Source: a virus
Lineage: Duplodnaviria; Heunggongvirae; Uroviricota; Caudoviricetes
Reading direction: 5' to 3' (one strand)
IMG/VR virus record: IMGVR_UViG_3300045988_010208
Length of the DNA stretch: 64,000 nt
Shown here: piece by piece, positions 1-64,000 of the stretch
How the letters are laid out: each line of letters opens with the position of its first letter
How positions within the stretch are numbered: the stretch's first letter is position 1
Made by a program: the position numbers and the translations under genes
The notes under the pieces: model-generated
What the model saw: the letters and a program-made list of their open reading frames with translations, nothing else
What the model was told of the DNA's origin: nothing
The model's database searches: none

Positions 1-2
1 GA

Positions 3-5797
<5,795 letters not shown>

Positions 5798-5799
5798 TA

Positions 5800-6966
5800 A
5801 TGGCAGTAGGTGAAATTCAAATTAGTGCCTTGCCTCAAGCAGCCTTACCAATTGACCTTAGTGATATCTTCCATCTTAAGCAGGGTATTGAGGATAAGAG
5901 ATGCACTCTTGAGCAATTACTTGCTCCACACTCAAGCCTAAGAAATAACCCTCACGGTGTTACTAAAACACAAATTGGTTTAGATAACGTTATCAATGCT
6001 CTTCAGTTAGTTGCTGCAAATAACTTATCAGATGTTACTAATGTCACTGAGGCAAGGGCAAATCTACAGATTATGTCTTCAGAAGAGGTTAATAGCCTTG
6101 TCCAACAGCATATTAATGATAAGAGTAATCCACACAATACAACTAAAGCACAGGTTGGTTTAAGTAATGTTCAGAACTGGACAACATCCAACCTTTATAA
6201 TGAAGATGCAGATAAGTACGCTACAGCAAGAGCAGTAAATAACTTGTACAAGGCTGTTCAGGCTTCTTATCCAGTAGGTACTATCCATCTCTCTATGAAT
6301 CCTGCAAACCCTTCTACATATTTAATTTGTGGAGGTACTTGGGAGTTAGTTTCAAGAGGAAGAGCACTTGTAGGTTATGATAGTGCTTCTAGGCCAGTTG
6401 GTAGTAACTTTGGCTCAAGTAGTATTAGTTTATCTAGTAACAACCTACCATCACATAGCCATTCAATCTATCTAACTGGTGGTGGGCATACTCATGGTGC
6501 TACTATTACTATTGATGGCTTTGATTACGGCAATAAGAGCACAAACAGTTTCGATTATGGAACAAAGACCACTAATAGCACTGGTGCTCACACCCACTCA
6601 GTGAGTGGTTCAACAAATACCACAGGTAATCACACACATACTGTAGGTGGTCGTTACGGAGGTGACTCTATTGGTGGTAAACAACGTGTTCAGGTCTCAG
6701 GGACTGCTCAGGTTTCCAGTGTAGCTGGTGACCACTCACACACTATTAGCGGTTCAACAAATACCACAGGCAATCACCAACACACTGTTGCAATTGGTGC
6801 TCACACGCATACTGTTGCAATTGGTGCTCATACCCATAAAGGCACAGTAACTTTGCAGTCATCTGAGCATACTCACTCAGGTACTACAGGCACTACAGGT
6901 GCTGGTCAAGCATTTAGCGTTGAACAACCATCCTTTGTGGTTTATGTATGGCAAAGAACCGCTTAA
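5800..6966 (+). CDS. tail fiber protein with His-rich HxH repeat tip domain
   Basis: 388 aa; C-terminal region carries repeated GAHTHSVSG / GNHTHTVGG / AIGAHTHTV motifs like the metal-coordinating HxH repeats of T4-type fiber tips; C-terminal ~140 aa paralogous to that of the next gene. Confidence 0.6.
   Translation: MAVGEIQISALPQAALPIDLSDIFHLKQGIEDKRCTLEQLLAPHSSLRNNPHGVTKTQIGLDNVINALQLVAANNLSDVTNVTEARANLQIMSSEEVNSLVQQHINDKSNPHNTTKAQVGLSNVQNWTTSNLYNEDADKYATARAVNNLYKAVQASYPVGTIHLSMNPANPSTYLICGGTWELVSRGRALVGYDSASRPVGSNFGSSSISLSSNNLPSHSHSIYLTGGGHTHGATITIDGFDYGNKSTNSFDYGTKTTNSTGAHTHSVSGSTNTTGNHTHTVGGRYGGDSIGGKQRVQVSGTAQVSSVAGDHSHTISGSTNTTGNHQHTVAIGAHTHTVAIGAHTHKGTVTLQSSEHTHSGTTGTTGAGQAFSVEQPSFVVYVWQRTA
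6550..6960 (+). repeat. paralogous tail-fiber tip segment (copy 1)
   Basis: DNA and protein similarity to 9010-9365, e.g. shared GGTGCTCACACCCACTCAGTGAGTGGTTC and GGTGGTCGTTA.GG.GGTGACTCTAT.GGTGGTAAACAACGTGTTCAGGT. Confidence 0.8.
6784..6837 (+). repeat. 27-bp tandem duplication inside fiber tip coding sequence
   Basis: ACTGTTGCAATTGGTGCTCACACGCAT followed immediately by ACTGTTGCAATTGGTGCTCATACCCAT (encodes TVAIGAHTH twice). Confidence 0.8.
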
Positions 6967-7017
6967 AAAATTCTTTTACAGGGGGCTGTATAGCCCTCTT
7001 TCTAGAGGACAAAAATA

Positions 7018-9369
7018 ATGGCAGATTACAAGTTGAGTGAATTAAACTCAATCGATACAATCCGTTCAGATGACCTTCTTCATGTCAGGGTTAAAAAGAG
7101 ACCTGAAATGCTGGGTGATGAAGACCGTCGAATGACCTATCAAGATTTCTTAGCATCTTTTAAGCTTGAAAGATTTGTTCAGATTGCTGGTAGCACTATG
7201 ACGGGTGACTTAGGGATTGTTAAGTTACTTTATGGTGGTAAGGCAGTCTTTGACCCTACAGGCTCTTCTGAGATTAATATTGGGGATGTTTTAAAGACTT
7301 TTAAAATTAACGCAAATGGTCTTAAACTAACTATTGCAGATGCTTCGAGGTCAGCAACTGTTTATCATACTCTGAATAAACCAAGTCCTAATGAACTTGG
7401 GATGAGAACTAATGAAGAGAATGATGCAAGATATGCAAAACTGGCTAACTCGAATACGTTTAAAGCCAAGCAAACTATTACATCGAATGGTGAGATTTTA
7501 ACGCTAGTCACCCCTGCGGAGGCGAGTTCAGCGTACTGTGCCCTTGTAGGTAGAGACGCGAGTAATGAAAAGAATTGGGCTATTGGGAACCTAATTAGAG
7601 GCAGCTTTGATGTTCAAATCAAGAGTAGACAAGGTTCCATCCTCACTCTAGGTACAACTGTAACGATTAATAAGACCCTTGCTGTTGTTGGTCAGGTCAA
7701 ACCTTCTGACTTCTCTAACTTAGATGCTAGATACTTTACTCAGACAGTTGCTAATCAGAGATTTGCACAGTTAGCTGGCAATAACACATTTAGTGGTTCT
7801 AATATTTTCACTAATAATTTTGTTATTAAGAAGAATGCTAATGCTATTACTATTCAAAATGTAGATACAACTACGGCTTTGTATATCCAAGCAAGAAAAT
7901 CAGATGGAGCTAATAAGTGGTACATTGGCAATGACGGTGATGAGAGTATTGTAAACATCTATAACTATTTAGCAAAAACACAAATCTCACTAGGCAACAC
8001 CATTACTATGAGCAAAACAGTCCAAATTGGTGGTCAAGTTCAACCTTCTGATTGGACTAACATTGACTCTAGATATATTCCGGCAGCAACATTAAGTACA
8101 ATTGCAAGAACTAATGCACAAAATACTTTTAATGGTGTACAGAAAGTTGTTACTGATGCTGAAGCCCTAATTGTGAAAAACTATACTCAGAACAGACCAT
8201 TGTATATCCGTGGTGTGGACACTGCTAATGTGTCAAGGTGGTGGGTAGGTGTTGGTGGGGCAGATACTAATGATGTAACACTAAATAACAGTTTTTCTGG
8301 CACTCAGTTAGTTTTAGGTAACTCATCTGCAAGTATCAATAAGACATTAACCCTAGCAGGGCAGATTCAACCCTCAGATTTCTCTAACTTAGATGCCAGA
8401 TACTTTACTCAATCAGCAGCTAATCAGGAATTTATGTATGCAGGTTCCACAGGTACTGGTAGTGAAGTAGGTGATAGTGATGGCATTGCTTGGAATGCTA
8501 AAACTGGTCTGTATAATGTTACAGGTTATGGTGGAGGCTCAACACAACTTGTTTTCCAAATGTATCAGGGTGCAAGCTCTACTCCCTCTGCTCAATTAAA
8601 ATTCAACTACAGGAATGGGGGTTTTTGGTATAGGTCATCAAGGGATGGTTTTGGTTTTGAAGAGGACTTCACACAAATTTATACAGAGAAGTATAAACCA
8701 ACTCCTTCAGCTATTGGTGCATACACTAAAGCAGAGACTGACCAGAAGATTGCAGAAGCGATTAGTGACTCTACAGACCTGAATAAAATCTATCCAGTAG
8801 GGATTGTGACATGGTTTAACAGTAATGTTAACCCTAATACAGCACTCCCTGGGTTAACTTGGACGTATCTGAACAATGGTGTTGGTAGAACTATTAGAAT
8901 TGCAGCAGCAAACGGTTCAGATGTTGCTACAACTGGTGGTTCAGATTCTGTAACGTTATCTGTTGGTAACTTACCTTCACACACTCATAGCTTCTCTGCG
9001 ACTACTTCATCATTTGACTATGGTACTAAAACCACTAACACTACTGGTGCTCACACCCACTCAGTGAGTGGTTCTACTAACAACACTGGTGCTCATACAC
9101 ATACAGTTGGTGGTCGTTATGGTGGTGACTCTATCGGTGGTAAACAACGTGTTCAGGTATCTGGTACAGAACAGGTATCTAGCTCTGCTGGTGCTCACGC
9201 TCACACTGTATCTGGTACTGCTGCCTCTAACGGAAACCATGCTCACACTGTTGGTATTGGTGCTCACAGTCATACAGTTAGTGGTAACACTGGTGGTACA
9301 GGTTCTGGTTCAGCATTTAGTGTAACTAACCAGTTCTATAAGCTGATGGCTTGGGTAAGAACTGCTTAA
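7018..9369 (+). CDS. long tail fiber protein (receptor-binding) with internal repeats and HxH tip domain
   Basis: 783 aa; three internal ~40-aa repeats (..GQVKPSDFSNLDARYFTQ..); C-terminus LPSHTHSFS..GAHTHSVSG..GNHAHTVGIGAHSHTVSG paralogous to 5800-6966. Confidence 0.65.
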   Translation: MADYKLSELNSIDTIRSDDLLHVRVKKRPEMLGDEDRRMTYQDFLASFKLERFVQIAGSTMTGDLGIVKLLYGGKAVFDPTGSSEINIGDVLKTFKINANGLKLTIADASRSATVYHTLNKPSPNELGMRTNEENDARYAKLANSNTFKAKQTITSNGEILTLVTPAEASSAYCALVGRDASNEKNWAIGNLIRGSFDVQIKSRQGSILTLGTTVTINKTLAVVGQVKPSDFSNLDARYFTQTVANQRFAQLAGNNTFSGSNIFTNNFVIKKNANAITIQNVDTTTALYIQARKSDGANKWYIGNDGDESIVNIYNYLAKTQISLGNTITMSKTVQIGGQVQPSDWTNIDSRYIPAATLSTIARTNAQNTFNGVQKVVTDAEALIVKNYTQNRPLYIRGVDTANVSRWWVGVGGADTNDVTLNNSFSGTQLVLGNSSASINKTLTLAGQIQPSDFSNLDARYFTQSAANQEFMYAGSTGTGSEVGDSDGIAWNAKTGLYNVTGYGGGSTQLVFQMYQGASSTPSAQLKFNYRNGGFWYRSSRDGFGFEEDFTQIYTEKYKPTPSAIGAYTKAETDQKIAEAISDSTDLNKIYPVGIVTWFNSNVNPNTALPGLTWTYLNNGVGRTIRIAAANGSDVATTGGSDSVTLSVGNLPSHTHSFSATTSSFDYGTKTTNTTGAHTHSVSGSTNNTGAHTHTVGGRYGGDSIGGKQRVQVSGTEQVSSSAGAHAHTVSGTAASNGNHAHTVGIGAHSHTVSGNTGGTGSGSAFSVTNQFYKLMAWVRTA
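9010..9365 (+). repeat. paralogous tail-fiber tip segment (copy 2)
   Basis: See 6550-6960; about 85% identical stretches at nucleotide level. Confidence 0.8.
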
Positions 9370-9448
9370 TCCCTTATTGACTGATTGTTAAGATGGTGTT
9401 AATATTCTTTATGGGTATTCTCACCATCTTGGCTGATGAGGTGATTAA

Positions 9449-9643
9449 ATGCCTACAATCCTAGCAATTCTTCTAAAAAATCTAGGTAGTTTCTTCTGGA
9501 AACTCATTTTATCCCTTCTAAGTGAATACATGATTGAGAAAGTGTTCTTTAAGCTTGCAAGATACCTTGCGAGTAAAACAGACACACCTATTGATGATGA
9601 GTTCGTAGATAACTTAGAAAAAGCTTTTAAGGGGGAGAAATAA
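9449..9643 (+). CDS. small hydrophobic protein
   Basis: 64-aa ORF with hydrophobic N-terminal half, directly after the tail fiber gene. Confidence 0.3.
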   Translation: MPTILAILLKNLGSFFWKLILSLLSEYMIEKVFFKLARYLASKTDTPIDDEFVDNLEKAFKGEK

Positions 9644-10015
9644 ATGAAGTGGCTAGAGGAAGCTTTTAAAAATAATATTGGTGCAATTGTAGTTGGTATT
9701 TTTAGTGTTATTGGGATGTATACCACCATGCAAGTTTCGGATGGTAAACAAGAAGTGTCTATCACAACAAAGTTACAGCAGTTAGATAATTATTCCAAAA
9801 GTAATTATTCAGCTATTCGTGATTTACAGTCTGATATGAGGCTGCTTCAGCTAGGGATGGAGAACCAGAAAGTCCAGTTAGAGAATGTTAAGGGTGAGAA
9901 CGCAAAACTTACTAAGACTCTTGATAAATTCTCTGATAGTGTGAACAATCTGGCTCAATCAGTATCAGCCCTCCAAGCTATTACTGAAAAGAACACAAAG
10001 AATACTGAAAAGTAA
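9644..10015 (+). CDS. membrane-anchored coiled-coil protein
   Basis: 123 aa; one N-terminal hydrophobic helix (IGAIVVGIFSVIGMY) then heptad-like Q/L/N-rich region; followed by an intrinsic terminator. Confidence 0.4.
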   Translation: MKWLEEAFKNNIGAIVVGIFSVIGMYTTMQVSDGKQEVSITTKLQQLDNYSKSNYSAIRDLQSDMRLLQLGMENQKVQLENVKGENAKLTKTLDKFSDSVNNLAQSVSALQAITEKNTKNTEK

Positions 10016-10021
10016 AGTTTA

Positions 10022-10055
10022 AGGCTCCTTTTTACGGGAGCCTTTTTTGTTTTAT
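10022..10055. terminator. intrinsic terminator between convergent genes
   Basis: Hairpin GGCTCC-TTTTTAC-GGGAGCC followed by TTTTTTGTTTTATTT; sits between the 3' ends of 9644-10015 (+) and thyA (-). Confidence 0.7.
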
Positions 10056-10951
10056 TTACCTACTGACAAAGGTGCTTCAATCTTTCCTGCATGTTGGTAA
10101 TTGTAAATGCCACCAATAAAATCACTTGCAGTGAGATGTTTTAAGTCACTTAAAGTGTTAAGTGGGATACCAATCTCAAAAGTTGGTGCATGGAACTCTT
10201 CATTGTTCATCAGTTCATAAACCTGCTTCATATGATTCTGATAAATCTGAGTATCTCCAAAGACACCTATCAAGTACCGTGGAGTGTATCCAGTCATCTT
10301 ACAAAGAACTTCCAGAATAAAACCATAAGATGCAATATTAAACGGGAGTCCTAAAAAGGTGTCTACTGAACGCTGATACCATTGTAAGTCAACTTCACCC
10401 TCGTTAGTGATATAAATCTGAAACAGAACATGACAAGGTGCTAAAGCCATCGAGTTGGATGCAATATCTGCTGCATTCCAAGCATTAACAAGCATGTAGC
10501 GGTCTGTAATATCACCCTTCATCTTCGTTACTAAGGTCTCTAACTGGTCTACAACACAACCATTATGACCTTCAAAGTTTCTCCACTGAACCCCGTAGAT
10601 TCTCCCACCTGCGTCATCTAACCAGTCTTGTTCAGAAGAATAATTAGAGCTTAACCAGCGTTTAAAATCATCTGACCAGATAGTCCAGCGTTCTCCATCA
10701 TTTTCATCCCAAGTGCGGTAACGGAGTTCACCCAGTTTATTCTCACCATTCAGGAACCATAAAGCTTCCCCAATAACTTGCCGTGTAAACACCTGTTTAG
10801 ATGTTAAGAGCGGGAAACCAGTTCGCATATCAAAACGAAACTGAGGTGGAGCAAAAGCAGAGATAACATCTCCAGTTCGTGTAGTACGCAGTTCACCAAC
10901 GGATAAAACATGGTTCAAGATATTTTTGTAACTTGTATCTGCTTGTGACAT
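10052..10951 (-). CDS. thyA: thymidylate synthase
   Basis: 299 aa; ThyA signatures: RTGFPLLTSKQVF, EALWFLNG, active-site ALAPCHVLFQ. Confidence 0.92.
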   Translation of the reverse strand: MSQADTSYKNILNHVLSVGELRTTRTGDVISAFAPPQFRFDMRTGFPLLTSKQVFTRQVIGEALWFLNGENKLGELRYRTWDENDGERWTIWSDDFKRWLSSNYSSEQDWLDDAGGRIYGVQWRNFEGHNGCVVDQLETLVTKMKGDITDRYMLVNAWNAADIASNSMALAPCHVLFQIYITNEGEVDLQWYQRSVDTFLGLPFNIASYGFILEVLCKMTGYTPRYLIGVFGDTQIYQNHMKQVYELMNNEEFHAPTFEIGIPLNTLSDLKHLTASDFIGGIYNYQHAGKIEAPLSVGK

Positions 10952-10952
10952 A

Positions 10953-11498
10953 TCAAAAGTGTCCTTTTACTTGTGGAACATAAATTTCAAAAGTTGCTTT
11001 ACCATCCTCTGATGGTTTTGACTGTACCTTTGTAAACACACGGTTATCATACAGCTTCTCAAAGAAGTTTTCAAAAGGTAAATGCACAGTGGCCTCTTCA
11101 GTAACTTTATGGAAAACAGTATGGAACACCACACTAGCATACGGTAAAGCATTGACAAGGATACCTGCACCACCAATTACAAAGACATCTTCATCAATAG
11201 AGCTATCAAGATACTTCAAAAATGCTCCAAATGACTCTTTACTGGCTTTAGCATACATTACATCATCTTTGCCAAAGTCTATGCCTAAGTATGGTACAGA
11301 ATTTGTTAAGACGAGGTTTGCACGTTCTGGTAATGGTTTACTACCCAGAGTCTTAAAAGTCTCATTACCCATCACTACTAAATTATCTTTAGTGAGTCTC
11401 TTAAACTCTTGCATATCCTGTTTATGTCGAGGCCACGGCATACCAGTTGGAGTACCAAACTCCCCATTTTCACCACTTGCAAAGATTAATTTAATCAT
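10953..11498 (-). CDS. dihydrofolate reductase
   Basis: 181 aa; N-terminal IFASGENGEFG..MPWP....D...FK..T....VVMGNETFKTLG pattern of DHFR; adjacent to thyA as in T4 (frd-td). Confidence 0.85.
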   Translation of the reverse strand: MIKLIFASGENGEFGTPTGMPWPRHKQDMQEFKRLTKDNLVVMGNETFKTLGSKPLPERANLVLTNSVPYLGIDFGKDDVMYAKASKESFGAFLKYLDSSIDEDVFVIGGAGILVNALPYASVVFHTVFHKVTEEATVHLPFENFFEKLYDNRVFTKVQSKPSEDGKATFEIYVPQVKGHF

Positions 11499-11755
11499 TT
11501 TGTAAACCCTTTCTTAATGAACCAGTTGATAACATTCTTCACAGCTTTATTGCTATGGTAGATTAAGTGTGGCGTGGGTTGGTATGAACCATAAGCCCAG
11601 AATGATAACTGCTCACCACAACCAACACATGTCGTACTCTCTTCAGCTATATGACCATTAACAATCACATGAACTTCACCTTGTAAATCTGTACACCCAC
11701 AATGTGGACATCGGATAGGTGTTCCATCAGACTCATAGCAGTGTTCAATTTTCAT
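11495..11755 (-). CDS. small zinc-ribbon protein
   Basis: 86 aa with CPHCGC ... CVGCG Cys pairs. Confidence 0.45.
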   Translation of the reverse strand: MKIEHCYESDGTPIRCPHCGCTDLQGEVHVIVNGHIAEESTTCVGCGEQLSFWAYGSYQPTPHLIYHSNKAVKNVINWFIKKGFTK

Positions 11756-12271
11756 CTATTTAACCTCAAAAACTGGCTCAAGAACCAATATAAAGTCTAC
11801 ACAATCATCTTCTTCATCCAGAATACCGTCAAAGTTCTTAGGTACAAAGTCGAAGAGGTTCATAGAATATCGGTCAGAAGTAACCCTGATAGTGTTCCCT
11901 ATATTCTCTACAGTTAATATTGTACGGCTTTCTGTTACCTCACTTAGAAGATTACTCACAAAGTCATCTAAGAAGTGTTTCATCAGTGACTTGAAGCCTT
12001 TAGGGTAATCTGTACCAGAGTATGTTTCAATCTGAGGCACAAGCTTAACATTTATACTAGTCTTTGTTAAGAATGTGCTAGAGAACATGCTATCAGGTAA
12101 CTTACAAACAGTCTTTCCAGTACCTTCATGTTCAATCTCAACAAAACCAGCTTCGTCGCCACATGTGACTATTTTAAAAGATGCTTCATTCTCATACTGT
12201 GAAGCCATAAACTTTTTAAGCATCTCTTTAAGGAAATCTGCATGAGCATCTTGTAAGTAGACATCAATCAT
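11756..12271 (-). CDS. hypothetical protein
   Basis: 171-aa ORF abutting neighbours on the minus strand. Confidence 0.4.
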   Translation of the reverse strand: MIDVYLQDAHADFLKEMLKKFMASQYENEASFKIVTCGDEAGFVEIEHEGTGKTVCKLPDSMFSSTFLTKTSINVKLVPQIETYSGTDYPKGFKSLMKHFLDDFVSNLLSEVTESRTILTVENIGNTIRVTSDRYSMNLFDFVPKNFDGILDEEDDCVDFILVLEPVFEVK

Positions 12272-12284
12272 AGTTAATCACCTA

Positions 12285-12644
12285 TTATGGGAACAGACAC
12301 TTAATGTCATCGTTTTTGAAAACAAAACTTGTGTAGTTATGACCATCAACATCCAGCCAAACAGCCTGAACATCTACACCATCAAGATTCTGGTAAAGCT
12401 CTTTGATGAAGTGGTCTTTTACAATCTGACTGCTAGTTGTTTCCAACTTAATGTTCGAGATTGCTGAACCTACAGCCATATAACCCATGACACGTTTCTT
12501 CTCAGTATGCTTAATCTTACCATCTTTGTAAGCCATAATGAGATTGGAAAGAATCTTTACACCATAATACTTTTCAAGGTGAGTAGGTACACCATAAAAG
12601 CCTAATGCGAAGTTTTCAGAGTGGATAATGTTTTCACGTTTCAT
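12285..12644 (-). CDS. hypothetical protein
   Basis: 119-aa ORF on the minus strand. Confidence 0.4.
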   Translation of the reverse strand: MKRENIIHSENFALGFYGVPTHLEKYYGVKILSNLIMAYKDGKIKHTEKKRVMGYMAVGSAISNIKLETTSSQIVKDHFIKELYQNLDGVDVQAVWLDVDGHNYTSFVFKNDDIKCLFP

Positions 12645-12645
12645 A

Positions 12646-12975
12646 TTAATCTGCCAACCTTAAATTGAAATTAACACCAAATTTTTCACATACTTCCAAC
12701 ATATACTCAAGGGAAACATTACCAGTGAGGTGGATTATGTTGGATACACGAGCCTGAGAGATACCACAAATTTTAGCAACTTGCTCTTGAGAAAGACCTC
12801 TTGATTTAATCTCTCTCTTAAAACGATGTGCAACGAAGTCTCTCATTTCGTCTACATCCATTGGACAAATATAACTCTCCATTTCAGCCTCTCTATCAGC
12901 CTCCCAATCATCTTGTGGGGCATAAGGGTCAAAAAACTCATTCATCTTTCTTCTTCCGTTTGCGTGAAGTGTCAA
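12646..12975 (-). CDS. HTH (XRE-family-like) DNA-binding protein
   Basis: 109 aa; helix-turn-helix signature GLSQEQVAKICGISQARVSNI. Confidence 0.55.
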   Translation of the reverse strand: MTLHANGRRKMNEFFDPYAPQDDWEADREAEMESYICPMDVDEMRDFVAHRFKREIKSRGLSQEQVAKICGISQARVSNIIHLTGNVSLEYMLEVCEKFGVNFNLRLAD

Positions 12976-13150
12976 TCAATGAATCTATGTTTGTAGCCCT
13001 AACCTTTTCACGTTCATCGTTAAGATAATCATCAAGAGCCTTTTCAATCTGTGAATCATCTTGACAGATAACTGTAAAGACTGTAAAGCCGTCTGTATCG
13101 TCAATTATCTTACCATAACCGCTTCTGGGATGTAACTTTTTAAGAGCCAT
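12938..13150 (-). CDS. hypothetical protein
   Basis: 70-aa ORF with Lys-rich C-terminus; 3' end overlaps the start of 12646-12975. Confidence 0.3.
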   Translation of the reverse strand: MALKKLHPRSGYGKIIDDTDGFTVFTVICQDDSQIEKALDDYLNDEREKVRATNIDSLIDTSRKRKKKDE

Positions 13151-13151
13151 A

Positions 13152-13535
13152 TCAAATACCTGTGCAGCTTCTGTTTTCTAAGAAATATTCAACACCGTAC
13201 ATAGCTTTTTGCATCAAATCTTCTTTAAACTGGATACGATGGTTGAGCATAGCCTGTACATCAATATCATCATGGTGCTTTTCTTTAATATTTGCAGATT
13301 GCAGGAAATACTCTGCAAGAACACGATATTGATAGTCAGTTACCTTATCAGTCATCTCTGTTAAAGACTCTTCAGAGATTGGTTTAAGTAGCTCACCATT
13401 CGCTAGAGCAACCCCTTTAACAATCTGGCAAGTGTCTTCTGGAACACCTGATAAATCCACATTTGGAAGTTCTGTTGCACTGACTGGTAAATTCATTGCC
13501 ATAACCATTGCAGCAGCTAATAAAATCTTTTTCAT
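13152..13535 (-). CDS. secreted/periplasmic protein
   Basis: 127 aa; N-terminus MKKILLAAAMVMAMNLPVSA|TE is a classical Sec signal peptide with AxA-like cleavage site. Confidence 0.5.
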   Translation of the reverse strand: MKKILLAAAMVMAMNLPVSATELPNVDLSGVPEDTCQIVKGVALANGELLKPISEESLTEMTDKVTDYQYRVLAEYFLQSANIKEKHHDDIDVQAMLNHRIQFKEDLMQKAMYGVEYFLENRSCTGI

Positions 13536-13715
13536 AATGACCTCAAAGTTATATTAAATTTTGTATTACATTGAGTATAAAAATAAGCTATAACACCTGA
13601 CTTGTCAACAGATTTTATAGCTTATTTGGCAGATTTTTTATAAGGCTACTGCCATCCTTCCATACATTACCTAACCAAGCCGAACATCACACAACCAGAC
13701 CGAGCCGCACCCCGC

Positions 13716-13794
13716 CTTATTAAAAGACCCTCTTTAAAGGCCTTTTAAAAAGGTGAGTCTCATTTTAATGTAGTTGAGACTAACTACCCACACC
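13716..13794. repeat. intergenic repeat module A, copy 1
   Basis: ~79 bp CTTATTAAAAGACCCTCTTTAAAGGCCTTTTAAAAAGGTGAGTCTCATTTTAATGTAGTTGAGACTAACTACCCACACC; about 90% identical to 15230-15308; contains inverted repeat GTCTCA..TGAGAC. Confidence 0.8.
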
Positions 13795-13845
13795 TTACCT
13801 CACCTGACCTGACCTGACCCTACCTAACATTACCGTGCCGCACCT

Positions 13846-13921
13846 CACTTAAAAACCTTCTTAGAAGACTCTTAAGTGATGTAATCGAATTTTAATGTAG
13901 CTCCGATTAACTACCCATACC
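13846..13921. repeat. intergenic repeat module B, copy 1
   Basis: CACTTAAAAACCTTCTTAGAAGACTCTTAAGTGATG... with inverted repeat CACTTAA/TTAAGTG; recurs at 15360-15395. Confidence 0.7.
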
Positions 13922-13965
13922 TGACCAAACCTTGCCAAACCTTACCTCACCCAACTACACCGAAC

Positions 13966-14002
13966 CTTATTAAAAGACCCTCTTAAAGACCTTTTAAAAA
14001 GG
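13966..14002. repeat. intergenic repeat module A, partial copy
   Basis: CTTATTAAAAGACCCTCTTAAAGACCTTTTAAAAAGG, first half of module A, fused to a terminator hairpin. Confidence 0.7.
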
Positions 14003-14018
14003 AGCCTCCGAAGAGGCT
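13990..14018 (-). terminator. intrinsic terminator (minus strand) after 14030-14470
   Basis: Minus-strand RNA: hairpin AGCCUC-UUCG-GAGGCU followed by UUUUUAAAA. Confidence 0.6.
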
Positions 14019-14029
14019 GCCTAGTCAAC

Positions 14030-14470
14030 TTAGAAAGGTTTTCTACGTTGCTTGTTAATGTTAGCTTTCATAGCAGCTAAATGGTTTTGCTGTTCAATTA
14101 GTCGTGAACGTTCTTGATGGCTAAGTGCCATAGTGTTCACATTCTCAATTGCTTGAGTGGCTTGCTTTAAAGCTCGACCAATCTTACCAGACATTTTACG
14201 TTTTGCAATAGTTGCTTGATGCTTAGGTTCAACCACACGATAACCAACACCCATTGAAGCAACCAGATAAATCTTCTCTTCTTTAAGAAGCTTCTCAATA
14301 AACTTCTCAAGTCGGTTTAGACGTGTAAGCGCATAAGCCTTCATTTCATCTTCGTACTTAACAATGTCACCTTGATAAGTTGGCTTCACAATACCTAAGA
14401 AGGTGTCCATCTCAGAATGTGATACAGTGTCACCGTAACTAAACTTTGCTGCTAATGCTTTCGTATTCAT
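14030..14470 (-). CDS. hypothetical protein
   Basis: 146-aa ORF; basic C-terminus. Confidence 0.4.
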   Translation of the reverse strand: MNTKALAAKFSYGDTVSHSEMDTFLGIVKPTYQGDIVKYEDEMKAYALTRLNRLEKFIEKLLKEEKIYLVASMGVGYRVVEPKHQATIAKRKMSGKIGRALKQATQAIENVNTMALSHQERSRLIEQQNHLAAMKANINKQRRKPF

Positions 14471-14472
14471 AA

Positions 14473-15078
<606 letters not shown>

Positions 15079-15229
15079 TTAGTTGATTGTTAAGTTGTTT
15101 GTAAAGAACCCTCAACAGAAGACTCTTTAGAAACTTGGTAGATTTTTAACGTGGCTACTACCATCCACCCATACCAGACCAGACCAGACCAAGCCAAGCC
15201 CAACACTACCGAACCGGACACGACCAGAC

Positions 15230-15308
15230 CTTATTAAAAGACCCTGTTTAAAGACCTTTTAAAAAGGTAAGTCTCATTTTAATGTAGCTGAGACTAACTA
15301 CCCACACC
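15230..15308. repeat. intergenic repeat module A, copy 2
   Basis: Near-identical copy of 13716-13794 in a different intergenic region. Confidence 0.8.
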
Positions 15309-15359
15309 AAACCATAGCATACATCGCATTACCGGACAGAACCATACTTTACCAAACAT

Positions 15360-15395
15360 CACTTAAAAACCCTCTTAGAAGACTCTTAAGTGATG
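15360..15395. repeat. intergenic repeat module B, copy 2 (partial)
   Basis: CACTTAAAAACCCTCTTAGAAGACTCTTAAGTGATG. Confidence 0.7.
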
Positions 15396-15461
15396 CTGGT
15401 GAGTACCCGTTGGTTTATGCTGCTCAGTATACTCACCAAATTTTCTATGTCAACAACTTTT

Positions 15462-15608
15462 TATATAAAAGTCCTGATAGCTATATGTGTTACAAAACAG
15501 AAGATTGTGAACAAGACACCCATTGCAAAGGATGTGTTCAAAAGTTTACTTGTTATGTAAGACAATACAAAGACAACTAATGCAAACAGAATGATTGTGC
15601 TTAACATA
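15462..15608 (-). CDS. possible small hydrophobic (two-helix) membrane peptide, about 48 aa
   Basis: Not in the ORF track (<60 aa). My translation: MLSTIILFALVVFVLSYITSKLLNTSFAMGVLFTIFCFVTHIAIRTFI; starts a few nt after the ligase stop. No strong RBS; coordinates approximate. Confidence 0.25.
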
Positions 15609-15610
15609 GT

Positions 15611-16750
15611 TTACTCATAATCCCTAATAACTAGCCCAACAGGAAACTGTAAAGAACCCTTACGAGTCATCTTCTGGAACTGTACTGTTAAAGGTTTCCC
15701 GATAAACTCTTCAGGGTGCTCAGCAAGATACTGTTTCTTCTCATGAGTAGTCTTCCATGAAACATCTACAAAGACGTTAGGGAGAGTCTCTACAACGAAC
15801 TTACCATGACCACGTTTATCGGTCTTGACACCAGTCACTTTAAACTCTTCAGTGTGCATCTTCTTGTGCTTAATCAAGAAGTATGAACGGTGACCACACT
15901 CGTAGAAAGATTCTTCAGAGATTGAGCGGTACATTGCACCTTCAAACTTAGCTTCAACCCACTTATCATGAGCTTCATCAAACTCTTCCCAAGAGTTAAC
16001 ACGACGAGACTTAACAGGGACAACTCTACAGCCGTCTCTAAAGTCATTCAATGGTGAAGTCTCAATAATATCTCTACGCTCAGGCCAAGTCTTAGTGCTG
16101 TCACAGATATCATACCAGTAAAACTTGAGTAAATGTCGGTCAGGATTGTCTTCATTTTTAATCATGGAGACAATATCTTCTAAATCCAACCCATGAGCAT
16201 AGATTTCACCATCAAATTCATCAACGTCTTTATGGAGCCTCAACATTGCCATAATGTCAGGTATTAGTTCAGTAGGAATTTTATAAATAGTGTTCTCACG
16301 AGAATATGCTGTAAATACACTGCCAATACTTAAGTGTCTTGAAATTCTACAACGTACACCATCCAGTTTTGGTTGAGCGTCAGCAGGGAACTTCAGATAC
16401 TTTGCATGGCTAACCTTTGCAGCATCATGAGCAAGCTGTACACCTACCTTCTCAGTATTCTGTGCAGACTCTTTTGTGTAAGCATAACCTTTACGGTCAA
16501 CTTGCTTTTTATACTTAGCAGCAACTTCAAAGAGAGCTTGCTGTTCAGCGTTACGCTCATTCTTTTTACCGATGTTTTTAGGTTCTGCTGTGTACTCTTC
16601 AAACATCATCTTGCCATTTTCTTTACCGTAGGTTGTGATAACTTTATCACCTACAGCAACACATGACCAGACGTTAAAGGAGCCATCTTTATTTTGTTTG
16701 TACAGAATTGTCATTTTATTCCTCTGAGTGATACCAAGTATTGCAAGCAT
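15611..16750 (-). CDS. ATP-dependent DNA ligase
   Basis: 379-aa ORF with adenylation motif I KxDG (PKLDGVRC). True start is probably the internal Met of ..NKMTILYKQ.., which has an AGAGGA-type RBS and would remove the overlap with 16716-16907. Confidence 0.6.
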   Translation of the reverse strand: MLAILGITQRNKMTILYKQNKDGSFNVWSCVAVGDKVITTYGKENGKMMFEEYTAEPKNIGKKNERNAEQQALFEVAAKYKKQVDRKGYAYTKESAQNTEKVGVQLAHDAAKVSHAKYLKFPADAQPKLDGVRCRISRHLSIGSVFTAYSRENTIYKIPTELIPDIMAMLRLHKDVDEFDGEIYAHGLDLEDIVSMIKNEDNPDRHLLKFYWYDICDSTKTWPERRDIIETSPLNDFRDGCRVVPVKSRRVNSWEEFDEAHDKWVEAKFEGAMYRSISEESFYECGHRSYFLIKHKKMHTEEFKVTGVKTDKRGHGKFVVETLPNVFVDVSWKTTHEKKQYLAEHPEEFIGKPLTVQFQKMTRKGSLQFPVGLVIRDYE

Positions 16751-16907
16751 TACATGCGTAAAGCTCTAAGTCATTTTTATCCGGTTTATGAAAACAATTT
16801 GCTCCGCAGTGGCAACGGAATGGCTTTCCACCAACTGTTAGGGTGAATGATTGAATCTTCCCATCAGGAGTTCGTACAGCATTTTTGTGCTTGTCTTCTT
16901 TGTTCAT
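16716..16907 (-). CDS. small zinc-ribbon protein
   Basis: 63 aa; CHCGANC ... CNACN cysteine pairs. Confidence 0.4.
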   Translation of the reverse strand: MNKEDKHKNAVRTPDGKIQSFTLTVGGKPFRCHCGANCFHKPDKNDLELYACNACNTWYHSEE

Positions 16908-17209
16908 TTTCTCTTACCACCAATCTCTACGTCGATAACTTGAACATCGCCAGCAACATCAAACTTATGAATGATGCTTTCCACAGTGTAAGTCCAACCA
17001 TCAATGCGAACCAACTCGCCTTCTCGTGGGACGATTGGATTACGTTGAGCTACGGTTGTGGTGGAGTGAACAACATCATAACGATAGGTATAGTTTACTA
17101 ATACTTCCATCGTGAAAACCTCACTCAATAACCGTGGTATGTGATTGACCATTTTTTCCATAGCTATAAGATGTTGTTGTTTGAGAGTTTGGACATCTGA
17201 CAACAACAA
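16904..17209 (-). CDS. hypothetical protein
   Basis: 101-aa ORF, start overlapping neighbour stop. Confidence 0.35.
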   Translation of the reverse strand: MLLSDVQTLKQQHLIAMEKMVNHIPRLLSEVFTMEVLVNYTYRYDVVHSTTTVAQRNPIVPREGELVRIDGWTYTVESIIHKFDVAGDVQVIDVEIGGKRK

Positions 17210-17357
17210 TATCCCTACTTATAGCATCACCATGTAACTTGTATACTCTGCAATCTTGCATTTCTGGTGGGAGGCTGTAAGAAGCATTTTTATCTTCATA
17301 AGAAGGGTTGCAGCCAGATAGAAAAATAACACCAAGCGCAATTACTGCTTTCCACAT
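17121..17357 (-). CDS. small lipoprotein (mature about 60 aa)
   Basis: ORF-track ORF 17121-17381 trimmed to internal Met with AGGAGA RBS; signal peptide MWKAVIALGVIFLSGC with lipobox L-S-G-C. Confidence 0.5.
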   Translation of the reverse strand: MWKAVIALGVIFLSGCNPSYEDKNASYSLPPEMQDCRVYKLHGDAISRDIVVVRCPNSQTTTSYSYGKNGQSHTTVIE

Positions 17358-17370
17358 AACACTTCTCCTA

Positions 17371-17616
17371 TTACTGTTCACGATGTTCTACTTCTCTGTA
17401 TGTTCGTCGATAGTTTATAATAAGCTGTGCTAACTCGTTGCTTTTAACATCTGAACGTAGCAGTTGCCAGTCAAAACCTTTACCGACTCTTCCATACAAA
17501 CTAAATAATTTTACTTTGCGTTTCATTTTGGTGTCCCCCCAATACTCAGAGGTCAATACTAATACGTTCGCCCTTAAGGACTCCTGTGCGGTCTCTTGCA
17601 ATCTTACCGTCAACAA
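17371..17616 (-). CDS. hypothetical protein
   Basis: 81-aa ORF in the minus-strand block. Confidence 0.3.
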   Translation of the reverse strand: MLTVRLQETAQESLRANVLVLTSEYWGDTKMKRKVKLFSLYGRVGKGFDWQLLRSDVKSNELAQLIINYRRTYREVEHREQ

Positions 17617-17773
17617 TAAGGATGTGTGCAGTCCTTAAAGAGTCATGATTAAAACCTTTTACGAACTTGCTAGGCATGACTACAATGGACATCTCCTGAA
17701 TTAACTCTGGAGTGTAGCAGTTATCATGAAGTTGCTGAATAACGTCTGCAAGTGTCATTTTTGATGTCTCCAA
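17546..17773 (-). CDS. hypothetical protein
   Basis: 75-aa ORF; overlaps the downstream ORF in another frame. Confidence 0.3.
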   Translation of the reverse strand: METSKMTLADVIQQLHDNCYTPELIQEMSIVVMPSKFVKGFNHDSLRTAHILIVDGKIARDRTGVLKGERISIDL

Positions 17774-17964
17774 TATTCAATATCTACAAGCTCTTGTGCA
17801 ATGCTTTTCAGATTACCTTTCAAGAAAACCTTCTCAGAACCTGAAAGAGATGAATTGTCAATTAACCTGTTCATTCTCTCAAACAACTTCTGCTTACGAT
17901 TTTTGATAGTCTCCTTTGAAGCACCTTTCATCATCGCTGCATGGGTTCTTCCACGATGGCTCAT
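17755..17964 (-). CDS. hypothetical protein
   Basis: 69-aa ORF, basic N-terminus. Confidence 0.3.
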   Translation of the reverse strand: MSHRGRTHAAMMKGASKETIKNRKQKLFERMNRLIDNSSLSGSEKVFLKGNLKSIAQELVDIEYWRHQK

Positions 17965-18015
17965 AAGCCCTCCTATATAAGATATAGTATAAGGTACTCT
18001 TCCATGAGCACCTTG

Positions 18016-18531
18016 TCAACTTAGTTTTGCAAACTCTCCGTGGAGTTTAATAGCAGCTTCACAGTAAGCTTTATGGGCTTCTTCTTCTGTTGTGTATGTC
18101 CCTATATGTATAGTCTTGCCATTATGGTTAATCTGGGCTATCCACTTACCAGACTTACTTCTACTTGTGCCTTTTAAGTTTTTTGATGTTCTAGGTTGTC
18201 TCCTATTAGACATGTTCTGTTCTTTTGTGGCCTCTCTTAGATTGTCCCAAGCGTTATTCAAACCATCTCCATCTTTGTGGTCAATGTGTTTATCAGGCCA
18301 CTTGCCTGTCATCCAGAACCAAGCAATTCGGTGATTGCCTGTCCTGTATCCTAAAATCTGTGTGTGCATATACACACCAGACCTTGTGCGCTTAATTGCT
18401 CCGGCTGGGCTTCCAATAACCACCCTACTACTGTGTGGAGGTCTGCCAATCCATGTTAAGACCCCTGTTTCGGGGTCATAATCTAACCAAGATTTTAACT
18501 GTTCATGTGTGAATCCACAATCTCTCATCAA
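18016..18531 (-). CDS. HNH homing endonuclease with AP2-like DNA-binding domain
   Basis: 171 aa; HNH motif HIDHKDGDGLNNAWDNLREATKEQN; C-terminal SGKWIAQINHNGKTIHIGTYTTEEEAHKAY resembles AP2 domain; start overlaps the DNA polymerase stop; paralogue of 28096-28620. Confidence 0.8.
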   Translation of the reverse strand: MMRDCGFTHEQLKSWLDYDPETGVLTWIGRPPHSSRVVIGSPAGAIKRTRSGVYMHTQILGYRTGNHRIAWFWMTGKWPDKHIDHKDGDGLNNAWDNLREATKEQNMSNRRQPRTSKNLKGTSRSKSGKWIAQINHNGKTIHIGTYTTEEEAHKAYCEAAIKLHGEFAKLS

Positions 18532-21257
18532 TGCACCTCATACCAGCTCTTACCAACCTTACCTGTGCCAGTTACAAGCGTCTCACTCTTCAAACCTAAA
18601 TTCTTAGATGCCTGACCATACATCCAGTCAGTTATGGCTTTAACTTCTTGAGTCATACTTTCTGGGCATTCCCAACTGTTTTCATCGTGGTATGCCAGCA
18701 AAAGCCTAGCACCGATTGCTGGTTTTCGTCCATTTAATTTTGTCAATCCTTCTTCACATGCTCTTCTACAAGCAAGGTTAATTGCCTCATTTTGAATCTG
18801 AGCCTCTGAACCCATGAGCAAATAATTCAATAACTTATGTGGAGATTTACACCACAACCAAGCTCCAGCAACCTTTACAAAACCCCCTTTAGAGATTGCA
18901 GCAGTCTTACCAAACACCTCTTCAAGTGCCTTTTTAGTTGCTTTGTAGTCAGCTTCCAAGTCATCTAGCAGCTTCTTAATTTTAGGCAAACGAATAAAGT
19001 AAGTCTGTTTAGTCAGCGCACCTTCCTGAGTAGTTGCAGCTTTAATCGTCTTAGCAAACTTCTCATCACCTGCACCGAACAGCAGTGCATAGATACCATT
19101 CTTAGCTTTCTTACGACCTTTGCTAATCTCATGAAGAAGATTCTCATCCTGAGTAGCTCGACAAGTCAAGATGTCCTGCTCATCATTCAAGCTAAAGTAA
19201 ATGCTATTCAGTGTATGCGCATCAGTCCCTGAATAGACAACGTACAGGTCATTCTCAGAGTCATAGCGAAGGTACTTATCAATTTCTGGGTTGAGGTACT
19301 CATCAAAGTGTTTGCAGTAATAGCGTCCATCTTCTTGACGAATAAACTCAATCTCTTCTTTACCTTGCGTTACCGCTTTGGTGAAGTCTTTATCACCCAT
19401 AAAGTTACAAAGCAGAACTAGCTGGGCTGAGTTCATATCTACAGAGACAACGTTAGTACCTTCCTCACAAATCCACACTGCCCTCATTGGTTCCCCATAG
19501 ACAGCAGCCCCAGACGGTACGTTTACAATACCATATTGTGTCATACGTCCAGTTGAAGTACCAAACACCATTGCACCAGCACTAAGGCGACCATCAGGAC
19601 GAATCTGGTTCAACCAACCTTTTTCATCATCCTTTGAGTTCTCAATAGTTCTGCGTCGGTGCATCAAAGTATAGTACTTAGCAATCTTCTGTCCAAGCTC
19701 ACCTTCAATCGTATCATAGGATGATTCGGTAAGTTTTGGTGAAGTACGGATTAAGCAAGGCTCAAGCAAATCTGTGTATTTCTTCACAGACCAGTTATGC
19801 TCAATGTACTGGACACCTTCATGTTCAACATAACTCAAACCACACCGCTCAACCATTTCCTGCCACTTAGGATGTTTTGTAATCATCTTTTTATTGTCTT
19901 TGAAACGACAAACTTTGACAGGACGACCATCTGAGTCTTTCTTGTAGTTCCAGTCATCTGGAATCCAACCAACTGATTTCAAGTAGTCTTTAACAACTGC
20001 TACCTGAGTCATACGAGAAACTTCAAACTCAATTGGTGTATACGGTGCATCAATCAAACCTGTGTAGCGACTTGACTCAAGTTCAAAGTGGTTAACAACG
20101 TGACTGTTATAGTACTTCACAGTTTTAACTGTTTTTACTGGCTTCCAGTCTTTGCATTTCTTACCAATCTTTGCGTTCAACTCATTGCAAATTGCACGAG
20201 CATCCTTCATTGCTACAAAGCCTTCCTTGTACTCTTCACCAGTTACAGTGTTGGTTGGTGTATAGCAATTTCTCTTTTCAATGTTAAAAATCTTTGTAGT
20301 TGGCTTACCAAATGGCTTGATTTCATATGTTTGCATCTCACCATTACGTACCTGCTGACGATACTTTGTCTTAGGGTACTTGGTAATTCTTTTCAGTCCA
20401 TCTGCATGACCAAATGTTTCAACATACTCATTCCAAGCTTTTGCAAACTCTTCTCCAGTGACTTTACCTTTGGTCTTAATAGTTGGAGGAAGATGTGGTT
20501 CAACCTCTGAAGCAAGCTCATTAGTCAACTTGTCAAGTTCCTTTACATGGAACTCCATAAGCTCTTTATCAGCTTTCCAACCATTAATAGCTTGTTGACT
20601 CATCCAGAAAGATGTTTCTTTAGCTCGCATGTAGGTTTCATAAGTGTCTATACCACACTTCTTAAGCTTGAGATACTCATTATCAAGTGCCCGTTTAGTT
20701 TTGGCGTTAATACGGATATCTTCTACAACACGAGTGAAGATTTCTGCATTCCACACACCCCAATGTTCAATCTCTGGTTTACGGACACCAACACGAGCAC
20801 CCCATGCAGCCAAGCCATGAGCACCTTTATAACCCTTTGGAGTTGGTCTATCCATCCACTGAACACGAGACTGGATAAGAGAGTCCTGAAAGAAATTACT
20901 CCACGGTTTACACTTTGGATTATCAAAGTTCCATAAATCAGGTGCAATGTGATTGAAAACCCACCAGTCATAACCGAGACCATTATGGATGCAAAGACGT
21001 TTTGCCTTTAACGCAAATTCAACACCTTCACGTAAACCACCTTTGATGTACTTAGTGTACTTGTGACCGAGGATAGGCTCATCTGTAAAGACCCATACAG
21101 GTGGCTCTTCATCGTCAGATTTATAGTCTGCGAAAGCCATTACGTGAACTTTAGTGAACTCAAGGAGTAAACCATCAGTTTCTGTATCACCAACCAAGTG
21201 TAAGTTTTTAAAATCTACGTTTTCCATTTTTACTCCCTCTAAAATCATTAACCTCAT
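18528..21257 (-). CDS. DNA polymerase, family A, with 3'-5' exonuclease domain
   Basis: 909 aa; exo motif VGDTETDG; Pol A motif B RKKAKNGIYALLFGAG; motif C LAYHDENSWE. Confidence 0.9.
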   Translation of the reverse strand: MRLMILEGVKMENVDFKNLHLVGDTETDGLLLEFTKVHVMAFADYKSDDEEPPVWVFTDEPILGHKYTKYIKGGLREGVEFALKAKRLCIHNGLGYDWWVFNHIAPDLWNFDNPKCKPWSNFFQDSLIQSRVQWMDRPTPKGYKGAHGLAAWGARVGVRKPEIEHWGVWNAEIFTRVVEDIRINAKTKRALDNEYLKLKKCGIDTYETYMRAKETSFWMSQQAINGWKADKELMEFHVKELDKLTNELASEVEPHLPPTIKTKGKVTGEEFAKAWNEYVETFGHADGLKRITKYPKTKYRQQVRNGEMQTYEIKPFGKPTTKIFNIEKRNCYTPTNTVTGEEYKEGFVAMKDARAICNELNAKIGKKCKDWKPVKTVKTVKYYNSHVVNHFELESSRYTGLIDAPYTPIEFEVSRMTQVAVVKDYLKSVGWIPDDWNYKKDSDGRPVKVCRFKDNKKMITKHPKWQEMVERCGLSYVEHEGVQYIEHNWSVKKYTDLLEPCLIRTSPKLTESSYDTIEGELGQKIAKYYTLMHRRRTIENSKDDEKGWLNQIRPDGRLSAGAMVFGTSTGRMTQYGIVNVPSGAAVYGEPMRAVWICEEGTNVVSVDMNSAQLVLLCNFMGDKDFTKAVTQGKEEIEFIRQEDGRYYCKHFDEYLNPEIDKYLRYDSENDLYVVYSGTDAHTLNSIYFSLNDEQDILTCRATQDENLLHEISKGRKKAKNGIYALLFGAGDEKFAKTIKAATTQEGALTKQTYFIRLPKIKKLLDDLEADYKATKKALEEVFGKTAAISKGGFVKVAGAWLWCKSPHKLLNYLLMGSEAQIQNEAINLACRRACEEGLTKLNGRKPAIGARLLLAYHDENSWECPESMTQEVKAITDWMYGQASKNLGLKSETLVTGTGKVGKSWYEVH

Positions 21258-21423
21258 ACATTACTGCAAAAAATTATAAAAAGCAAGTTGACAATGCACT
21301 TGACAAGGTGTTAATCTTTGCGAAGTGGGTTTTTACTTAAAAGGTTACTTAACAGTTTAACTATACAGATACTTTAAAACTCTTAAAAGATTATTTAATA
21401 GCTTTTAAAAAGCTTTAAAGTAT

Positions 21424-21440
21424 AACGTATAGAATACGTT
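21424..21440. promoter_or_regulatory. palindromic candidate operator in divergent intergenic region
   Basis: AACGTAT-AGA-ATACGTT inverted repeat in the 227-bp AT-rich region between DNA polymerase (-) and 21485 (+). Confidence 0.3.
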
Positions 21441-21484
21441 AAGATAAAAGATTAAAACTTAATAGTTACTTAAAAGAGGCTTAC

Positions 21485-21907
21485 ATGCAGAAAATGTTTG
21501 TTCACCCAGACATAGCTGACTTTGTTAGAGCTTTGCAGAAGTTGGAAGAACTTGACATTGCTGCTCAACGGGAATATGTTCACCATCACAGGAGAATGGT
21601 TGATATACAACATGAAATAGAGTTATCTGAAAACTATGAAGATGACTTAAAATGCTCTGTATTTGAGCATATGAAAGATGTTGCTACAGCGAGACGTAAA
21701 GCTAAAGACACAGTTGCTTTACTAGATTCTCTTAAAAAGAGGTTGCAAAGTGGTACAGACCTGTGTAATCTAGCGTCACTGATTAACGATGTTGAAACTT
21801 CTTGGGATAGGCACTATTATCCACGTTCTGAAAAGACACTTGACTTTTCTTCATCAGAAAACTTAAAATGTTCTAGAAAGAAGCTTAACCAACTGAGAGA
21901 GAAATAA
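21485..21907 (+). CDS. hypothetical protein
   Basis: 140-aa ORF, first gene of the plus-strand block. Confidence 0.4.
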   Translation: MQKMFVHPDIADFVRALQKLEELDIAAQREYVHHHRRMVDIQHEIELSENYEDDLKCSVFEHMKDVATARRKAKDTVALLDSLKKRLQSGTDLCNLASLINDVETSWDRHYYPRSEKTLDFSSSENLKCSRKKLNQLREK

Positions 21908-21908
21908 T

Positions 21909-22709
21909 ATGAATATCGATGTAGAAAAGATGCTTGAAGAAAAAGGTATTGACGAAGCGTTCTTAATCAATGCCGTAGAAAGCATGGCTATGATTCTTCG
22001 TGGCAACAACTACACAGAACAGTTTATGCCTGCAAGTTATAACTTGCCTGAAGACAAGTCTGATAACGGTGCTTTTGCAGAACAGGTCAACATGATGCTT
22101 TGCGACAAAACACTCGCTTTAGCATCTATCGTTGTAGGTGTTGATGCTCTTGCAGAGTTCATTTTTTATGAGATGCAGAAAAATGACTATATTGCCATGA
22201 CCACTGAAGAAAAAGACTTGCTACTACTCGCAGGTAATGATGAACTAATTGACCTGTTAATTTCATCAACAAGTGCTGTTATGGCTGCTCTTGAGAAGCG
22301 TATGGAAGAGAAACTTTCACGATATGAAAAACTTGATTGGGGCGTAGAAGAACTAAACCCACGAATCAAGGAGATTATCCAGCAAACTAAAGAGTCTTTG
22401 GAAGAAGCTGTTGAAAATGACTCTGTAGCTGATATAGAACCACTTCAGGTGAAAGTTGCACTGATGATTCCAGCTATCTCTACGATGATGAATATCGTTG
22501 CACTAATCCAGCTTTCACAGATGATGGGTGTGAGTATTGAGTTCATTGAGGAGATGACTGGCGGTGTCAGTATGCAAGCAATCAATGATGTTTTGGTGAA
22601 CATTGGTGCTTCAATCATTGAAGAGAAACTGCGCATTAACTTCGGTGATGATTTTGTGAAGCAAATCTCAGCTATGGCTGAAAAAGAGTCTGCTGAGCAA
22701 CTGCACTAA
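21909..22709 (+). CDS. hypothetical acidic protein
   Basis: 266-aa ORF; followed by a terminator-like hairpin. Confidence 0.4.
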   Translation: MNIDVEKMLEEKGIDEAFLINAVESMAMILRGNNYTEQFMPASYNLPEDKSDNGAFAEQVNMMLCDKTLALASIVVGVDALAEFIFYEMQKNDYIAMTTEEKDLLLLAGNDELIDLLISSTSAVMAALEKRMEEKLSRYEKLDWGVEELNPRIKEIIQQTKESLEEAVENDSVADIEPLQVKVALMIPAISTMMNIVALIQLSQMMGVSIEFIEEMTGGVSMQAINDVLVNIGASIIEEKLRINFGDDFVKQISAMAEKESAEQLH

Positions 22710-22727
22710 GCCTTTATAAATCTTACA

Positions 22728-22753
22728 AGCCTCCTTAGTTGGGGGCTTTTTAG
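22728..22753 (+). terminator. intrinsic terminator
   Basis: AGCCUCC-UUAGUU-GGGGGCU hairpin (one G-U pair) followed by UUUUU. Confidence 0.55.
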
Positions 22754-22770
22754 TAATTAATGGAGATAAA

Positions 22771-23514
22771 ATGAGTAAAATCATCGCATTTACTGGAAAG
22801 GCACGTTCTGGAAAAGACACCTCATGTTCTATTGTGAAGAACATCTTAGAAGATGAGTACGGCTACAATGTTGAAGTAATGGCCTTTGCAGACAACCTTA
22901 AACTATCTGCATCAAAGATATTTGACTTGACTTGGAATGACCTGTACGGTGAAACTAAAGAGACTCCACAGGTTTTTGACTTATCATATCCTGAACTGAT
23001 GTCAAAAGTTACGGAAGCTATGGAGTTCACCTTCAGAGATGAACGTTACCATATGGACTTCAAGCTTATGTCAGAGTTAACCGGACGACTAATCATGGAG
23101 CTTAAGAAGGTTGCTAAACCGACTCTATTGACACGTCTGGGGTTTAGCAAAAAGTATAAATTCTCATCAAGACAAATTCAACAGATTTGGGGTACTGAAG
23201 TTGTCCGTAAAGTAATGGGCGACAAGTTCTGGTCTAAAGACCTTGAAAAAAGAATGGTTATATTCCATGAAATGTGCTCACTTAGAAATCAATATGGTTT
23301 TGTCTTAATCAGTGATTTAAGATTTGACTCTGAAGCTGAATGGCTGAGTAGATTTGCACACCAAACTATTGAAGTAAAAAGAGACAATGTGGACAAAGTT
23401 TCATCACATGTTTCAGAAAATGGGATTTCTACAAAATATGAGCGTGACATTATTCATAATAATGGTACTCTTGCAGACCTTGAGAACAAGCTAAGAGCCA
23501 TCATTAAAGTTTAA
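22771..23514 (+). CDS. deoxynucleoside monophosphate kinase
   Basis: 247 aa; N-terminal P-loop IIAFTGKARSGKDT matches the T4 gp1 dNMP kinase N-terminus pattern. Confidence 0.7.
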   Translation: MSKIIAFTGKARSGKDTSCSIVKNILEDEYGYNVEVMAFADNLKLSASKIFDLTWNDLYGETKETPQVFDLSYPELMSKVTEAMEFTFRDERYHMDFKLMSELTGRLIMELKKVAKPTLLTRLGFSKKYKFSSRQIQQIWGTEVVRKVMGDKFWSKDLEKRMVIFHEMCSLRNQYGFVLISDLRFDSEAEWLSRFAHQTIEVKRDNVDKVSSHVSENGISTKYERDIIHNNGTLADLENKLRAIIKV

Positions 23515-23522
23515 AAGAGAGA

Positions 23523-23723
23523 ATGAAGATGAGAGTAAAAGACAATTTTAAAGTTATTGACCACCGTTTAGTGGAACTCTCATCTCTTTCCAATGAGGTA
23601 ATGATTGAACGTCTTAAGAGAGTTGAATCACGAAGGAAAGAGATTGCAGATGAAATTCATGAACTGGACAAGATTGAAAATGGATTAAAAGCAGAACTAC
23701 AACGAAGAGGTGCTAATGTCTAA
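23523..23723 (+). CDS. small coiled-coil protein
   Basis: 66-aa ORF, charged and helical. Confidence 0.35.
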   Translation: MKMRVKDNFKVIDHRLVELSSLSNEVMIERLKRVESRRKEIADEIHELDKIENGLKAELQRRGANV

Positions 23724-25701
23724 AGGTCGTAAATTGAAAGAGGCTGGTCAGTTTATTGGTCATTGTGCATGTCCACGTTGTGGTTCATCAGATGCTGGTT
23801 CAATCTATCATCATGACGATGATTCTTATTCGATGACTTGCTTTAGCTGTAACAAAGGTTTCCCAGAGTGGGATTTTGATAAAGGGCAAATCGTGAGCAC
23901 TTATTCTACTGGTTCAGACAATAAAAACCGTACTTTCCGTGGAATGGATTTAGTCGATGTAAAAGAAAACCTTGAAGCAATGGACTTGAAAGACAGGAAG
24001 ATTCCTGCAAAAGTTCTTGAGCGTTTGGGTATTAAGGTTGACATTGACAGTGATGGTGAAATTGATGCGCATTTCTATCCAACTTACAAACGTAATGAAG
24101 ATGGTAAGCTAGAGCACGTCGGTTACCGTGTACGTCATCGTTATCCAGAAGACCATCCAAAAGAGCACCTACGCGGTAAGCTAAAAGACTTCTCAGGTGG
24201 TGTTGGAGACATTAAAGGTGAACTGGCAATGTTCGGTTCATGGATTGCTCCAGAAGGTGGTAACCGTCTATTCATCTGGGAAGGTGAGATGGAATGTGCG
24301 ACAGCAATCTATATGACTTCTCTTGCGATTAAGGACAAATCTCGTCGTAAGAATTACTGTCACGTATCTGTTCCATCAGGTGCAAACATTAAGTCTATCA
24401 AAGACAACTATCAGTACATCACATCATTTGACGAGATTTACTTGTGCTTTGATAACGATGAAGCAGGTGCTAAAGCTACTAAAGAGGCTGCTGGCATCCT
24501 CCCTATCGAAAAGGTTCGTTTGTTCCAGTATCCAGAGGGTGTAAAAGACCTTAACGAATGGTGGACAAAGTTCTATAAAGAGAAAGATACAGTTCTGGAA
24601 GGATTTAAGCAGCGTATCTACAATGCACCCCGTTACTGCCCTGCTGGTATCAAGAACTTCGCAGATGGTTTTGAGGCAATGAAGAATCGTGGTCAGATTC
24701 CATTGATTCCTTTCCCAGAATCTTTCGGAGATTTGAACAGACTGACTTATGGTGGTTATGGTCTAGGTGAGATTACAACTCTGGCAGCACCATCTTCAGT
24801 GGGTAAATCAGCATACACTCGTGAAATGATTTACACTGCTTGGAAAGATACCGATTACAATATTGGTGTAATTCCTGTAGAGGATACCTATGAAGAGTTG
24901 ATGGAGATGCTCTGTGCAATCCACCTGAGCAAGCAGATTTCTGAGATTCCTTATGACGAACGTGATTGGGATGAATTGAAGGAAGCACATGCAGAACTGT
25001 CTAAAGGTCGTCGTATCCACATCGTTGACCATCAAGGGGCAATTGACCAAGATAACTTGCTGGAATTTGTTGACTATCTTGTTAACAGTTTAGACTGTAA
25101 GATTATTATTCTTGACCCTATTACGTTGGCTCTGTCACGTTCAGATACGGATGAAGAGGAAGTTTTGTCTGAGCTATTGCGTCGTTGCAAACGCTACCAG
25201 TATGCACAGGTGAACGTCTGTCACGTTCGTAAGAGTGCAGGTGGTCAGAAGGCTAACTCTGAAGGTGGAGATATCTCTGAAGAGGATATTAAAGGTTCTG
25301 GTGCGTATTTCCAGATTTCTATGAACAACATCCTGTTAATGCGTAACAAAGTTGACCCAGACCCTGTTAAGAAAAACTTGACAAAAATCAAGCTAACTAA
25401 ATGTCGTCGTCACGGTAAGTCAACGGGTATTGCTGGTCATACTTGGTACAATCCAGATACAGGACGCCTCATCAAAGCATCTGGTTGCGGAGTTGACATT
25501 GATGGTGCAGCAGAAAATATTCGCCAACAGTTTGGTATTGGTGAAGCTGAAGACCATTACGATGACTCTTTGCCACATTATGAGGATGAAGTATTTGACC
25601 GTGAGACTGGTGAAGTCTATACTGAAGAGCAGCGCCAAAGCTCAACGATTCCACCTGTATTAAGTGAGGATGCAGATGACTGCCCATTCGAAACTGAGTG
25701 A
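23710..25701 (+). CDS. bifunctional DNA primase-helicase (T7 gp4-like)
   Basis: 663 aa; N-terminal zinc finger CPRCGSSD...CFSCNKG; central TOPRIM-like region; C-terminal DnaB-type Walker A LAAPSSVGKSAY. Confidence 0.85.
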   Translation: MLMSKGRKLKEAGQFIGHCACPRCGSSDAGSIYHHDDDSYSMTCFSCNKGFPEWDFDKGQIVSTYSTGSDNKNRTFRGMDLVDVKENLEAMDLKDRKIPAKVLERLGIKVDIDSDGEIDAHFYPTYKRNEDGKLEHVGYRVRHRYPEDHPKEHLRGKLKDFSGGVGDIKGELAMFGSWIAPEGGNRLFIWEGEMECATAIYMTSLAIKDKSRRKNYCHVSVPSGANIKSIKDNYQYITSFDEIYLCFDNDEAGAKATKEAAGILPIEKVRLFQYPEGVKDLNEWWTKFYKEKDTVLEGFKQRIYNAPRYCPAGIKNFADGFEAMKNRGQIPLIPFPESFGDLNRLTYGGYGLGEITTLAAPSSVGKSAYTREMIYTAWKDTDYNIGVIPVEDTYEELMEMLCAIHLSKQISEIPYDERDWDELKEAHAELSKGRRIHIVDHQGAIDQDNLLEFVDYLVNSLDCKIIILDPITLALSRSDTDEEEVLSELLRRCKRYQYAQVNVCHVRKSAGGQKANSEGGDISEEDIKGSGAYFQISMNNILLMRNKVDPDPVKKNLTKIKLTKCRRHGKSTGIAGHTWYNPDTGRLIKASGCGVDIDGAAENIRQQFGIGEAEDHYDDSLPHYEDEVFDRETGEVYTEEQRQSSTIPPVLSEDADDCPFETE

Positions 25702-25953
25702 TAGTTATAAAAGAGAGGGGTTCACACCCTTCTTTGAAGAAAAAAGTTTAAATAAATTTCAGGAAGAGTGTTTGACAAAGATTGATAGGTTCTATAGAAT
25801 GCTCCTTATGAAATGCGATGGGGAAGTTGAGATAAAAGAAGATTTCCACCAAAGCATGATTACAGTCATCATTGCGCTGCCTCAGCATAATATTAGCTGG
25901 CTGTTTATAATTAAAGAAAATGTGTTTGAATATCAAGTATATCGGAGAATATC

Positions 25954-26103
25954 ATGAAACACTCTAAAGCATTTGAAAAAGTTTTTGGGGATTCCTTAAA
26001 AGCCACTGCTGGAAAACCAGCAAAATACTATGAAGAGAAACGTGTAAGAACTGGAAAAACTGCACGTAAAGCAGCTTCTAAAGATAAGCACAACTTCCAG
26101 TAA
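25954..26103 (+). CDS. possible small basic protein (49 aa)
   Basis: Not in ORF track; ATG preceded by GGAGAA RBS; my translation MKHSKAFEKVFGDSLKATAGKPAKYYEEKRVRTGKTARKAASKDKHNFQ. Confidence 0.3.
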   Translation: MKHSKAFEKVFGDSLKATAGKPAKYYEEKRVRTGKTARKAASKDKHNFQ

Positions 26104-26110
26104 TTAGTAT

Positions 26111-26139
26111 TTGACAATAGAGTATCAACAAATTAGAAT
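26111..26139 (+). promoter_or_regulatory. sigma70-type promoter upstream of SSB-like gene
   Basis: TTGACA -17 nt- TAGAAT about 35 nt upstream of the 26176 start. Confidence 0.6.
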
Positions 26140-26175
26140 TGGTACTCTTCATAAATTGAGATAGAGGTTTAAATA

Positions 26176-27033
26176 ATGTCTAAAGTTGTTAAAATGAAAG
26201 CTCCGGTAGAGAAGTACAACGGTACTGAACGTCAAACTCTGCGTTACCTGCTGAAAGATGTCTGGTTTTATTACCTGAACACTTCACCACGTCCGGGGAA
26301 AGGTAAGTCTATTGATAAAAAATTCCCAGGAAAAGATTGTAACTACAGCGTATCAATTCTGGCAGAGGACGGTAACAAACTGTTTAAAGAGTTTACTAAG
26401 TCTAAGAAAAATCCAGAAGGCTGGGATAAAGTTACTACTGAAGCAGTTGATGCAGATGACTTCGAAGAGAAGTTTGGTTGTAAACCACCTTTTGAAGCAG
26501 ATACTTACTACATCTTGAAAGTAAGTCGTGCAGCAGCTTATAAAGATGGTGCTGTATGGACAGCTAAACAGTCATTCCCTGTAATGCTGATTGAAGAAGT
26601 AAATGGTAAGCGTGTAGCTGTTAAGCAGCCGATGAAGAAAATCAAAGCTCAAGCATCTGATAAACATGAAGATGACAAGAACTATGACGTAATTCATCCA
26701 GATATCGCAGTTGGTAACGGTTCTTTTGGTAGTGTGATTCTTTCTACTCACTTCTACACTTTTGAGAACAATGTTCTGACAAAACCTATTCAGGAACAGT
26801 TTATCATTGATACTCTTGTACCTTACACTGGTGGCAACGGTGCTAACGGTGAGCCTGAACTGGATGAAGATGAACTGGCTATGCTTGGTCTTGATGGTGT
26901 TGAAGATAACGGTGAAATCACTGAAGAAGACGCAACAGACCATAAATCTTCGAATGCTTCTGATGATGGTGATGATGAAGATTTGCCAGACCCAGATGAC
27001 GAAGAAGATGAAGACTTCGATACAGAAGACTAA
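26176..27033 (+). CDS. putative single-stranded DNA-binding protein with acidic C-terminal tail
   Basis: 285 aa; strongly acidic C-terminus DDGDDEDLPDPDDEEDEDFDTED; located in replication module with own promoter and terminator. Confidence 0.5.
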   Translation: MSKVVKMKAPVEKYNGTERQTLRYLLKDVWFYYLNTSPRPGKGKSIDKKFPGKDCNYSVSILAEDGNKLFKEFTKSKKNPEGWDKVTTEAVDADDFEEKFGCKPPFEADTYYILKVSRAAAYKDGAVWTAKQSFPVMLIEEVNGKRVAVKQPMKKIKAQASDKHEDDKNYDVIHPDIAVGNGSFGSVILSTHFYTFENNVLTKPIQEQFIIDTLVPYTGGNGANGEPELDEDELAMLGLDGVEDNGEITEEDATDHKSSNASDDGDDEDLPDPDDEEDEDFDTED

Positions 27034-27051
27034 TCTCTAAAAGTTACTTTA

Positions 27052-27079
27052 AAGCCCTGTACTTAGTATGGGGCTTTTT
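27052..27079 (+). terminator. intrinsic terminator
   Basis: AAGCCC...GGGGCTTTTT hairpin with T-tract after the SSB-like gene. Confidence 0.5.
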
Positions 27080-27095
27080 CATATGGAGAGCCATA

Positions 27096-28142
27096 ATGGA
27101 GAAGTACACATTAACAAAACTTCCCGATTCAGTTACACATGTTTTTATTGACTCTGACAGCATTGCCTATAAAGGTGCTTGTGTAGTTGAGAAAGCAAAA
27201 TATAAATATGTCAATAAACTCACAGCAGAAGAATCTGATTCGTTTGATAATGCAAAAGATGCTGCAAGATGGTTAGCAGACCAGAGAATCCTTGTGGAAG
27301 AGCTTGGTCTGACATTTGATGAAGATGAATGGGAAAGACAGACTTGGAAAGAAGCTAAGAGTGAAAAAGAAGCTATCATGGCTACTCAACAGGTGCTTCA
27401 GGAATGGCTTAAGGTTGTTGGTAAAAAAAGAACTTGGGTAGGTTATTTAACAGAGAAAGGTGTGCATAAACATAAAGACATTAAAGGTCTTGAGCACCAA
27501 TATCAAGGTAACCGTAAAGATGCTGTCACACCAACACACTTAGTTGCTTGTCGTGAATATCTTCTGTCAAGACCAGAGTTCAAATTGATTCTTGATGGAT
27601 TTGAAGCTGACTCTATCGTTATTGCTAAAGCTGAAAAGATGGGTAAAAAGGCTGCCTTAATGAGTATTGATAAAGACCTTCGCCAAGCTGAAGGGACTTA
27701 CTGCATTGATATGACCTATGAAAAGTCACCTTTGATTTTCATTGCTGACAACAACGTAGGTGAAATTTGGGATTGCCCAATAAAATCGACACCAAAAGCT
27801 AAGAAGACAGTTGGGGTAGGTTTTAAATTTCTTTGCTATCAAGCCGTGGCTGGTGATAATGCGGATAATTATTTTGGCTTAAAAGGTGTTGGCAAGGTTA
27901 CTATAATGAAAGCCCTTGAGGGTAAAACCACTTACAAAGAGTGTCTTGATGCAATTTATGAGCTTTATGCTAAGAAAGAGTCATACACTTATGTCTCGTG
28001 GGATGGTCAAACAATTACCAGAACACCTTTAGAGTTAATGCAGCAACACTTTTTCTTAGCTTATCAGGAAAGAAACAAGAAAGACGATTTCACTTTTGAT
28101 AAGTATGGGTGGACACCAAATGTTAACTCAACAAACTCTTAA
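27096..28142 (+). CDS. putative 5'-3' exonuclease / flap endonuclease
   Basis: 348 aa; N-terminal acidic FIDSDSIAYKG and H3TH-like GLKGVGKVTIMKALEG; position in replication module. Confidence 0.5.
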   Translation: MEKYTLTKLPDSVTHVFIDSDSIAYKGACVVEKAKYKYVNKLTAEESDSFDNAKDAARWLADQRILVEELGLTFDEDEWERQTWKEAKSEKEAIMATQQVLQEWLKVVGKKRTWVGYLTEKGVHKHKDIKGLEHQYQGNRKDAVTPTHLVACREYLLSRPEFKLILDGFEADSIVIAKAEKMGKKAALMSIDKDLRQAEGTYCIDMTYEKSPLIFIADNNVGEIWDCPIKSTPKAKKTVGVGFKFLCYQAVAGDNADNYFGLKGVGKVTIMKALEGKTTYKECLDAIYELYAKKESYTYVSWDGQTITRTPLELMQQHFFLAYQERNKKDDFTFDKYGWTPNVNSTNS

Positions 28143-28620
28143 AGAATACCTGCACTATGACCCCGAAACAGGGGTCTTTACTTGGTTAGTTGGTAGAAAA
28201 GGTAAGGCCAAAGCTGGCTCAGTAGCAGGTCTTAAACATCATAGTGGTTATATCTATATAAAACTCTTCGGAAAAAGATATGCAGCACACAGACTGGCAT
28301 TCTTGTATATGAAAGGATACCTCCCAAAATTTGTTGACCACAAGAATGGTATCAGGCACGACAACTGGTTCGACAATTTGAGAGAGTGTAGCAGGTCAGA
28401 CAACAACTGCAATGCAGTCAAAAGAAAAGATAATAAGTCTGGTGTGAAGGGTGTATATTACCACAAGCAAAGAGGTAGATGGGCTGCACAAGTCAAGCAT
28501 AATAAAGTATGCTACCATCTAGGTTTATTTGACTCTATCACTGAGGCTGAATCAGTTGTCAAAAAGAAAAGAGAAGAACTCCATAGAGAGTTTACAAATC
28601 ACGGAGAAGCTCATGAATGA
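28096..28620 (+). CDS. HNH homing endonuclease with AP2-like domain
   Basis: 174 aa; VDHKNGIRHDNWFDNLRECSRSDN HNH motif; paralogue of 18016-18531 (shared YDPETGV..TW and GKW/RWAAQV motifs). Confidence 0.8.
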   Translation: MISMGGHQMLTQQTLKEYLHYDPETGVFTWLVGRKGKAKAGSVAGLKHHSGYIYIKLFGKRYAAHRLAFLYMKGYLPKFVDHKNGIRHDNWFDNLRECSRSDNNCNAVKRKDNKSGVKGVYYHKQRGRWAAQVKHNKVCYHLGLFDSITEAESVVKKKREELHREFTNHGEAHE

Positions 28621-29117
28621 TTAAAGTTAAAGGTTTTGGGAGTTGCCCCACTTATGGTCACTGGATTTCACTATGTGGTGAAGTTGACCCAGCAAAGCAC
28701 TTTGGTTTTGTCTACCTAGTGTACTGCAAAAAGACTGGACAGTACTATTTGGGTAAGAAACAGCTTAACAGTGTGACCAAAAGAAAAGTTGCTGGGAAGA
28801 CTCGGAAGAAGGTAGTCACTAAGGAAAGTGATTGGATGACTTACGAGACTTCTTCTGAGTATATTAAAAAAGATATTGAGAGCTTTGGAAAAGAATTTTT
28901 TGACTTTTACATTATCCAAACCTACTACACAAAAGGTGGTCTAGTTTATGGTGAAGCAAACCTTCAACATAAGTTCGATGTAATGACAAAAAGGATTGAC
29001 TCGAAGCTCAGACTCTTCTACAATGCCAATATTGCAGCAATTAAGTTTATTACTAAAGAAACTTATGAAGATGCTGAAAAAAGAATCCATAAGGTAATGA
29101 AAGCAAATTGTGCTTGA
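28617..29117 (+). CDS. putative GIY-YIG homing endonuclease
   Basis: 166 aa; N-terminal GFVYLVYCKKTGQYYLGKK fits the GIY-(x10)-YIG spacing; directly follows the HNH gene. Confidence 0.5.
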   Translation: MIKVKGFGSCPTYGHWISLCGEVDPAKHFGFVYLVYCKKTGQYYLGKKQLNSVTKRKVAGKTRKKVVTKESDWMTYETSSEYIKKDIESFGKEFFDFYIIQTYYTKGGLVYGEANLQHKFDVMTKRIDSKLRLFYNANIAAIKFITKETYEDAEKRIHKVMKANCA

Positions 29118-29123
29118 TAACTA

Positions 29124-29387
29124 TTGAGAGAGAATAAAATGTTTAACAAAAGTAAAGCTGTGAGTCATGTAGCAAAAGTTGACAGCAAGATTGAAGAACT
29201 TGAGCGCATTCTTGCAAATGCTAGAGAGTCAATAATTAAAGAAGTTGAAGCTGTTGAATCTCAAATGCAGCACCTAATGCTGAAACGTCAAGAACTACGT
29301 GAGCATCTAGAATATATTGAAACACGAGAGCTAAAGGTTAACAAATATTTTAAGGAGTCCGAATGTTTAACTCAAGAGAATCAGTAA
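29124..29387 (+). CDS. hypothetical coiled-coil protein
   Basis: 87-aa ORF. Confidence 0.3.
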   Translation: MRENKMFNKSKAVSHVAKVDSKIEELERILANARESIIKEVEAVESQMQHLMLKRQELREHLEYIETRELKVNKYFKESECLTQENQ

Positions 29388-30118
29388 AAAACTGGAACCT
29401 TCGTTGTGGAAACACTCAAAAGCAACCTTACAGTGATGAGTATTGGGAATCTTTAAAATCTCAATCTCTGTGTATGCTTGAAGAAGCAAAAGAGCTTGTA
29501 AAAGCAATTGAAGAGAAAGACCCCATTGAGACACTGGATGCTCAGGCGGATTTGCAATATGTTCTTGACGGATTGATTTATCTGTCACAACATGACCATA
29601 ACGGTGCTATGAAAGCTGTTTGCCATAATAATGACCTGAAGTACACAGATGACTACGAAGAAGCTTTAAAACGTCTTGCAGACATTGAAAAGCGTACTGG
29701 TCAAGAGTGTATTATCAGAATGTCAGTAGTTGATGGTAAAGAGTGGTATGCGATTGTTCGTGCAGCCGATGGGAAGATTATGAAGCAATCAAATCTCCCT
29801 AAAGTACAGCTTGGTGAATACATTGTAGAGCTTGAAAGCCAAGAACTTTTTGTGGTAGTATCTGAGACATGCGTTATCTGCAAAGGTATTGTAGGTAGCT
29901 TAAAGGATTTGGGTGTAGATGGTTTTGTAGAAGTTAATCCAATTACCTCTAAAGCAGATAAAGACTTCTGTAAAGAGAACGGACTATGGATTGCAGATAT
30001 TGTCTACTATGATGGTGAGCAGTTCCATGTAACCTCATACCCGAAACTGAATTATGATGCTAATAACCTGAAGTGCTGGTTAAAAGGGGTTGGTTATAAT
30101 GGATTCACAGAACATTAA
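29363..30118 (+). CDS. hypothetical protein (weak MazG-like pyrophosphohydrolase resemblance)
   Basis: 251 aa; LEEAKELVKAIEE...DAQADLQYVLDGL loosely resembles the EExxE...D motif of all-alpha NTP pyrophosphatases; not verified. Confidence 0.3.
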   Translation: MFNSRESVKNWNLRCGNTQKQPYSDEYWESLKSQSLCMLEEAKELVKAIEEKDPIETLDAQADLQYVLDGLIYLSQHDHNGAMKAVCHNNDLKYTDDYEEALKRLADIEKRTGQECIIRMSVVDGKEWYAIVRAADGKIMKQSNLPKVQLGEYIVELESQELFVVVSETCVICKGIVGSLKDLGVDGFVEVNPITSKADKDFCKENGLWIADIVYYDGEQFHVTSYPKLNYDANNLKCWLKGVGYNGFTEH

Positions 30119-30422
30119 TAAAGAGTGTGTGGCTCAGAAGAGCCACTTCTCAAACTACAATATTTCTATGACGGTGTTTATGTATGACCCGTTACTTGAG
30201 AAGTATGGTGAGACTCCAGATACACTTCTGGACAATGAACAAGTTTTAAAAGCAGTCCTGTACAAATACGGGATTGATATTGAGAAAGAGTATTCCTTTG
30301 AAATCTGCCAACACAGGAATACTTTCGGTAAAGTTGTGATGGCTCCACTCTTTATGGGTGTAGAAAGGACTGACTATGGTTGGTTGTATCTAAAAAGAAA
30401 CTTGGAGAAATACCGTGTCTAA
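30090..30422 (+). CDS. hypothetical protein
   Basis: 110-aa ORF. Confidence 0.35.
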   Translation: MVIMDSQNINKECVAQKSHFSNYNISMTVFMYDPLLEKYGETPDTLLDNEQVLKAVLYKYGIDIEKEYSFEICQHRNTFGKVVMAPLFMGVERTDYGWLYLKRNLEKYRV

Positions 30423-30750
30423 AGCAAAAAAGCTATCTTATGATGACATTATCTCAGGTGCTAAATTAGGTGTTGATAGTATCGGACAAGATGTTAAGCA
30501 CGGGGACACAGTTATGTACTGTGATGACCGAAGAGGCAGAAGTGCAATCTTGTTTGGAAGAATTGTTTGCAAGATACGAGGTAATTACGTTGTTGCAGAC
30601 ATGGATGAGAGCACTGCACAAGAACTTGAAGCAATTATGAATGGCAATACACCATCGTGGTTCCTAAATTGTATGCACACTTCTTCAGTCACAAAAGTAA
30701 GTGATAAGTTTTACGATATGTGGCAGAATGAGCAAATTTTCAAGATTTAA
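30415..30750 (+). CDS. hypothetical protein
   Basis: 111-aa ORF followed by a strong terminator. Confidence 0.35.
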   Translation: MSKAKKLSYDDIISGAKLGVDSIGQDVKHGDTVMYCDDRRGRSAILFGRIVCKIRGNYVVADMDESTAQELEAIMNGNTPSWFLNCMHTSSVTKVSDKFYDMWQNEQIFKI

Positions 30751-30765
30751 ACTATGGAGCCTCTT

Positions 30766-30790
30766 CGGAGGCTCTTTTCATCTGTAGGAT
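30766..30790 (+). terminator. intrinsic terminator
   Basis: GAGCCUC-UUCG-GAGGCUC tetraloop hairpin followed by UUUU; just upstream of nrdA. Confidence 0.7.
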
Positions 30791-30796
30791 TCAAAA

Positions 30797-33031
30797 ATGA
30801 TTAAGACAATTAAAAAATCAAACGGTACAGTAGTAAGCTTTGACCCAGAAAGACTGAACAAGTGGGCATCATGGGCAGATAAGCGTGGAATTATCTGGTC
30901 AGAAGTCACTATGGAAGCTATGAAACGTGTCTATGAAGGATGCACTACAAAAGAGATGCACCAAGCCATGATTGATGTTTGTGTTGATAAACAAACTCAA
31001 GAGTACTCAGACATGGCTGGACGGCTACTTTTGGGTATTATCTACAAAGAAGCTTTTGGAGGCTTTACTAAGGTTCCTACACTGATTACCTTCGTTAAAA
31101 ATATGGAGAGAGCAGGACTTTGGGAGAAGATGGACTATTCACAGGAAGAGCTTGAATACCTGCAAGGTTACATCGTACACTCAAAAGATATCTCTTACGG
31201 TTATGCAGTCTTGAAACAGTTCAGAGACAAGTACGGTATCCGTGATATTAAAACTGGAAGACTTTTTGAGTCACCACAGTTTATGTTTATGGGTATGGCT
31301 ATGAAAGCCTTTGAGAAGCAACCAAAGCACCGTAGACTGCAAGATGTTATCAAGCTGTACACTTACCTGTCTGACCTGAAGATTAATGCTCCTACACCTT
31401 ATTTAAACGGTTTAAGAGCCACCAAGTCAGGCTATGCGTCATGCTGTTTGATTAAGGCAAATGATACTGCTGAGTCTCTCGGTATTGCTGCAAAGGTTGC
31501 TTATGATATGACCACAAAGCAAGCTGGTATTGGTATGCTGATGGAGACACGTACTATTGGTGATGGTATCCGTCAAAATACGATTGAGCACATGGGTAAG
31601 CTACCTTATTACAAGCTTGTACGTTCATCTGTAGAGGCAAACAAACAGAAGAGCCGTGGTGGTTCAGCTAATAACTTCTACACTGCTCTAGACCCGCAGA
31701 TTGAAGATTTACTGCGTTTGAAGCACCCTACAACGGTTCCTTCTAAACGTATTAATGAGATGGACTACTCATTCGGCACAAATGATTATTTCTGGCAGTG
31801 TGTTCAGTATGATACAGATTGGTTGCTATTCTCTTACAAAGATGCACCAAAACTCTATGACATGTTCTACACAGCATCTGCTGATGAGTTTGCTATGGCA
31901 GTTGGTCACGCAGTACATTCAGGAGTTAAGCACAGACGAGTAAAGGCTCGTGAAATTGCTAAGCTGTTTATTCAGCAGCGTTATGCTACAGGTCGTGTGT
32001 ATCCATTCTTCACTAACAATGCAAACACACATACACCATTTAAAGAGCCTTTGAAGATGTCAAATCTTTGTATGGAAATTGTGTTGCCAGTGTATGGTTT
32101 TGAGAAAGAGACAGACCTTTACAGAGACGATGCTGTGAAAGAGGATGGTGAGGTGGCTCTTTGCTTCCTAGCTAGTTTGGTTGCAGGGAGAATTTCAGAA
32201 GATGAATACGCTGACGTTGCTTATTATGCTCTTGCAATGGTTGACTCCGTTATTGACCTTATGGATTATCCGTATCCGTCGATGCGTAACCATGTTCAGA
32301 AGCGTCGTTCTGTTGGGATTGGCCTTACAAATGTGGCTCATTACCTTGCGAAGAACTACGTGAACTACTCTTCACGAGCAGGTAAAACGAAACTTCATGA
32401 ACTTGCAGAGATGCACTCTTACTATCTGCATGAAGCCTCTCTGAGACTTGCTAAAGAGCGTGGTGTTCCAGAGTACATGAAGTTCACTAAGTATCCTGAA
32501 GGCTGGGTTCCTCCAAAGACAGCTAACAAGAAGATTGATGAAAAGCATGATGCAAAACTACGATATGATTGGGATGACTTAGCACAACGTATCAAAGAAA
32601 ATGGTGGAATCCGAAACTCTGTATTAGAAGCTTACATGCCTAATGAGAGTTCTTCACTAGCAACTAATACGACAAACGGCTTGTACCCAATTCGTGACTT
32701 TATTTTAACTAAAAAGTCTGCAACTGGTAACGTGCTGTTTATTGTTCCAGATTATGAAGAGTTGAAGTATGTCTATGAGATTGCTTGGGATATTGGCACA
32801 TTTGATATGATTGATTGTTATGCAATTGTTCAAAAGTTCACTGGTCAAGCTATCTCTTCAGATTTCTATGTTGACTATGCAAAGTCTAAGAAGGTATCAT
32901 TGGCTCAAGCTTTGAAGTACATGATTTATGCCAACTCGGTAGGTATGAAAACCATGTACTACCTTAACAGTCGCATTGGTGTAGGTAAGTCTGCACTGCA
33001 AGATGCTTATTGCGAGGGTTGTGGTGTTTAG
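30797..33031 (+). CDS. nrdA: ribonucleoside-diphosphate reductase (class I) large subunit
   Basis: 744 aa; catalytic NLCMEI motif; C-terminal CEGCGV redox cysteine pair. Confidence 0.92.
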   Translation: MIKTIKKSNGTVVSFDPERLNKWASWADKRGIIWSEVTMEAMKRVYEGCTTKEMHQAMIDVCVDKQTQEYSDMAGRLLLGIIYKEAFGGFTKVPTLITFVKNMERAGLWEKMDYSQEELEYLQGYIVHSKDISYGYAVLKQFRDKYGIRDIKTGRLFESPQFMFMGMAMKAFEKQPKHRRLQDVIKLYTYLSDLKINAPTPYLNGLRATKSGYASCCLIKANDTAESLGIAAKVAYDMTTKQAGIGMLMETRTIGDGIRQNTIEHMGKLPYYKLVRSSVEANKQKSRGGSANNFYTALDPQIEDLLRLKHPTTVPSKRINEMDYSFGTNDYFWQCVQYDTDWLLFSYKDAPKLYDMFYTASADEFAMAVGHAVHSGVKHRRVKAREIAKLFIQQRYATGRVYPFFTNNANTHTPFKEPLKMSNLCMEIVLPVYGFEKETDLYRDDAVKEDGEVALCFLASLVAGRISEDEYADVAYYALAMVDSVIDLMDYPYPSMRNHVQKRRSVGIGLTNVAHYLAKNYVNYSSRAGKTKLHELAEMHSYYLHEASLRLAKERGVPEYMKFTKYPEGWVPPKTANKKIDEKHDAKLRYDWDDLAQRIKENGGIRNSVLEAYMPNESSSLATNTTNGLYPIRDFILTKKSATGNVLFIVPDYEELKYVYEIAWDIGTFDMIDCYAIVQKFTGQAISSDFYVDYAKSKKVSLAQALKYMIYANSVGMKTMYYLNSRIGVGKSALQDAYCEGCGV

Positions 33032-33086
33032 TTTTAACAACTATGAGGGTCGTAAAAGACCCTCTAAAAATAACTTTGGAGAGACC

Positions 33087-33344
33087 ATGAAAGACTTAAT
33101 AGAAAAACATGAGCGACCTATATACTTGCTCCACAAGCCTCGGAAAACGATGTACTATGTAAGTAGCACAGGCATGATGATAAAACAAAAGGATGACTCA
33201 TGGGTTGCTGGTATCTCTTACATCTCTACAGCAGATGGTAAAATCTATGCAAGACCTTATGAGATGTTTAACAAAGAAAATTGGGAAGTTTTAGACAGAA
33301 AACAAGCCTCAGAAATGATAAAGAAAGGAGAAATCACGCTATGA
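33087..33344 (+). CDS. hypothetical protein between nrdA and nrdB
   Basis: ORF-track ORF 33003-33344 trimmed to internal ATG (MKDLIEKHERP..) with GGAGAG RBS, since the longer form overlaps nrdA. Confidence 0.35.
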   Translation: MKDLIEKHERPIYLLHKPRKTMYYVSSTGMMIKQKDDSWVAGISYISTADGKIYARPYEMFNKENWEVLDRKQASEMIKKGEITL

Positions 33345-34414
33345 TTAACCAGCACCCAATCTTTTTAGGTGGTGAGAGAAAAACTTTTGACTCACTTAAT
33401 AAACACTACCCAAAAATCTTTGAACTTTATAAACAACAAAAAGCACAAGACTGGTCAGAAGATGAGTTTCCTTTTGAACAATCACGTCTTGATTTTGAGA
33501 GTGTGCCAGCATCAATGTCAGGTGTAATGCTTGAGATTCTGAAGTGGCAGTGGGAAGCAGATACTCAAGTTGCTAAGAGCTTGGCATTTGCCTTTGCACC
33601 ATTTATCTCTGATGACATCTATGCAACTGCAATTATGAAGCAGTCTGAGATTGAAAACCTTCATGCTCTTACTTACTCAGAGATTGTAAGGCAATGTATT
33701 AAAAACCCTGAAACAATCTTAGATGAGATTAACCAGAATGTTGCTGTGCAAGACCGATTAAAAACTGTGAATCGTGTTCTTGAAGAATTACTGGATGAAG
33801 GTATAAACTATCGTCTGAGTTATGTGCGTGATTCACTTCTGGACAAAGACCCTTTACACTTCCATAAAGTGATTCTGAAAGGGCTGTTTGCAGTGACTGC
33901 ACTTGAAGGTATATCTTTTATGGCATCCTTTGCATGTACCTTTGCACTTGATGCTCAAGATAAATTTCAGGGTATTGCTCAAGCTGTCCAGAAAATTATG
34001 CTTGACGAAATCCTTCACACTAAAATTGATATTGAAGTTTTAAAAGAAACTTTAAGAGATGATGAGTGGCAGAAAGCTTTTCAACAAATCCTTCCAGAGA
34101 TTAAAGTAATCTTAGATGAAGTAGTTGAAAGTGAAGAGAAATGGTCGTATTATATCTTCTCCGAAGGACGTGCTGTAGTTGGCTTAAATACAAAGCTTCT
34201 TCATGAGTGGGTTTACTATAATGCTGCCCCACTGTATGATATGTTTGGCATTCCCAGAGATTTTGTAGCTCCTAAAGAACCACCTTTGAAGTACATGATT
34301 AAGAAGATGGAAATTGATAAAGAGCAGAATGCTAATCAGGAGCAACAGAACGGTGCGTACCTATTGAATACTGTTGTAGATGATTTGAGTAGTGGATTTT
34401 TAGAGGTTCCTTAA
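33341..34414 (+). CDS. nrdB: ribonucleoside-diphosphate reductase (class I) small subunit
   Basis: ORF 33281-34414 trimmed to ATG at 33341 (AAGGAG RBS, ATGA overlap with upstream stop); ferritin-like iron-ligand motifs (LEGISFMASF, DEILHT). Confidence 0.88.
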   Translation: MINQHPIFLGGERKTFDSLNKHYPKIFELYKQQKAQDWSEDEFPFEQSRLDFESVPASMSGVMLEILKWQWEADTQVAKSLAFAFAPFISDDIYATAIMKQSEIENLHALTYSEIVRQCIKNPETILDEINQNVAVQDRLKTVNRVLEELLDEGINYRLSYVRDSLLDKDPLHFHKVILKGLFAVTALEGISFMASFACTFALDAQDKFQGIAQAVQKIMLDEILHTKIDIEVLKETLRDDEWQKAFQQILPEIKVILDEVVESEEKWSYYIFSEGRAVVGLNTKLLHEWVYYNAAPLYDMFGIPRDFVAPKEPPLKYMIKKMEIDKEQNANQEQQNGAYLLNTVVDDLSSGFLEVP

Positions 34415-34656
34415 TGACTTATGTAATTTACTCCAAAACTGGATGCCCTCAGTGTGAGACTGCAAAGAATTTTGCAAAAGCTCGTGGTATTGACCATGTT
34501 GTGAGGATGTTAGGGCAGGATTATGAGCTATCAGAACTAATGGATATTGCACAGATGCCAGTTCGTCAGATGCCATTCATCATGAAAACTGATGGACAAA
34601 ACCTAAAACCTGTTGGGACGCTACAGAATTTTATGACAGAGGTGAATAATGCTTAA
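34414..34656 (+). CDS. glutaredoxin/NrdH-like redoxin
   Basis: 80 aa; N-terminal VIYSKTGCPQCETAK CxxC active site; immediately after nrdB. Confidence 0.7.
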   Translation: MTYVIYSKTGCPQCETAKNFAKARGIDHVVRMLGQDYELSELMDIAQMPVRQMPFIMKTDGQNLKPVGTLQNFMTEVNNA

Positions 34657-34855
34657 ACGCATTTGGGAAGGTTTGGTTGTTGATGCACCAGCTATTGTGA
34701 TTGGTATGCTTATTGTTAACCTATTTACTGACTTTGAACAAGGTTCATTGTTTGGAGCCATGTTACTATGGGTTATCTTCGAAATATTAGAGATACAGTT
34801 AGGTATCACTGAAAAACTAAGAGAACTCTTTGCGAAGTTTTCTAAAAAGATTTAA
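34649..34855 (+). CDS. small membrane protein
   Basis: 68-aa hydrophobic ORF. Confidence 0.35.
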   Translation: MLKRIWEGLVVDAPAIVIGMLIVNLFTDFEQGSLFGAMLLWVIFEILEIQLGITEKLRELFAKFSKKI

Positions 34856-34861
34856 AATGAA

Positions 34862-34885
34862 AGGGTCTCTTCGGAGACCTTTTTA
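34862..34885 (+). terminator. intrinsic terminator
   Basis: GGUCUC-UUCG-GAGACC hairpin followed by UUUUU. Confidence 0.7.
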
Positions 34886-34903
34886 GCATGTAAAGGGGCA
34901 ATA

Positions 34904-37048
34904 ATGAACAAAGTACAGATTATTAAAAAGAATGGCTCACTCGAAGAACCTGATATCAAAAAAGTTTTAGCAGCAGTCACAAAGTCAGCTAATAGGGTTG
35001 GGTATAAAGAACTCCCACCAGATGTTACCCAAGCTCTTGAGTCAGCATTTATGAGGATTCTGGTAAAATCCACTAAGCAGAATAATTTGCTAATTTCTGT
35101 AAATGATATTCACAGTATTGTTGAGGGTGCTTTGGCAGAAGTCAATCACGAGATTTATGAATCTTACTCAACATATAGAAATTACCGTAAAGAAGTTGCT
35201 CAAAATTGGGATGAACTCTACCAGAAGACCAGAGATACACTCTTCTTAGGTGACAGAGAGAATGCTAACTTTGACAGCAGTTTAATTTCTACAAAAGGTT
35301 CAATTATTCGTGGTTACCTGACTAAAGAAATCTTTAAACAGTACCATTTAACACCAGAGGAACTTGAAGCCATTGAAAAAGGGTTTATCTATATCCATGA
35401 TTTAAGAGACCTAATTTTTGGTGGTATCAACTGTTGCCTGTTTGACATTGGTAAAGTACTGAAAGGTGGCTTTGAAATGTCTGGCATTGAATATTGTGAA
35501 CCAAAGTCTGTGCTATCAGCCTTACAGGTTATTGGTGATGTAGTTCTTTCAGCAACTGCACAGCAATTTGGTGGCTTTACTTTAGCAGAGATTGATAAGG
35601 TACTTGTACCGTATGCTAAGAAGTCTCTACATTACCATGCTGAAAAAGCAGCGTCTTACGGTATTCCTAAAGAACATTACCACAATTATGTCATGGAGCA
35701 GCTACAGATTGAATTAACTCAAGGTTTTCAGTCTCTTGAAATGAAGCTCAATACTGTACCTTGCAGCCGTGGGGATTTTGCATTCACAACTTTGACATTC
35801 GGGTTACTTGACTCAGATATGTCCAATGAAGATAACCGACTGCAATACATGATTGCAAGTACTCTCCTAGATGTTCGTATGAATGGACAAGGTAAGAGCA
35901 AGAAGCCTGTTGTATTCCCTAAACTGGTTTATATTTATGACCAGAAGAGACACGATGAGAATATCTGTCAAGGCCACCTGTACAGTAAAGCTATTGAGTG
36001 TTGCTCTAAAGCAATGTATCCAGATTTCTTAAGTGTATCTGGTCATGGTGCTGTAGCAGAGGCTTTTGAGCGTTCTGGCAAGGTAATTTCACCGATGGGT
36101 TGCCGAGCGTTCTTATCACCATATCTTAACGATAATGGGGAAGAGTTCTATGTTGGTCGTGCTAACATTGGTGCTGTATCTTTGAACTTACCAATGATTT
36201 ACCAGTATTCTAAAGAGAATGGCTTAGATTTCTGGAAAGAGCTTGATAAGTACCTAGAAATGATTCGCAGCTTCCACAAGAAACGTTACGAAATGATTGC
36301 TAATATGCCAGCAAGTTCTAACCCTCTTGCATTCACACAAGGTGGTCTGTATAAAGGAACTAAGAAGCCTACTGACAGGGTTGGTTGGGATATTGTGAAG
36401 TCTTTCACAGCTTCTTTTGGGGTTACTGCGCTTGATGAGCTGTCTGTTCTTGCTGAAGGTAAACGACTTCATGAAGTTGGAAGCTGTAGTTTTGCATACG
36501 ATGTGCTGGAATATATCAACATGAAGACTGAAGAGTTTAAAAATGAAGATGGCTTCTTATATGCAGTCTATGGCACTCCAGCAGAATCACTTTGTGGAAC
36601 TCAGCTAAAACAGTTCAGAGATATGTTTGGAGTTATCAAGGGTGTTTCTGATAAGGAATACTTTACAAACAGTTTCCATATGAATGTTGCAGCAGACATC
36701 TCACCATTTGAGAAGCAGGACTTAGAAGAGCCATTCTTCCATATCTGTAGAGGCGGCAGAATCCAGTATGTAAGAGTAGCTAACCCAGAAAACTTAACAG
36801 CACTTAAAAGTTGTATTACAAGAGGGATGTTGAAAGGTTTCTATCAGGGACTTAACTTTGACTTAGCAATCTGTGAACATTGTGGTAACAGACCAAAGGC
36901 TGATGTTGAAGAATGTGAGGTTTGTCATTCACACGATATCTCTGTGATTAACAGGGTGTGCGGGTACTTGTCATTCACAAAAATTAAAGGTCAGTCTCGA
37001 ATGAATGACGCTAAGATGGCAGAAATTAAGGATAGGGTTTCTATGTAA
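34904..37048 (+). CDS. nrdD: anaerobic ribonucleoside-triphosphate reductase (class III)
   Basis: 714 aa; C-terminal zinc ribbon CEHCG...CEVC and glycyl-radical motif RVCGYL. Confidence 0.9.
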   Translation: MNKVQIIKKNGSLEEPDIKKVLAAVTKSANRVGYKELPPDVTQALESAFMRILVKSTKQNNLLISVNDIHSIVEGALAEVNHEIYESYSTYRNYRKEVAQNWDELYQKTRDTLFLGDRENANFDSSLISTKGSIIRGYLTKEIFKQYHLTPEELEAIEKGFIYIHDLRDLIFGGINCCLFDIGKVLKGGFEMSGIEYCEPKSVLSALQVIGDVVLSATAQQFGGFTLAEIDKVLVPYAKKSLHYHAEKAASYGIPKEHYHNYVMEQLQIELTQGFQSLEMKLNTVPCSRGDFAFTTLTFGLLDSDMSNEDNRLQYMIASTLLDVRMNGQGKSKKPVVFPKLVYIYDQKRHDENICQGHLYSKAIECCSKAMYPDFLSVSGHGAVAEAFERSGKVISPMGCRAFLSPYLNDNGEEFYVGRANIGAVSLNLPMIYQYSKENGLDFWKELDKYLEMIRSFHKKRYEMIANMPASSNPLAFTQGGLYKGTKKPTDRVGWDIVKSFTASFGVTALDELSVLAEGKRLHEVGSCSFAYDVLEYINMKTEEFKNEDGFLYAVYGTPAESLCGTQLKQFRDMFGVIKGVSDKEYFTNSFHMNVAADISPFEKQDLEEPFFHICRGGRIQYVRVANPENLTALKSCITRGMLKGFYQGLNFDLAICEHCGNRPKADVEECEVCHSHDISVINRVCGYLSFTKIKGQSRMNDAKMAEIKDRVSM

Positions 37049-37055
37049 CATCGAA

Positions 37056-37613
37056 ATGAATTACGAACTAATATATAATGCAATTATTAAGAAGGCACAT
37101 TCTGAAAGGGGTGTGCCTCTTACATACTACAAATGTCAAGGTAAGGGGTATGAAAGACACCATATCGTACCAGTATGTCTAGGTGGCGATAAAATTAGTG
37201 GAGATAATATTGCTTTACTTACACCTAGAGAACACTATATAGCTCATAAATTACTGGTTAAGATGTATCCAAACAATCATAAGTTATGGTTTGCATGGAA
37301 CAGGTTAGCTCATGATGGTTTAGATAGGAAAATATCATCCAGAGACTATGAAAAGGTAAGGGCTTTAAACTCGAAAGCTTTATCTATTGTGAATAAAGGC
37401 AGGGTTTTCACTGAAGAGCATCGAAGACGATTAGGAGAATCCCAAATAGGCAATACAAAGTCAAAAGGTTGTAAAAGGTCTATAGAAACAAGGAAGAAGA
37501 TGTCAGAAGCCGGAAAAAAGCCAAAGAAAAAGAAAACTTGCCCTCATTGTGGCATGACTGGTGGTGCTGGTAACATGACTCGATATCATTTTGACAATTG
37601 TAAGAAAAAATAA
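37056..37613 (+). CDS. HNH homing endonuclease
   Basis: ORF 37005-37613 trimmed to first ATG after the nrdD stop; HNH motif HHIVPVCLGGDKISGDNIALLTPREH; C-terminal CPHCG zinc finger. Confidence 0.7.
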   Translation: MNYELIYNAIIKKAHSERGVPLTYYKCQGKGYERHHIVPVCLGGDKISGDNIALLTPREHYIAHKLLVKMYPNNHKLWFAWNRLAHDGLDRKISSRDYEKVRALNSKALSIVNKGRVFTEEHRRRLGESQIGNTKSKGCKRSIETRKKMSEAGKKPKKKKTCPHCGMTGGAGNMTRYHFDNCKKK

Positions 37614-37777
37614 CCTTATGTAAAACTTGACAAGGTGGTGTGGGTCTTGATAGGCTTACATCACCTTTTTTATTGGATGTTAGATATGGCAGAGAGTATT
37701 ATTGGGTTGTTCATAGGTTCTGTCTTACTAGGGTTCTTTTTAGGACTCTCTTATTGTGAATTGAGAGATAAGTTAAA

Positions 37778-37978
37778 ATGTTTAAAATATCAAAAACGTT
37801 GATATACATACTCCACATTCTAATCTTCTTCTTTGGGGTTAGTGTTATGGTATGGGGTTTTTCAGACCCACAATGGAGTTTATCATATCATGGACAAATG
37901 GATTTATGGTCATGCTTCAAACCATTTTTAGGGTTAGCTATAGCATTCAGTGCATTACCAACTAGGGTGAAATTATGA
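37778..37978 (+). CDS. small membrane protein
   Basis: 66 aa with hydrophobic N-terminus ILHILIFFFGVSVMVWG. Confidence 0.35.
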   Translation: MFKISKTLIYILHILIFFFGVSVMVWGFSDPQWSLSYHGQMDLWSCFKPFLGLAIAFSALPTRVKL

Positions 37979-38370
37979 TTAAGTTGAACCAAAAACAGTT
38001 AGAGTGGGTTAAAGACTACGCCTCAGAGTGCGGCTCTTGCGAAAAGAATCACGTAAAATACTCAACATTCCATACAGTCTTCACATTGTACATCAGCGAC
38101 AACGTTCTAAGCGATTCCGTAGAAGATAGTGTAGCATTACCTAATGAATTACTTGATAAACTAGCTGTAGTCTCTGGAACTTGGTCTGAAGAAGATGGTC
38201 ACAAACTATCTGACGATGTTGTCTTCTACACCCTTGAAAACATCATGAATCCAGAGTACATTATGCTAATGACTTGCGCACAAGATTGTGTACCATTACA
38301 AAACTTTATTAAAGAGCACTGTGAAGAGTTTATTACTAAACAGGTTCCTTGTCAGGTGGTGTTTGAATGA
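37975..38370 (+). CDS. hypothetical protein
   Basis: 131-aa ORF, overlapping start. Confidence 0.35.
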   Translation: MIKLNQKQLEWVKDYASECGSCEKNHVKYSTFHTVFTLYISDNVLSDSVEDSVALPNELLDKLAVVSGTWSEEDGHKLSDDVVFYTLENIMNPEYIMLMTCAQDCVPLQNFIKEHCEEFITKQVPCQVVFE

Positions 38371-38666
38371 GTAAAACAATTCGAAGAAAAGGTTTAAAGA
38401 ACGTTCATGGGCTTTATGAGTGGAGAAATGAGGTACGTAACAGAGAAAACGCTTCAGATGTCTACTTCCATTCTGATATGATGTCCAGAAAAGGTGGCTC
38501 TTATGACTTTACAAGCCAACCTTGTAGAGAGATTAAGAAGGCTACTAAACGTCTTACAAGAACACAAATAAGGCAGCTTTCTAAGACATCTTTCTTAGAT
38601 GAAGACTTTGACATTGATAGTAAGTCCCCAAAGAAAGCTGCTAAGAACACTTATATGTATTGGTGA
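38367..38666 (+). CDS. hypothetical protein
   Basis: 99-aa ORF. Confidence 0.35.
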   Translation: MSKTIRRKGLKNVHGLYEWRNEVRNRENASDVYFHSDMMSRKGGSYDFTSQPCREIKKATKRLTRTQIRQLSKTSFLDEDFDIDSKSPKKAAKNTYMYW

Positions 38667-38675
38667 GGTAACTAG

Positions 38676-39161
38676 ATGAATTACATGGAGATTAGACCAT
38701 TTGATACAGCTAATGGTGAAGGGGTTCGTGTAAGCCTCTTCGTAGCTGGTTGTAAGCATCACTGTGAAGGCTGCTTTAACAGGGAGTCTTGGAAGTTTAA
38801 TGCTGGTAAAGAGTTCACTTATGCAAACCTCTATGGAATCATCCAGTTAATGGGTGACGATGCTGTCAGTGGGTTGTCAATACTTGGTGGAGAACCTCTG
38901 GATGATAGAAATATTCAAGAGGTTACCAACATATGCAAACGTATTAAAACTGTTTATCCAGAGAAGTCTATATGGTTATGGACGGGTTTTCAACTACACG
39001 AAAAAATTCACCTAGATGTGATGAAATATGTTGACGTGGTGATTGATGGTAAGTATGATTCATCTAAACCAACAGTTAAACCGTATCGTGGTTCTGATAA
39101 CCAAAACCTCTGGAGAAAAGAGTATGGGTGGCAAGGCGATTGTCAGTGGAGAGCCGAGTAA
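38676..39161 (+). CDS. nrdG: anaerobic ribonucleotide reductase activating protein (radical SAM)
   Basis: 161 aa; radical-SAM cluster motif CKHHCEGCFN (Cx3Cx2C). Confidence 0.85.
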   Translation: MNYMEIRPFDTANGEGVRVSLFVAGCKHHCEGCFNRESWKFNAGKEFTYANLYGIIQLMGDDAVSGLSILGGEPLDDRNIQEVTNICKRIKTVYPEKSIWLWTGFQLHEKIHLDVMKYVDVVIDGKYDSSKPTVKPYRGSDNQNLWRKEYGWQGDCQWRAE

Positions 39162-39227
39162 GTCTCGTCGTAAAGTAGGTTATCGGTAAAGGCCACTTTA
39201 CAATGCTCTACAGAACAAACTTAGCCG

Positions 39228-39545
39228 TTGGTGTCACTGAAGAAGAACTTAAAACATTTTGTGAAAAGATTGAGAGAGAGATACGAAATGGGAATCTGGA
39301 ATAGTTTTAAAGCAAAAGTAAAAGCAGCACTAGCTTCATTAGGTATGCTCACTGGGGTTGATGTGACTCATCTTATGCAGAACTTTAAGATGGATGAGAA
39401 GCTGGCTAATGAGATTATGAAAAGTATCTATGTAGGCCGTGGTAAAGGTGGTAAGAAACAAGCCCACCGTCCGTCTGGTGCAGCAGCTATTAAACGAGCA
39501 GCTAAGAAAGCTCGTAACCGTAAACGTAATAAGAAGGCTAAATAA
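39228..39545 (+). CDS. small basic protein
   Basis: 105-aa ORF; C-terminal tail KRAAKKARNRKRNKKAK; real start may be the internal MGIWNSF Met. Confidence 0.35.
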   Translation: MVSLKKNLKHFVKRLRERYEMGIWNSFKAKVKAALASLGMLTGVDVTHLMQNFKMDEKLANEIMKSIYVGRGKGGKKQAHRPSGAAAIKRAAKKARNRKRNKKAK

Positions 39546-39547
39546 TC

Positions 39548-39868
39548 ATGAGCAAAGTTTATAACACTCGCAAATTACAGATTTTCGTACTGTGTCAGTT
39601 TATGGCTAAAGAATACAATTTCTACTATTGTGGTACAGGTTTCATTAGCGACGATGATGGCTCATACCTCCCATTCAAAGAAGCTGTAAAGCTCTTTAAT
39701 GGAGAGGAAAGCTCTAAGAAAGATATTGAAAAGGTTAAGCTAACCTACAGCAAGAAAGATAAGAAGATTATCTGCCTAGATAACTTTGTAAAAGTTACTG
39801 GAGAAGCAAAAGAGTTTATGGATGAGAGTGAGATTTCATTCACAAGCATCTTGAAAGTAGCTCAGTAA
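39548..39868 (+). CDS. hypothetical protein
   Basis: 106-aa ORF followed by a terminator. Confidence 0.35.
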   Translation: MSKVYNTRKLQIFVLCQFMAKEYNFYYCGTGFISDDDGSYLPFKEAVKLFNGEESSKKDIEKVKLTYSKKDKKIICLDNFVKVTGEAKEFMDESEISFTSILKVAQ

Positions 39869-39881
39869 ACAGATACTATAA

Positions 39882-39906
39882 GGGAACTGTAAAGGTTCCC
39901 TTTTTT
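39882..39906 (+). terminator. intrinsic terminator
   Basis: GGGAAC-UGUAAAG-GUUCCC hairpin followed by UUUUUUAUUUU. Confidence 0.7.
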
Positions 39907-39920
39907 ATTTTGGAGATAAA

Positions 39921-40436
39921 ATGTATCTGTCAAACCTGAAACGTTCGGCTGCAATGTCAGTTCTAAGACTCAGCTTTGAGGAACGTCAAGAGTTCATTGA
40001 CTCCCACCAATACGACCCTTCTAACTCGAATCACATGGTTCTTTGGAATCGTGATAACTTCCGTGAAAGAGCACTTGTCCGTTATTACCCACACTACACA
40101 ATAGATAACCTGTATGAATGGTGCGTTGTGAAGAACACTATTGCAACACTGAACAATCTTTGCAGGTATACAGGTAAGCAAGCATTTACATTAGGCCACC
40201 ACAAACCTGTTACAAAGGGTGGTGAGCATCACTGCGCAAACTGGTTTATCCAGACTAAACTTGATAACCAGAAGCAAGGGGATAATCTTCTAAGCACACC
40301 TAAGATGACCTATGAAGAGCAAGAGAAATATATCAAAAATAATATGCCAGATGTGCTTGACAACAACTATACAGATTTGGCAATATCTCTCCTGTTGAAG
40401 TTCGAGACAGTTTATAGGGCAACTTACAATGGCTAA
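39921..40436 (+). CDS. putative HNH endonuclease
   Basis: 171 aa; GHHKPVTKGGEHHCANWFIQTKLDNQKQG resembles an HNH core. Confidence 0.45.
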   Translation: MYLSNLKRSAAMSVLRLSFEERQEFIDSHQYDPSNSNHMVLWNRDNFRERALVRYYPHYTIDNLYEWCVVKNTIATLNNLCRYTGKQAFTLGHHKPVTKGGEHHCANWFIQTKLDNQKQGDNLLSTPKMTYEEQEKYIKNNMPDVLDNNYTDLAISLLLKFETVYRATYNG

Positions 40437-40707
40437 AGAGAAGTGGGAGATTTTACCATTAGTCAGTGAAGGTGGTAATGGTTGTGAAATGTACATGATA
40501 CGTGGTCATGTTCCAGAACCAATTGCACTTGAGATGGTAAACAACTTTACAGATGGTTCTTACAAAGACTTAGGAGAGCCAACTATAAAGCAGCAATGGG
40601 TAAAGCCTGTACCAGACAGCACAGGTAACTGTAGTGTACTTTATCACGTTGTAGACCCTGCAAAATGCAAATCTGCAATGGCAGTAACAAACGTAACTTT
40701 TGATTGA
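40429..40707 (+). CDS. hypothetical protein
   Basis: 92-aa ORF. Confidence 0.35.
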   Translation: MAKEKWEILPLVSEGGNGCEMYMIRGHVPEPIALEMVNNFTDGSYKDLGEPTIKQQWVKPVPDSTGNCSVLYHVVDPAKCKSAMAVTNVTFD

Positions 40708-41600
40708 GAGAGAAAACTATGAAAACTGTTATTGAAGCCGTCGTCACCGCACAAGAGAAATTCTTCCACACAGAAAAATTTAATATCATTCAATTCCCAT
40801 CTGGAGAAATTGGTGGAAACTTCTCTGAAGATTTTGTTAAGTTTACTGAGCGTAATGCTGGTAAGATTGACAATGTTATACTTACTGTACAGGGATATGA
40901 CAAAGATACACTGTTTGCATTAGCTTTGGCTAAGGATGCCGTTGACAGTCTTGTTCCCCAGAAATCAGCGATGAAAACCGTTGTTTTCGGGTTCTTACCA
41001 AATGCTCGATATGACCGCCACATGTTCAAAGGTGATGCAGCAGCACTGAAAGTCTTTGCCAACCTAGTTAATGCAATGGGCTTTGATGCAGTATGTGCTC
41101 TTGACCCTCACAGCAATGTTGCAGAAAACTTATTTAAGTGCTTTCAGAGCATGAAGCAAAAAGATGTGGCAGTACACTTTGCAAGTGACCCACGCATTGA
41201 TTTCTTGGTAGCCCCAGATGCAGGTGCAGCTAAGAAGACTGAAGATGCCGCTAAAGAGGTGGATAAACCATATATCACAATGGCTAAGGTGCGAAACCTT
41301 AAGACTGGAGAAATCACTGGTATGCGAATCCTTGACGATGTTGATTTGACCGATAAAACTGTCATGATTCTTGATGATATCTGTGATGGTGGTCGAACAT
41401 TCGTAGAGGCAGCTAAACACCTACGTGAAGCAGGTGCAAAACGTGTGGAACTCTATGTAACTCATGGTATTTTCTCTAAAGGTGTTGAAAACTTACTTGA
41501 CAATGGTATTGACCATATCTACACTACAAACACTTTAGGTGAAGCTAAAGACCGTGGCTTAACACATTACGGCCAAGTTACTGTAGCAACCATTGATTGA
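40704..41600 (+). CDS. PRPP synthetase-family protein (ribose-phosphate pyrophosphokinase or ADP-ribose pyrophosphokinase homologue)
   Basis: 298 aa; type I phosphoribosyltransferase-fold PRPP-binding loop VMILDDICDGGRTF; directly upstream of the NAMPT-like gene. Confidence 0.75.
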   Translation: MREKTMKTVIEAVVTAQEKFFHTEKFNIIQFPSGEIGGNFSEDFVKFTERNAGKIDNVILTVQGYDKDTLFALALAKDAVDSLVPQKSAMKTVVFGFLPNARYDRHMFKGDAAALKVFANLVNAMGFDAVCALDPHSNVAENLFKCFQSMKQKDVAVHFASDPRIDFLVAPDAGAAKKTEDAAKEVDKPYITMAKVRNLKTGEITGMRILDDVDLTDKTVMILDDICDGGRTFVEAAKHLREAGAKRVELYVTHGIFSKGVENLLDNGIDHIYTTNTLGEAKDRGLTHYGQVTVATID

Positions 41601-41608
41601 AACTTTAT

Positions 41609-41630
41609 AGGGGCTTGAAAGCCCCATTTT
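41609..41630 (+). terminator. weak terminator-like hairpin / attenuator
   Basis: GGGGC-UUGAAA-GCCCC hairpin followed by AUUUU; weak T-tract. Confidence 0.35.
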
Positions 41631-41645
41631 GAGAGAGATTAAAAG

Positions 41646-43427
41646 ATGACTAAATCACTTTATGCAGTACCAGCAGGTTTAAACGCAGATGCTTACAAAT
41701 CTGGTCATGTTTACCAGTATCCTAGTGCAACAGAGTACTTGATGTTCAACCTGACACCACGTAGCGACAAATGGTTTAACAGCCCTTTAGCAATTGATGG
41801 TGTAGTGGCTTTTGGTATTCAACGTTTTGTTAAAGATTACTTGATAGACCACTGGAACGCCACTTTCTTTGAACGTGATAAAAAAGAAGCAATTGACGAA
41901 ATCTTAGAAGTCATGAATGGTGTTCTGGGTAAAGATGCTATCGGTCGAGAGCATTGGGAAGCACTTCACGACTTAGGTTATCTGCCAGTTGAAGTATACG
42001 CTGTAGAAGAAGGCACAGTTGTCCCGATGCGTGTCCCAATGATTGTCTTCCAGAACACTGTTTCAGGTTTCCATTGGGTAGCAGGTTATCTGGAAGATGC
42101 TTTCTCTGCTGAGATTTGGAAGGCTTGCACCATTGCAACTATCGCATTGCACTACAAACGTATCTGTAAGAAGTGGGCTGACCTTACTTGCGACAACGAC
42201 TTACATTTACCTTATCAGTGCCATGACTTTGCTATGCGTGGTATGTCCGGCTTTACTGATGACGCATTTAACGCTGTAGGCCACTTAACCAGCTTTAAAG
42301 GAACTGATAGCTTCCCTGCTGTATACACGGCTAAACGCATCTATGGACAGTCTTACCCAATCTGTGATATTGGTAGCTCTGTACCAGCCACTGAACACTC
42401 TGTAATGTGTGCAAACATTGCTTGGGGAGGTGGTAATGAACTGATTGAAGAAGAAAGACGCTTTAAAGGTGAGTTACAAACCTTCCGTCGTTTCTTAACA
42501 GAAACTTACCCAACTGGTATTGCAAGTATTGTTTCAGATACTTATAACTTCTGGAGAACTGTGTCAGAAATCTTACCAGCACTCCGTAAAGAAATTATGG
42601 AACGTGATGGCAAACTGGTAATTCGTCCTGACTCTGGAGACCCTGTACATATTGTCACAGGTTATAAAGCAATCCACTTAGAGTGTGCTAAGAAGGCTTA
42701 TTATGAGCACCTAAGCAAGCTGGAAGCCAGTGACACAATGTTGAATGCTGTTCTGAACATGAAGCTTGAAAACATCAGCTATGGTATTGCTGGATGGCTA
42801 CTGTCAGAAGGCTACGAAATGGTTGTTGACAGAGAAGACTTTGAAGCTGCTGATACAGTGATGTTGAAAAATGCTTATATGGTTGGTTCTGCAAACGTTG
42901 TAACACGCCCTGTAGCTGAGATTGATGGAGCTATTAAGACACTGTACAACATCTTTGGGGGAACTATTAACTCTAAAGGGTTTAAGGTACTGGATGAGCA
43001 CATCGGCCTTATCTATGGTGACTCTATCACGCTGGAACGTGCAAACGAAATCCTGAAGCGTCTGTATGAAATGGGTTTTGCAAGCTCTAACGTAGTGTTT
43101 GGTGTAGGTTCTTACACTTACCAGTACATGACTCGTGACACCTTTGCATTTGCTGTCAAAGCAACTCTTGCAAGCATTGGTGGTAAAGAGATTATGCTTG
43201 CAAAAGACCCTAAAACAGATAGTGGTGTTAAGAAATCTGCCTTTGGTGGTGTAGCACCTATGTGGGATGGGGATAAGCTGAAAGCTGTAGATGGCTATGG
43301 ATTCCAGAGTTTTGCAGATGCACTTGACCACCCAGCTTGTGCTTTACGTTTAGTCTTTAGCGACTCTGAGCAGTTCGGTTACACAACTCTTGGTGATATT
43401 CGAAATAATATTGACAAGCAGCTTTAA
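41646..43427 (+). CDS. nadV: nicotinamide phosphoribosyltransferase-family protein (NAMPT/NadV-like)
   Basis: 593 aa; size and position match phage NadV-type genes paired with a Prs homologue; family call is by recognition, no motif verified. Confidence 0.7.
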   Translation: MTKSLYAVPAGLNADAYKSGHVYQYPSATEYLMFNLTPRSDKWFNSPLAIDGVVAFGIQRFVKDYLIDHWNATFFERDKKEAIDEILEVMNGVLGKDAIGREHWEALHDLGYLPVEVYAVEEGTVVPMRVPMIVFQNTVSGFHWVAGYLEDAFSAEIWKACTIATIALHYKRICKKWADLTCDNDLHLPYQCHDFAMRGMSGFTDDAFNAVGHLTSFKGTDSFPAVYTAKRIYGQSYPICDIGSSVPATEHSVMCANIAWGGGNELIEEERRFKGELQTFRRFLTETYPTGIASIVSDTYNFWRTVSEILPALRKEIMERDGKLVIRPDSGDPVHIVTGYKAIHLECAKKAYYEHLSKLEASDTMLNAVLNMKLENISYGIAGWLLSEGYEMVVDREDFEAADTVMLKNAYMVGSANVVTRPVAEIDGAIKTLYNIFGGTINSKGFKVLDEHIGLIYGDSITLERANEILKRLYEMGFASSNVVFGVGSYTYQYMTRDTFAFAVKATLASIGGKEIMLAKDPKTDSGVKKSAFGGVAPMWDGDKLKAVDGYGFQSFADALDHPACALRLVFSDSEQFGYTTLGDIRNNIDKQL

Positions 43428-43440
43428 AAGTATATGATAA

Positions 43441-43464
43441 GAGGCTCCTACGGGAGCCTTTTTA
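43441..43464 (+). terminator. intrinsic terminator
   Basis: GGCUCC-UACG-GGAGCC hairpin followed by UUUUU; ends the two-gene NAD-salvage unit. Confidence 0.7.
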
Positions 43465-43480
43465 ATTTCTGGAGAAAGAT

Positions 43481-43786
43481 ATGAAAATCAAAGAGATGAA
43501 CATTAACGTTGTCCTAGAAGAACGTTGGGAAAACATTAAGAAACCTGAAGATGGTAAAAAGTTCCTTAACAAAATTTTAGTAGCAGCTAAAGAAGAACTG
43601 ACTGGCAAGATTGCAGCAGCAATCACAATAAAAGTCTGTGTAAAAGGTCTTCCACAACATCACCAATTTGCACTTGACGAGTTTAAAGAAAGCTTCTACA
43701 ATCCAAACAAACAGATACTTGAAAGTAACTTTGCAGTGTCTACAAGTATCGTCCATGACAGAAGCTTTATCCTTTACAAAACATGA
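43481..43786 (+). CDS. hypothetical protein
   Basis: 101-aa ORF. Confidence 0.4.
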   Translation: MKIKEMNINVVLEERWENIKKPEDGKKFLNKILVAAKEELTGKIAAAITIKVCVKGLPQHHQFALDEFKESFYNPNKQILESNFAVSTSIVHDRSFILYKT

Positions 43787-43796
43787 GAGGTGAGTC

Positions 43797-43973
43797 ATGC
43801 AAGCATATTGGATAGAAATTTTACTGTCACTTGGTAGTGTAGCAGTATTTGTTTACCTTCTTTGCAAGTACTATGCAGAGCACAAGAAGTGTGACTACTG
43901 TAACGGAGAAGGGTACACAAGAGCAGGCTGTTGCCCTATGTGTGGTGGTTCTGGTAAAATGTTTAATAAGTAA
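43797..43973 (+). CDS. possible small membrane-anchored Cys-rich (zinc-finger) protein, 58 aa
   Basis: Not in ORF track; GAGGTGA RBS; my translation MQAYWIEILLSLGSVAVFVYLLCKYYAEHKKCDYCNGEGYTRAGCCPMCGGSGKMFNK (CxxCxGxG + CxxCxGxG). Confidence 0.4.
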   Translation: MQAYWIEILLSLGSVAVFVYLLCKYYAEHKKCDYCNGEGYTRAGCCPMCGGSGKMFNK

Positions 43974-44001
43974 TTTAACAGTAAACTAAGAGGAAAGTAT
44001 T

Positions 44002-46368
44002 ATGCGCATGGTAAATGACCACGCAGAAGTGATTAAGAGTTCAACTTCTTTGGAGACATCTCAAGCACAGATTACAATGACACCTGAAATGTTCAGCCTT
44101 CTGAGTTCTGGTGTATACACATTCAAAGAAAGGGCAGTGATTCGTGAACTGTCATGTAATGCAGTAGATGCTCAGAAAGAAGCTGGAAAAGAGAACATCC
44201 CATTCCATGTGCATTTACCTACTCGATTTGAGCCTTACTTTGAAGTCCGTGACTTTGGAACTGGTTTAACCCATGACAAAGTAATGAGTTTGTACCTGAA
44301 CTACGGGGCTTCTACGAAGAATGACTCTAATGATTACATTGGTGCAATGGGTATCGGCTCAAAATCACCATTTGCAATTGCTCAGTCATTCACAGTGTCT
44401 AGCTATGTTGATGGTGTTGTTAATAAGTACTCTGTTTACCTTGAGAATGGTATCCCTCAAGTAACTAAGCTTACTACTAACCCAACAAATGAACCTAATG
44501 GCTTAGCTGTACGTGTGGCAGTTGCTGACCACCGTATTTCAAAGTTCTTTGAAGAGGCTGGTCACGTATACTCATACTTTGCTGTAAAACCAGAAAGTAA
44601 CATTGTATATGATGATGTGTTAGCAGATATGAACGTCATTGCTCGTGAAGAAGGTGTTTATGATGCCATGATTCATAAGCAAAGCTGGCGTTCTAGTGGT
44701 AACAGGACAGAGTTTAATGTGGTGATGGGTAATATTGCCTATCCAGTGAACATGGAAGCATTACTTGGTGATGATTTCTTCAAAGTCTTGCCAGAGTTTT
44801 TCCGTAGGAGCGTAGACCTTGTAAACATTTACATGCCTATTGGTTCAGTCGCTATTGCAGCTTCTCGTGAAGCATTGCAGATGAATGATACGACAAAAAA
44901 TGTTATCATTGAGGCTACTAAAAAGATAACTGAAGCAATTACAAAGGATGTTATCAAGAAAGTTAATAGCCAACCTACACTCATGGATGCTGCACAGGCT
45001 TATGCAGAGTTACGTTTGAACTCACGAGAAATGTTTAATGCTGTGTGTCCAAAGCTAGAGTGGGGAGGTGTTAAGCTTGATTCTCTGGAAGAAGAATTGC
45101 TAAACATTCGTCGTGGGATTATCTACGCAGAAGACGGCTCAGTCATTTATGAACGTGACGGTAAAGGTAATATCAAGGTTGATAGGAACGGGAACAATAT
45201 CCCTAAAGTGGATTATCTTTATAATCCAGTTGCTTATGTCAAGTTCAACTCTTTAGAGAGTAAGATTCGTGCAACAGCACTTTCCTACACTCAAGAGGCA
45301 AGTATGTTCAATATCTTTGGTGCAATGCGTAAAAGCCAAATTGAACAGTTTTTGTTCGTGATAAATGACCGTCGTAATAAAAATGGCACTGAGAAGACTG
45401 TAGGCCGCAATCAGATTCTGCGTGGTGCATGTCGAGATTACGCCAATGAGTCAAATCTGTTTCACAGATACAATGGTATTGTGTTTGTATTCTCGACTGA
45501 AAAAGAGTTAGATGATTTAATCAACCTGCATAAACTTGATAAAAGTTTGTTAAAGATTGTGAAAATGTCTGATAAGGAGCACCATTACCAGCGTAAAGAA
45601 GCTGTCAGGGGTGTTGTAAAACTCTGGAAAGCAGTTCCGGCAGAAGGTGTAGCCTCCTACAAAGAGGTGTCAGAAGACTTAGACACAATTGAAGAACCTC
45701 AGCTTTACATTAAGGCAGTTGGTGACACAGTTGATGGCGAATGTTTTTGCTCATCTCCAGAAGATGTAGCTAAGTCAGTTGCTAATGTTATAGGGAAGAC
45801 AGTCTATGTTTTCCGAAAAGCAAATTGGAAAAAGATACCAGAAGACTGGATTGAAGTAGATGAGAAGCTCTTGAACGACAGCTTAACTGATGTTCATTGG
45901 ATTAATCATAACAGGTATATGACACGCATCTACATGAATGGTGTTCTTGACCTTACAAGCAGTTGGATTATTGCCAGAAACTTTACATTCAATAACAGGA
46001 AGATTTCTCGTGGCTATTGCTATTCACGAGATACTAGCAAAACTATCTTCCTAGAAGGTAATGAAGAGGCTGTAGAGGCTATGTTCGGTAAAATCCAGTA
46101 TGTTGCTGCACCGTTTGCATACACTTACACTATTAGTAGATTGCAAACTTTGAAAGAATGCCTTGACAATGATACAAAACTGTACAAGAAAATTAAGAAA
46201 GCTGGTGACCGCATGGTCATTAAGGTGACAAACTACCTTTCAAAAAGAAAACAAGAGAACTTCTTGCTTTCTCATTTAGATTGGAATAAAGTGTCACCCA
46301 TCGAAGTGAGTAAGTTCTTAGGCTTTGATGTGAAGTGTGTTCCAGAAGGGACTACAATTTACGATTAA
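44002..46368 (+). CDS. rIIA: rIIA-like protein with N-terminal GHKL-type ATPase motifs
   Basis: 788 aa; N-terminal RELSCNAVDAQ, RDFGTGL and GAMGIGSKSPF boxes as in T4 rIIA / GHKL ATPases. Confidence 0.65.
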   Translation: MRMVNDHAEVIKSSTSLETSQAQITMTPEMFSLLSSGVYTFKERAVIRELSCNAVDAQKEAGKENIPFHVHLPTRFEPYFEVRDFGTGLTHDKVMSLYLNYGASTKNDSNDYIGAMGIGSKSPFAIAQSFTVSSYVDGVVNKYSVYLENGIPQVTKLTTNPTNEPNGLAVRVAVADHRISKFFEEAGHVYSYFAVKPESNIVYDDVLADMNVIAREEGVYDAMIHKQSWRSSGNRTEFNVVMGNIAYPVNMEALLGDDFFKVLPEFFRRSVDLVNIYMPIGSVAIAASREALQMNDTTKNVIIEATKKITEAITKDVIKKVNSQPTLMDAAQAYAELRLNSREMFNAVCPKLEWGGVKLDSLEEELLNIRRGIIYAEDGSVIYERDGKGNIKVDRNGNNIPKVDYLYNPVAYVKFNSLESKIRATALSYTQEASMFNIFGAMRKSQIEQFLFVINDRRNKNGTEKTVGRNQILRGACRDYANESNLFHRYNGIVFVFSTEKELDDLINLHKLDKSLLKIVKMSDKEHHYQRKEAVRGVVKLWKAVPAEGVASYKEVSEDLDTIEEPQLYIKAVGDTVDGECFCSSPEDVAKSVANVIGKTVYVFRKANWKKIPEDWIEVDEKLLNDSLTDVHWINHNRYMTRIYMNGVLDLTSSWIIARNFTFNNRKISRGYCYSRDTSKTIFLEGNEEAVEAMFGKIQYVAAPFAYTYTISRLQTLKECLDNDTKLYKKIKKAGDRMVIKVTNYLSKRKQENFLLSHLDWNKVSPIEVSKFLGFDVKCVPEGTTIYD

Positions 46369-46373
46369 AGTGT

Positions 46374-46403
46374 TTGACAAGGGGCTTCAAAGCCCCTTAG
46401 AAT
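46374..46403 (+). promoter_or_regulatory. promoter-like element with hairpin in spacer
   Basis: TTGACA, then GGGGCTT-CAA-AGCCCC hairpin, then TAGAAT at 18-nt spacing; about 45 nt upstream of 46448. Confidence 0.4.
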
Positions 46404-46447
46404 AGCCTTACAAAATGGTTTATTAACTAACAAGAGAGAGTAATAAG

Positions 46448-47557
46448 ATGACTACTAAAACTAAAGCACAGATTGACGCAGAAATTTACAAACTGGTTAA
46501 AGAAGGTAAGCTGACTAAAACAGCTATTGCACAGAAATTTAATACTTCAACCCGTTCAGTTGGTCGTGCTGTAGAGCGTCATGAAGCAACCTTAAAAGGT
46601 AATAAGAAGGCGACTTCTACACCAGCTACGAAGACTTTGAAACAAGTTGCTAAGACTTTTAAAAAGAAATCTGGCAAACAAGTTGAAAAGGTCGTTAAAG
46701 ATGCTGTACAGAAAGCTCCAGTAAATAAACTGCATGAAGCTATGCAGAAAGATGACAAAATTGAGTACATGATTACTGGTGACTCTGTAATTATGACTTA
46801 CGGTTCAGAGTCTGAAATTGTTGAATCTACTCATCCGAACTATCAAGAGATTGTAGTTCATGTTGTGAAAGGTGAGTTCAAGAAAGCCTTTGAACTGATG
46901 AACATTCGTAAGTCTATCGAAAACTTCACTCAGGGTGCTATCACAATCAAAGGTGACAAGTTATTCTACGGTGCTGTTGAGATGCGCTCTACTCTGGTTG
47001 ACCGTATTCTTCACATGATGAAGACTGGAGATAAAGGTTTTGAACGCCTTGTGATGTTCTTCGAAAAACTGATGGAAAACCCATCTAAAGACTCTGTAGA
47101 ACAACTTTGGGGCTTTGTATCTCACCTTGATGTTGAAATTGATGAAGAAGGCTACATCATTGGTTGGAAGAAAGTCTCTACTCGTGAAGGTAAGCTGGTT
47201 GACTCCCACACCTACAGAGTACCTAATGATTTGGGTAACATTGTAGAGATGCCACGTTGGATGGTTGATAATAACCGTAACGTAACTTGCTCTCAAGGTC
47301 TTCATGTTGGTGCTTGGGATTATGTTCGTTGCTTCTCAGGTGATACAATCCTGAAGGTTCGTGTCCATCCACGAGATGTTGTATCTGTTCCAACTGATTA
47401 CAATGATATGAAGATGCGCTCGTCTCGTTATGAAGTTGCAGCAATCGTTGATAGTCAACGTAAAGTGCTGAAAGCATGGGATGGCAAGACTGACGCTTTA
47501 CATGTCATCGTCGGTACTGCTGGAGAACTTATCTCCCAACGTAAACGTGAAATCTAA
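46448..47557 (+). CDS. rIIB: putative rIIB-like protein
   Basis: 369-aa ORF immediately downstream of the rIIA-like gene; N-terminal HTH-like segment; call rests on synteny. Confidence 0.4.
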   Translation: MTTKTKAQIDAEIYKLVKEGKLTKTAIAQKFNTSTRSVGRAVERHEATLKGNKKATSTPATKTLKQVAKTFKKKSGKQVEKVVKDAVQKAPVNKLHEAMQKDDKIEYMITGDSVIMTYGSESEIVESTHPNYQEIVVHVVKGEFKKAFELMNIRKSIENFTQGAITIKGDKLFYGAVEMRSTLVDRILHMMKTGDKGFERLVMFFEKLMENPSKDSVEQLWGFVSHLDVEIDEEGYIIGWKKVSTREGKLVDSHTYRVPNDLGNIVEMPRWMVDNNRNVTCSQGLHVGAWDYVRCFSGDTILKVRVHPRDVVSVPTDYNDMKMRSSRYEVAAIVDSQRKVLKAWDGKTDALHVIVGTAGELISQRKREI

Positions 47558-47572
47558 TAAGTAATTTCTTAA

Positions 47573-47596
47573 AAGGCTGCTTCGGCGGCCTTTTTT
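47573..47596 (+). terminator. intrinsic terminator
   Basis: GGCUGC-UUCG-GCGGCC hairpin followed by UUUUUUAUUU. Confidence 0.65.
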
Positions 47597-47657
47597 ATTT
47601 GTATTTTGTGCAGAGTGCTGTATAATTGTTGTCACGATAAACTAAACAGGAGAACCA

Positions 47658-48206
47658 ATGAAGAAATTGATTCTAGGTTTGTGCTTAATGTTTACAGCAC
47701 ACTTATCTTATGCAGTTGACTGCCCAGAGCTATCAATTAGCCAAAAAGTAAACATGTTAAAAGCTTACCAGTATGGTGAGAATAACATGGGTAAAGGTTG
47801 GGGTATCACTCTAGCTGCTATAGCCTTACAAGAGTCAGAGTTAGGTCTGAAGGTAGAGAATAAAAAGACGCATGATTATGGTATTTTCCAGAATCACTTG
47901 AAGACTGTTGTAAAGCGTAACAAAATCAGTCCTAATGTGGCTAAAAAGAAACTCTTAAAAGACTTTGACTATGCTGCGAAGGAAACGCACAAAGAGCTTG
48001 AGTTTTGGACAAAGGTACATGGTCAGCCAAAGTCAAAGAAGACTTTACAAAAAGTTTTAGCATCATATAATGCTGGGTATTCGTACAGAATCCCTAAAGC
48101 TAAGAAATATTCTCAAGATGTTTATAACAATATGAAAGTAATTGCTCAATGTGAATTTGCAACAAACATTTCTAAGGTAGACCATGAAAAAATTAAGAAA
48201 GTCTGA
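47658..48206 (+). CDS. secreted lytic transglycosylase (SLT domain)
   Basis: 182 aa; signal peptide MKKLILGLCLMFTAHLSYA; SLT motifs LQESELG (catalytic E-S), YGIFQ, SYNAGYSY. Confidence 0.6.
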   Translation: MKKLILGLCLMFTAHLSYAVDCPELSISQKVNMLKAYQYGENNMGKGWGITLAAIALQESELGLKVENKKTHDYGIFQNHLKTVVKRNKISPNVAKKKLLKDFDYAAKETHKELEFWTKVHGQPKSKKTLQKVLASYNAGYSYRIPKAKKYSQDVYNNMKVIAQCEFATNISKVDHEKIKKV

Positions 48207-48879
48207 TGAAGTATTGTGCCATGCTTATGACTTACATCCTCATGAGTTAGGACTTGATTCCTGTGTATGGACTCCAGAACAGTGCAGGGATTTTGAAGAC
48301 ACCGCAAGAGAAGTTGTATGTTCACTTGAAGAGTTCCACACATCAGAACCAATTGTGAACGTTGTGGACAAAGAGACTGGGCAATCAATAGGTGTAAAAC
48401 GTGATAGTTTAGTCATAATCAATAAAGACCTTATAGAAAAAGGGAATCTCATCTTAGCAGATATTGATGGTGTTCTTACAAATTTTAATCACGAAGATTG
48501 TTCAACGGAATTGACTGATGGCTCATTTTCACAGTACACTAATCTTCTTGACTCTGTAAGAGCAAAACCAACGTATGTTTTCAATATCATTGATGCAATT
48601 GCTAATCATGCTGCCGTTGGACTCTTGACAGCGAGAGGCGAATCTCAGAGAATACCCACTGAGATGTTTTTAAGGCATAACACGGAGCATGACTACATGC
48701 TTTTTATGCGTGGTTTTGGGACTAACTCTATAAGTGCAGAAAGTTTGAAAGTGAGGATGATTCAGTCTTGCATCCTGCCTTACTTTAATATAGTATGTTT
48801 TATAGAAGACACAGAGAAGAATGTGCAGAAGGTGAACAGAATCCTTCCACACATTAAAACCATGTTAGTTAAACATTGA
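48184..48879 (+). CDS. putative HAD-superfamily phosphatase
   Basis: 231 aa; HAD motif I ILADIDGVLT, motif II-like GLLTARGE, motif IV-like FIEDTEKN. Confidence 0.4.
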   Translation: MKKLRKSDEVLCHAYDLHPHELGLDSCVWTPEQCRDFEDTAREVVCSLEEFHTSEPIVNVVDKETGQSIGVKRDSLVIINKDLIEKGNLILADIDGVLTNFNHEDCSTELTDGSFSQYTNLLDSVRAKPTYVFNIIDAIANHAAVGLLTARGESQRIPTEMFLRHNTEHDYMLFMRGFGTNSISAESLKVRMIQSCILPYFNIVCFIEDTEKNVQKVNRILPHIKTMLVKH

Positions 48880-48889
48880 GAGAAAACTT

Positions 48890-49354
48890 ATGAACAATAT
48901 CATTACGGTAGCACTGGACGATACGGTAAACAAATCTGCAATAGTTCGTAAAATGATTCAAGGTAACTTTGAAGGTAAAATTTTTCGTGCTGTTAATGTA
49001 AAAGCTGATGGCAGCATTCGTGAATATCGTGCATTATTGAATGTTAAAAAACACGTAAAAGGTGCTGGTTCAACGACTGCACACAAAGAAAACCTGATGA
49101 CTATCTATGATATGGGTAAGGCTTCAGAGTTAGGTGCTGAAGGTATCGTTAAAGAAGGTGCTCCGTATCGCTCTTTCAATCTGGAAACTACTCTTATGCT
49201 TTCCTTTACAAGTGGTTCTAAAACAATCACTTATCTCTTTACTGATGCTGCAACGGTATCTGCTATCAAGGATAGCACTGTCAAAGCTGGGGTAGCTGCT
49301 GCTGCAAAAGCTTCTTCGATGGCTGCAAATGTCCTTGCTAAAGTCCTCGGTTAA
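48890..49354 (+). CDS. hypothetical protein
   Basis: 154-aa ORF with Ala-rich C-terminus; followed by a terminator. Confidence 0.4.
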   Translation: MNNIITVALDDTVNKSAIVRKMIQGNFEGKIFRAVNVKADGSIREYRALLNVKKHVKGAGSTTAHKENLMTIYDMGKASELGAEGIVKEGAPYRSFNLETTLMLSFTSGSKTITYLFTDAATVSAIKDSTVKAGVAAAAKASSMAANVLAKVLG

Positions 49355-49365
49355 GGTTAAGATAC

Positions 49366-49388
49366 AGGCTCCTTCGGGAGCCTTTTTC
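49366..49388 (+). terminator. intrinsic terminator
   Basis: GGCUCC-UUCG-GGAGCC hairpin followed by UUUUU. Confidence 0.7.
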
Positions 49389-49406
49389 ATTTCAGGAGAT
49401 TGTTAA

Positions 49407-49754
49407 ATGACATTTAAAGAGTTCTGTCAAGCCACTTTCATAATTGTTTTCTTAGTTGGGGCAGGTGTCTGGGGAGGATACTCTTACAGAGACTATCAAG
49501 TTGCTGAAACTGAGCTAAACAACCAAAAGCTCATAAGTGTTGCTAAAGATGCTTATCAGGAAGGATTAGTCACACTGAGCACCAATTACAAAAATGATTT
49601 GAAAGATGTGCTTGCTAAGAATAAGCATACAAAAGAGGTACTAACATATGAAAAAACTAAGCCAGAGTTTTATAATGTTTGTGTTACTGATAACTATGTC
49701 AGGGTGTTCAACGAACAAAGTGAGCAGTACATTCAAAAACTCCCAAGTAAGTGA
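49407..49754 (+). CDS. candidate i-spanin (inner-membrane anchored periplasmic protein)
   Basis: 115 aa; N-terminal TM helix FIIVFLVGAGVWGGY then charged helical region; 3' end overlapped out of frame by a lipoprotein ORF. Confidence 0.4.
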   Translation: MTFKEFCQATFIIVFLVGAGVWGGYSYRDYQVAETELNNQKLISVAKDAYQEGLVTLSTNYKNDLKDVLAKNKHTKEVLTYEKTKPEFYNVCVTDNYVRVFNEQSEQYIQKLPSK

Positions 49755-49917
49755 GAGTGATAAGTACACTCAAGAAGAATCACGGTACATCATCAAAGGC
49801 AACACAGGCAGTGATGTAGCAGCAGCCCTTGAGTTCTATCGTGATGGATTTTACCAGTGCACAATCAAAGCTAATAACCTTATTGATATGATTTTATTAG
49901 GGAATAAGCAGCAATGA
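49648..49917 (+). CDS. candidate o-spanin (outer-membrane lipoprotein)
   Basis: 89 aa; signal peptide MKKLSQSFIMFVLLITMSGC with lipobox-like MSGC; starts inside 49407-49754 in another frame. Confidence 0.4.
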   Translation: MKKLSQSFIMFVLLITMSGCSTNKVSSTFKNSQVSESDKYTQEESRYIIKGNTGSDVAAALEFYRDGFYQCTIKANNLIDMILLGNKQQ

Positions 49918-50183
49918 CAGAGAATCAAGATACTTTCTATGTAGAAGGTTACTTACTGTTACCACGACCAAAAGAAACTTATATGCGAATTGATTTCTCA
50001 CCAACCATCATGGATAATGTGATGTGCCATCTCTTTATGCAAGGTGTCACAGCACAACTTAAGCATGTTGGCAAAGAGTGCAAAATAAAGGTTGACACTC
50101 ATCCAGAAATCAAAGAGAATCACTACACATGGTTCTTACCAGACTCTAAAGAAATCTTAGCAGTTCTTAAAACGAGGAAGTAA
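49914..50183 (+). CDS. hypothetical protein
   Basis: 89-aa ORF. Confidence 0.35.
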   Translation: MTENQDTFYVEGYLLLPRPKETYMRIDFSPTIMDNVMCHLFMQGVTAQLKHVGKECKIKVDTHPEIKENHYTWFLPDSKEILAVLKTRK

Positions 50184-50185
50184 CT

Positions 50186-50512
50186 ATGCAGATTAATGGA
50201 AGAGATTTTGTAGCTGTTTACTACGAGAAAGGTAAAGAAGTTGGCGTAGCACAAGTATCTTATGGCAATGGTAAGTGGCTATATGGAACAATCGCAGTAG
50301 TAGGCACAAGAAGTGATACAAAAACCTTTAAAGATTGTGTTGACCTTCTTGAAGAATCCATCCAGAATCATTGGTGTCTGATATGGATGACTGACAATGA
50401 AGTGATAGAACGTTTCAAAAAGATTGATATCAACATTGACAGTATTGAGCATGTTGATTTATATGAACTAACTGAGAAGGTAAACTATGAAAGTAATACT
50501 AGCCAGAGATAA
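50186..50512 (+). CDS. hypothetical protein
   Basis: 108-aa ORF. Confidence 0.35.
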   Translation: MQINGRDFVAVYYEKGKEVGVAQVSYGNGKWLYGTIAVVGTRSDTKTFKDCVDLLEESIQNHWCLIWMTDNEVIERFKKIDINIDSIEHVDLYELTEKVNYESNTSQR

Positions 50513-50714
50513 AAAGACACGGAAAATTATCCGGTCAGCAGTATCCATTGGAAGAAATGAAGTGATTCCTTTTACAGCAAATGATGTGATAATCTACAGG
50601 AAAAAATTAACATTCAGTTATTGCTTACGTGGCTTTATCTCCCAGCCATTGGAAGACTTTAAAAGTCGTTGTGGTAAAGGTATCATCATTCAAGAGGCAA
50701 TTATCAATGGCTGA
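50487..50714 (+). CDS. hypothetical protein
   Basis: 75-aa ORF. Confidence 0.3.
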   Translation: MKVILARDKKTRKIIRSAVSIGRNEVIPFTANDVIIYRKKLTFSYCLRGFISQPLEDFKSRCGKGIIIQEAIING

Positions 50715-50907
50715 CTTCTGCAAAGACTGTTCCATCGAAATGTTCGGACGTGATACAGGTGACTTAAAAGGTCTCATCACTGAAGATGACTTTAAAGCTG
50801 GCTATGCAATGCCAGTAATCTGTGAAGGTTGTGGGTGTATCTGGGTAGACCACGAAGGGCAACGTGTAAAACCTTCAGAAGATAAAGAATCTTGGGAGAG
50901 ATGTTAA
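50707..50907 (+). CDS. small Cys-rich protein
   Basis: ORF 50629-50907 trimmed to internal ATG overlapping the upstream stop; CKDC...CEGCGC cysteine clusters. Confidence 0.35.
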   Translation: MADFCKDCSIEMFGRDTGDLKGLITEDDFKAGYAMPVICEGCGCIWVDHEGQRVKPSEDKESWERC

Positions 50908-51693
50908 ATGGGTATTGTAAAAATTATCAATGGCGATATCTTTGACGCATTTGATAAAGGTAAGTTTGACATCATTGGTCATGGTTGCAACTGTATGAAT
51001 TTCATGGGTGCAGGTATTGCAGCAACTATTTCTAAGCGTTATCCAAAAGTGTATGATACTGATACAGAAGTTTACCTGTTTGCAGGTGGCATTCGTCACA
51101 AACCCTGTGAAAATTTACTAGGCAATTTCTCTGTAGCACGTTTAAAACAAGGTCGTATAGCTAACCTTTACACCCAACTTCATACTGGTAAAGATGCCCG
51201 ATACAGTGCTTTAGAGTCATCTTTGAAACAGCTTAACAGATACTGTGAAGTTAACCAGTTGAAGAAAGTTGGCCTGCCTATGATTGGTGCAGGTATCGGT
51301 GGACTTGACCCTCAAGCTGTCACAGTTATCATCAATCAGGTGATGAAGAGCGTAGATGTTTACCTGTATGTCTACGAGGCAGAGATGTACAACAAGTTAC
51401 ACTCAGGTTGGAAGAACTACTGTGAACCAGAATACTTTGCGGGTGTAGTAGTGTTCACAGACAACACAGTTACCCTCTTCAGACGAAGAAAAGGTAAGAT
51501 ACATCAAAGTAACCCTCCGGTTGAAAAGATGTCTCTAAGTAACGCTCTAGTTACCCACCTGTCGAAGAGCAATCACAGAATTGCAGTAACATTTGGCAGT
51601 GATGCAGATACATATATCTATGCAAGAACTGATGAGGATGTTGAGGAAATTTTCTCTTCACCAGAAGTTACCTTCTTAGACGCAAAGAACTAA
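50908..51693 (+). CDS. macro-domain-like protein (putative ADP-ribose binding/processing)
   Basis: 261 aa; N-terminal IINGDIF...IIGHGCNCMNFMGAGIAATISKRYP pattern typical of macro/Appr-1-p-type domains; C-terminal 100 aa unassigned. Confidence 0.5.
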   Translation: MGIVKIINGDIFDAFDKGKFDIIGHGCNCMNFMGAGIAATISKRYPKVYDTDTEVYLFAGGIRHKPCENLLGNFSVARLKQGRIANLYTQLHTGKDARYSALESSLKQLNRYCEVNQLKKVGLPMIGAGIGGLDPQAVTVIINQVMKSVDVYLYVYEAEMYNKLHSGWKNYCEPEYFAGVVVFTDNTVTLFRRRKGKIHQSNPPVEKMSLSNALVTHLSKSNHRIAVTFGSDADTYIYARTDEDVEEIFSSPEVTFLDAKN

Positions 51694-51724
51694 GAAACTC
51701 TGTAGAATATTCACAATAGATTAA

Positions 51725-51768
51725 GCCTTTCTTATCTGGTAAATTTTTCAGGTAAGGAGGGCTTTTTT
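51725..51768 (+). terminator. terminator-like hairpin
   Basis: GCCUUUCUU ... AAGGAGGGC stem (two G-U pairs, long loop) followed by UUUUUU. Confidence 0.4.
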
Positions 51769-51775
51769 ATTTCAG

Positions 51776-51945
51776 AATTGTGCAGGTAGAGTTCTGTAGA
51801 GAAATCTGTAGAGAGAATTTTGAACTCCAAAGGGAAAATCCATTTTCAAGTTGTGCAGGTAATCTCCAAAGAGCTTTTTCATTTTCAAAACGTGCAGAGA
51901 AAAATCAGGTCGGGCAAGAAAAATCATTTTAGAATTGTGCAGGTA
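51776..51945 (+). promoter_or_regulatory. four spaced copies of motif AAAATC-ATTTTCA-RAATTGTGCAGGTA
   Basis: Copies near 51776-51788, 51849-51861, 51889-51900 (degenerate) and 51933-51945, in an ORF-free 420-bp region between the macro-domain gene and the small-gene array. Confidence 0.5.
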
Positions 51946-52121
51946 GGTGGGTGTAGGTGGGGATGTCACCATTTCTCACAAGGCTACCACATCCGAAAAG
52001 AAAAGTCAACAGAAAAATTTGTAGCGGATTGAAAAATAATTCTTGATTTGTGTTCTGTTTTGTGGTATTCGCGCGCACCCGTTTCATTGCATTTTTGCCA
52101 AAAATATTTTTAAAATTTTTC

Positions 52122-52180
52122 TTGACTATTCGAACGGGGTTATCTAGTATTTGCATCAACGGGGAGGAAATGACTTCCCC
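52122..52180 (+). promoter_or_regulatory. type-1 promoter-stem-loop cassette (copy 1)
   Basis: TTGACT -17 nt- TAGTAT, then hairpin GGGGAGG-AAATGA-CTTCCCC at the predicted transcript 5' end, then conserved leader to ATG 52214; AT-rich UP-like tract upstream. Confidence 0.65.
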
Positions 52181-52213
52181 ACTAAATAAACCCTTAAACT
52201 AGGAGATTCTAAA

Positions 52214-52597
52214 ATGGCATATCGTGCACCTAAATTCATCAATAAAGACAATTTCCGCAATGCACTGGAAAAATCACTTGATGAGAATTTTACAGGTCAG
52301 GTTATTGTTGTACACGCATTCAATTTTAAATATGACGTAAATGGTAACAGGATTAACCATTACACGGCAACCATGTTAGACGGTACTCTGTCAAGTGAAA
52401 AAGCCGTACTGAATGCACTTGCTGGACGTGGTAAAAACCTGATAAAATGCAATAAGAGACGTTATCAGGGCGGCGCATATGGTTACGATGATGCTGTTTA
52501 TCATCTTGAGAATATGGGCTATTCAGTGGAAAAAGCTGGAGTGTCTCAAATAATCGGTAGTGATGGTTATGTAACAATCTTCAAAATTAACGAATAA
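52214..52597 (+). CDS. hypothetical early protein
   Basis: 127-aa ORF with AGGAG RBS, preceded by a type-1 cassette. Confidence 0.5.
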   Translation: MAYRAPKFINKDNFRNALEKSLDENFTGQVIVVHAFNFKYDVNGNRINHYTATMLDGTLSSEKAVLNALAGRGKNLIKCNKRRYQGGAYGYDDAVYHLENMGYSVEKAGVSQIIGSDGYVTIFKINE

Positions 52598-52602
52598 AGT
52601 AC

Positions 52603-52638
52603 TTTACAAGGGGCTTATAGTTCGATAAAGTAAGCCCC
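52603..52638 (+). promoter_or_regulatory. type-2 stem-loop cassette (copy 1)
   Basis: TTTACA then hairpin GGGGCTTA-N13-TAAGCCCC, then conserved leader AGATAAAGAGCTTTACCACTAAATCCTAAA. Confidence 0.55.
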
Positions 52639-52683
52639 AGATAAAGAGCTTTACCACTAAATCCTAAATTGGAGAACTTAAAA

Positions 52684-52941
52684 ATGGCTATTATCAAAAA
52701 CGTTGTAATTCCTGCAAAAACTCGTGATGACGCTCGCGTTATGGCTAAAAAGTTATGCGGGAAAGTGGTTGACAACGGAAAACAATCTAATGTAAGGTGG
52801 GGCGTGAAGGCTGATAAACATTTAACCTTAAAACGCAGTTCAAATAACCTTTTTAAAGGTGTAAAAACACTCGGTAAAGTGAACGTATTCACTAAACAAG
52901 GTTACAAAATGCACTTATCATTAACTGGCAATTTAACCTGA
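52684..52941 (+). CDS. hypothetical early protein
   Basis: ORF-track start at 52669 is a TTG codon; ATG at 52684 (MAIIKNVV..) has a GGAG RBS at correct spacing; 85 aa. Confidence 0.5.
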   Translation: MAIIKNVVIPAKTRDDARVMAKKLCGKVVDNGKQSNVRWGVKADKHLTLKRSSNNLFKGVKTLGKVNVFTKQGYKMHLSLTGNLT

Positions 52942-52949
52942 TAAAGTAC

Positions 52950-52985
52950 TTTACAAGGGGCTTAAAAGTTGATATCTTAAGCCCC
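52950..52985 (+). promoter_or_regulatory. type-2 stem-loop cassette (copy 2)
   Basis: TTTACA + hairpin GGGGCTTAA-N11-TTAAGCCCC + conserved leader up to ATG 53030. Confidence 0.55.
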
Positions 52986-53029
52986 AGATAAAGAGCTTTA
53001 CCACTAAATCCTAAACTGGAGATTCAAAA

Positions 53030-53542
53030 ATGAAAACTGTAGACGCTACCTTTGAAGTTGTAAAAGAAAAATTCACCGTTATCTATGAAGCGGTAAATTG
53101 CTACGAAGCAAGCCATAATCTTGATAATTGGAAGTTTACAGATGACCATCAAGGCGGCGTGACTATTAAAAACCCTAACTGTCAGCGTAACGATTTTAAA
53201 TATGCAATCCCTTTAAATTATAGCCTTAAACAACTTTCTAGTGACTATGCAAAACAAGGCCGGGAAAACCCATCAAAACAGGCTTACATCAGCTTACAGA
53301 AAGAACTAGAAAGAGATTTAGAAGCTTCAGAATACAACCTTGCCGCGAAAGTTATCGATGCAAATGGTCAAACAATTTTAGACAGTTTTTATCTAGGATA
53401 TGCCTTTGATTGGTGCTATAGTGACGGTGATGATTTAGAGGATAGACTAAAAGAAGAGGTGAGTAATTCAGACGCAGAAACTGAAGTATTAGAACGTTTG
53501 GAATCATTAAAAGACTCAGTGATGAATATCTTTAAGAACTAA
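53030..53542 (+). CDS. hypothetical early protein (acidic)
   Basis: 170-aa ORF after a type-2 cassette. Confidence 0.5.
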   Translation: MKTVDATFEVVKEKFTVIYEAVNCYEASHNLDNWKFTDDHQGGVTIKNPNCQRNDFKYAIPLNYSLKQLSSDYAKQGRENPSKQAYISLQKELERDLEASEYNLAAKVIDANGQTILDSFYLGYAFDWCYSDGDDLEDRLKEEVSNSDAETEVLERLESLKDSVMNIFKN

Positions 53543-53551
53543 ATAGATTTC

Positions 53552-53586
53552 TTTACACGGGGTTATCAAGCTGATAAGATAGCCCC
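53552..53586 (+). promoter_or_regulatory. type-2 stem-loop cassette (copy 3, stem with compensatory change)
   Basis: TTTACA + hairpin GGGGTTATC-N10-GATAGCCCC (U-G replaces C-G of other copies) + leader to ATG 53631. Confidence 0.55.
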
Positions 53587-53630
53587 AGATAAAGAGCTTT
53601 ACTAACAACCTTAAACTAGGAGATTCTAAA

Positions 53631-53927
53631 ATGAAATTATCAAATAAAGTCCGTGAAAATCTAAGCAAGTTACTTAACAAAATTGATTTTATTGAGACAT
53701 CAAGGAATAGTCATGATGTTATGGAATGGTTACACGGAAAAATAAAAGGCCGTCGTGTAGTGATTTGCTTATGGAATAGTTGCAGGGAGTATAAAAAACC
53801 TGTATTGCAGGTCAATATTTATGATGATACTTTTAAAAGCCCTGTAAAGTCTAAAAGCGATTTATTAGAATCTTATGAGATAACTGTAAGTGGCAAAGTA
53901 TCACGTAAAGAGGAAACACCATGTTAA
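53631..53927 (+). CDS. hypothetical early protein
   Basis: 98-aa ORF after a type-2 cassette. Confidence 0.5.
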   Translation: MKLSNKVRENLSKLLNKIDFIETSRNSHDVMEWLHGKIKGRRVVICLWNSCREYKKPVLQVNIYDDTFKSPVKSKSDLLESYEITVSGKVSRKEETPC

Positions 53928-54253
53928 TGACTGGCATCACTGCAATCATTGCCATTCTCGCGCTTTATAAGGCATATAAAGCCTATAATCTAGCAAATAA
54001 GGCAATCACACAGCAGGTTAGCAATAACCTTGTAGAAAGCTTTCTAGGGCGCCTCAGTGATGAGCAAATAAAGCGGCTAGAGATGAGCTTCAGATATAAA
54101 GCGAAAACCTATCAGATAAGTGACATCTTCAAAGATGATTTTCAGTTAGTCGATGATTATAATTCACTGATAAATGCTTTAAATATCAGTGACTTGAAAG
54201 ACTATTACGCTGTAATTGTCCAAGAATTGAGCAAACGAAAACAAAGTGTTTGA
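53921..54253 (+). CDS. hypothetical early membrane protein
   Basis: 110 aa; N-terminal hydrophobic helix MLMTGITAIIAILALY; ATG overlaps upstream stop. Confidence 0.45.
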   Translation: MLMTGITAIIAILALYKAYKAYNLANKAITQQVSNNLVESFLGRLSDEQIKRLEMSFRYKAKTYQISDIFKDDFQLVDDYNSLINALNISDLKDYYAVIVQELSKRKQSV

Positions 54254-54309
54254 CACTGGTTTTTAGATAGATTAAATTACACATCAACGGGGAGGGAATG
54301 ACCTTCCCC
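54250..54309 (+). promoter_or_regulatory. type-1 promoter-stem-loop cassette (copy 2)
   Basis: TTGACA -17 nt- TAAATT, then hairpin GGGGAGGG-AATGA-CCTTCCCC, then leader to ATG 54345. Confidence 0.65.
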
Positions 54310-54344
54310 ACTAAGTAAAGTCCTTAAACTAGGAGATTCTAAAA

Positions 54345-54548
54345 ATGGCTATTATTAACGGCTTACACATTGAAGCTACACACATCAAAGATATTAAAGT
54401 TGGTGATGTAGTTCTCTTTCACGGCGTAGAAAAAACCGTCACGGCGAAAGATATCAAAGAGGATTCTTTCATGGGTAGGACTCTTTTCGGTGATTCTTAT
54501 TGCTTAGGTTACCTTGCAGTTTTAAAAGTTGTCAAAATTAACAAATAA
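54345..54548 (+). CDS. hypothetical early protein
   Basis: 67-aa ORF, AGGAG RBS. Confidence 0.5.
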   Translation: MAIINGLHIEATHIKDIKVGDVVLFHGVEKTVTAKDIKEDSFMGRTLFGDSYCLGYLAVLKVVKINK

Positions 54549-54553
54549 AGTAC

Positions 54554-54589
54554 TTTACAAGGGGCTTAAAAGTTGTTACCTTAAGCCCC
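54554..54589 (+). promoter_or_regulatory. type-2 stem-loop cassette (copy 4)
   Basis: TTTACA + hairpin GGGGCTTAA-N11-TTAAGCCCC + leader to ATG 54635. Confidence 0.55.
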
Positions 54590-54634
54590 AGATAAAGAGC
54601 TTTACCACTAAATCCTAAACTGGAGATTCAAAAA

Positions 54635-55177
54635 ATGAAATGCTTTCACGGTACTACTCAAGAAAACTTTATCAACCTGATTAATAATGGTGATAAGCCA
54701 TCAGGTGCATGGAATTGTTCGGATATGGATGGCAATTTTTACGTATACCCAGAAAATAAAATTTATGGTGACGATGAGGAAGAGATAGTATCCGAAGGTA
54801 TTCAACAGGCGTTAGGAAATGCCACTATCACGGCAGCTTTCCAGATGAAAACCCAAAACATTGTTATCTTGGAACTTGATATTCCAGAGGATGAATTAAA
54901 TGATGATTATTCTTGTGATAATATGTCTGGCGTAGCAAGTTTTACAGAATACTTCGATTTAAATTGGATTAAAAAGGTTTACGTAACCGAGTTTAATGCG
55001 ATGTTTTCGCCTTTTTGTCTTCCTTCATTGGATAACCCGAATTTAAACTATCTTGATGAGTCTCTGGAACTTCTTGCTAAAAGCGTTCAACAGTCGGACA
55101 GTATTCAGGTTTTTTGTGACATCATGGATACACTGGCAGGAAACATCGCAGAAGAGGATTTAAAGAGCTTTTTTTAA
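54635..55177 (+). CDS. hypothetical early protein (acidic)
   Basis: 180-aa ORF after a type-2 cassette. Confidence 0.5.
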   Translation: MKCFHGTTQENFINLINNGDKPSGAWNCSDMDGNFYVYPENKIYGDDEEEIVSEGIQQALGNATITAAFQMKTQNIVILELDIPEDELNDDYSCDNMSGVASFTEYFDLNWIKKVYVTEFNAMFSPFCLPSLDNPNLNYLDESLELLAKSVQQSDSIQVFCDIMDTLAGNIAEEDLKSFF

Positions 55178-55243
55178 AAACCTATGTAATCACCTTATAA
55201 ACACTAATCAGCCCCTTGTAGGGGCTTTTAGAGGACTTAAATC

Positions 55244-55477
55244 ATGCTTACAACCGTTTATCTCATCCTCTCAATTTGTAATGGTCATTCATGCGATTTT
55301 AAAGGGCTTGAAGAGTTTACAGGAAGTAAAGAAAATGCCATTCAGGTGTGCCAGATAGCAAGACAAGACTACCCCGCCAGTGACGACATTCAATGCTACT
55401 TTAAAACAGAAGATGACGACGGAATCTATTTCGACAGTGTTGATGGTCAATATGAAATTATCATTGAAAAAGACTAG
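55244..55477 (+). CDS. hypothetical early protein
   Basis: 77-aa ORF; upstream hairpin-like AGCCCCTTGTAGGGGCT. Confidence 0.45.
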   Translation: MLTTVYLILSICNGHSCDFKGLEEFTGSKENAIQVCQIARQDYPASDDIQCYFKTEDDDGIYFDSVDGQYEIIIEKD

Positions 55478-55534
55478 ACAAGCCTGATAAAAGTCTGTAA
55501 ATTGTCAATCAACGGGGAGGGAATGACCTTCCCC
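55475..55534 (+). promoter_or_regulatory. type-1 promoter-stem-loop cassette (copy 3)
   Basis: TAGACA (overlapping the stop of 55244-55477) -17 nt- TAAATT, then hairpin GGGGAGGG-AATGA-CCTTCCCC, leader to ATG 55569. Confidence 0.6.
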
Positions 55535-55568
55535 ACTACATAAAACCCTTAAACTAGGAGATTCAAAA

Positions 55569-55910
55569 ATGGCTTATGTAACCGTAATTACCGATAAAGC
55601 TGACTCATCTTGGTCAACTCAAGTAAGTGATAAGATGACACCTATGCAGTGCCTAAAATACTTTGAGCAATGGAATAAAGGCGAGGATGTAAGCCCCTTC
55701 CAAGTGATGCAGATTATCCATACAGATAACGAAGGGAAGAAAACAACTCTGAATAGTGAGTACTACGCAAGCCGTTTTGAAACGAGAAGTAAAACAATGA
55801 AGCTCTTACGTGAATCCGGTTATCCTCATATTGCCGCTCTAATCTGGGATGACCTGTTAAAAAGTCAGCGTATCAGCTATGTAAAACCTGAAAAAATATT
55901 CATCAGTTAA
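55569..55910 (+). CDS. hypothetical early protein
   Basis: 113-aa ORF after a type-1 cassette. Confidence 0.5.
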   Translation: MAYVTVITDKADSSWSTQVSDKMTPMQCLKYFEQWNKGEDVSPFQVMQIIHTDNEGKKTTLNSEYYASRFETRSKTMKLLRESGYPHIAALIWDDLLKSQRISYVKPEKIFIS

Positions 55911-56039
55911 TCAATAACTTATAAAAAACTTTTAAAAAAGTGTTGACAATACCTCTTGACATTGGTAACTTTGTTCGAGGGGGTTTATCTAAAAGGGATT
56001 CACTTAAAAGATTCTTTATAGATAAGCTTAAAAAATTGC

Positions 56040-56095
56040 TTGCAATCAGCTATCAAAACAAGTAAATTACTAATCAACGGGAGGGATAACCTCCC
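56040..56095 (+). promoter_or_regulatory. type-1 promoter-stem-loop cassette (copy 4, shortened stem)
   Basis: TTGCAA -17 nt- TAAATT, then hairpin GGGAGG-GATAA-CCTCCC (one base pair lost from both arms), leader to ATG 56130; extra TTGACA motifs at 55940-55980. Confidence 0.6.
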
Positions 56096-56129
56096 CACTA
56101 AATAAAATCCTTAAACTAGGAGAGTCAAA

Positions 56130-56660
56130 ATGAACAAGTTTAAAGCTATCAACTACATTCGTTCAAATGCTGTAATGTCTAAGCCTGTTAAAGACACATA
56201 TGAGTTCCGTTGTAATGGGGTACACTTTGCAACCATCACCAAATCAGAAAACGGGGCTTATTATGTACATCGTCGTAATGTTGCAACCGTTGTAGTCTCT
56301 CACTTTATGCAATCTGTAGCGGAACTATTGCCGTTATTCTTAGAAATTTATCTAGATGAGTGTAAAAACGTTCGTAACCACGTTAAAAACCTTTTAAACG
56401 GTTATAAAATGGCTTATGAACGTTCTATCAAGTCCTTAAACAAGTTCTATAAAGCCCCTGTAAATACTGTTTCAATGGCCTACAGTGTAAGCGGTGAGTT
56501 GGTTAGCCTCTTCGAAGTGGAAGAAATCGAACTCTATGACTCACGTCCTAGCGGTTACTCTAAGACTCTAGGAGAAGGTTTAACCTTCAATATCAAGAAC
56601 TTAGAAAAAACTTTAAAAGATATTGAAAAAGATATTGACGAAACAATCAAAAGTCTGTAA
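56130..56660 (+). CDS. hypothetical early protein
   Basis: 176-aa ORF; its last codons overlap the next cassette promoter. Confidence 0.5.
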   Translation: MNKFKAINYIRSNAVMSKPVKDTYEFRCNGVHFATITKSENGAYYVHRRNVATVVVSHFMQSVAELLPLFLEIYLDECKNVRNHVKNLLNGYKMAYERSIKSLNKFYKAPVNTVSMAYSVSGELVSLFEVEEIELYDSRPSGYSKTLGEGLTFNIKNLEKTLKDIEKDIDETIKSL

Positions 56661-56694
56661 ATTGTCAATCAACGGGGAGGGAATGACCTTCCCC
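56635..56694 (+). promoter_or_regulatory. type-1 promoter-stem-loop cassette (copy 5)
   Basis: TTGACG -17 nt- TAAATT (overlapping stop of 56130-56660), then hairpin GGGGAGGG-AATGA-CCTTCCCC, leader to ATG 56740. Confidence 0.6.
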
Positions 56695-56739
56695 ACTAAA
56701 TAAAACCATTAATCAACTTCCTAAACTGGAGATTCTAAA

Positions 56740-56988
56740 ATGGCTACTATCCGCGCAACTGTTAACGAATTTGGCTTCTACTCTCTGGACGTTAAATTTG
56801 ACCTTGTAGGTACTGATAACGCCTTTGAAATGGTGAAAGGCCTTATCAGCCAGACCATCAGTGACTACAACCCCTCTGATGAATTCTGGAAAGAAACAAA
56901 ACAGGAAGCTCTCAAAGAGGGTTATACATACCACTACTGGGGTGAAAAAATTGTCTCCCTGTACTACGACAAAGAAGGCACTAACTAA
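56740..56988 (+). CDS. hypothetical early protein
   Basis: 82-aa ORF, last gene of the plus-strand array. Confidence 0.5.
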   Translation: MATIRATVNEFGFYSLDVKFDLVGTDNAFEMVKGLISQTISDYNPSDEFWKETKQEALKEGYTYHYWGEKIVSLYYDKEGTN

Positions 56989-57025
56989 ACGCCGCAACGG
57001 GGCTAAATAGCCCCAGATACCTTAA

Positions 57026-57051
57026 CAGCCCCGTTTAAGGGGCTTTTTTAC
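57026..57051 (+). terminator. intrinsic terminator ending the plus-strand array
   Basis: AGCCCC-GUUUAA-GGGGCU hairpin followed by UUUUUU; preceded by a cassette-like GGGGCT-AAAT-AGCCCC remnant (56999-57014). Confidence 0.65.
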
Positions 57052-58703
57052 GTCTATCAAATTCCTTTCCAGAATCTTAAAACCCACCTAACAAGTCAGA
57101 ACTTTACCACTGATTCGATAGAATCTATCCCAGACCTTAAAAAATAATAACTCTATAGTCTACTCTATAGCATTTTATCAAATCAACTTAAATATAAGCC
57201 CATAACCCGAAAGGGAAGGGCAACCCCTTAAACGCTCTATAAAGCTCTATAACAGCCTTATCAACCTAACTTAAGCAATCATATTAACCCACTCTAAAAA
57301 GCCCTTCCTAGAGCTTCCCAGAGCCTTAAAAGAATCTTATAAGGGTGTAAGCTTTATCATCTCGTTAGTATTCTTGTGAATATCTAAAAAGGACTTGTTA
57401 GTGTCTTAAAAGTATGTTATAGGGGCTTAAAAGTTACGTAAAAGTAGCTTAAAAGTTACGTAAATGCTAGCCCCCTTAACATTTTCTTAACAATTTCTTA
57501 ACAAACCCTACATAGTTATGCTTTTAAGGCACTTGTTAGCCCCTTGTTAAATCTCTGTTAAGACCACGTAAAAGCCTTGTAAGAGTCTTTGACATAGCCT
57601 TTAAAGCTCCTGTAAAGCCCTATAAAGAGGTGTCTGTATAGTTGGGGTGTAACTACTAGGAAGAGACTTAAAAGGGGCTATACAGAGCTTTTAAGAGGGC
57701 TATTTAGAGAATCACTAAGAGGAGAAGGGAACGATAAGAAAGAAGAGTTGTGTTTGTAAACAACCACTGTGACCATGTTAATAGCTTGTTAAAAAGATTA
57801 AACACTTGTTAGAAACTTGTTAATTATCTTAACAAAATAACTCTTTAAAATTAACTTGTTAGCTCTTGTTAGTCATCTGTTAAGATTCTGTAAAGCCTAT
57901 TCAGCACTTGTTAGGAAACTGTTACAGCCTTGTTAGTTCTGTTAAGAAACTGTTAAGACCTTTGAAGAGTTGTTAAGAAGATGTGAGAACTGTTAAGAGA
58001 TTGTTAAGGATATTTTAAAATTTTGCAAAGTACTTGTAAGGGAGCTGTTAAGGGCTACCAAGCAGATATACATCTTCTACAGATATTTTTGAGTTCCTTC
58101 AAAGACCCTAAAAAATGACTTGATAGTCCTATTTTATAAAAATTTTAAGATTTTGAATAATTACCTATACAGTCTTTTAAAAATACAGGTAGAAACAGGC
58201 TTATAAGATACCTTGTTAATACCGTGTTAGACCTTGTGAGATAAGGTCTGTAAAGATATTCCTGTTAAGTTTGTTAAAACAGTCTATATAGAGGTTTAGT
58301 AATACCTAGTGAACACCTATAGAGGGTATCATAGCTGACATAATGGGTTACTGTTAAGTAACACAGATAACCTAGAGATTAAGAGGTGTATAGGAGCTTC
58401 TAAGAGGGTGTAGAGGGATGATTAAGGTGATTGTATAGGTTGTTAAGAAGGCTTGTTAGAAGAGTGTTTAGAAGGCTTGTTAGAGGGCTAGTTAGAAGGG
58501 TTATACAGAGGGGCTATTAAGACCACTAGATAGTTACTAAGATACTATATAGTACTATATAACTATATAGAGAGTAAGATTAAGAAGGTTGTTAAGAAGG
58601 GTAGATATTTTATTCACATATGATGGTGACCCAGAGGTTGGGACAACCAATAAAATTTTATAAAAATTAAAAAGCCCCCAATTAAGGAGGCTCTTAAGAT
58701 ATT
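57052..58703. repeat. ORF-free region dense in short degenerate direct repeats
   Basis: About 1.65 kb with no ORF of 60 aa or more on either strand; roughly 35 copies of YTGTTARR (CTTGTTAG, CTGTTAAG, TTGTTAAG), many CTATAKAG-type copies, a 17-bp direct repeat CTTAAAAGTTACGTAAA x2 near 57428-57465, TATATAG clusters near 58540-58570. Confidence 0.8.
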
Positions 58704-59309
58704 TTAAATCAGTGTTTCCAGAACTGTTTTTAATGATGACTTGGTTGTCTGATAAAAATGAGTGAATCCATTGTTGTTATCAAATATCTGCATCATAACA
58801 GCATCTCCCTTGATTGGGTACACTCGGATATCATAGTGAAACCCATTAAAGACAGCAGAACCGTTACAGAACACACTAAAATCATCCACTGAGATATACT
58901 CTTCATGCCCTGTGATTTTTATACAGACACCTTTGCTCGGTCTCTTAGGGTTGATATCTTCCATCACAGACATATTCTGTCCACCAAGAGATACCATAGT
59001 GACCACTTTACGGTTCTTCTGTTTAAAGTACATTTTAACTTTCTGTAAAGTGTCTTCATAGAACGGATAAGACTTCTCTACAAAGACTCCTTCTAATGGC
59101 TCTTTACCATTTTCAACTTCTCTGTTATGCTGTACTGCAAAGATAATTTGTTCGAACCAGTCAAGATTTTCTTCGGAGAGTGCTTCTCGAATATCACTCC
59201 AGTCAAGGACTAGGTAGTTACCTTCAACTTCTTTTAAGTTATCTTTTTCCATAGCTATCACACCATTATCGTAAAACTTGGTAATCTGGTACTGCAAACT
59301 TGTTGTCAT
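58704..59309 (-). CDS. hypothetical protein
   Basis: 201-aa ORF, first gene of the minus-strand block; start may be the internal Met to avoid overlap. Confidence 0.4.
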   Translation of the reverse strand: MTTSLQYQITKFYDNGVIAMEKDNLKEVEGNYLVLDWSDIREALSEENLDWFEQIIFAVQHNREVENGKEPLEGVFVEKSYPFYEDTLQKVKMYFKQKNRKVVTMVSLGGQNMSVMEDINPKRPSKGVCIKITGHEEYISVDDFSVFCNGSAVFNGFHYDIRVYPIKGDAVMMQIFDNNNGFTHFYQTTKSSLKTVLETLI

Positions 59310-59730
59310 TGTTTTTAATGAGGTCTTCTTCTGTTACTAAGAATGTAAGACCACACAAGTGTGTATATCGGCTATCATACTCAAATATTTTAAGTAAGTA
59401 TTTACCATCATGATAGACAGATTCTACTACACCTTTTGCAACAATCTTCCCAGTCTTGAAGTCTTTAAGACGGTATACATTACCAACTTTAGGGACTGTT
59501 TTCACTTCAGGTTCTTTTAGCTTCTCACCAGCTTCTACATCACCTAGTAAGTGAGAACTTTCAAACGCTACATATTGCATATAAGCTTCTGAGCATTCCC
59601 AGATAAAACAGTGTACAAGAACCTTAGCAGCATGTCTTGAGCAATTCAGTTTATCACAAATCTCTTTGTACATGTCATCTTTAGTTGAGTTGTCAAGCAT
59701 TGCTTTTTGAACGACTTCTTTAATTTTCAT
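59266..59730 (-). CDS. hypothetical protein
   Basis: 154-aa ORF. Confidence 0.4.
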   Translation of the reverse strand: MKIKEVVQKAMLDNSTKDDMYKEICDKLNCSRHAAKVLVHCFIWECSEAYMQYVAFESSHLLGDVEAGEKLKEPEVKTVPKVGNVYRLKDFKTGKIVAKGVVESVYHDGKYLLKIFEYDSRYTHLCGLTFLVTEEDLIKNNDNKFAVPDYQVLR

Positions 59731-59783
59731 TTCGCTACCTTCTAAGTTTCTACAAAGGGGCTATCAAGTAACCCCTCAAGTTA

Positions 59784-60008
59784 TTACTCAGACTTTTCAG
59801 TCTTCTTTTCAGATTTCTTACTAGTCTTCTTCTCAGCTTTCTGCTCAGGCTCCTTCTCAGAAGTTGCCTTGATAACCATATCAAGAAGCTCTGATAAGTC
59901 ACTCTTCAGCAGAGTAACAGGCTGCTCGTTGTAGAAGTTTTTGTCAAGATAAACTTTGAACTCTTCAATAGAAGGGAATCCAAAAATTGGTACAGGTGTC
60001 TTAATCAT
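59784..60008 (-). CDS. hypothetical protein with Lys/Glu-rich C-terminal tail
   Basis: 74-aa ORF; C-terminus KAEKKTSKKSEKKTEKSE. Confidence 0.35.
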   Translation of the reverse strand: MIKTPVPIFGFPSIEEFKVYLDKNFYNEQPVTLLKSDLSELLDMVIKATSEKEPEQKAEKKTSKKSEKKTEKSE

Positions 60009-60084
60009 TACTTAGTTTCTCCATAGGCATCTTTTAAGATTGCCTTGTTAATCATTTCAGCGATTGCAAAACGAACACATACAG

Positions 60085-60588
60085 CTATAATTGTAGGTTG
60101 CATTCTTTACTTACCTCTTCAAGTTTAACCTCAGAGTCCTTAAGTCGTTTCTTATGAACTCTGAATCTCATTAGTGAGGTGATGATACCAACTAAAGGGA
60201 CAGCATACAAGTACCAAACATCATATACCTTTGCAGTAATCTGTGTAATGGTCAAGTCTTGAGCTATGTAACTAATTGCTGATACGGCTAGTAATGTTGC
60301 TAAGAAGAAAACCAGTATCATAGCAATACTCAGACAACCTCTGGCATGGTATTCATGCTTAATGCACTTATTCTTTTCGTCAACAACCCTGTTGTAGTCA
60401 TTTGTAAAGTCTCTGTAGAAAGCTTTCAAGTATTCTTGAGTGTAGCCTTCAAAGCAACCTGTGCCATACCAATAATCACCACCAAAGTGTGCTATGATAC
60501 CGGTATCTCCATTTGGTTTCGTCACTCTTAAAGAAGTGTGATGGCGAGTATCCTGAAAATCTATCTTGTATCTTTCTTCGTAAATCAT
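60085..60588 (-). CDS. hypothetical membrane protein
   Basis: 167 aa; hydrophobic segments LSIAMILVFFLATLLAVSAISYI and AVPLVGIITSLM. Confidence 0.4.
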   Translation of the reverse strand: MIYEERYKIDFQDTRHHTSLRVTKPNGDTGIIAHFGGDYWYGTGCFEGYTQEYLKAFYRDFTNDYNRVVDEKNKCIKHEYHARGCLSIAMILVFFLATLLAVSAISYIAQDLTITQITAKVYDVWYLYAVPLVGIITSLMRFRVHKKRLKDSEVKLEEVSKECNLQL

Positions 60589-60803
60589 TTTTCAACCCCT
60601 CTCAATCGTTTGTTCCATTCAAGGTCAACAAGTCTTTGCAGGACTTTCCCTCTAGGTGTTACACCTTTTAAATCTGCATCATAGCAACGGTAAAAGTCAC
60701 CTTCAGCGTGTTTACCATAGCATTTTCTGATATTCTGGCTTCTACGATACTGTTCTAACAGGGAAAGTTTGTAGTAATCTTCAACTGTAGTTAACTTTTT
60801 CAT
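60585..60803 (-). CDS. hypothetical protein
   Basis: 72-aa ORF, overlapping start/stop with neighbours. Confidence 0.35.
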   Translation of the reverse strand: MKKLTTVEDYYKLSLLEQYRRSQNIRKCYGKHAEGDFYRCYDADLKGVTPRGKVLQRLVDLEWNKRLRGVEK

Positions 60804-61345
60804 TCTTTCACCATAGCATTTCTGAACTGGCGTTGTGTTTCTCTTGTAATTTCGTTTGGAGTAAACCCTGCTTTTAGCATATCTCTGAAAAGAGCTTCTA
60901 AGTGGTTCCTCTCAATGATGTAAATGGCATTCTGAATAGCTGTTTTACGCTCCTTCAAGTCACTGCTAATCTCTTCACACTTACTGGTAAGCTCTGTATC
61001 AACTCTCTTAAAGGGTGGTATAATATGTGTATGACCACCTTTAGCAGCATCCATGAAAAATTTAAAAGATTCTTCAGAGTCCTTTAAAGCAATTCCTATA
61101 AAGTTTTTGTAAGCACCTGTGAAAGATAAGGAATCAATCTCAGCAGTTGAGTATACAGTCCCTGCACACAGTCTTGCAGAAGTACTAAATGTGTGGTTTG
61201 GTGTTGTGTCAAAGTCTAAGTTCTTCAGTGGTCGGAAATAAACTGTACCATTTTGTGAGATGTGTGTTACAACAGCCTCAACACTCTTTGAGGGGTTCTG
61301 CTTAACATACAAAATAATTTTATCGTGCTCTTTCACTTTAGCCAT
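60800..61345 (-). CDS. hypothetical protein
   Basis: 181-aa ORF. Confidence 0.4.
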   Translation of the reverse strand: MAKVKEHDKIILYVKQNPSKSVEAVVTHISQNGTVYFRPLKNLDFDTTPNHTFSTSARLCAGTVYSTAEIDSLSFTGAYKNFIGIALKDSEESFKFFMDAAKGGHTHIIPPFKRVDTELTSKCEEISSDLKERKTAIQNAIYIIERNHLEALFRDMLKAGFTPNEITRETQRQFRNAMVKE

Positions 61346-61417
61346 ATCTACTCTCCAGAAACTAAAAAGGGAACTACCTCTCGATAGCTCCCATCATAAT
61401 CAGTTTTGTATAATCGG

Positions 61418-61999
61418 TCAAGAGTATTTTTTAGGCAGTAATGCACTGCGCTTGTTACTCTCTTCACTCAATAGTGCAATGAAATCATCACTTTTACCTT
61501 TCCACGGGCTAAATGAAGGGATATGCTCACGGATAGCCTCAATCACTGTTTTAAGTGCTGTGTTCTTCATCCACCAATCAGGGTCTGCTGATGCTACCAC
61601 GTAGTACCCACCGTCATCAGTTAAAATTGGCTCTGAAATACATGGTGAAATCAAAGTGGTGATAATTGAACCATTGTTCATGTAGTATGTGCGCTTCATA
61701 ACCTTTTCAAGAAGCTTGTGAAGGTCACCAAACAGTGTTACAAGTTCTTTGTGGTCGATGTCTTTTTCGAGGCTTGCTCGGTACTTCAATAGTGCAGCAT
61801 CAACCTCTCTGTCATTAAACTTGAAATATTGCACTTCTTCCACAAGGCAAACACTGATATTGTTAACGTTCATAGTCAACTTGCAAACTTTTACAGGAGA
61901 ATTGATGTTTGGTTGAAAAAGTGCTACACACCCTTCAATATTTCCAAAGTGTTGGACTAGTGTTACTTGTGGAATGATATCCTGTTGCTCTTCGGACAT
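61418..61999 (-). CDS. hypothetical protein
   Basis: 193-aa ORF. Confidence 0.4.
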   Translation of the reverse strand: MSEEQQDIIPQVTLVQHFGNIEGCVALFQPNINSPVKVCKLTMNVNNISVCLVEEVQYFKFNDREVDAALLKYRASLEKDIDHKELVTLFGDLHKLLEKVMKRTYYMNNGSIITTLISPCISEPILTDDGGYYVVASADPDWWMKNTALKTVIEAIREHIPSFSPWKGKSDDFIALLSEESNKRSALLPKKYS

Positions 62000-62343
62000 T
62001 ACAGTTTCCTCATTAAATACTTTTTAAGTTGTGTGTTAGGTTTCTCAAAAACTTCTATAGAAGATATCTTGACAGATTCACCACGCATACCAGTATGTTT
62101 GAATATGTAATACTCTAGCATCCCTATGTACTTTGCTGGTAAATCATATTTGACATACACCGTCACAGAATCTTCAAATTCGACAACCTTTGTACCATCT
62201 TTGTAGTTAAACTCTTTAGGATGATTGTAGTTATCTATGTCATACATTAAAAAGAGTCTTTTACGTTGTAAGTCAAGCTTATTTGTTAAAGACTCTTTGA
62301 TATCTGAGAAGTTTTTGTAAACTGTTACATGGAGCTTACTCAT
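61999..62343 (-). CDS. hypothetical protein
   Basis: 114-aa ORF, abutting neighbours. Confidence 0.4.
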   Translation of the reverse strand: MSKLHVTVYKNFSDIKESLTNKLDLQRKRLFLMYDIDNYNHPKEFNYKDGTKVVEFEDSVTVYVKYDLPAKYIGMLEYYIFKHTGMRGESVKISSIEVFEKPNTQLKKYLMRKL

Positions 62344-62629
62344 CGTTAAACTCTCTGACGAAGAAATAGTTGACTTTGTTATTACCTACCATAAGGTCAA
62401 AGCAGGTATTTTCAAAAGGCTTATTGTAGGCATCGTATGAAACATATGGGTCAGCTACTTGCTTAGTGCTTAACTTCTTACTTGATGGGTTTAAGAGGCC
62501 ACCATACAGCTTCTTGATAGCCTCTTCTACAACAGACCAGATAATTTCGTCAGTAATTTCTTCGTACAGGTCAAGTTCACGCTCTAGTGAGAAGTCACAA
62601 ATAGGGAAAACAACCTGTACTTTACTCAT
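62336..62629 (-). CDS. hypothetical protein
   Basis: 97-aa ORF. Confidence 0.4.
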   Translation of the reverse strand: MSKVQVVFPICDFSLERELDLYEEITDEIIWSVVEEAIKKLYGGLLNPSSKKLSTKQVADPYVSYDAYNKPFENTCFDLMVGNNKVNYFFVREFNDE

Positions 62630-63024
62630 TAACGAATAACCTGTGAGACTTGAATTGCTTCAGTTACTGACAAGTCACCTACTTTCTCTTCTTTGATAAA
62701 AGTGAAGGTGAGTTCAACAGGTTCTTGCTCTTCTTGCTCAACTGGAACACCATTAAGCTCATCAAAGATTGATTGAGTTGTCCAGTCTTCTCCACCATCT
62801 GGATAATGGATTGCGTAAAGTGGAAACTCTAAATTATACCAAGCAAAAACAGGGCAACCATCTGCATCATCTCGACATCTGTGGAGATATGTGTTTGTAC
62901 CTTCAAAATGCAAATGAAGATTACCATTCTTCTCAAAGAGAAGAGCATCTTGCAGGTCTAGTTCCTCATTTTCGCTGTAACGGCTGACATCAACTTTAAC
63001 GTGAATATGACTGTTATTATTCAT
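62629..63024 (-). CDS. hypothetical acidic protein
   Basis: 131-aa ORF. Confidence 0.4.
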   Translation of the reverse strand: MNNNSHIHVKVDVSRYSENEELDLQDALLFEKNGNLHLHFEGTNTYLHRCRDDADGCPVFAWYNLEFPLYAIHYPDGGEDWTTQSIFDELNGVPVEQEEQEPVELTFTFIKEEKVGDLSVTEAIQVSQVIR

Positions 63025-63415
63025 AAAAACCTCTCTCTGCTTGTTCGATTTTTGCTCTTAGAACTTCACACCGTTCGATGTGATATCTGGCCTCATTCTC
63101 ATGTGTTGCCAAAGTCCTTTCAAGAACTGTTTTATAGTAACTTGCAAGCTGCTCTCTTGTCAAGGGGTGTTCTGAAATAATATCAAGGCCACTTTCCCCT
63201 AGAGTATTAAACTGCCCGTGTTCATTTACATGGTAAGTTTCAAACTTGAACAGACCGTTGTTAGCAGACTCAATAGGCGACAGTTCAGCTAACTCAACAG
63301 TGAACATTGTGTGTACCCTATCACCAACTGTAACGATGTTACTCCCAATGATTCTCACCATTGAGCCATTGCGAGTGTACTTAAAAGTCCCAACGTCATC
63401 AGCCCAAAGTTTCAT
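63017..63415 (-). CDS. hypothetical protein
   Basis: 132-aa ORF. Confidence 0.4.
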   Translation of the reverse strand: MKLWADDVGTFKYTRNGSMVRIIGSNIVTVGDRVHTMFTVELAELSPIESANNGLFKFETYHVNEHGQFNTLGESGLDIISEHPLTREQLASYYKTVLERTLATHENEARYHIERCEVLRAKIEQAERGFYE

Positions 63416-63427
63416 AGTTTTCTCCTT

Positions 63428-63458
63428 AGAAAATAAAAAAGGCTCCCGAAGGAGCCTA
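63428..63458 (-). terminator. intrinsic terminator (minus strand) after the endolysin gene
   Basis: Minus-strand RNA: GGCUCC-UUCG-GGAGCC hairpin followed by UUUUUUAUUUU. Confidence 0.65.
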
Positions 63459-63466
63459 TGAAGATA

Positions 63467-63931
63467 TTACTTTGGGTATACACTGTCAAGATAAATGTCA
63501 GCTTCCATTCTACGTCTGTTTTTCAGGCCGTTTGAAGTGACCTTCTTACCTTTGACTGTAACCTTGTTCCACCATTGCATAGCTTCTGCACAACCGACCT
63601 TATTACCAGCATTGTGGCGCTTGATAAATGTGGAATCCTGCATAGCTGTGATGCCAATGTTGTATGTTTCACTTACAAGTGCGTCAAACTCGTTCTGAGA
63701 AGTTGGAACCTTGACGGCTTTATTCACTGCTGCAACGAACTTTTCAACATCTTCGAGAAGATACTGTTCAGCTTGTTCAGCGGTAATCTTCATACCCATC
63801 TTAACAGGTTTACCAGAAATACGGATTGTCCCGTACCCAATTGTAGGGATTCCAGCAGAATCTTCGTAAGCCTCTAGCTTAAGACCTTCAAAGAACTTAA
63901 TAGCTTCTAAACCTTTTCTTGAGAGTTGCAT
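63467..63931 (-). CDS. endolysin, phage lysozyme (GH24, P22 gp19 / T4 e-like)
   Basis: 154 aa; LEAIKFFEGLKLEAYEDSAGIPTIGYGT matches the catalytic Glu/Asp region and GYGH-type motif of lambdoid/P22 lysozymes. Confidence 0.85.
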   Translation of the reverse strand: MQLSRKGLEAIKFFEGLKLEAYEDSAGIPTIGYGTIRISGKPVKMGMKITAEQAEQYLLEDVEKFVAAVNKAVKVPTSQNEFDALVSETYNIGITAMQDSTFIKRHNAGNKVGCAEAMQWWNKVTVKGKKVTSNGLKNRRRMEADIYLDSVYPK

Positions 63932-64000
63932 TATGCCTCCCCTGCTGGGTTAACAGTAACTGTTGCTGCATTAGATGTTACAGAGCCACCTGCACCAGTA

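Follow-up and report, generated by a model that had tools for sequence, protein, structure and literature searches.

Felix O1-type heads on two tail fibres of a Felixounavirus genome, and evidence for exchange between the fibre genes in its lineage

Two adjacent open reading frames, both on the + strand at 5800-6966 (388 aa) and 7018-9369 (783 aa) of the 64-kb window (the whole stretch of viral DNA that was analysed), end in similar histidine-rich tips. Why should one phage carry nearly the same tip on two fibres, and do the two copies exchange sequence in a way that could switch host range, as the initial annotation proposed? The host range of Felix O1-type phages, which are used in Salmonella typing and biocontrol, is set by their fibres. 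We consider it very likely that the two genes encode baseplate fibres with T4 gp37-type tips, and that the head of the tip is a cassette which in the Salmonella clade is homogenised between the genes.

The fibre locus and its two tips

The genome behind the window can be assigned to the Felix O1-like Salmonella phages (Felixounavirus), Felix O1-like myoviruses. Its fibre locus shares 95.3% DNA identity with that of Felixounavirus AN17P8 over 4.4 kb, and a nucleotide search with the locus yielded 49 database records with a query coverage of at least 80%. The gene order is that of Felix O1 ORF72-80, with a matching ORF73-77 layout, and the short (STF) and long (LTF) tail fibre genes stand in the Felixounavirus arrangement of wedge 2 - wedge 1 - LTF platform - STF - LTF, with ORFs of 489, 285, 100, 388 and 783 aa. 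The relevant genes are:

4638-5495, upstream: wedge protein 1 ORF (match to 9NDY_J wedge protein 1, E 8.8e-184)
5495..5797, + strand: long-fibre platform protein, orthologue of Bas63 gp25 (full-length phmmer match to PDB 9NDY chain S, 'LTF platform protein (gp025)', E 4.3e-65)
5800..6966, + strand: short tail fibre gene, STF, 388 aa (phrog_2097 tail fibre, E 3.8e-138)
7018..9369, + strand: long tail fibre gene, LTF, 783 aa (phrog_4277 over its full length; Pfam gp37_trimer three times, gp37_C, Phage_fiber and Gp10_C)

The STF ORF agrees in position and length with Felix O1 ORF76 and is syntenic with gp23-gp27 of Bas63 (Escherichia phage JohannRWettstein, with STF gp26 and LTF gp27). On these matches STF is the orthologue of Felix O1 ORF76/gp76 and Bas63 gp26, and LTF that of Felix O1 ORF77/gp77 and Bas63 gp27. 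A single good terminator at 10021-10044 closes the operon; promoter-like and terminator-like sites were no more frequent than in shuffled sequence, and a tRNA scan of the 64-kb window found none.

The architecture of such tips and their variability have already been published, and the feature itself is ordinary and known. Whichard et al. 2010 describe both gp76 and gp77 of Felix O1 as similar to T4 gp37 at the C-terminus (PMC3185647). In the Bas63 cryo-EM/AlphaFold 3 study of 2025, the ends of STF and LTF are both described as a gp37-like collar with HxH needle and head, and the tips as highly variable across the genus (PMC12609058). The tips of the window can be divided in the same manner:

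6268..6453, + strand: STF collar domain, aa 157-218, starting YPVG (Pfam Gp10_C, E 8.9e-17 over aa 154-270; aligns to the collars of T4 gp37 2XGF and gp10)
6454..6639, + strand: STF descending needle strand (HxH at aa 219, 230, 264 and 278, and FDYG repeats; aligned to the descending HxH of T4 gp37)
6640..6732, + strand: STF head, the receptor-contacting tip by homology, aa 281-311, TVGGRYGGDSIGGKQRVQVSGTAQVSSVAGD (the largest His-free gap between HxH motifs)
6733..6876, + strand: STF ascending needle strand (HxH at aa 312, 326, 335, 344 and 357)
7420..8430, + strand: three LTF internal repeats of about 110 aa (aa 135-248, 249-362 and 363-471; 31-41% pairwise identity by MAFFT; Pfam gp37_trimer three times)
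8791..8979, + strand: LTF collar domain, aa 592-654 (Pfam Gp10_C, E 0.0015, under the curated cut-off; BLASTP alignment to the STF collar)
8980..9102, + strand: LTF descending needle strand (HxH at aa 655, 679 and 693)
9103..9195, + strand: LTF head, aa 696-726, TVGGRYGGDSIGGKQRVQVSGTEQVSSSAGA (28 of 31 residues identical to the STF head)
9196..9273, + strand: LTF ascending needle strand (HxH at aa 727, 741 and 750)

The two C-termini are truly paralogous, as had been supposed: STF aa 157-339 and LTF aa 592-754 share 55% amino acid identity (BLASTP, E 2e-51), and the consensus peptide quoted for them is present. At the DNA level the resemblance had been overestimated, at about 85% for 6550-6960 versus 9010-9365. 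These ranges are 75% identical over 349 alignable columns, BLASTN gives 76% over 267 nt (6550-6816 versus 9013-9279), and 81% holds over 195 ungapped nt. The three internal repeats reported for LTF do exist, but as units of about 110 aa and not of about 40 aa; their best-conserved motif (about 15-20 aa), GQ[VI][KQ]PSD[FW][ST]N[LI]D[AS]RY, starts at aa 225, 339 and 448, and a DNA repeat within LTF (D4) pairs 7655-7764 with 8324-8433 at 75%.

Both tips match the T4 gp37 structure 2XGF (STF aa 146-359 to residues 18-227, E 8.5e-26; LTF aa 649-762 to residues 101-218, E 8.4e-14), and STF also matches the gp10 structures 5HX2/2FKK (E 3e-7). STF contains nine HxH motifs (four before and five after the head) and LTF six (three and three). 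All seven HxH of T4 align to an HxH in STF, in line with the earlier comparison to T4-type tips, and the alignments support a homology of these motifs to the metal-coordinating histidines of the gp37 tip. In the alignment with T4 gp37 the STF head falls on the tip subdomain (932-963), where Y286/G287/G288 face T4 W936/N937/G938 (PMC6957217). An AlphaFold2 single-sequence monomer of STF aa 140-388 reached a mean pLDDT of 36.5 and a pTM of 0.17, too low to inform on the fold; homology and the Bas63 fibre models suggest an interdigitated homotrimer with octahedral axial His6-metal sites.

STF and LTF would thus be the short and the long baseplate fibres, each a homotrimer with a T4 gp37-type end. 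From the collar the chain would descend along the needle, make the small head and climb back, with the HxH motifs of the three chains turned to the axis and binding metal ions, which in T4 are Fe. Receptor contact would fall to the 31-residue head, flanked by the last descending and the first ascending HxH. Since STF and LTF carry almost identical 'Felix O1-type' heads, the receptor is most likely the same for both fibres, probably the Salmonella LPS outer core.

Exchange between the two fibre genes

Exchange between the two genes, as proposed for this locus, is supported for the lineage by its relatives. In deposited assemblies, STF and LTF share perfectly identical tracts of 189 nt (BPS17L1), 115 nt (PMBT20) and 113 nt (UAB_Phi87), and in Felix O1 and FO1a the two genes are near-identical over core nt 97-195. 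At 64 diagnostic sites in the Salmonella clade, contiguous blocks carry the nucleotide states of the other paralogue, in both directions and with differing boundaries (block permutation test, p<=5e-5 in most triplets and 3e-4 in one). Every such block in the relatives falls within core nt 1-197, which corresponds in the window to two tracts:

6550..6746, + strand: STF tract prone to exchange, core nt 1-197 (with the last FDYG repeat, the distal part of the descending needle, the head and the first ascending HxH)
9013..9209, + strand: LTF tract prone to exchange, core nt 1-197 (paralogue-state blocks in relatives)

On the 3' side of the tract the sequence is always gene-specific, with about 40% nucleotide divergence. 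In the relatives with conversion tracts (BPS17L1, PMBT20 and UAB_Phi87) the LTF head has the STF of its own genome as nearest neighbour, and both copies of one genome carry private variants (H/A in UAB_Phi87, H/P in PMBT20, V/P/Y in BPS17L1). The LTF head of NBSal004 is nearest to STF alleles from other genomes. The relatives, therefore, bear the marks of gene conversion: paralogues closer than orthologues, abrupt tract edges and synonymous sites without differences. The window's own genome did not show them, dS being about 1.

Could an old duplication and later purifying selection alone account for the likeness of the tips, without exchange? The window itself would agree with this: over the head and 5' flank, STF and LTF differ with a dS of 0.99-1.06 and a dN/dS of 0.07-0.08, and identical runs reach 32 nt at most. 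These short runs and the saturated synonymous divergence give no sign of exchange in the window genome; its two heads appear from these values to be kept alike by purifying selection, and recent conversion is not visible there. For the lineage, however, an old duplication without exchange is already contradicted by the zero-difference tracts of 113-189 nt against a background dS of about 1, by the paralogue-specific blocks with their varying boundaries (p<=5e-5) and by the private variants common to both copies in UAB_Phi87, PMBT20 and BPS17L1, and we regard it as improbable.

The identical tracts might also be artefacts of assembly or polishing, with reads of the two tips mixed, as the tips are repeats 2.46 kb apart and most records are short-read assemblies. 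This seems to us even less probable. The tracts, of at most 189 nt, are generally below or near read length and are edged by gene-specific sequence, the 113-nt tract recurs in the separately deposited UAB_Phi87 and UAB_69, and the separate records of Felix O1 and FO1a show a common pattern. In BPS17W1, moreover, STF has a long LTF-type block while the LTF head of the same genome differs, so that the block cannot derive from its own paralogue.

Programmed diversification by a diversity-generating retroelement or an invertase-driven shufflon, at which the repeated tip-coding DNA and hypervariability at a few positions of the head (core codons 45 and 53; the hypervariable residues are R285, Q295, S300 and A303 in STF and R700, Q710, S715 and E718 in LTF) could hint, is hardly conceivable: the copies are direct repeats within two complete genes, inverted repeats in 5400-9800 are not significant (<=20 nt, 81-88%; the best 20 nt at 85%), the neighbouring ORFs contain no reverse transcriptase or invertase, and the variation is free of adenine bias and template-likeness and comes in paralogue-matching blocks.

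Short-tract gene conversion in both directions, which has repeatedly homogenised the head between STF and LTF in the Salmonella clade, thus remains our preferred reading. Conversion between copies of one head type homogenises specificity and does not switch it. The heads of the Felix O1 clade probably form a two-copy family that is kept in step by bidirectional short-tract conversion, confined to the approximately 200 nt of distal needle and head; through the same homology, the family could take in heads from T4-like, P2-like or prophage fibres encountered in the host. Because conversion keeps the heads in step, a receptor-adapting change in one fibre type could be copied to the other, and both fibre sets would shift together. 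In the literature searched we found no description of intragenomic STF-LTF conversion, and the available portions of the Whichard 2010 and Bas63 papers contain no mention of the same head on both fibres of the Salmonella clade or of an exchange of the head tract.

Head types among relatives and their hosts

The fibre loci of 41 relatives were compared. Within one genome the identity of the STF and LTF heads is bimodal: it is 81-100% for 19 distinct genomes and 12-32% for about 21 more. The share of twin-head genomes in this comparison is inflated, since the loci L025-L042 were picked for their match to the query tip; in the unbiased IMG/VR set the share is 5 of 23. At least six unrelated head types occur per fibre gene among the relatives. 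Judged by this distribution, the head, the 31 residues that separate the descending from the ascending HxH run, acts as an interchangeable cassette. Homology for such swaps would come from the conserved HxH/FDYG-coding DNA on either side. The head has been exchanged among the unrelated types of the genus and is shared with the fibres of T4-like and P2-like phages and of prophages.

The same head on both fibres was observed only in the Salmonella-infecting members among the 41 relatives, and Salmonella phages account for 80 of the 86 phage records that carry a Felix O1-type head. The sole Escherichia-labelled record with this head is a 168-kb phage, and hence the head is absent from all 119 Escherichia-labelled Felixounavirus records. 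The identical head peptide is also present in gp37 of Tequatrovirus Lv5cm, in Peduovirus STYP1 and in prophage fibres of E. coli and E. albertii, so that the head is not strictly Salmonella-specific. The link between head type and host range is correlative, with any effect on host range an inference. The LTF of the E. coli phage AYO145A (Felixounavirus) bears a T4 gp37-like head (83% aa), which, together with the identical peptides, speaks for the suggested exchange with other phages. The idea that the head was recently acquired by horizontal transfer from T4-like or P2-like phages was rejected, because the head DNA is only 83-86% identical to the cross-family copies, with differences at third codon positions, despite 100% amino acid identity. 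Variants that arose by experimental evolution in a 'gp37-like long tail fibre' (PMC6669636) were considered as changes at a hypervariable head codon and dropped; they lie at aa 497 and 534, in the shaft.

For engineering or predicting specificity, the module of about 93 nt (6640-6732 and 9103-9195) would be a natural unit, and retargeting may have to cover both fibres together. Variants called in one tip may stem from the paralogue, by conversion or by mis-mapping of reads.

Comparison with known fibre systems

With the fibres of Felix O1 and Bas63, those described here share genus, gene order, lengths and domain layout. The STF tip DNA of the window is 97% identical to that of Felix O1, whereas Bas63 has seven HxH in STF and six in LTF, against nine and six here. 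Common to the tips of the window and T4 gp37 (2XGF) are the collar, the FDYG repeats, seven aligned HxH, a small Gly-rich head at which the chain turns round, and a C-terminal strand that goes back to the collar. The head is shorter, however, with 31 residues compared to 34 in T4 (counted between the flanking HxH), and MAFFT leaves six T4 residues (M946-I951) unpaired. The collar and C-terminus are similar only distantly, and here two different fibres of one virion bear the tip.

In Lv5cm, STYP1 and T4 a gp38/Tfa-type chaperone gene lies directly downstream, unlike in the phage studied here, where the two ORFs following LTF (9449-9643 and 9644-10015) gave no match to such a gene in Pfam and PHROGs. 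The Mu fibre uses a separate chaperone (U/U'). The likeness to Mu tail fibre S (residues 320-427 of PDB 8JU3, matched by LTF aa 469-579, Pfam gp37_C, E 3.7e-23) covers the LTF shaft and not the tip.

As a concept, the locus is a further case of the well-known mosaic tail-fibre tips, and implies no new mechanism. Adhesin or tip cassettes are reportedly swapped at conserved motifs in the distal fibre genes of T-even phages (work attributed to Tetart et al., 1998), and the fibre genes lambda Stf, P2 H and Mu S are said to be mosaic (attributed to Haggard-Ljungquist et al., 1992). As in these systems, the variable receptor-binding segment is bordered by conserved His/Gly-rich coding motifs and moves across phage families. 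In contrast to them, exchange in the Felix O1 lineage would also take place within one genome, between paralogous fibre genes, as non-crossover conversion.

Locus and architecture of the two fibre tips

The window segment 5400-9800 (4.4 kb) is 95% identical to the Felixounavirus genomes AN17P8, VSe102, Si3 and PMBT20, has matches in 257 phage records from this genus, and shares the gene layout of Felix O1 ORF72-80. Based on synteny, the short tail fibre gene (STF) is the orthologue of Bas63 gp26 and Felix O1 gp76, and the long tail fibre gene (LTF) that of Bas63 gp27 and Felix O1 gp77.

Features of the fibre locus (window coordinates)
3166-4635, +, Baseplate_J protein (Pfam), 489 aa
4638-5495, +, wedge protein 1, 285 aa; matches "wedge protein 1 (gp024)" of the Bas63 baseplate 9NDY (E 8.8e-184)
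5495-5797, +, LTF platform protein, 100 aa; matches "LTF platform protein (gp025)" of 9NDY (E 4.3e-65)
5800-6966, +, STF, 388 aa
6268-6453, collar of STF
6640-6732, head of STF, 31 residues, His-free
7018-9369, +, LTF, 783 aa
8791-8979, collar of LTF
9103-9195, head of LTF, 31 residues, His-free
9449-9643, first small ORF 3' of LTF, 64 aa (phrog_402)
9644-10015, second small ORF, 123 aa (phrog_4038), predicted coiled coil
10021-10044, terminator after the two small ORFs
within 10052-11498, -, thymidylate synthase, 299 aa

In T4-like and P2-like phages a fibre chaperone gene is found where the window has its two small ORFs; in neither of these did Pfam or PHROGs reveal similarity to gp38 or Tfa, and the second is annotated as "holin" in some records. 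The thymidylate synthase gene and a 181-aa ORF (presumed dihydrofolate reductase) in 10052-11498 (-) are convergent to the fibre operon, an arrangement found right behind the fibre operon in Felix O1 as well. A tRNA scan found no tRNA genes in the whole 64-kb window; since Felix O1 has 22, the cluster lies outside it. The locus is also present at about 90% identity in GU169904.1 ("Staphylococcus phage SA1", 147 kb), a record attributed to a Staphylococcus aureus phage and probably chimeric or contaminated.

The initial annotation described the C-terminal parts of the two fibres as paralogous, with about 85% DNA identity. The paralogy is supported by BLASTP (55% identity, STF 157-339 and LTF 592-754, E 2e-51); the identity was set too high, as BLASTN gives 76% over 267 nt; a 195-nt ungapped stretch shows 81%, and the 349 alignable columns of the ranges compared initially show 75%. 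Similarity peaks in an 89-codon core, FDYGTK...IGAH.HTV (STF 6550-6816, LTF 9013-9279). HxH motifs number nine in STF and six in LTF. Three internal repeats of LTF do exist, but their units measure about 110 aa instead of about 40 (31-41% identity among units; Pfam gp37_trimer three times), the motif originally quoted beginning at LTF aa 225, 339 and 448. The observation is thus real, though numerically overstated.

Both tips match 2XGF, the receptor-binding tip of T4 gp37 solved by crystallography (E 8.5e-26 for STF, 8.4e-14 for LTF), and the proposed HxH likeness to T4 is borne out, all seven T4 motifs lying opposite STF motifs in the alignment. Together with the Pfam domains (the gp10/gp12/gp37 collar domain Gp10_C, and Phage_fiber repeats), this indicates a collar, a descending needle strand with HxH and FDYG repeats, a head, an ascending strand with more HxH motifs and a final C-terminal strand. 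The head aligns to the T4 tip subdomain, with STF Y286-G287-G288 opposite T4 W936-N937-G938, which is essential in T4 (PMC6957217). A single-sequence AlphaFold2 monomer model was uninformative (pLDDT 36.5). The architecture is already published: Whichard et al. 2010 (PMC3185647) describe T4 gp37-like C-termini for both gp76 and gp77, and the 2025 Bas63 cryo-EM study (PMC12609058) describes collar, HxH needle and small head at the end of both fibres, and tips highly variable across the genus.

Exchange between the two fibre genes

VSe102 has the same two heads as the window, whose STF and LTF heads differ in 3 of their 31 residues. Synonymous sites are saturated (dS 0.99 in the 5' flank, 1.06 in the head) and dN/dS is 0.07-0.08, which points to purifying selection, not recent conversion, as what keeps the tips similar in this lineage. 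Homology for recombination is modest, the longest identical run being 32 nt.

Against a background synonymous divergence of about 1 between the copies, STF/LTF DNA comparison within relatives that have the head on both fibres revealed tracts without any difference: BPS17L1 has one of 189 nt, PMBT20 one of 115 nt and UAB_Phi87 one of 113 nt, which recurs in UAB_69, a separate deposit. In Felix O1 and in FO1a, STF and LTF are nearly identical to each other over core nt 97-195 (counted from STF 6550 and LTF 9013). At the 64 marker sites that differ between the window's copies, relatives carry contiguous blocks of the other paralogue's states.

Blocks of the other paralogue's states (core nt)
STF block in LTF: NBSal004, 45-189
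STF block in LTF: PMBT20, 84-189
STF block in LTF: UAB_Phi87, 104-189
STF block in LTF: Felix O1, 135-189
STF block in LTF: Mushroom, 165-189
LTF block in STF: BPS17W1, 12-159
LTF block in STF: PMBT20, 93-159
LTF block in STF: Si3, 108-159

In permutation tests the triplets behind these blocks gave p of at most 5e-5, and one other triplet gave 3e-4. In UAB_Phi87 and PMBT20 the LTF head is closest to the STF head of its own genome, in NBSal004 to the STF allele of other phages; private amino-acid variants are common to both copies within single genomes. That the identical tracts are assembly artefacts is unlikely, judging from the records as deposited: the tracts are short, they agree within two pairs of separate records, and BPS17W1 has an LTF-type block in STF, yet its own LTF head is different. 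The suggested exchange between the fibre genes therefore holds for the lineage, on comparative evidence, but not for recent events in the window genome.

All tracts end by core nt ~197, past which the ascending strand is always gene-specific (about 40% divergence). Since the tips are direct repeats 2.46 kb apart, a crossover would remove most of LTF; only non-crossover conversion would be expected to be viable.

The head as a cassette among relatives

The comparison covered both tips of 24 loci in IMG/VR and of 21 phage records in GenBank. Each gene has its own type of collar and proximal needle, conserved across phages; the head is wholly different between phage groups and comes in six or more unrelated types per gene. 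STF/LTF head identity within a genome is bimodal: 81-100% in 19 distinct genomes, every one with the Felix O1-type head GGRYGGDSIGGKQRVQVSGT.QVSS, and 12-32% in about 21 others. The GenBank set was picked with the query tip, so that the twin-head group is inflated; it makes up 5 of 23 in the unbiased IMG/VR set. BPS17W1, HMD-P8 and D1-2 have the Felix O1-type head on STF only.

With the head peptide as query, tblastn found 86 phage records, of which 80 belong to Salmonella phages. The sole Escherichia-labelled match is a 168-kb phage, and thus this head is absent, by tblastn, from all 119 Felixounavirus records labelled Escherichia. The link between head and host range is correlative.

Across 40 alleles 20 of the 31 head positions are invariant, and core codons 35, 45, 50 and 53 (within window 6640-6732 and 9103-9195) are hypervariable (R/H; Q/H/P/L; S/Y/E/F; A/E/N/Q/V), making them candidate specificity-tuning residues. 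The Q/H/P/L site lies opposite T4 K945 and adjoins a Gly-rich loop essential in T4.

LTF length is polymorphic, 777-783 versus 840-871 aa (homologous loci L015, L017, L020, L022, L023, L027, L031, L036, L037 and L039); longer forms have about 60 additional residues between shaft repeats and collar, which starts near aa 648-671 instead of ~590. LTF is in fragments in records including Si3, ST11 and EC6, probably through sequencing frameshifts.

Sharing with other phage families

The fibres listed below, otherwise T4-type in collar and C-terminus, all contain the peptide GAHTHTVGGRYGGDSIGGKQRVQVSGTNQVSSSAG at 100% identity.

Carriers of GAHTHTVGGRYGGDSIGGKQRVQVSGTNQVSSSAG
gp37 of Tequatrovirus Salmonella phage Lv5cm (L043)
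fibre of Peduovirus STYP1 (L044)
prophage fibre, E. coli SCPM-O-B-8794 (L046)
prophage fibre, E. albertii NBRC 107761 (L047)

Despite the identical peptide, their DNA identity to the closest Felixounavirus LTF allele is only 83-86%, with nearly all differences at third codon positions; recent sharing was therefore rejected in favour of old sharing of a strongly constrained protein. The Felix O1-type head is an unusually constrained module of 35-40 aa, and since Escherichia prophages have it too, it is unlikely to be strictly Salmonella-specific.

Identical 384-aa lambda Stf-like fibre-tip ORFs were met on low-coverage contigs (L061-L072, L088) of assemblies under the names Pseudomonas, Shewanella, Leeuwenhoekiella, Chromatium, Paenibacillus, Streptomyces and others. 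Several of these contigs measure ~48.4-48.5 kb, and the pattern suggests that control DNA of phage lambda has contaminated the bacterial assemblies.

In E. coli phage AYO145A the LTF head is 83% identical to that of T4 gp37; such heads, at about 83%, are seen in the long fibres of E. coli O145 Felixounaviruses, AYO145A and a relative (L001/L009, locus coordinates ~7528-8115), and predict for both a receptor specificity similar to that of T4 gp37. A T4-collar-type fibre of a metagenomic bin has the "ISQGDNANVSSGRVASSNSAQTH" head known from the LTF of other E. coli Felixounaviruses. Exchange with other phages, also proposed initially, is thus supported by the head common to Tequatrovirus, Peduovirus and prophage fibres and by the T4-like head of AYO145A. 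Such sharing across families is classical tail-fibre tip mosaicism. Intragenomic conversion between STF and LTF appears unreported in the literature searched, and is a modestly interesting addition to it by an exchange mechanism of known kind.

Follow-up and report, generated by a model that had tools for sequence, protein, structure and literature searches.

Tandem repeats that stay in frame raise the question of whether they serve to vary a protein or belong to its architecture. We addressed it for a 27-bp sequence that occurs twice in succession in a tail fibre gene, and for which the initial annotation had suggested a switch: slippage would change the length of the fibre tip and so affect adsorption. 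The DNA analysed (the window, 64,000 nucleotides) is, to judge from its sequence, that of a Felix O1-type Salmonella myovirus.

The ORF that carries the repeat, at 5800-6966, is 97–98% identical at the nucleotide level to its counterparts in VSe102, UAB_Phi87, Felix O1 and other Felix O1-type Salmonella phages. It matches the tail fiber family PHROG 2097 (E = 3.8e-138) and contains a Gp10_C collar (E = 8.9e-17) and a Phage_fiber repeat when searched with Pfam. Upstream lie ORFs for a Baseplate_J protein of 489 aa, a baseplate protein of 285 aa and a protein of 100 aa, and downstream a fibre of 783 aa in which the domains gp37_trimer and gp37_C are recognised. The module of phage Bas63 consists of wedge 2 (489 residues), wedge 1 (285 residues), the LTF platform, STF gp26 and LTF gp27 (PMC12609058). 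Since order and sizes match this module, the two fibre ORFs were assigned as short and long tail fibre genes, respectively:

5800..6966, + strand: short tail fibre gene, 388 aa; its Felix O1 orthologue is named 'putative tail fiber protein GP37', and gene order and neighbour lengths equate it with Bas63 STF gp26
7018..9369, + strand: paralogue of 783 aa forming the long tail fibre, whose gp37-like needle is shorter and has a single FDYGTK and a single TVGIGAHSH unit, the latter at 9247-9273

The intergenic sequence between the two fibre genes folds into a stem-loop (6972-7009; MFE −17.3 kcal/mol, z = −3.24), and no shuffled version folded as well. It passed unflagged by a consensus terminator scan, and may terminate transcription weakly or stabilise the transcript. 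A promoter and terminator scan of 5400-9700 gave nothing above shuffled expectation.

The repeat itself is as first described, with in-frame copies exactly at 6784-6810 (ACTGTTGCAATTGGTGCTCACACGCAT) and 6811-6837 (ACTGTTGCAATTGGTGCTCATACCCAT), each encoding TVAIGAHTH (residues 329-337 and 338-346). The copies match at 25 of 27 nt, have a perfect run of 20 nt in common, and were scored by Tandem Repeats Finder as period 27, 2.0 copies, 92% matches and no indels; no other 27-nt tandem with at least 25/27 identity was found in the whole window. A sequencing or assembly artefact was ruled out, the same two copies being found in dozens of independent genomes. The 25/27 DNA identity is less remarkable than it may appear, because the peptides are identical and codon usage is biased: with the peptides fixed as identical and codons drawn independently, from the usage of six ORFs at 2747-9369, at least 25/27 identity is expected with P = 0.048. 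The DNA identity of the copies only marginally exceeds what the protein repeat accounts for.

Homology of the repeat to the T4 gp37 needle

A phmmer search against PDB sequences aligned residues 146-359 of the short fibre to the T4 gp37 tip (2xgf_A, chain 18-227; E = 8.5e-26), and the PDB chains matched by the query were confined to 2XGF and gp10. In this alignment the TVAIGAHTH-TVAIGAHTH pair stands opposite SVGIGAHTH-TVAIGSHGH of T4. T4 has two units at these positions as well, which makes the doublet ancestral and the two-unit state ancient. The needle carries nine HxH motifs. Four precede the hypervariable residues 281-311 on the ascending side, with first histidines at positions 219, 230, 264 and 278, and five follow them on the descending side, at 312, 326, 335, 344 and 357. 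The parts of the needle are as follows:

6454..6876, + strand: needle domain (aa 219-359), homologous to the 2XGF needle and containing the nine HxH motifs
6520..6579, + strand: ascending units FDYGNKSTNS (6520-6549) and FDYGTKTTNS (6550-6579), predicted to lie opposite the TVAIGAHTH pair of the hairpin needle
6598..6639, + strand: ascending 14-aa module SVSGSTNTTGNHTH, paired with 6742-6783 and lying within a 64-nt direct repeat
6640..6732, + strand: head, putatively receptor-binding, aa 281-311, hypervariable among orthologues
6742..6783, + strand: descending 14-aa module TISGSTNTTGNHQH, directly upstream of the tandem units
6784..6810, + strand: descending-arm unit 1, TVAIGAHTH, aa 329-337, with HxH = H335/H337, aligned to T4 gp37 SVGIGAHTH (H989/H991)
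6811..6837, + strand: descending-arm unit 2, TVAIGAHTH, aa 338-346, with HxH = H344/H346, aligned to T4 gp37 TVAIGSHGH (H998/H1000)

The repeat had been placed inside the fiber tip, which needs a correction in that it lies outside the head: the units belong to the descending arm of the needle, and two intervening HxH motifs (312-314 and 326-328) separate them from the head. The columns of H344 and H346 are nearly invariant in an alignment of 55 sequences.

In T4, the needle (D11, residues 882-1009) is an insertion into the collar D10 and holds seven Fe ions, each coordinated by the HxH motifs of three chains; H929 and H931 of the head-proximal motif were essential when tested by substitution (PMC6957217). 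By homology, a metal ion on the fibre axis (Fe in T4) would be held at each HxH of the trimer in octahedral coordination by six histidines, two from each chain. The initial description of the units as metal-binding rungs agrees with their homology to the iron-coordinating rungs of T4 gp37, with metal binding itself a prediction from sequence.

The two tips have in common the collar and needle homology, HxH motifs in both arms, two VxIGxHxH and two xDxGTK units, and a head between the arms. They differ in the number of HxH motifs (seven in T4, nine here), in the GGGHTH ascending and EHTH descending modules, which are extra here, and in their heads; moreover, T4 gp37 is the distal half of the 1026-aa long fibre, whereas the protein studied here is a 388-aa, baseplate-attached short fibre. 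The cryo-EM work on gp26 and gp27 of the Felixounavirus Bas63 describes the same gene module at genus level, and in both STF and LTF a gp37-like collar, a six-stranded HxH needle and a head at which the chain doubles back (PMC12609058). The density of the Bas63 fibres was insufficient for side-chain modelling, and the Bas63 STF has seven di-histidine motifs, as opposed to nine in the short fibre here (PMC12609058). The Pfam family PF03335 (Phage_fiber, 14 aa) also matches HxH-containing units of both fibres of the window, with 41.8 bits for the long fibre and a marginal 20.9 bits (cutoff 20) for the short one, where the best stretch is aa 259-272 and not the TVAIGAHTH units. The repeating HxH rung is thus already known from T4, from Bas63 (PMC12609058) and from PF03335.

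An AF2 monomer of the 388-aa protein, built on the 55-sequence alignment, was poor (pLDDT 62.8, pTM 0.27) and uninformative on topology, and Foldseek with this model gave no match in the PDB at E ≤ 0.001, an outcome that is expected for an intertwined trimer.

Paired modules in the two arms

The idea that rung number changes is correct to the extent that descending units range from 0 to 4 among distant relatives, but they always change together with the ascending partner. The ascending unit consists of 10 residues (FDYGxKxTxx) and the descending unit of 9 (x-V-x-I-G-x-H-x-H). Of 131 homologues, 120 have as many ascending as descending units (Spearman rho = 0.92), and the ascending/descending classes are 0/0, 1/1, 2/2, 3/3 and 4/4; the long-fibre paralogue in the window is 1/1, T4 is 2/2 and TuIa gp37 is 3/3.

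TuIa gp37 (X55190.1) has three ascending xDxGTK and three descending VxIGxHxH units, compared to two and two in T4. It resembles the short fibre in its adjacent identical peptides (TVGIGAHTH twice, 23/27 nt) and differs in having one unit pair more than either T4 or the phage studied here. Unit pairs change together even between T-even relatives.

Arm lengths co-vary in the same manner. Measured between anchors that are invariant or nearly invariant (H219, H278, H312) and the last HxH, the ascending/descending arms of 2/2 proteins are 59/45 residues long, those of a 3/3 protein 55/40 and those of 4/4 proteins 65/49, and 58/47, 63/50 and 70/56 also occur among the homologues. The 59/45 lengths are common to orthologues down to ~60% identity. 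Adding 10 ascending and 9 descending residues per pair reproduces the lengths exactly, with the 3/3 and 4/4 proteins missing a 14 + 14 pair (SVSGSTNTTGNHTH with TISGSTNTTGNHQH), and the arms of the long-fibre paralogue (38/23) equal those of the short fibre minus one 10 + 9 and one 11 + 13 pair. The 360-aa tail fibre of Salmonella phage vB_SalM_SPJ41 (P0007) equals the short fibre minus the 14 + 14 HxH pair; with an N-terminus that is 100% identical, a length 28 aa shorter and a different head, it represents a natural case of paired-module loss.

The relative position of the arms was approached through contacts quoted for T4 (PMC6957217), not through coordinates. Three points (the 882/1009 boundaries, G921-F970 and H929-G964) give a register of i + j = 1891-1893, from which we infer that the arms are antiparallel in roughly 1:1 register, such that T4 D893-K897 would face A994-H998 and F902-K907 would face V984-H989. 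These register points, together with the co-variation, suggest that FDYGxK faces VxIGxHxH in the short fibre.

The chain would run from the collar up the needle to a small receptor-binding head and back to the collar, and because it goes up and returns, each descending VxIGxHxH unit would face one ascending FDYGxKxTxx unit. A hairpin needle inserted in the collar is indirectly in agreement with the arm-length co-variation and with the equal counts in 120/131 homologues. In such a hairpin both arms would have to change together, since a change of nine residues in a single arm would put the two collar halves out of register. Unit number would be fixed by the need for matching arm lengths, at two in the Felix O1-type lineage as in T4.

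In our view the two 27-bp copies are, with a probability of roughly 85%, consecutive nine-residue rungs in the descending arm of a T4-gp37-type needle, and form a fixed structural repeat, not a variable switch. This reading is based on the repeat, on the homology, on the co-variation of the arms and on the invariance among close relatives described below.

Variability of the head

The head is far more variable than the needle around it. Among orthologues its identity is 6–29%, with flanks up to 96–100%; in P0002, for example, the head is 23% identical, against 98% for the ascending and 96% for the descending arm. The short-fibre head recurs in the long-fibre paralogue (195 nt, 81%; 9013-9207) and in the E. 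coli prophage fibres P0075 and P0109, and the orthologue P0024 has a T4-like head, YIEAWNGTG.

It is conceivable, if somewhat doubtful, that the DNA of the HxH units also acts as a short homology patch (a 'His box') for swapping head cassettes between fibres or between phages, a role that would complement the structural one. The contrast between head (6–29%) and flanks (96–98%) in P0002, the heads held in common with the paralogue and the prophage fibres, the T4-like head of P0024, and a 39-nt stretch of the repeat that is 92% identical to T-even (TuIa) g37 DNA all fit such a role. The breakpoints in P0002-P0004, however, lie at H278-H280 and H312-H314, which flank the head, and not at the TVAIGAHTH units, and no recombination junction was mapped at 6784-6837. 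'His box' as a term found no match in the literature searched.

Both fibres of the phage have nearly the same head, GGRYGGDSIGGKQRVQVSGT, despite the hypervariability of this cassette. In addition, a 64-nt direct repeat (6581-6644 and 6725-6788; 80% identical, spaced 144 nt) brackets the head-coding segment, encoding GAHTHSVSGSTNTTGNHTHTV in the ascending arm and GDHSHTISGSTNTTGNHQHTV in the descending arm, with counterparts in the long-fibre paralogue at 9044-9107 and 9188-9251. Presumably this is the geometry to be expected for head duplications of the T4 gene 37 type.

Unit number in close relatives and near-identity of the copies

Comparison with related genomes had been put forward initially as a way to detect copy-number variation, and none of the close relatives compared had a change of ±27 bp. 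Among the GenBank relatives listed, 0 of 60 carried a ±27-bp indel in 6740-6880, these being consensus genomes in which variants below 1% in lysates are invisible. The region spans 141 bp in the GenBank matches listed, except for two unannotated GE_vB assemblies that are off by 1 and 3 bp. Full-gene matches listed are mostly 1167 bp long; a few unannotated GE_vB assemblies are 2–11 bp shorter, and none departs from this length by 27 bp. In a protein cluster at 90% identity (81 members), 13 of the 15 members listed have 388 aa and the others 429 aa and a partial 127 aa, with no protein of 379 or 397 aa among these 15.

A variable-gap pattern allowing for 1, 2 or 3 copies retrieved three exact-flank matches from IMG/VR, all with two copies, and had no match in metagenome contigs; the pattern is a weak probe, as it requires exact flanks. 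Synthetic one- and three-copy proteins in four natural backgrounds were absent from a set of 15 billion proteins, in a look-up that is likewise weak in demanding exact full-length identity. Nearly all Felix-like orthologues carry two units. Copy-number polymorphism among close isolates, the mark of a contingency locus, was not seen in the 60 listed GenBank relatives or the three IMG/VR matches.

The unannotated GenBank entries MG969404-MG969414 (Salmonella phages GE_vB_*), one of which is 109 kb long, show length differences of 1–11 bp in the short-fibre gene, none a multiple of 27, that look like assembly or sequencing errors and not real variants. The entry GU169904.1 (Staphylococcus phage SA1) contains at 83943-84083 a stretch of Felix O1-type tail fibre that matches all 141 nt of the query at 84% identity, and looks chimeric or contaminated.

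The near-identity of the copies is restricted in its distribution. Outside the Felix O1 group, adjacent units of orthologues are 14–22/27 identical and usually encode different peptides, and values of 24–25/27 occur in the Felix O1 sub-clade only. Four sites separate Felix-type copy 2 from that of the SP116 orthologue; at three of them the change turns copy 2 into copy 1 (ACG>ACT, GGG>GCA), and the copy-1 sequence is already present as copy 1 in more distant E. coli phages (L010). Taken with the P of ~ 0.05 obtained from codon bias, this pattern suggests that copy 1 converted a short tract of copy 2 within the Felix O1 sub-lineage, although the sites, some 4 nucleotides, are too few for proof. 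The near-identical DNA of the copies would come from strong peptide constraint and codon bias, probably aided by short intragenic gene conversion.

A more far-reaching proposal, which we regard as improbable, joins these elements. According to it, gp37-type needles would obey a strict paired-module grammar (10 + 9, 14 + 14, 11 + 13) with numbers changing in lockstep, the near-identical units of Felix O1 may record gene conversion that is ongoing, and slippage in one arm could now and then yield proteins that still assemble, with one rung looped out, as host-range variants of low frequency. If this were true, such variants would be the natural counterpart of the duplications in T4 gene 37.

In the switch proposed initially, rungs would be gained or lost at a useful frequency when the copies slip during replication or recombine unequally, and needle length and adsorption would change as a result. 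The 20-nt perfect run between the copies and the range of 0–4 units among distant relatives speak in its favour, as do the duplications in T4 gene 37 (Tetart et al. 1996, J Mol Biol 258:726), which, as cited in PMC7002106, expand the host range to Yersinia and are described as involving a small adhesin domain in selected mutants. These duplications are in frame, lie in a gp37-type tip and alter adsorption, and are a real precedent for the idea of a switch. They were, however, selected laboratory mutants of a small adhesin domain and not of single needle rungs, whereas the repeat studied here is a conserved wild-type rung, of which T4 also has two. The gene 37 segment duplicated in the work of Tetart et al. 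(1996) reportedly includes the receptor-binding head and has His boxes at its borders. The short fibre has a single head (aa 281-311), which lies outside the repeated segment (aa 329-346).

Further points weigh against slippage. There are only two copies (2.0), not an array of several near-identical units, and no ±27-bp variant was found among the 60 GenBank relatives listed, in IMG/VR, among the 15 listed of 81 cluster members or in the synthetic look-ups. Natural variants always alter the ascending partner as well, and the two ascending units are only 21/30 nt identical; one slip can therefore not change both arms. The 3/3 and 4/4 relatives are 46–61% identical in the ascending and descending arms, compared to 83–95% at the N-terminus. 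As their whole tip has diverged, their unit numbers came with cassette replacement and not with slippage. With an ancestral doublet, no 27-bp variants and a co-varying partner arm, a slippage-driven length switch is unsupported and appears very unlikely.

Very unlikely, too, is a recent, lineage-specific tandem duplication as an evolutionary novelty that lengthened the needle by one rung. It would account for copies that are 25/27 identical with identical peptides, but was rejected, since outgroups conserve the two-unit state: two diverged units stand at the aligned positions in T4 gp37 and in essentially every Felix-like orthologue. The 59/45 arms extend to orthologues of ~60% identity, and the ascending pair, at 21/30, is old; both the two-unit state and this pair predate the conversion pattern.

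Taken as a structural repeat of the gp37-like needle, the tandem duplication is in itself a finding of little weight, the correct sighting of a known metal-binding rung, and the lockstep grammar of its modules is a small additional observation. For the engineering of Felix O1-type and T4-type fibres it amounts to a design rule, namely that needle length should be altered by matched pairs of ascending and descending modules, and that specificity is to be swapped through the head, which lies between the two innermost HxH motifs, and not through the rungs.

Follow-up and report, generated by a model that had tools for sequence, protein, structure and literature searches.

The window analysed here, a stretch of 64,000 nucleotides, belongs to a Felixounavirus, and its DNA is 95–98% identical to that of Felix O1-like phages. 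In the region 9000–10100, over 200 Felix O1-like myophages show this degree of identity, with Salmonella, E. coli, Shigella and Citrobacter as their hosts. Two small open reading frames, ORF1 and ORF2, follow the long tail fibre gene at this locus (Table 1), in agreement with the sequence-only reading, which had pointed to this arrangement. In Felix O1 they correspond to gp78/ORF189 and gp79/ORF190 (AF320576) and in Bas63 to bas63_0028 and bas63_0029; gp77 is the tail fibre in the Felix O1 numbering of Whichard et al. (2010; PMC3185647).

Table 1. Features of the locus and other genes of the phage considered in the text (positions refer to the window).
Feature	Position	Strand	Basis or remark
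gp37-like tail fibre gene, 783 aa	7018–9369		Upstream of ORF1; Pfam gp37_trimer and gp37_C matches
Conserved intergenic element upstream of ORF1	9370–9448	+	Promoter-like site, hairpin, ribosome-binding site
ORF1, 64 aa, assigned to the P18 (gp l) family, PF26925 Phage_PM2_Gpl	9449–9643	+	Pfam label, phrog_402, HMMs
ORF2, 123 aa, predicted bitopic membrane protein with coiled coil	9644–10015	+	Hydropathy, AlphaFold2, heptad analysis
Intrinsic terminator	10021–10054	+	Separates ORF2 from the convergent thymidylate synthase gene; ends the late (tail fibre) unit
Thymidylate synthase gene	10052–10951	−	Convergent with ORF2
rIIA/rIIB	44002–47554		
Overlapped i-/o-spanin pair	49407–49917		Clear lipobox, LIIMSGC
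Endolysin gene	63470–63931	−	Approximately 54 kb from ORF2

The intergenic element upstream of ORF1 contains a sigma70-like site at 9377–9405 (TTGACT-17-TAATAT with TG) and a stable hairpin at approximately 9387–9434 (RNA fold −29.2 kcal/mol, z = −4.9), on the 3′ side of which lies the ribosome-binding site of ORF1, GAGGTG. This element is nearly invariant in Felixounavirus, Suspvirus and Sfl004 despite saturated synonymous sites in the flanking sequences, and the hairpin has kept one compensatory change, from C-G to U-A. An Rfam search of positions 9300–10100 gave nothing close to any threshold. At the other end, the strong terminator which had been said to close the gene pair was recovered as a hairpin with a T-run. 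It consists of a 9-bp G+C-rich stem at 10021–10044 followed by TTTTTTGTTTT (RNA MFE −14.3 kcal/mol, z = −3.4) and is common to ORF2 and the convergent thymidylate synthase gene. The phiEa21-4 record has a terminator annotation at the corresponding site.

The stop codon of ORF1 directly abuts the start codon of ORF2 (TAA-ATG), so that ORF2 begins one base after ORF1, and this junction suggests translational coupling of the two genes. Compared with the orthologues in Suspvirus SUSP1, dS exceeded 1 (saturated), while dN was 0.03–0.05 and dN/dS approximately 0.02–0.04 for ORF1 and ORF2. Estimates of dN/dS ranged from approximately 0.02 to 0.1 for ORF1 and from approximately 0.02 to 0.08 for ORF2. 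Both genes are under strong purifying selection, and the low dN at saturated synonymous sites indicates that they are real and strongly constrained. Together with the TAA-ATG junction, the low dN/dS in both genes fits a common function. The minus-strand ORF at 9445–9765 (106 aa, 'ORF188' of Felix O1) was rejected as spurious, as the substitution pattern fits the plus-strand frames.

ORF1 is hydrophobic between residues 3 and 25, where the stretch is interrupted by K10 and K18 and reaches a Kyte-Doolittle maximum of 1.56, which is marginal for a membrane helix. Residues 26–64 are charged (7 K/R and 9 D/E). The earlier description of ORF1 as hydrophobic thus holds for the first of these parts and not for the second. 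The net charge of the protein is approximately 0, its C-terminal half is acidic and it has no signal peptide. AlphaFold2 modelled ORF1 with a helix at residues 3–43, a loop at 44–49 containing the conserved TDTPID and a second helix at 50–60 (pLDDT 73). Conservation is centred on the motif A..LA.KT.T..DDEF, combined with the long N-terminal hydrophobic or amphipathic helix. ORF1 thereby shows the traits of the P18 family, i.e. a length of 50–80 aa, an N-terminal hydrophobic or amphipathic helix and the signature A..LA.K(T/S).(T/N)..DD(E).

No match to ORF1 was obtained in our NCBIfam copy or in our local Pfam copy, the latter lacking the PF26925 model; among the PHROGs the protein matched phrog_402, which has no assigned function (E = 1.4e-22). 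In a large protein database, the PF26925 label was precomputed on an identical protein and on all 23 close relatives. For an independent confirmation, we built our own P18-family HMMs, (a) from ten members outside the Ounavirinae and (b) from the two corticovirus gp l sequences alone. Both recovered ORF1 as the sole significant match among 918 six-frame segments of the window, with E = 2.3e-21 (71 bits) for the first and E = 2.2e-9 for the second. ORF1 and PM2 gp l align from end to end with 33% identity. E26, A37 and D49 are invariant in an alignment of eight family members, and A37 and D49 remain so in one of 12 sequences, in which D50 is nearly invariant. Several members of the family, PM2 gp l included, have no predicted membrane helix. 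By tblastn, relatives of ORF1 were found in 399 phage records, including RB49-like T4-type phages, Erwinia Kolesnikvirus, 7-11-like podophages, Vibrio phages and the corticovirus 'gp l'. Homologues of P18 (gene XVIII, ORF l) in PaP3, Felix O1, RB49, P-SSM4, S-PM2 and P-SSM2 had been reported by Krupovic and Bamford (2007; PMC1950889), and the relationship between ORF1 and P18, now a Pfam family, is therefore already known. Judged by sequence similarity, ORF1 is almost certainly a member of the PM2 P18 (gp l) family.

For ORF2, hydropathy, the AlphaFold2 model and a heptad test agreed with the N-terminal transmembrane helix and the Q/L/N-rich heptad region that had been proposed from the letters of the sequence. 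The predicted layout comprises a short N-terminus, one membrane helix (residues 12–29), a short linker and a continuous coiled coil of 85 residues. The hydrophobic segment 12–29 is the only one in the protein (Kyte-Doolittle value 1.62), and the charges on either side of it are balanced, with 2 K/R versus 2 D/E on each side. In the model (pLDDT 72.5), a helix at residues 2–30 is followed by a disordered loop at 31–37 and one long helix at 38–122. Residues 38–122 follow a single unbroken heptad register of 12 heptads, in which 17 of the 24 a/d positions are hydrophobic; the heptad score was equalled in 18 of 2000 shuffles. Leucine, asparagine and glutamine make up 33% of this region. Comparison between genera showed conservation of the N-terminus, the membrane helix and a distal motif, K..LDKFSDSVNNL..SV, whereas the middle of the coiled coil is variable. 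ORF2 also shares the general traits of holins, namely small size, one or more membrane helices and a C-terminus that is hydrophilic.

Searches with ORF2 in Pfam, PHROG and NCBIfam gave no match to any described holin, spanin or other family, and none to Phage_holin_T (PF11031). Among the PHROGs, only phrog_4038, which has no assigned function, was matched; everything else fell below threshold and was coiled-coil noise, for example DivIC, SMC and Rz-like spanins with E values of approximately 0.01–0.05. The best lysis-related matches, phrog_739 (E = 0.0097) and phrog_1296 (holin, E = 0.084), were not significant. Homologues of ORF2 were detected by tblastn in Ounavirinae only, and large protein searches returned almost solely near-identical Felixounavirus proteins. 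Among 1.8 billion representative proteins there were only two distant relatives, of 114 and 128 aa, which are alike in architecture. Foldseek of the ORF2 model against BFVD gave zero matches, and a PDB search with the family profiles of ORF1 and ORF2 gave generic coiled-coil or designed-helix matches only. A weak profile match to hemolysin E (E = 0.012) was seen in the PDB.

The annotation of ORF2 differs between public records. It is labelled 'holin' or 'putative holin' in many of them, including Moogle and Michonne from the Texas A&M Center for Phage Technology (CPT), and 'hypothetical' in those of Felix O1, Bas63 and Mushroom. The 'class III holin' named in the Mushroom genome note is a different protein of 185 aa (PMC4392139), which matches DUF7338 and is not a T-holin. 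Whichard et al. (2010; PMC3185647) listed gp79 among five holin candidates of Felix O1 on topology alone. ORF2 has thus been a named holin candidate since 2010, and the 'holin' label conflicts between records. A literature search found no experiment on gp78 or gp79 of Felix O1-like phages. What our analysis adds is the independent confirmation of the family of ORF1, a recurring gene pairing described below and the conflict over the holin label.

Lysis proteins reported for PM2 are P17 (gp k, gene XVII) and P18 (gp l, gene XVIII) (Krupovic, Daugelavicius and Bamford, 2007, Mol Microbiol 64:1635). According to a review, P17 makes holes in the cytoplasmic membrane, the wall is probably broken down by host factors and P18 assists in breaking up the outer membrane; a lysis defect at the outer-membrane step on loss of the gene has been reported for PM2 P18 only (PMC6356626). 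We inspected the gene neighbours of P18-like genes in seven lineages. In the corticoviruses PM2 and GXT1010, the P18-like gene is preceded by that of P17, a protein of 49–53 aa with one membrane helix and a short coiled coil. The Pseudomonas phages Bjorn, PaP3 and NV1 carry a P18-like gene that is overlapped downstream by a gene for an 82-aa single-helix coiled-coil protein. This partner, whose gene is present in approximately 100 Bruynoghevirus-like genomes, begins with MKWL or MQLL, and the N-terminus MKWLSDN.. is similar to MKWLEEAFKNN.. of ORF2. In the Ounavirinae, ORF2 lies downstream of the P18-like gene; this is also the case in Kolesnikvirus, where ORF2 is only 25% identical. The RB49-like phage JSE shows the order gp37, P18-like gene and a true T holin (Phage_holin_T, PF11031, 1.6e-60), and in a Vibrio phage the P18-like gene directly follows the lysozyme gene. 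In the 7-11-like podophages and in cyanophage S-CAM9, no membrane-protein gene adjoins the P18-like gene, which in podophages sits between head and tail genes.

A P18-like gene next to a gene for a single-helix coiled-coil protein was therefore found in three unrelated phage lineages. By HMM and hhalign tests, the partners from different lineages had no demonstrable homology to each other. ORF2 and PM2 gp k (P17) gave an hhalign probability of 0.3%, and an HMM of the PM2 and GXT1010 P17 sequences missed ORF2. With the Bjorn Gp61/PaP3 ORF11 partner the hhalign probability was 6%, which is not significant. As the partners are not demonstrably homologous, the link between the lineages is one of architecture and position only.

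These data suggest that the pair is probably involved in lysis, taken as a broad statement. The recurring pairing of the P18-like gene and its T holin neighbour in RB49-like phages support a late lysis module, as does the family membership of ORF1, P18 being reported as a PM2 lysis factor. Furthermore, neither gp78 nor gp79 was detected in the virion proteome of Felix O1, a phage with late transcription of the adjacent fibre genes and with gp79 among its listed holin candidates (PMC3185647), and ORF2 is the 'putative holin' of the CPT records of Moogle and Michonne. From such analogies we propose, at roughly an even chance, a more specific version in which the two genes constitute a lysis module, expressed late and coupled in translation, with ORF1 as a P18-type helper and ORF2 as a component that is most probably holin-like. 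A holin/antiholin-type pair had been suggested previously; the evidence favours the direction towards lysis but not the pair as such, since ORF1 belongs to the P18 family and is not a holin or antiholin.

According to this model, the pair would be expressed late, at the end of the tail fibre operon, and would be a partial relative of the PM2 lysis system P17/P18. By analogy with PM2 P18, ORF1 would act as a small, mostly helical membrane-active peptide which contributes to outer-membrane destabilisation during the final step of lysis. ORF2 may form a coiled-coil oligomer that is anchored in the inner membrane and acts together with ORF1. Most likely, it would serve as a holin-like or timing component, equivalent in function to PM2 P17 and in position to the T4 holin T, and would make the inner membrane permeable or mark it, giving the endolysin and ORF1 access to the wall and the outer membrane. 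Each of these functional steps in Felix O1-like phages is an inference of ours, as are the topology of ORF2 and any contact between it and ORF1. A role of ORF2 as a single-helix holin-like protein is plausible from its architecture, its position and annotation habit.

Several observations speak against a lysis module of this kind. ORF2 matches no holin family and has no demonstrable homology to PM2 P17 or the Pseudomonas-phage partners, and its very strong conservation is unusual for holins. In Mushroom, the group that annotated Moogle and Michonne names the 185-aa DUF7338 protein as the holin. The P18-like genes of 7-11-like podophages and S-CAM9 have no membrane-protein neighbour. Moreover, a canonical spanin pair is already present in the phage, which makes an additional outer-membrane disruptor look redundant. 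The large distance between ORF2 and the endolysin gene also counts against the module, but it does not disqualify ORF2 as a holin, because the same holds for T4.

In the comparison with PM2, ORF1 is a full-length homologue of P18. The P18-like gene of both phages occupies the far end of the late operon, on the downstream side of the gene for the receptor-binding protein, and stands beside a gene for a coiled-coil protein with one N-terminal membrane helix. Differences concern the gene order, which is reversed with the P18-like gene first here, and the partner, which has 123 aa in ORF2 versus 53 aa in P17 with no detectable sequence homology. In addition, PM2 has no spanins and reportedly uses host autolysins, whereas the phage studied here encodes an endolysin of its own together with a canonical spanin pair. 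The pair in Pseudomonas phages (PaP3 ORF10/ORF11, LUZ24 gp59/gp58, Bjorn Gp62/Gp61) shares with ours a P18-like gene followed by a single-helix coiled-coil gene, overlapping in that case. It differs in the shorter partner (82 aa), in its location between head and tail genes and in the lack of spanins in these phages (PMC6139136).

The late operon of T4 ends with genes 37, 38 and t. T4-type phages of the RB49/JSE group and the phage studied here have in common a gp37-like distal fibre gene, a small gene and a gene for a single-helix membrane protein at an operon end that faces convergent genes. In JSE the small gene is a homologue of ORF1 and the membrane protein a true T holin (PF11031). The similarity does not extend to the membrane proteins themselves, as the T4 holin T has a globular periplasmic domain, ORF2 has a coiled coil and ORF2 is not a Phage_holin_T protein.

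The same position directly behind a gp37-like fibre gene in Ounavirinae and RB49-like phages might indicate that the two proteins are tail fibre assembly or chaperone factors, which replace T4 gp38 and act on the upstream gp37-like fibre. In line with this, the RB49-like homologue of ORF1 fills the slot of T4 gene 38, and both proteins are absent from the virion, as expected of chaperones. We consider this explanation, which had also been offered in the sequence-only reading, to be very improbable. There was no match to a chaperone family, whether of the gp38, gp57A or Tfa type, and the hit of ORF2 to phrog_15939 ('tail assembly chaperone', E = 0.098) is noise. The family of ORF1 occurs in contexts without fibres, namely in PM2, which has no fibres and where it is assigned to lysis, and after a Vibrio-phage lysozyme gene; it is also present between the head and tail genes of podophages. 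Known fibre chaperones are, to our knowledge, not membrane-anchored, and a hydrophobic N-terminus is atypical of them.

Small membrane proteins beside receptor-binding genes are also known from cor and llp of other phages, and the pair might accordingly function in superinfection exclusion, lysis inhibition or envelope protection, as analogues of T4 Imm, Sp or RI. The conserved sigma70-like site upstream of ORF1 could permit expression independent of the late operon, and rIIA and rIIB are present in the phage. Such a role is nevertheless improbable. Searches in Pfam, PHROG and NCBIfam revealed no homology to Imm, Sp, RI, Cor or Llp, the only experimentally studied member of the P18 family is a lysis factor, and the receptor of Felix O1 is LPS, which is not easily masked by a receptor-blocking protein.

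The gross architecture of ORF2 opens a further possibility, which among lysis functions is the main alternative to the proposed module. Like the i-spanin Rz of lambda, ORF2 combines a similar size with an N-terminal anchor and a helical coiled-coil domain, and the family of ORF1, like the Rz/Rz1 spanins, is tied to outer-membrane disruption. The pair could be a non-canonical outer-membrane disruption system without a lipoprotein, in which ORF2, anchored in the inner membrane with a periplasmic coiled coil of approximately 12 nm, would be the i-spanin-like protein and ORF1 its outer-membrane partner; the real holin would then be encoded elsewhere, for example by the gene of the DUF7338 protein. 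Several lines of evidence are consistent with this idea. ORF2 has weak PHROG matches to Rz-like spanins (E = 0.01–0.05), and conservation is highest at the distal tip of its coiled coil, the site at which i-spanins contact their partners. P18 has been assigned to outer-membrane disruption (PMC6356626), and PM2, PaP3, LUZ24, TL, P-SSM2, P-SSM4 and S-PM2 are all 'spanin-less' in the survey of Kongari et al. (2018; PMC6139136). Among them, P18 or its homologues have been attributed to PM2, PaP3 and the three cyanophages (PMC1950889), and LUZ24 and TL carry a homologue of the P18-partner gene. In Bruynogheviruses, the P18-like pair occurs alongside a lysozyme and a two-helix holin candidate, each of them separate from the pair.

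On the other hand, the PHROG spanin matches are not significant, and ORF2 was modelled with one continuous helix and not with two helices joined by a hinge. There was also no significant homology between ORF2 and the i-spanin of the same phage. ORF1 lacks a signal peptide, and ORF1/ORF2 differ from Rz/Rz1 in having neither a lipoprotein partner nor any significant similarity to them. No credible lipobox ORF is embedded in, overlaps or adjoins ORF2. The only candidate for an embedded o-spanin, with LLGC in another frame of ORF2 (9693–9782), has an 8-residue leader without a charged n-region and a mature peptide of 22 aa. Its equivalent in phiEa21-4 is a peptide of 7 aa, so that it is not conserved as an ORF, and we regard it as a by-product of the membrane-helix codons. 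Furthermore, Felix O1-like phages already own working-looking spanins, and overlapped two-component spanins are listed for Felix O1, Mushroom and Moogle (Kongari et al., 2018; PMC6139136). Taken together, a spanin-like function of the pair appears rather unlikely.

Outer-membrane factors other than spanins offer another comparison, by description only. The 'disruptin' gp28 of phiKT is said to be a cationic peptide that disrupts the outer membrane. It is likened to ORF1 as a small helical factor that acts on the outer membrane, is not a lipoprotein and stands in place of, or alongside, spanins. With its net charge of approximately 0 and its acidic C-terminal half, ORF1 is not a cationic peptide, unlike phiKT gp28.

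It is conceivable, although we lean against it, that a P18-like gene and its coiled-coil neighbour constitute a widespread two-component envelope-disruption system distinct from spanins. A general pair of this kind would span corticoviruses, approximately 100 spanin-lacking Bruynoghevirus-like Pseudomonas phages and all Ounavirinae. Felix O1-like phages would then have two parallel systems for outer-membrane disruption, or ORF2 would represent a new class of coiled-coil holins. If the pair were a spanin-independent outer-membrane system, it would help to explain lysis by the approximately 13% of phages of Gram-negative hosts that are 'spanin-less'.

Felix O1-like phages are widely used in diagnostics and biocontrol of Salmonella and E. 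coli, and their holin has never been experimentally identified. Public records are split on this point, with gp79 as the holin in some and the DUF7338 protein in others. Recognition of gp78 as a P18-family protein ties gp78/gp79 to PM2, the sole studied example, and mainly corrects the 'hypothetical protein' labels in the records.

A P18-like gene and an overlapping gene of 82 aa, which encodes a single-helix coiled-coil protein, are conserved as a pair in Bruynoghevirus-like Pseudomonas phages (PaP3 ORF10/ORF11, LUZ24 gp59/gp58, Bjorn Gp62/Gp61 and NV1). There the pair is located between the head genes and the tail genes, and every one of its members is annotated as hypothetical. The phages carrying it are named in a published 'spanin-less' list. 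In the window, i- and o-spanin genes overlap, and the phage therefore has canonical spanins besides its P18-like protein. The remaining lysis genes (overlapped spanin pair, endolysin and rIIA/rIIB) are dispersed over the window.

Coordinates of lysis genes in the window and of P18-like pairs in Pseudomonas phages
Feature	Position	Strand	Remark
Overlapped spanin pair	49407-49917	+	
i-spanin	49407-49754	+	o-spanin gene overlaps
o-spanin	49648-49917	+	lipobox LIIMSGC
Endolysin	63470-63931	-	
rIIA/rIIB	44002-47554	+	
Pseudomonas phage pair, L016	2986-3418		
Pseudomonas phage pair, L019	1326-1749		
Pseudomonas phage pair, L020	826-1252		

Holin assignments in Felix O1-like phages are inconsistent and putative. 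In phage Mushroom, the tRNA cluster includes the gene of an annotated 'holin' (185 aa; L004:11949-12506) that belongs to DUF7338 (PF24027) and is not a T4-type holin. The Moogle and Michonne records, from the same annotation centre, label the homologue of ORF2 (the coiled-coil gene) 'putative holin'. In the Mushroom record (KP143762, L003), the homologue of ORF1 (the P18-like gene, 9449-9643 in the window) is annotated from a late internal start at 36859-36960, giving 33 aa. This annotation is truncated, since Mushroom conserves all 64 aa of the full-length form, together with the ribosome-binding site.

The 79 nt between the fibre gene and ORF1 (9370-9448) are near-invariant in Felixounavirus, Suspvirus and Sfl004, with synonymous sites alongside saturated. 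This gap contains a sigma70-like TTGACT-17-TAATAT sequence with TG. A hairpin in the same gap is stable (-29 kcal/mol, z = -4.9), shows one compensatory change (C-G to U-A) and lacks a T-run; its outer stem pairs adjacent to the ribosome-binding site of ORF1. The element could act as a promoter, be cut by RNase III or control translation. In phiEa21-4, by contrast, a canonical terminator takes its place.

Inside ORF2, a TTG-initiated alternative frame of 30 codons (9693-9782, + strand) includes LVFLVLLGC, resembling a lipoprotein signal. We rejected this reading and regard the ORF as an artefact of membrane-helix codons in another frame, because its leader is too short and it is conserved in close relatives only.

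Both tail fibre genes (5800-6966 and 7018-9369) have in common a Gp10_C-like domain and His-rich repeats of the 'HTHSVSGST' type, which correspond to Pfam Phage_fiber. In the middle of the longer gene there are also T4 gp37 trimerisation and C-terminal domains. Corresponding DNA repeats have already been noted in Felix O1 genes 76 and 77 (Whichard 2010).

Follow-up and report, generated by a model that had tools for sequence, protein, structure and literature searches.

A small DUF4884-family lipoprotein gene in the replication block of a Felixounavirus genome

The gene and its surroundings

The window analysed here, that is, the whole 64,000-nucleotide stretch of IMG/VR record IMGVR_UViG_3300045988_010208, comes from a Felixounavirus (Felix O1-like phage), and a gene for a predicted 78-aa prolipoprotein was found between its DNA polymerase and ligase genes (Table 1). 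The gene lies on the minus strand (17357..17121); a preliminary description of this DNA had the position 17121-17357 right, and the strand, left unstated there, is added here. The mechanically derived open-reading frame is longer (17381..17121, GTG start, 86 aa), and an ATG within it, at 17357, opens the 78-aa product MWKAVIALGVIFLSGCNPSYEDKNASYSLPPEMQDCRVYKLHGDAISRDIVVVRCPNSQTTTSYSYGKNGQSHTTVIE. The internal start with an AGGAGA ribosome-binding site that had been described before was borne out, since this motif (17369..17364) precedes the ATG by 6 nucleotides; in orthologous loci it is retained or replaced by GGGGAA or AAGGAA variants. Public gene callers report exactly this 78-aa product in 294 public-assembly blocks. 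In some GenBank records the gene is left unannotated.

The gene is embedded in a packed minus-strand block that leads from DNA polymerase through ligase to DHFR and thymidylate synthase. The block of small genes between ligase and DNA polymerase noted earlier was found as described, with all of its genes on the minus strand; the small ORFs come after the HNH endonuclease gene. Proteins of phrog_2381 and phrog_4427, both of unknown function, are encoded beside the lipoprotein gene. A scan of the window for promoters and terminators gave no signal above background, and a hairpin at 14018-14003 was the sole plausible-looking operon end in it. Judging from gene order, the lipoprotein gene is probably transcribed together with the replication genes and at the same time as they are.

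Table 1. Positions of the lipoprotein gene, its parts and the surrounding genes in the window
Feature	Position	Strand	Basis
Coding sequence of the 78-aa prolipoprotein (DUF4884 / phrog_902)	17121..17357	-	ORF list, phrog_902 match, precomputed PF16225, dN/dS
Shine-Dalgarno-like AGGAGA, 6 nt 5' of the ATG	17364..17369	-	Read from sequence
Predicted signal peptide, residues 1-15 (MWKAVIALGVIFLSG), n-region with Lys3 and hydrophobic core of 10 residues	17313..17357	-	Sequence reading, AF2, LPAM_1
Lipobox L13-S14-G15-C16	17310..17321	-	Fit to PROSITE lipoprotein pattern
Predicted mature domain of 63 aa: variable linker of ~13 residues, then small five-strand antiparallel beta sheet	17124..17312	-	AF2
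Cys36, invariant D-C motif	17250..17252	-	Invariant column in three alignments
Signature V52-V53-R54-C55-P56-N57-S58 (VVRCPNS)	17184..17204	-	Homolog alignment
Stop codon of the lipoprotein gene	17123..17121	-	ORF reading
DNA polymerase	18528-21257	-	
HNH endonuclease	18016-18531	-	
ATP-dependent ligase	15611-16750	-	
Tail-fibre genes	5800-6966 and 7018-9369	+	

Signal peptide, lipobox and predicted structure

The N-terminus of the product reads MWKAVIALGVIFLSGC / NPSY.... Residues 6-16 match the PROSITE lipoprotein pattern {DERK}(6)-[LIVMFWSTAG](2)-[LIVMFYSTAGCQ]-[AGS]-C, in which the cysteine falls on position 16. The arrangement MWK-AVIALGVIF-LSGC also has what PS51257-type criteria ask for, namely K/R in the n-region, an uncharged h-region and a lipobox of the form [LVI][ASTVI][GAS]C with its cysteine within positions 15-35 (here Cys16). 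Both the lipoprotein signal peptide with lipobox LSGC and the mature size of about 60 aa had been read correctly in the preliminary description; the predicted mature chain has 63 aa. Two ORFs in the 64-kb window fit the PROSITE lipoprotein rule, against 0.18 +/- 0.43 in 60 shuffles, and a looser lipobox scan of the window likewise gave two loci, the lipoprotein ORF and an o-spanin candidate at 49648-49917. Cys16 is predicted to be the lipidated first residue of the mature lipoprotein. The +2 rule of lipoprotein sorting is established for Enterobacteria; extended to this protein, it predicts from Asn17 at +2 a sorting to the outer membrane.

The AF2 model (mean pLDDT 74.6 for the full length and 68.9 for the mature part, i.e. 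moderate confidence) contains a signal-peptide helix over residues 4-14, and a disulfide between Cys36 and Cys55 is predicted. The small beta sheet showed no similarity to any solved structure, and among PDB sequences a profile search reached E = 1.1 at best. That match, HCMV UL131A, was rejected as signal-peptide-like only.

The DUF4884 / phrog_902 family

The product matches phrog_902 over residues 1-76 (E-value = 1.6e-16), and PF16225:DUF4884 is precomputed, without a weak or faint mark, for the exact 78-aa product and also for nearly all of its homologs; this Pfam assignment comes from the precomputed table, and a local hmmscan against Pfam-A gave no PF16225 match. The other scans of the ORF yielded SIR2_2 from Pfam (E 0.12), which was set aside as noise, no family from NCBIfam, and from the PADLOC models only ThsA noise (E 0.03). 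Pfam PF16225 also includes chromosomal Bacteroides proteins, for example BT_3183 (PMC8931616).

Clustered at 50% identity, the family comprises about 1,211 clusters with the same core motif. Almost every member is a small lipoprotein that has two more invariant cysteines and the core VVRCPNSxT(S/T)T..GK, and several homologs carry the label 'Lipoprotein' in UniProt. C16, P30, C36, V53, C55 and P56 are invariant in an alignment of 64 sequences, and D35, V52, R54, S58, T60, G67 and K68 are conserved in at least 90% of them; the Pfam model LPAM_1 matches 19 of these 64 members. The signal-peptide and lipobox prediction proposed earlier as a check came out positive here and is near-universal in the family: of about 190 homologs examined, all but two have a lipobox and practically every one keeps the signal peptide with it, and the exact string VVRCPNS occurs in 129 of them. 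The window's lipoprotein is an ordinary member of DUF4884/phrog_902 with nothing to set it apart.

Carriers of DUF4884 are unrelated large virulent phages of Escherichia, Salmonella, Vibrio, Aeromonas, Acinetobacter and Erwinia, that is, of at least six host genera. In every lineage examined it stands as a lone gene among early or replication genes, and no recurrent partner gene was found across 25 loci of different lineages. A search with the core motif gave one confirmed match in 185,579 species genomes (pattern VVRCPNSxT[ST]) against 38 loci in IMG/VR (pattern VVRCPNSxT), and none in 5,426 complete E. coli genomes; DUF4884 is almost confined to virulent phages. The sole bacterial-genome match is in Hylemonella gracilis, where the gene context is uninformative. 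In the Henu8 paper (PMC12210894) the annotation 'DUF4884' hinted at a presence in T1-like phages; no member was detected with the family HMM in the related phage pSf-1, and membership of T1-like phages is not claimed here.

The residue after the lipidated cysteine differs within the family. Felixounavirus homologs have Asn at +2, while Asp is found in enterobacterial homologs of Asteriusvirus, Certrevirus and Eneladusvirus, as in E. coli phage 121Q (CDAS), Cronobacter phage CR9 (CDNR) and Erwinia/Yersinia jumbo phages (CDGS, CDGK). By the sorting rule, the Asp+2 enterobacterial homologs are predicted to be retained in the inner membrane. They are 34-45% identical to the window's lipoprotein, and functional divergence is possible.

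Each of the 21 Felixounavirus-like IMG/VR loci contains an ortholog, while the adjoining small genes vary in presence. The dN/dS ratio over 21 distinct alleles is about 0.07, which indicates purifying selection. Among relatives the lipoprotein is 60-100% identical and the ligase 85-99%, so the lipoprotein is somewhat more variable, and a 100% identical protein is shared by a Salmonella Infantis phage and an E. coli phage. A chance ORF or non-functional remnant could be imagined, because the lipobox pattern by itself is not very rare (0.18 expected per shuffled window) and because annotations lack the gene in some records; this idea is, however, effectively refuted by the purifying selection, by the family-wide conservation of signal peptide, cysteines and core motif, and by the presence of the gene in all orthologous loci. 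The product is very probably a real, exported and lipidated DUF4884 protein. We found no paper on the function of the family, and none of its members is characterised.

Comparison with known phage envelope proteins

The preliminary description had proposed a superinfection-exclusion or receptor-masking factor by analogy with T5 Llp. A protein like T5 Llp or the Cor lipoproteins of T1/phi80-like phages (phrog_1119) would bind the phage's own outer-membrane receptor from its periplasmic side and switch it off allosterically, thereby preventing superinfection and the loss of progeny on debris. The general anatomy is indeed shared, both being small periplasm-facing lipoproteins of virulent phages with about 60 mature residues and an intramolecular cysteine pair (for Llp, the small lipoprotein and cysteine pair are taken from PMC9586334 and the T5 annotation). 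Expression before lysis is plausible for the DUF4884 protein, Asn+2 predicts an outer-membrane location in this phage, and the slight excess of variability over the ligase points the same way. However, the mature domains are without detectable homology (an hhalign probability of 74% at full length comes mainly from the signal peptide and falls to 1.7% after its removal), and the two proteins belong to separate PHROGs. The gene is also 7.7 kb and more than 12 genes away from the tail-fibre genes and on the opposite strand; T5 llp abuts the receptor-binding gene oad/pb5, and the Cor-like lipoprotein ORF of pSf-1 (45529-45759) lies about 1 kb off a large tail-protein gene. No co-variation with the C-terminus of the long tail fibre, the only fibre covered (in 15 genomes), was detected within the close Felixounavirus clade (rho 0.14, p 0.3), and identical mature lipoproteins were paired with fibre C-terminal regions 57-100% identical. 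The protein shared unchanged by a Salmonella and an E. coli phage, the same core in Vibrio, Aeromonas, Acinetobacter, Erwinia and Escherichia phages with differing receptors, and the predicted inner-membrane location of the Asp+2 variants in enterobacterial phages all argue against masking as well. Furthermore, the receptor in the Llp/Cor systems is a TonB-dependent transporter, whereas Felixounavirus Bas63 depends on LPS (PMC12609058); because LPS on the outer leaflet could not be covered by a lipoprotein facing the periplasm, this dependence, known from a relative rather than from this phage, counts against masking in the style of Llp. Masking of the phage's own receptor is weakly supported and improbable. 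Of the earlier proposal, there remain a genuine small phage lipoprotein and a reasonable envelope role that could include exclusion; blocking of the phage's own receptor is not supported, the tests of mature homology, of adjacency to a receptor-binding protein gene and of fibre co-variation having all been negative.

A lysis component, either an Rz1-like o-spanin or a lipoprotein regulating lysis timing, is very improbable. Rz1-type o-spanins are also small outer-membrane lipoproteins of phages with Gram-negative hosts, and weak matches to spanin and lysis models were obtained with a few family members (phrog_456 with E-value = 1.7e-5 for the Hylemonella homolog; LysC and Lysis_col with E-value of about 0.01), though they cover the signal-peptide region. 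An o-spanin gene would be expected inside, overlapping or next to an i-spanin gene in the lysis region, and here no i-spanin, holin or endolysin gene adjoins the lipoprotein gene, which lies in the replication block; the model, moreover, has a folded beta sheet rather than an extended, proline-rich peptide. Elsewhere the window encodes a spanin pair of the canonical overlapped type, with an i-spanin at 49407-49754 (phrog_1152, E-value = 1e-41) and a lipoprotein at 49648-49917 (phrog_456), and an o-spanin identity of the DUF4884 lipoprotein was rejected in view of this true pair at 49407-49917. Small beta proteins that are disulfide-bonded, tethered to a membrane and marked by one strongly conserved loop are common among periplasmic immunity proteins and lysozyme inhibitors (MliC, PliC, Ivy). 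The invariant patch of DUF4884 is comparable to such a loop, and the lipoprotein might protect the cell from external toxins acting in the periplasm (type VI amidases or muramidases, colicins, tail-associated lysins) and keep it alive until burst. This is hardly probable either, for there is no fold or sequence similarity to solved inhibitors or immunity proteins and the resemblance is one of type only. Inhibition of a tail-associated lysin, a sub-case of such immunity, overlaps with the explanation preferred below.

A proposed early effector in the periplasm

T4 Sp and Imm are described (PMC7677548) as early products of a virulent phage that act at the envelope after adsorption, independently of the receptor. 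Our tentative preference is for an early periplasmic effector directed at a conserved envelope or periplasmic target, whose logic would resemble that of T4 Spackle/Imm more than that of T5 Llp. The likeness is not one of construction: Spackle, which inhibits the gp5 tail lysozyme in the periplasm, is soluble and not a lipoprotein, and Imm is an integral membrane protein, whereas the DUF4884 protein is predicted to be membrane-anchored. Iterative jackhmmer searches, one seeded with Sp of Acinetobacter phage Acj61 and one with an Imm-like protein, had no match among all ORFs of the window and of 29 related loci. Links by position exist in a few genomes: in Acj61 the DUF4884 homolog lies directly upstream of spackle (sp), in a freshwater jumbo-phage contig an Imm_superinfect gene is 4.2 kb from the homolog, and in Acinetobacter phage Aci02-2 a phage PspA/IM30 gene is two genes upstream of it. 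These links to Sp, Imm and PspA are single, non-recurring cases and are anecdotal.

As we picture the early effector, the DUF4884 lipoprotein would be made with the replication genes, ahead of the late genes, exported through Sec, and lipidated and cleaved at Cys16 by way of Lgt, LspA and Lnt. The disulfide-stabilised beta-sheet domain of 63 aa would then be suspended in the periplasm by its linker of about 13 residues, and would act through the surface formed by the invariant D-C motif and VVRCPNS.T.T..GK. It may act alone, because no neighbouring gene family recurs across lineages. Its target would be distinct from the variable receptor of the phage and conserved across Gram-negative hosts, either periplasmic, peptidoglycan-associated or envelope-spanning, or an enzyme class such as the cell-wall hydrolases. 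A conserved, receptor-independent target is suggested by the core motif in about 1,211 clusters and at least six host genera, by the lack of co-variation with the fibre, and by the identical Salmonella and E. coli protein; Asn+2 in the Felixounavirus homologs and Asp+2 in those of 121Q, CR9 and the Erwinia/Yersinia jumbo phages suggest that it can be reached from either membrane. In the infected cell the lipoprotein probably changes the envelope, and the most likely benefit would be an envelope refractory to later insults, candidates being phage genomes that enter after adsorption (receptor-independent exclusion) or lysis from without.

A conserved target is equally compatible with roles other than exclusion, namely counter-defence, host takeover and toxin immunity. 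A lipoprotein that inhibits a conserved host function of the periplasm or envelope which would otherwise curtail infection is, in our judgement, unlikely. In its favour, the core is conserved across hosts, the gene travels alone and is restricted to virulent phages, in every lineage examined it is located among early genes such as those of host takeover, and predicted anchoring to either membrane suits a soluble or envelope-spanning target. On the other side, PADLOC matches were at noise level only, no known anti-defence protein of such a kind came up, and neither a recurrent partner gene nor a target has been identified. Example targets would be a sensor of envelope stress, a nuclease, protease or autolysin of the periplasm, or the envelope part of an anti-phage system. 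Such counter-defence overlaps with the early effector preferred here.

Conclusions

A large family that is nearly confined to virulent phages and is conserved despite their differing receptors probably addresses one conserved vulnerability or checkpoint of the Gram-negative envelope. It is possible, though rather doubtful, that DUF4884 represents a pan-phage class of periplasmic effectors that has so far gone unrecognised and that acts on one conserved component of this envelope, whatever the receptor and from either membrane. If so, superinfection exclusion, envelope protection or counter-defence would have a new general mechanism, common to Felix O1-like phages, T5-like phages of Vibrio, T4-like phages, Vequintavirinae and jumbo phages. 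Felix O1-like phages are widely used in typing, biocontrol and therapy, and their near-universal lipoprotein gene is still called 'hypothetical' or missed. Identification of its partner could reveal a receptor-independent mechanism of exclusion or of host takeover, and such a mechanism would bear on the design of phage cocktails, through cross-exclusion between therapeutic phages, and on the biology of the envelope.

The lipoprotein gene and its product

The window derives from a Felix O1-like myovirus (Ounavirinae, Felixounavirus), and its bases 15000-19000 match 260 phage records at 80-95% identity, mostly Felixounaviruses of Escherichia, Salmonella and Shigella. GU169904.1 ('Staphylococcus phage SA1', 147 kb) also contains Felix O1-like sequence, with about 90% identity to this region, which suggests a mixed or chimeric deposit. 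The anatomy given to the lipoprotein gene in the preliminary description is right. Translation from an internal ATG preceded by AGGAGA yields a product that fits the PROSITE lipoprotein pattern at residues 6-16 (Lys3 being in the n-region), the predicted lipidation site is Cys16, the mature part counts 63 aa where about 60 had been estimated, and the gene lies in a minus-strand block of small genes between those for ligase and DNA polymerase.

Two ORFs in the window carry the PROSITE pattern, against 0.18 ± 0.43 in shuffles, and a looser lipobox scan also recovered two loci, this ORF and an o-spanin candidate. A lipobox pattern by itself would be weak evidence for a lipoprotein gene, and the case is made by conservation. 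The exact 78-aa product was called by public gene callers in 294 assembly blocks, and an ortholog was found in all 21 Felixounavirus-like IMG/VR loci, a number of which lack some of the adjacent small genes. A dN/dS of about 0.07 was obtained over 21 distinct alleles, and pN/pS (0.16-0.23) is alike in the linker, core and tail; the N-terminal extension differs in some relatives (MNNKVKSCVKAM...), with the hydrophobic core and lipobox retained. That the ORF is not a gene is extremely improbable.

Distribution and conservation of the family

The product matches phrog_902 (function unknown; E = 1.6e-16) and is assigned by precomputed tables to Pfam PF16225 (DUF4884). The local Pfam-A copy gave a PF16225 match for 0 of 64 family members, whereas the precomputed tables list PF16225.11 for nearly all, so that only the precomputed data support the DUF4884 assignment; the local copy may lack the model or contain an altered one. 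Both Pfam and PHROGs already list the family as a domain of unknown function, and the window ORF is an unremarkable member of it. When 1.84 billion representative proteins were searched with the profile, 1,211 clusters came up at E <= 1e-3 (71-154 aa for the 150 listed). All but 2 of about 190 sequences inspected have a lipobox, and in most of these the lipid cysteine precedes the core motif by 33-38 residues. In 64 sequences C16, P30, C36, V53, C55 and P56 are invariant and D35, V52, R54, S58, T60, G67 and K68 are at least 90% conserved, the consensus being C-(linker)-Y.LP..L.DC.IY.L-(loop)-VVRCPNS.TSTTY..GK.

By tblastn, the family was found in 585 phage records, including Felixounaviruses, some 295 Vibrio phages of about 114 kb (gene between those for an origin-binding protein and a helicase; about 3 kb beyond lies an NAD-dependent ligase gene), Aeromonas Plateaulakevirus, the T4-like Acinetobacter phage Acj61, Acinetobacter Saclayvirus, Certrevirus (Vequintavirinae) and the jumbo Asteriusvirus and Eneladusvirus; in all of these records the protein is annotated as hypothetical. 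Cellular genomes almost entirely lack the family: screens for the core motif confirmed a single locus among 185,579 species genomes (VVRCPNSxT[ST]) and gave 38 loci in IMG/VR (VVRCPNSxT), no DNA match was found in 5,426 complete E. coli genomes, and one partial DNA match lies on an Acinetobacter plasmid. No recurrent neighbouring gene family was found across lineages; the gene therefore travels alone, and its product presumably works without a partner gene.

AlphaFold2, run on the family alignment, modelled a signal helix and a small antiparallel sheet of five strands, with a mean pLDDT of 74.6 (full length) or 68.9 (mature part). Cys36 lies ahead of strand 2 and Cys55 after strand 3; these two would likely form a periplasmic disulfide. 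Foldseek on the PDB was uninformative (E at least 3), a profile search of PDB sequences reached at best E = 1.1, and the BFVD matches were only other uncharacterised phage lipoproteins.

Surrounding genes

Features of the window and of homologous loci
Feature	Position	Strand	Remarks
Tail-fibre genes	5800-6966 and 7018-9369	plus	7.7 kb from lipoprotein gene
Thymidylate synthase	10052-10951	minus	
DHFR	10953-11498	minus	after further ORFs
Two-TM protein, 48 aa	15461-15607	minus	directly downstream of ligase gene; phrog_22006 full length, E 7e-31
ATP-dependent ligase	15611-16750	minus	
63-aa protein	16716-16907	minus	between lipoprotein block and ligase gene; CxC...CxxC (RCHCGANCFH...YACNAC); phrog_5768 match
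101-aa TTG ORF	16904-17209	minus	overlaps lipoprotein 3' end
phrog_4427 protein, 68 aa	ATG 17110	minus	profile positions 1-68 of 68; starts 10 nt past lipoprotein stop codon
Mechanical ORF	17381..17121	minus	GTG start, 86 aa
Lipoprotein CDS	ATG at 17357	minus	MWKAVIALGVIFLSGCNPSYEDKNASYSLPPEMQDCRVYKLHGDAISRDIVVVRCPNSQTTTSYSYGKNGQSHTTVIE, 78 aa
AGGAGA	17369..17364	minus	6 bases upstream of ATG 17357
Small ORF	17371-17526		
HNH/AP2 homing endonuclease	18016-18531	minus	between DNA polymerase gene and small-gene block
DNA polymerase	18528-21257	minus	
i-spanin, 115 aa	49407-49754	plus	phrog_1152, E 1e-41
Overlapping lipoprotein ORF (o-spanin candidate), 89 aa	49648-49917	plus	MKKLSQSFIMFVLLITMSGC...; starts inside i-spanin gene, other frame
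Asp+2 homolog, 121Q gp175	L090, 2462-2713		CDAS
Asp+2 homolog, CR9_116	L091, 2450-2719		CDNR
Asp+2 homolog	L005, 3962-4204		CDGS

Three small ORFs separate the homing endonuclease and lipoprotein genes, and two more lie between the latter and the ligase gene. Some related genomes have the homing endonuclease gene and others lack it (e.g. locus L006), and the small ORFs 16716-16907 and 17371-17526 also vary in presence; the 63-aa product of the former is probably a zinc ribbon. The 101-aa TTG ORF is an over-extension, the conserved product being of 68 aa; at least one GenBank record, MN850610 (3412-3714 of its locus), has the long ORF annotated but not the lipoprotein gene. Because genes of the minus-strand block abut or overlap, the lipoprotein gene is likely co-transcribed with the replication genes; a promoter and terminator scan gave nothing above background level. 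Two hydrophobic stretches make up nearly all of the 48-aa product; it is a candidate for a second small protein of this transcription block that is directed to the envelope.

Comparison with T5 Llp

The preliminary description had proposed receptor masking in the manner of T5 Llp, a periplasm-facing outer-membrane lipoprotein that binds the FhuA plug and brings two extracellular loops down over the site where pb5 binds (PMC9586334). This analogy is not supported, and such a role is improbable. Profile comparison of the two proteins with signal peptides gave 74% probability, in an alignment that is mainly signal peptide, whereas the mature parts alone gave 1.7%; their PHROGs differ, and llp adjoins the receptor-binding gene pb5 in the T5 annotation, whereas the window gene is not next to such a gene. 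Across 15 genomes the correlation of lipoprotein identity with identity of the fibre C-terminal region (rho 0.60) did not exceed that with polymerase or thymidylate synthase identity (rho 0.70), which reflects shared ancestry, and in the close clade the fibre correlation was gone (rho 0.14, p 0.3). Identical mature lipoproteins are paired with fibre C-terminal regions of 57-100% identity (median 65%), and one and the same protein (100% identity) is encoded by Salmonella phage vB_Si_DR094 and Escherichia phage Tribble. Felixounavirus Bas63 is LPS-dependent, with hypervariable fibre tips (PMC12609058); a periplasmic lipoprotein cannot mask LPS directly. The conserved core is moreover common to phages with unrelated hosts and receptors.

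The residue following the lipidated cysteine (+2) also argues against masking. It is Asn in Felixounavirus proteins and Asp in homologs from E. coli phage 121Q (C-D-A), Cronobacter phage CR9 (C-D-N) and Erwinia/Yersinia jumbo phages (C-D-G). The Asp+2 homologs also have a variant core, VYCPNA, and an extra residue before the second cysteine. Asp at +2 is the classical Lol-avoidance signal, so inner-membrane retention is predicted for these homologs, and an anchor there, with a linker of about 13 residues, would leave a binding site on the periplasmic face of an outer-membrane receptor out of reach.

Possible function

The data fit an early, membrane-tethered periplasmic effector acting on a conserved target within reach of either membrane. 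Such a target could be a soluble protein of the periplasm, a machine that spans the envelope, or peptidoglycan itself or one of the enzymes that act on it. One obvious pay-off for a virulent phage would be receptor-independent exclusion or envelope protection, which we tentatively regard as possible; later-arriving genomes would be excluded after adsorption, or cells protected from lysis from without, as in the logic of T4 Sp/Imm. Three neighbourhoods are anecdotes that hint at envelope or exclusion functions: the homolog of Acj61 lies directly upstream of spackle (L003, 3986-4576), a freshwater jumbo-phage contig has an Imm_superinfect gene 4.2 kb from its homolog (L087, 1552-1779 and 6001-6339), and in Acinetobacter phage Aci02-2 the homolog comes two genes after a phage PspA/IM30 gene (L092, 1245-2749); none of these links recurs across loci. 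The other obvious pay-off, counter-defence or host takeover, by which a host envelope function or defence would be neutralised, is somewhat less probable, and toxin or lysin immunity is quite improbable. A role in lysis is very improbable; the overlapped spanin pair, whose outer member matches phrog_4180 best and phrog_456 ('Rz-like spanin') weakly, sits far from the lipoprotein gene. The remaining probability falls to something outside these readings.

Four points are new: the family is all but confined to virulent phages, it consists of lipoproteins throughout, its members are predicted to be anchored in one or the other membrane, and the gene is unlinked to the receptor. Together these shift the hypothesis away from receptor masking and towards a conserved target in the periplasm. 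The window lipoprotein, without surprise in kind, offers a cheap and well-defined experimental lead.
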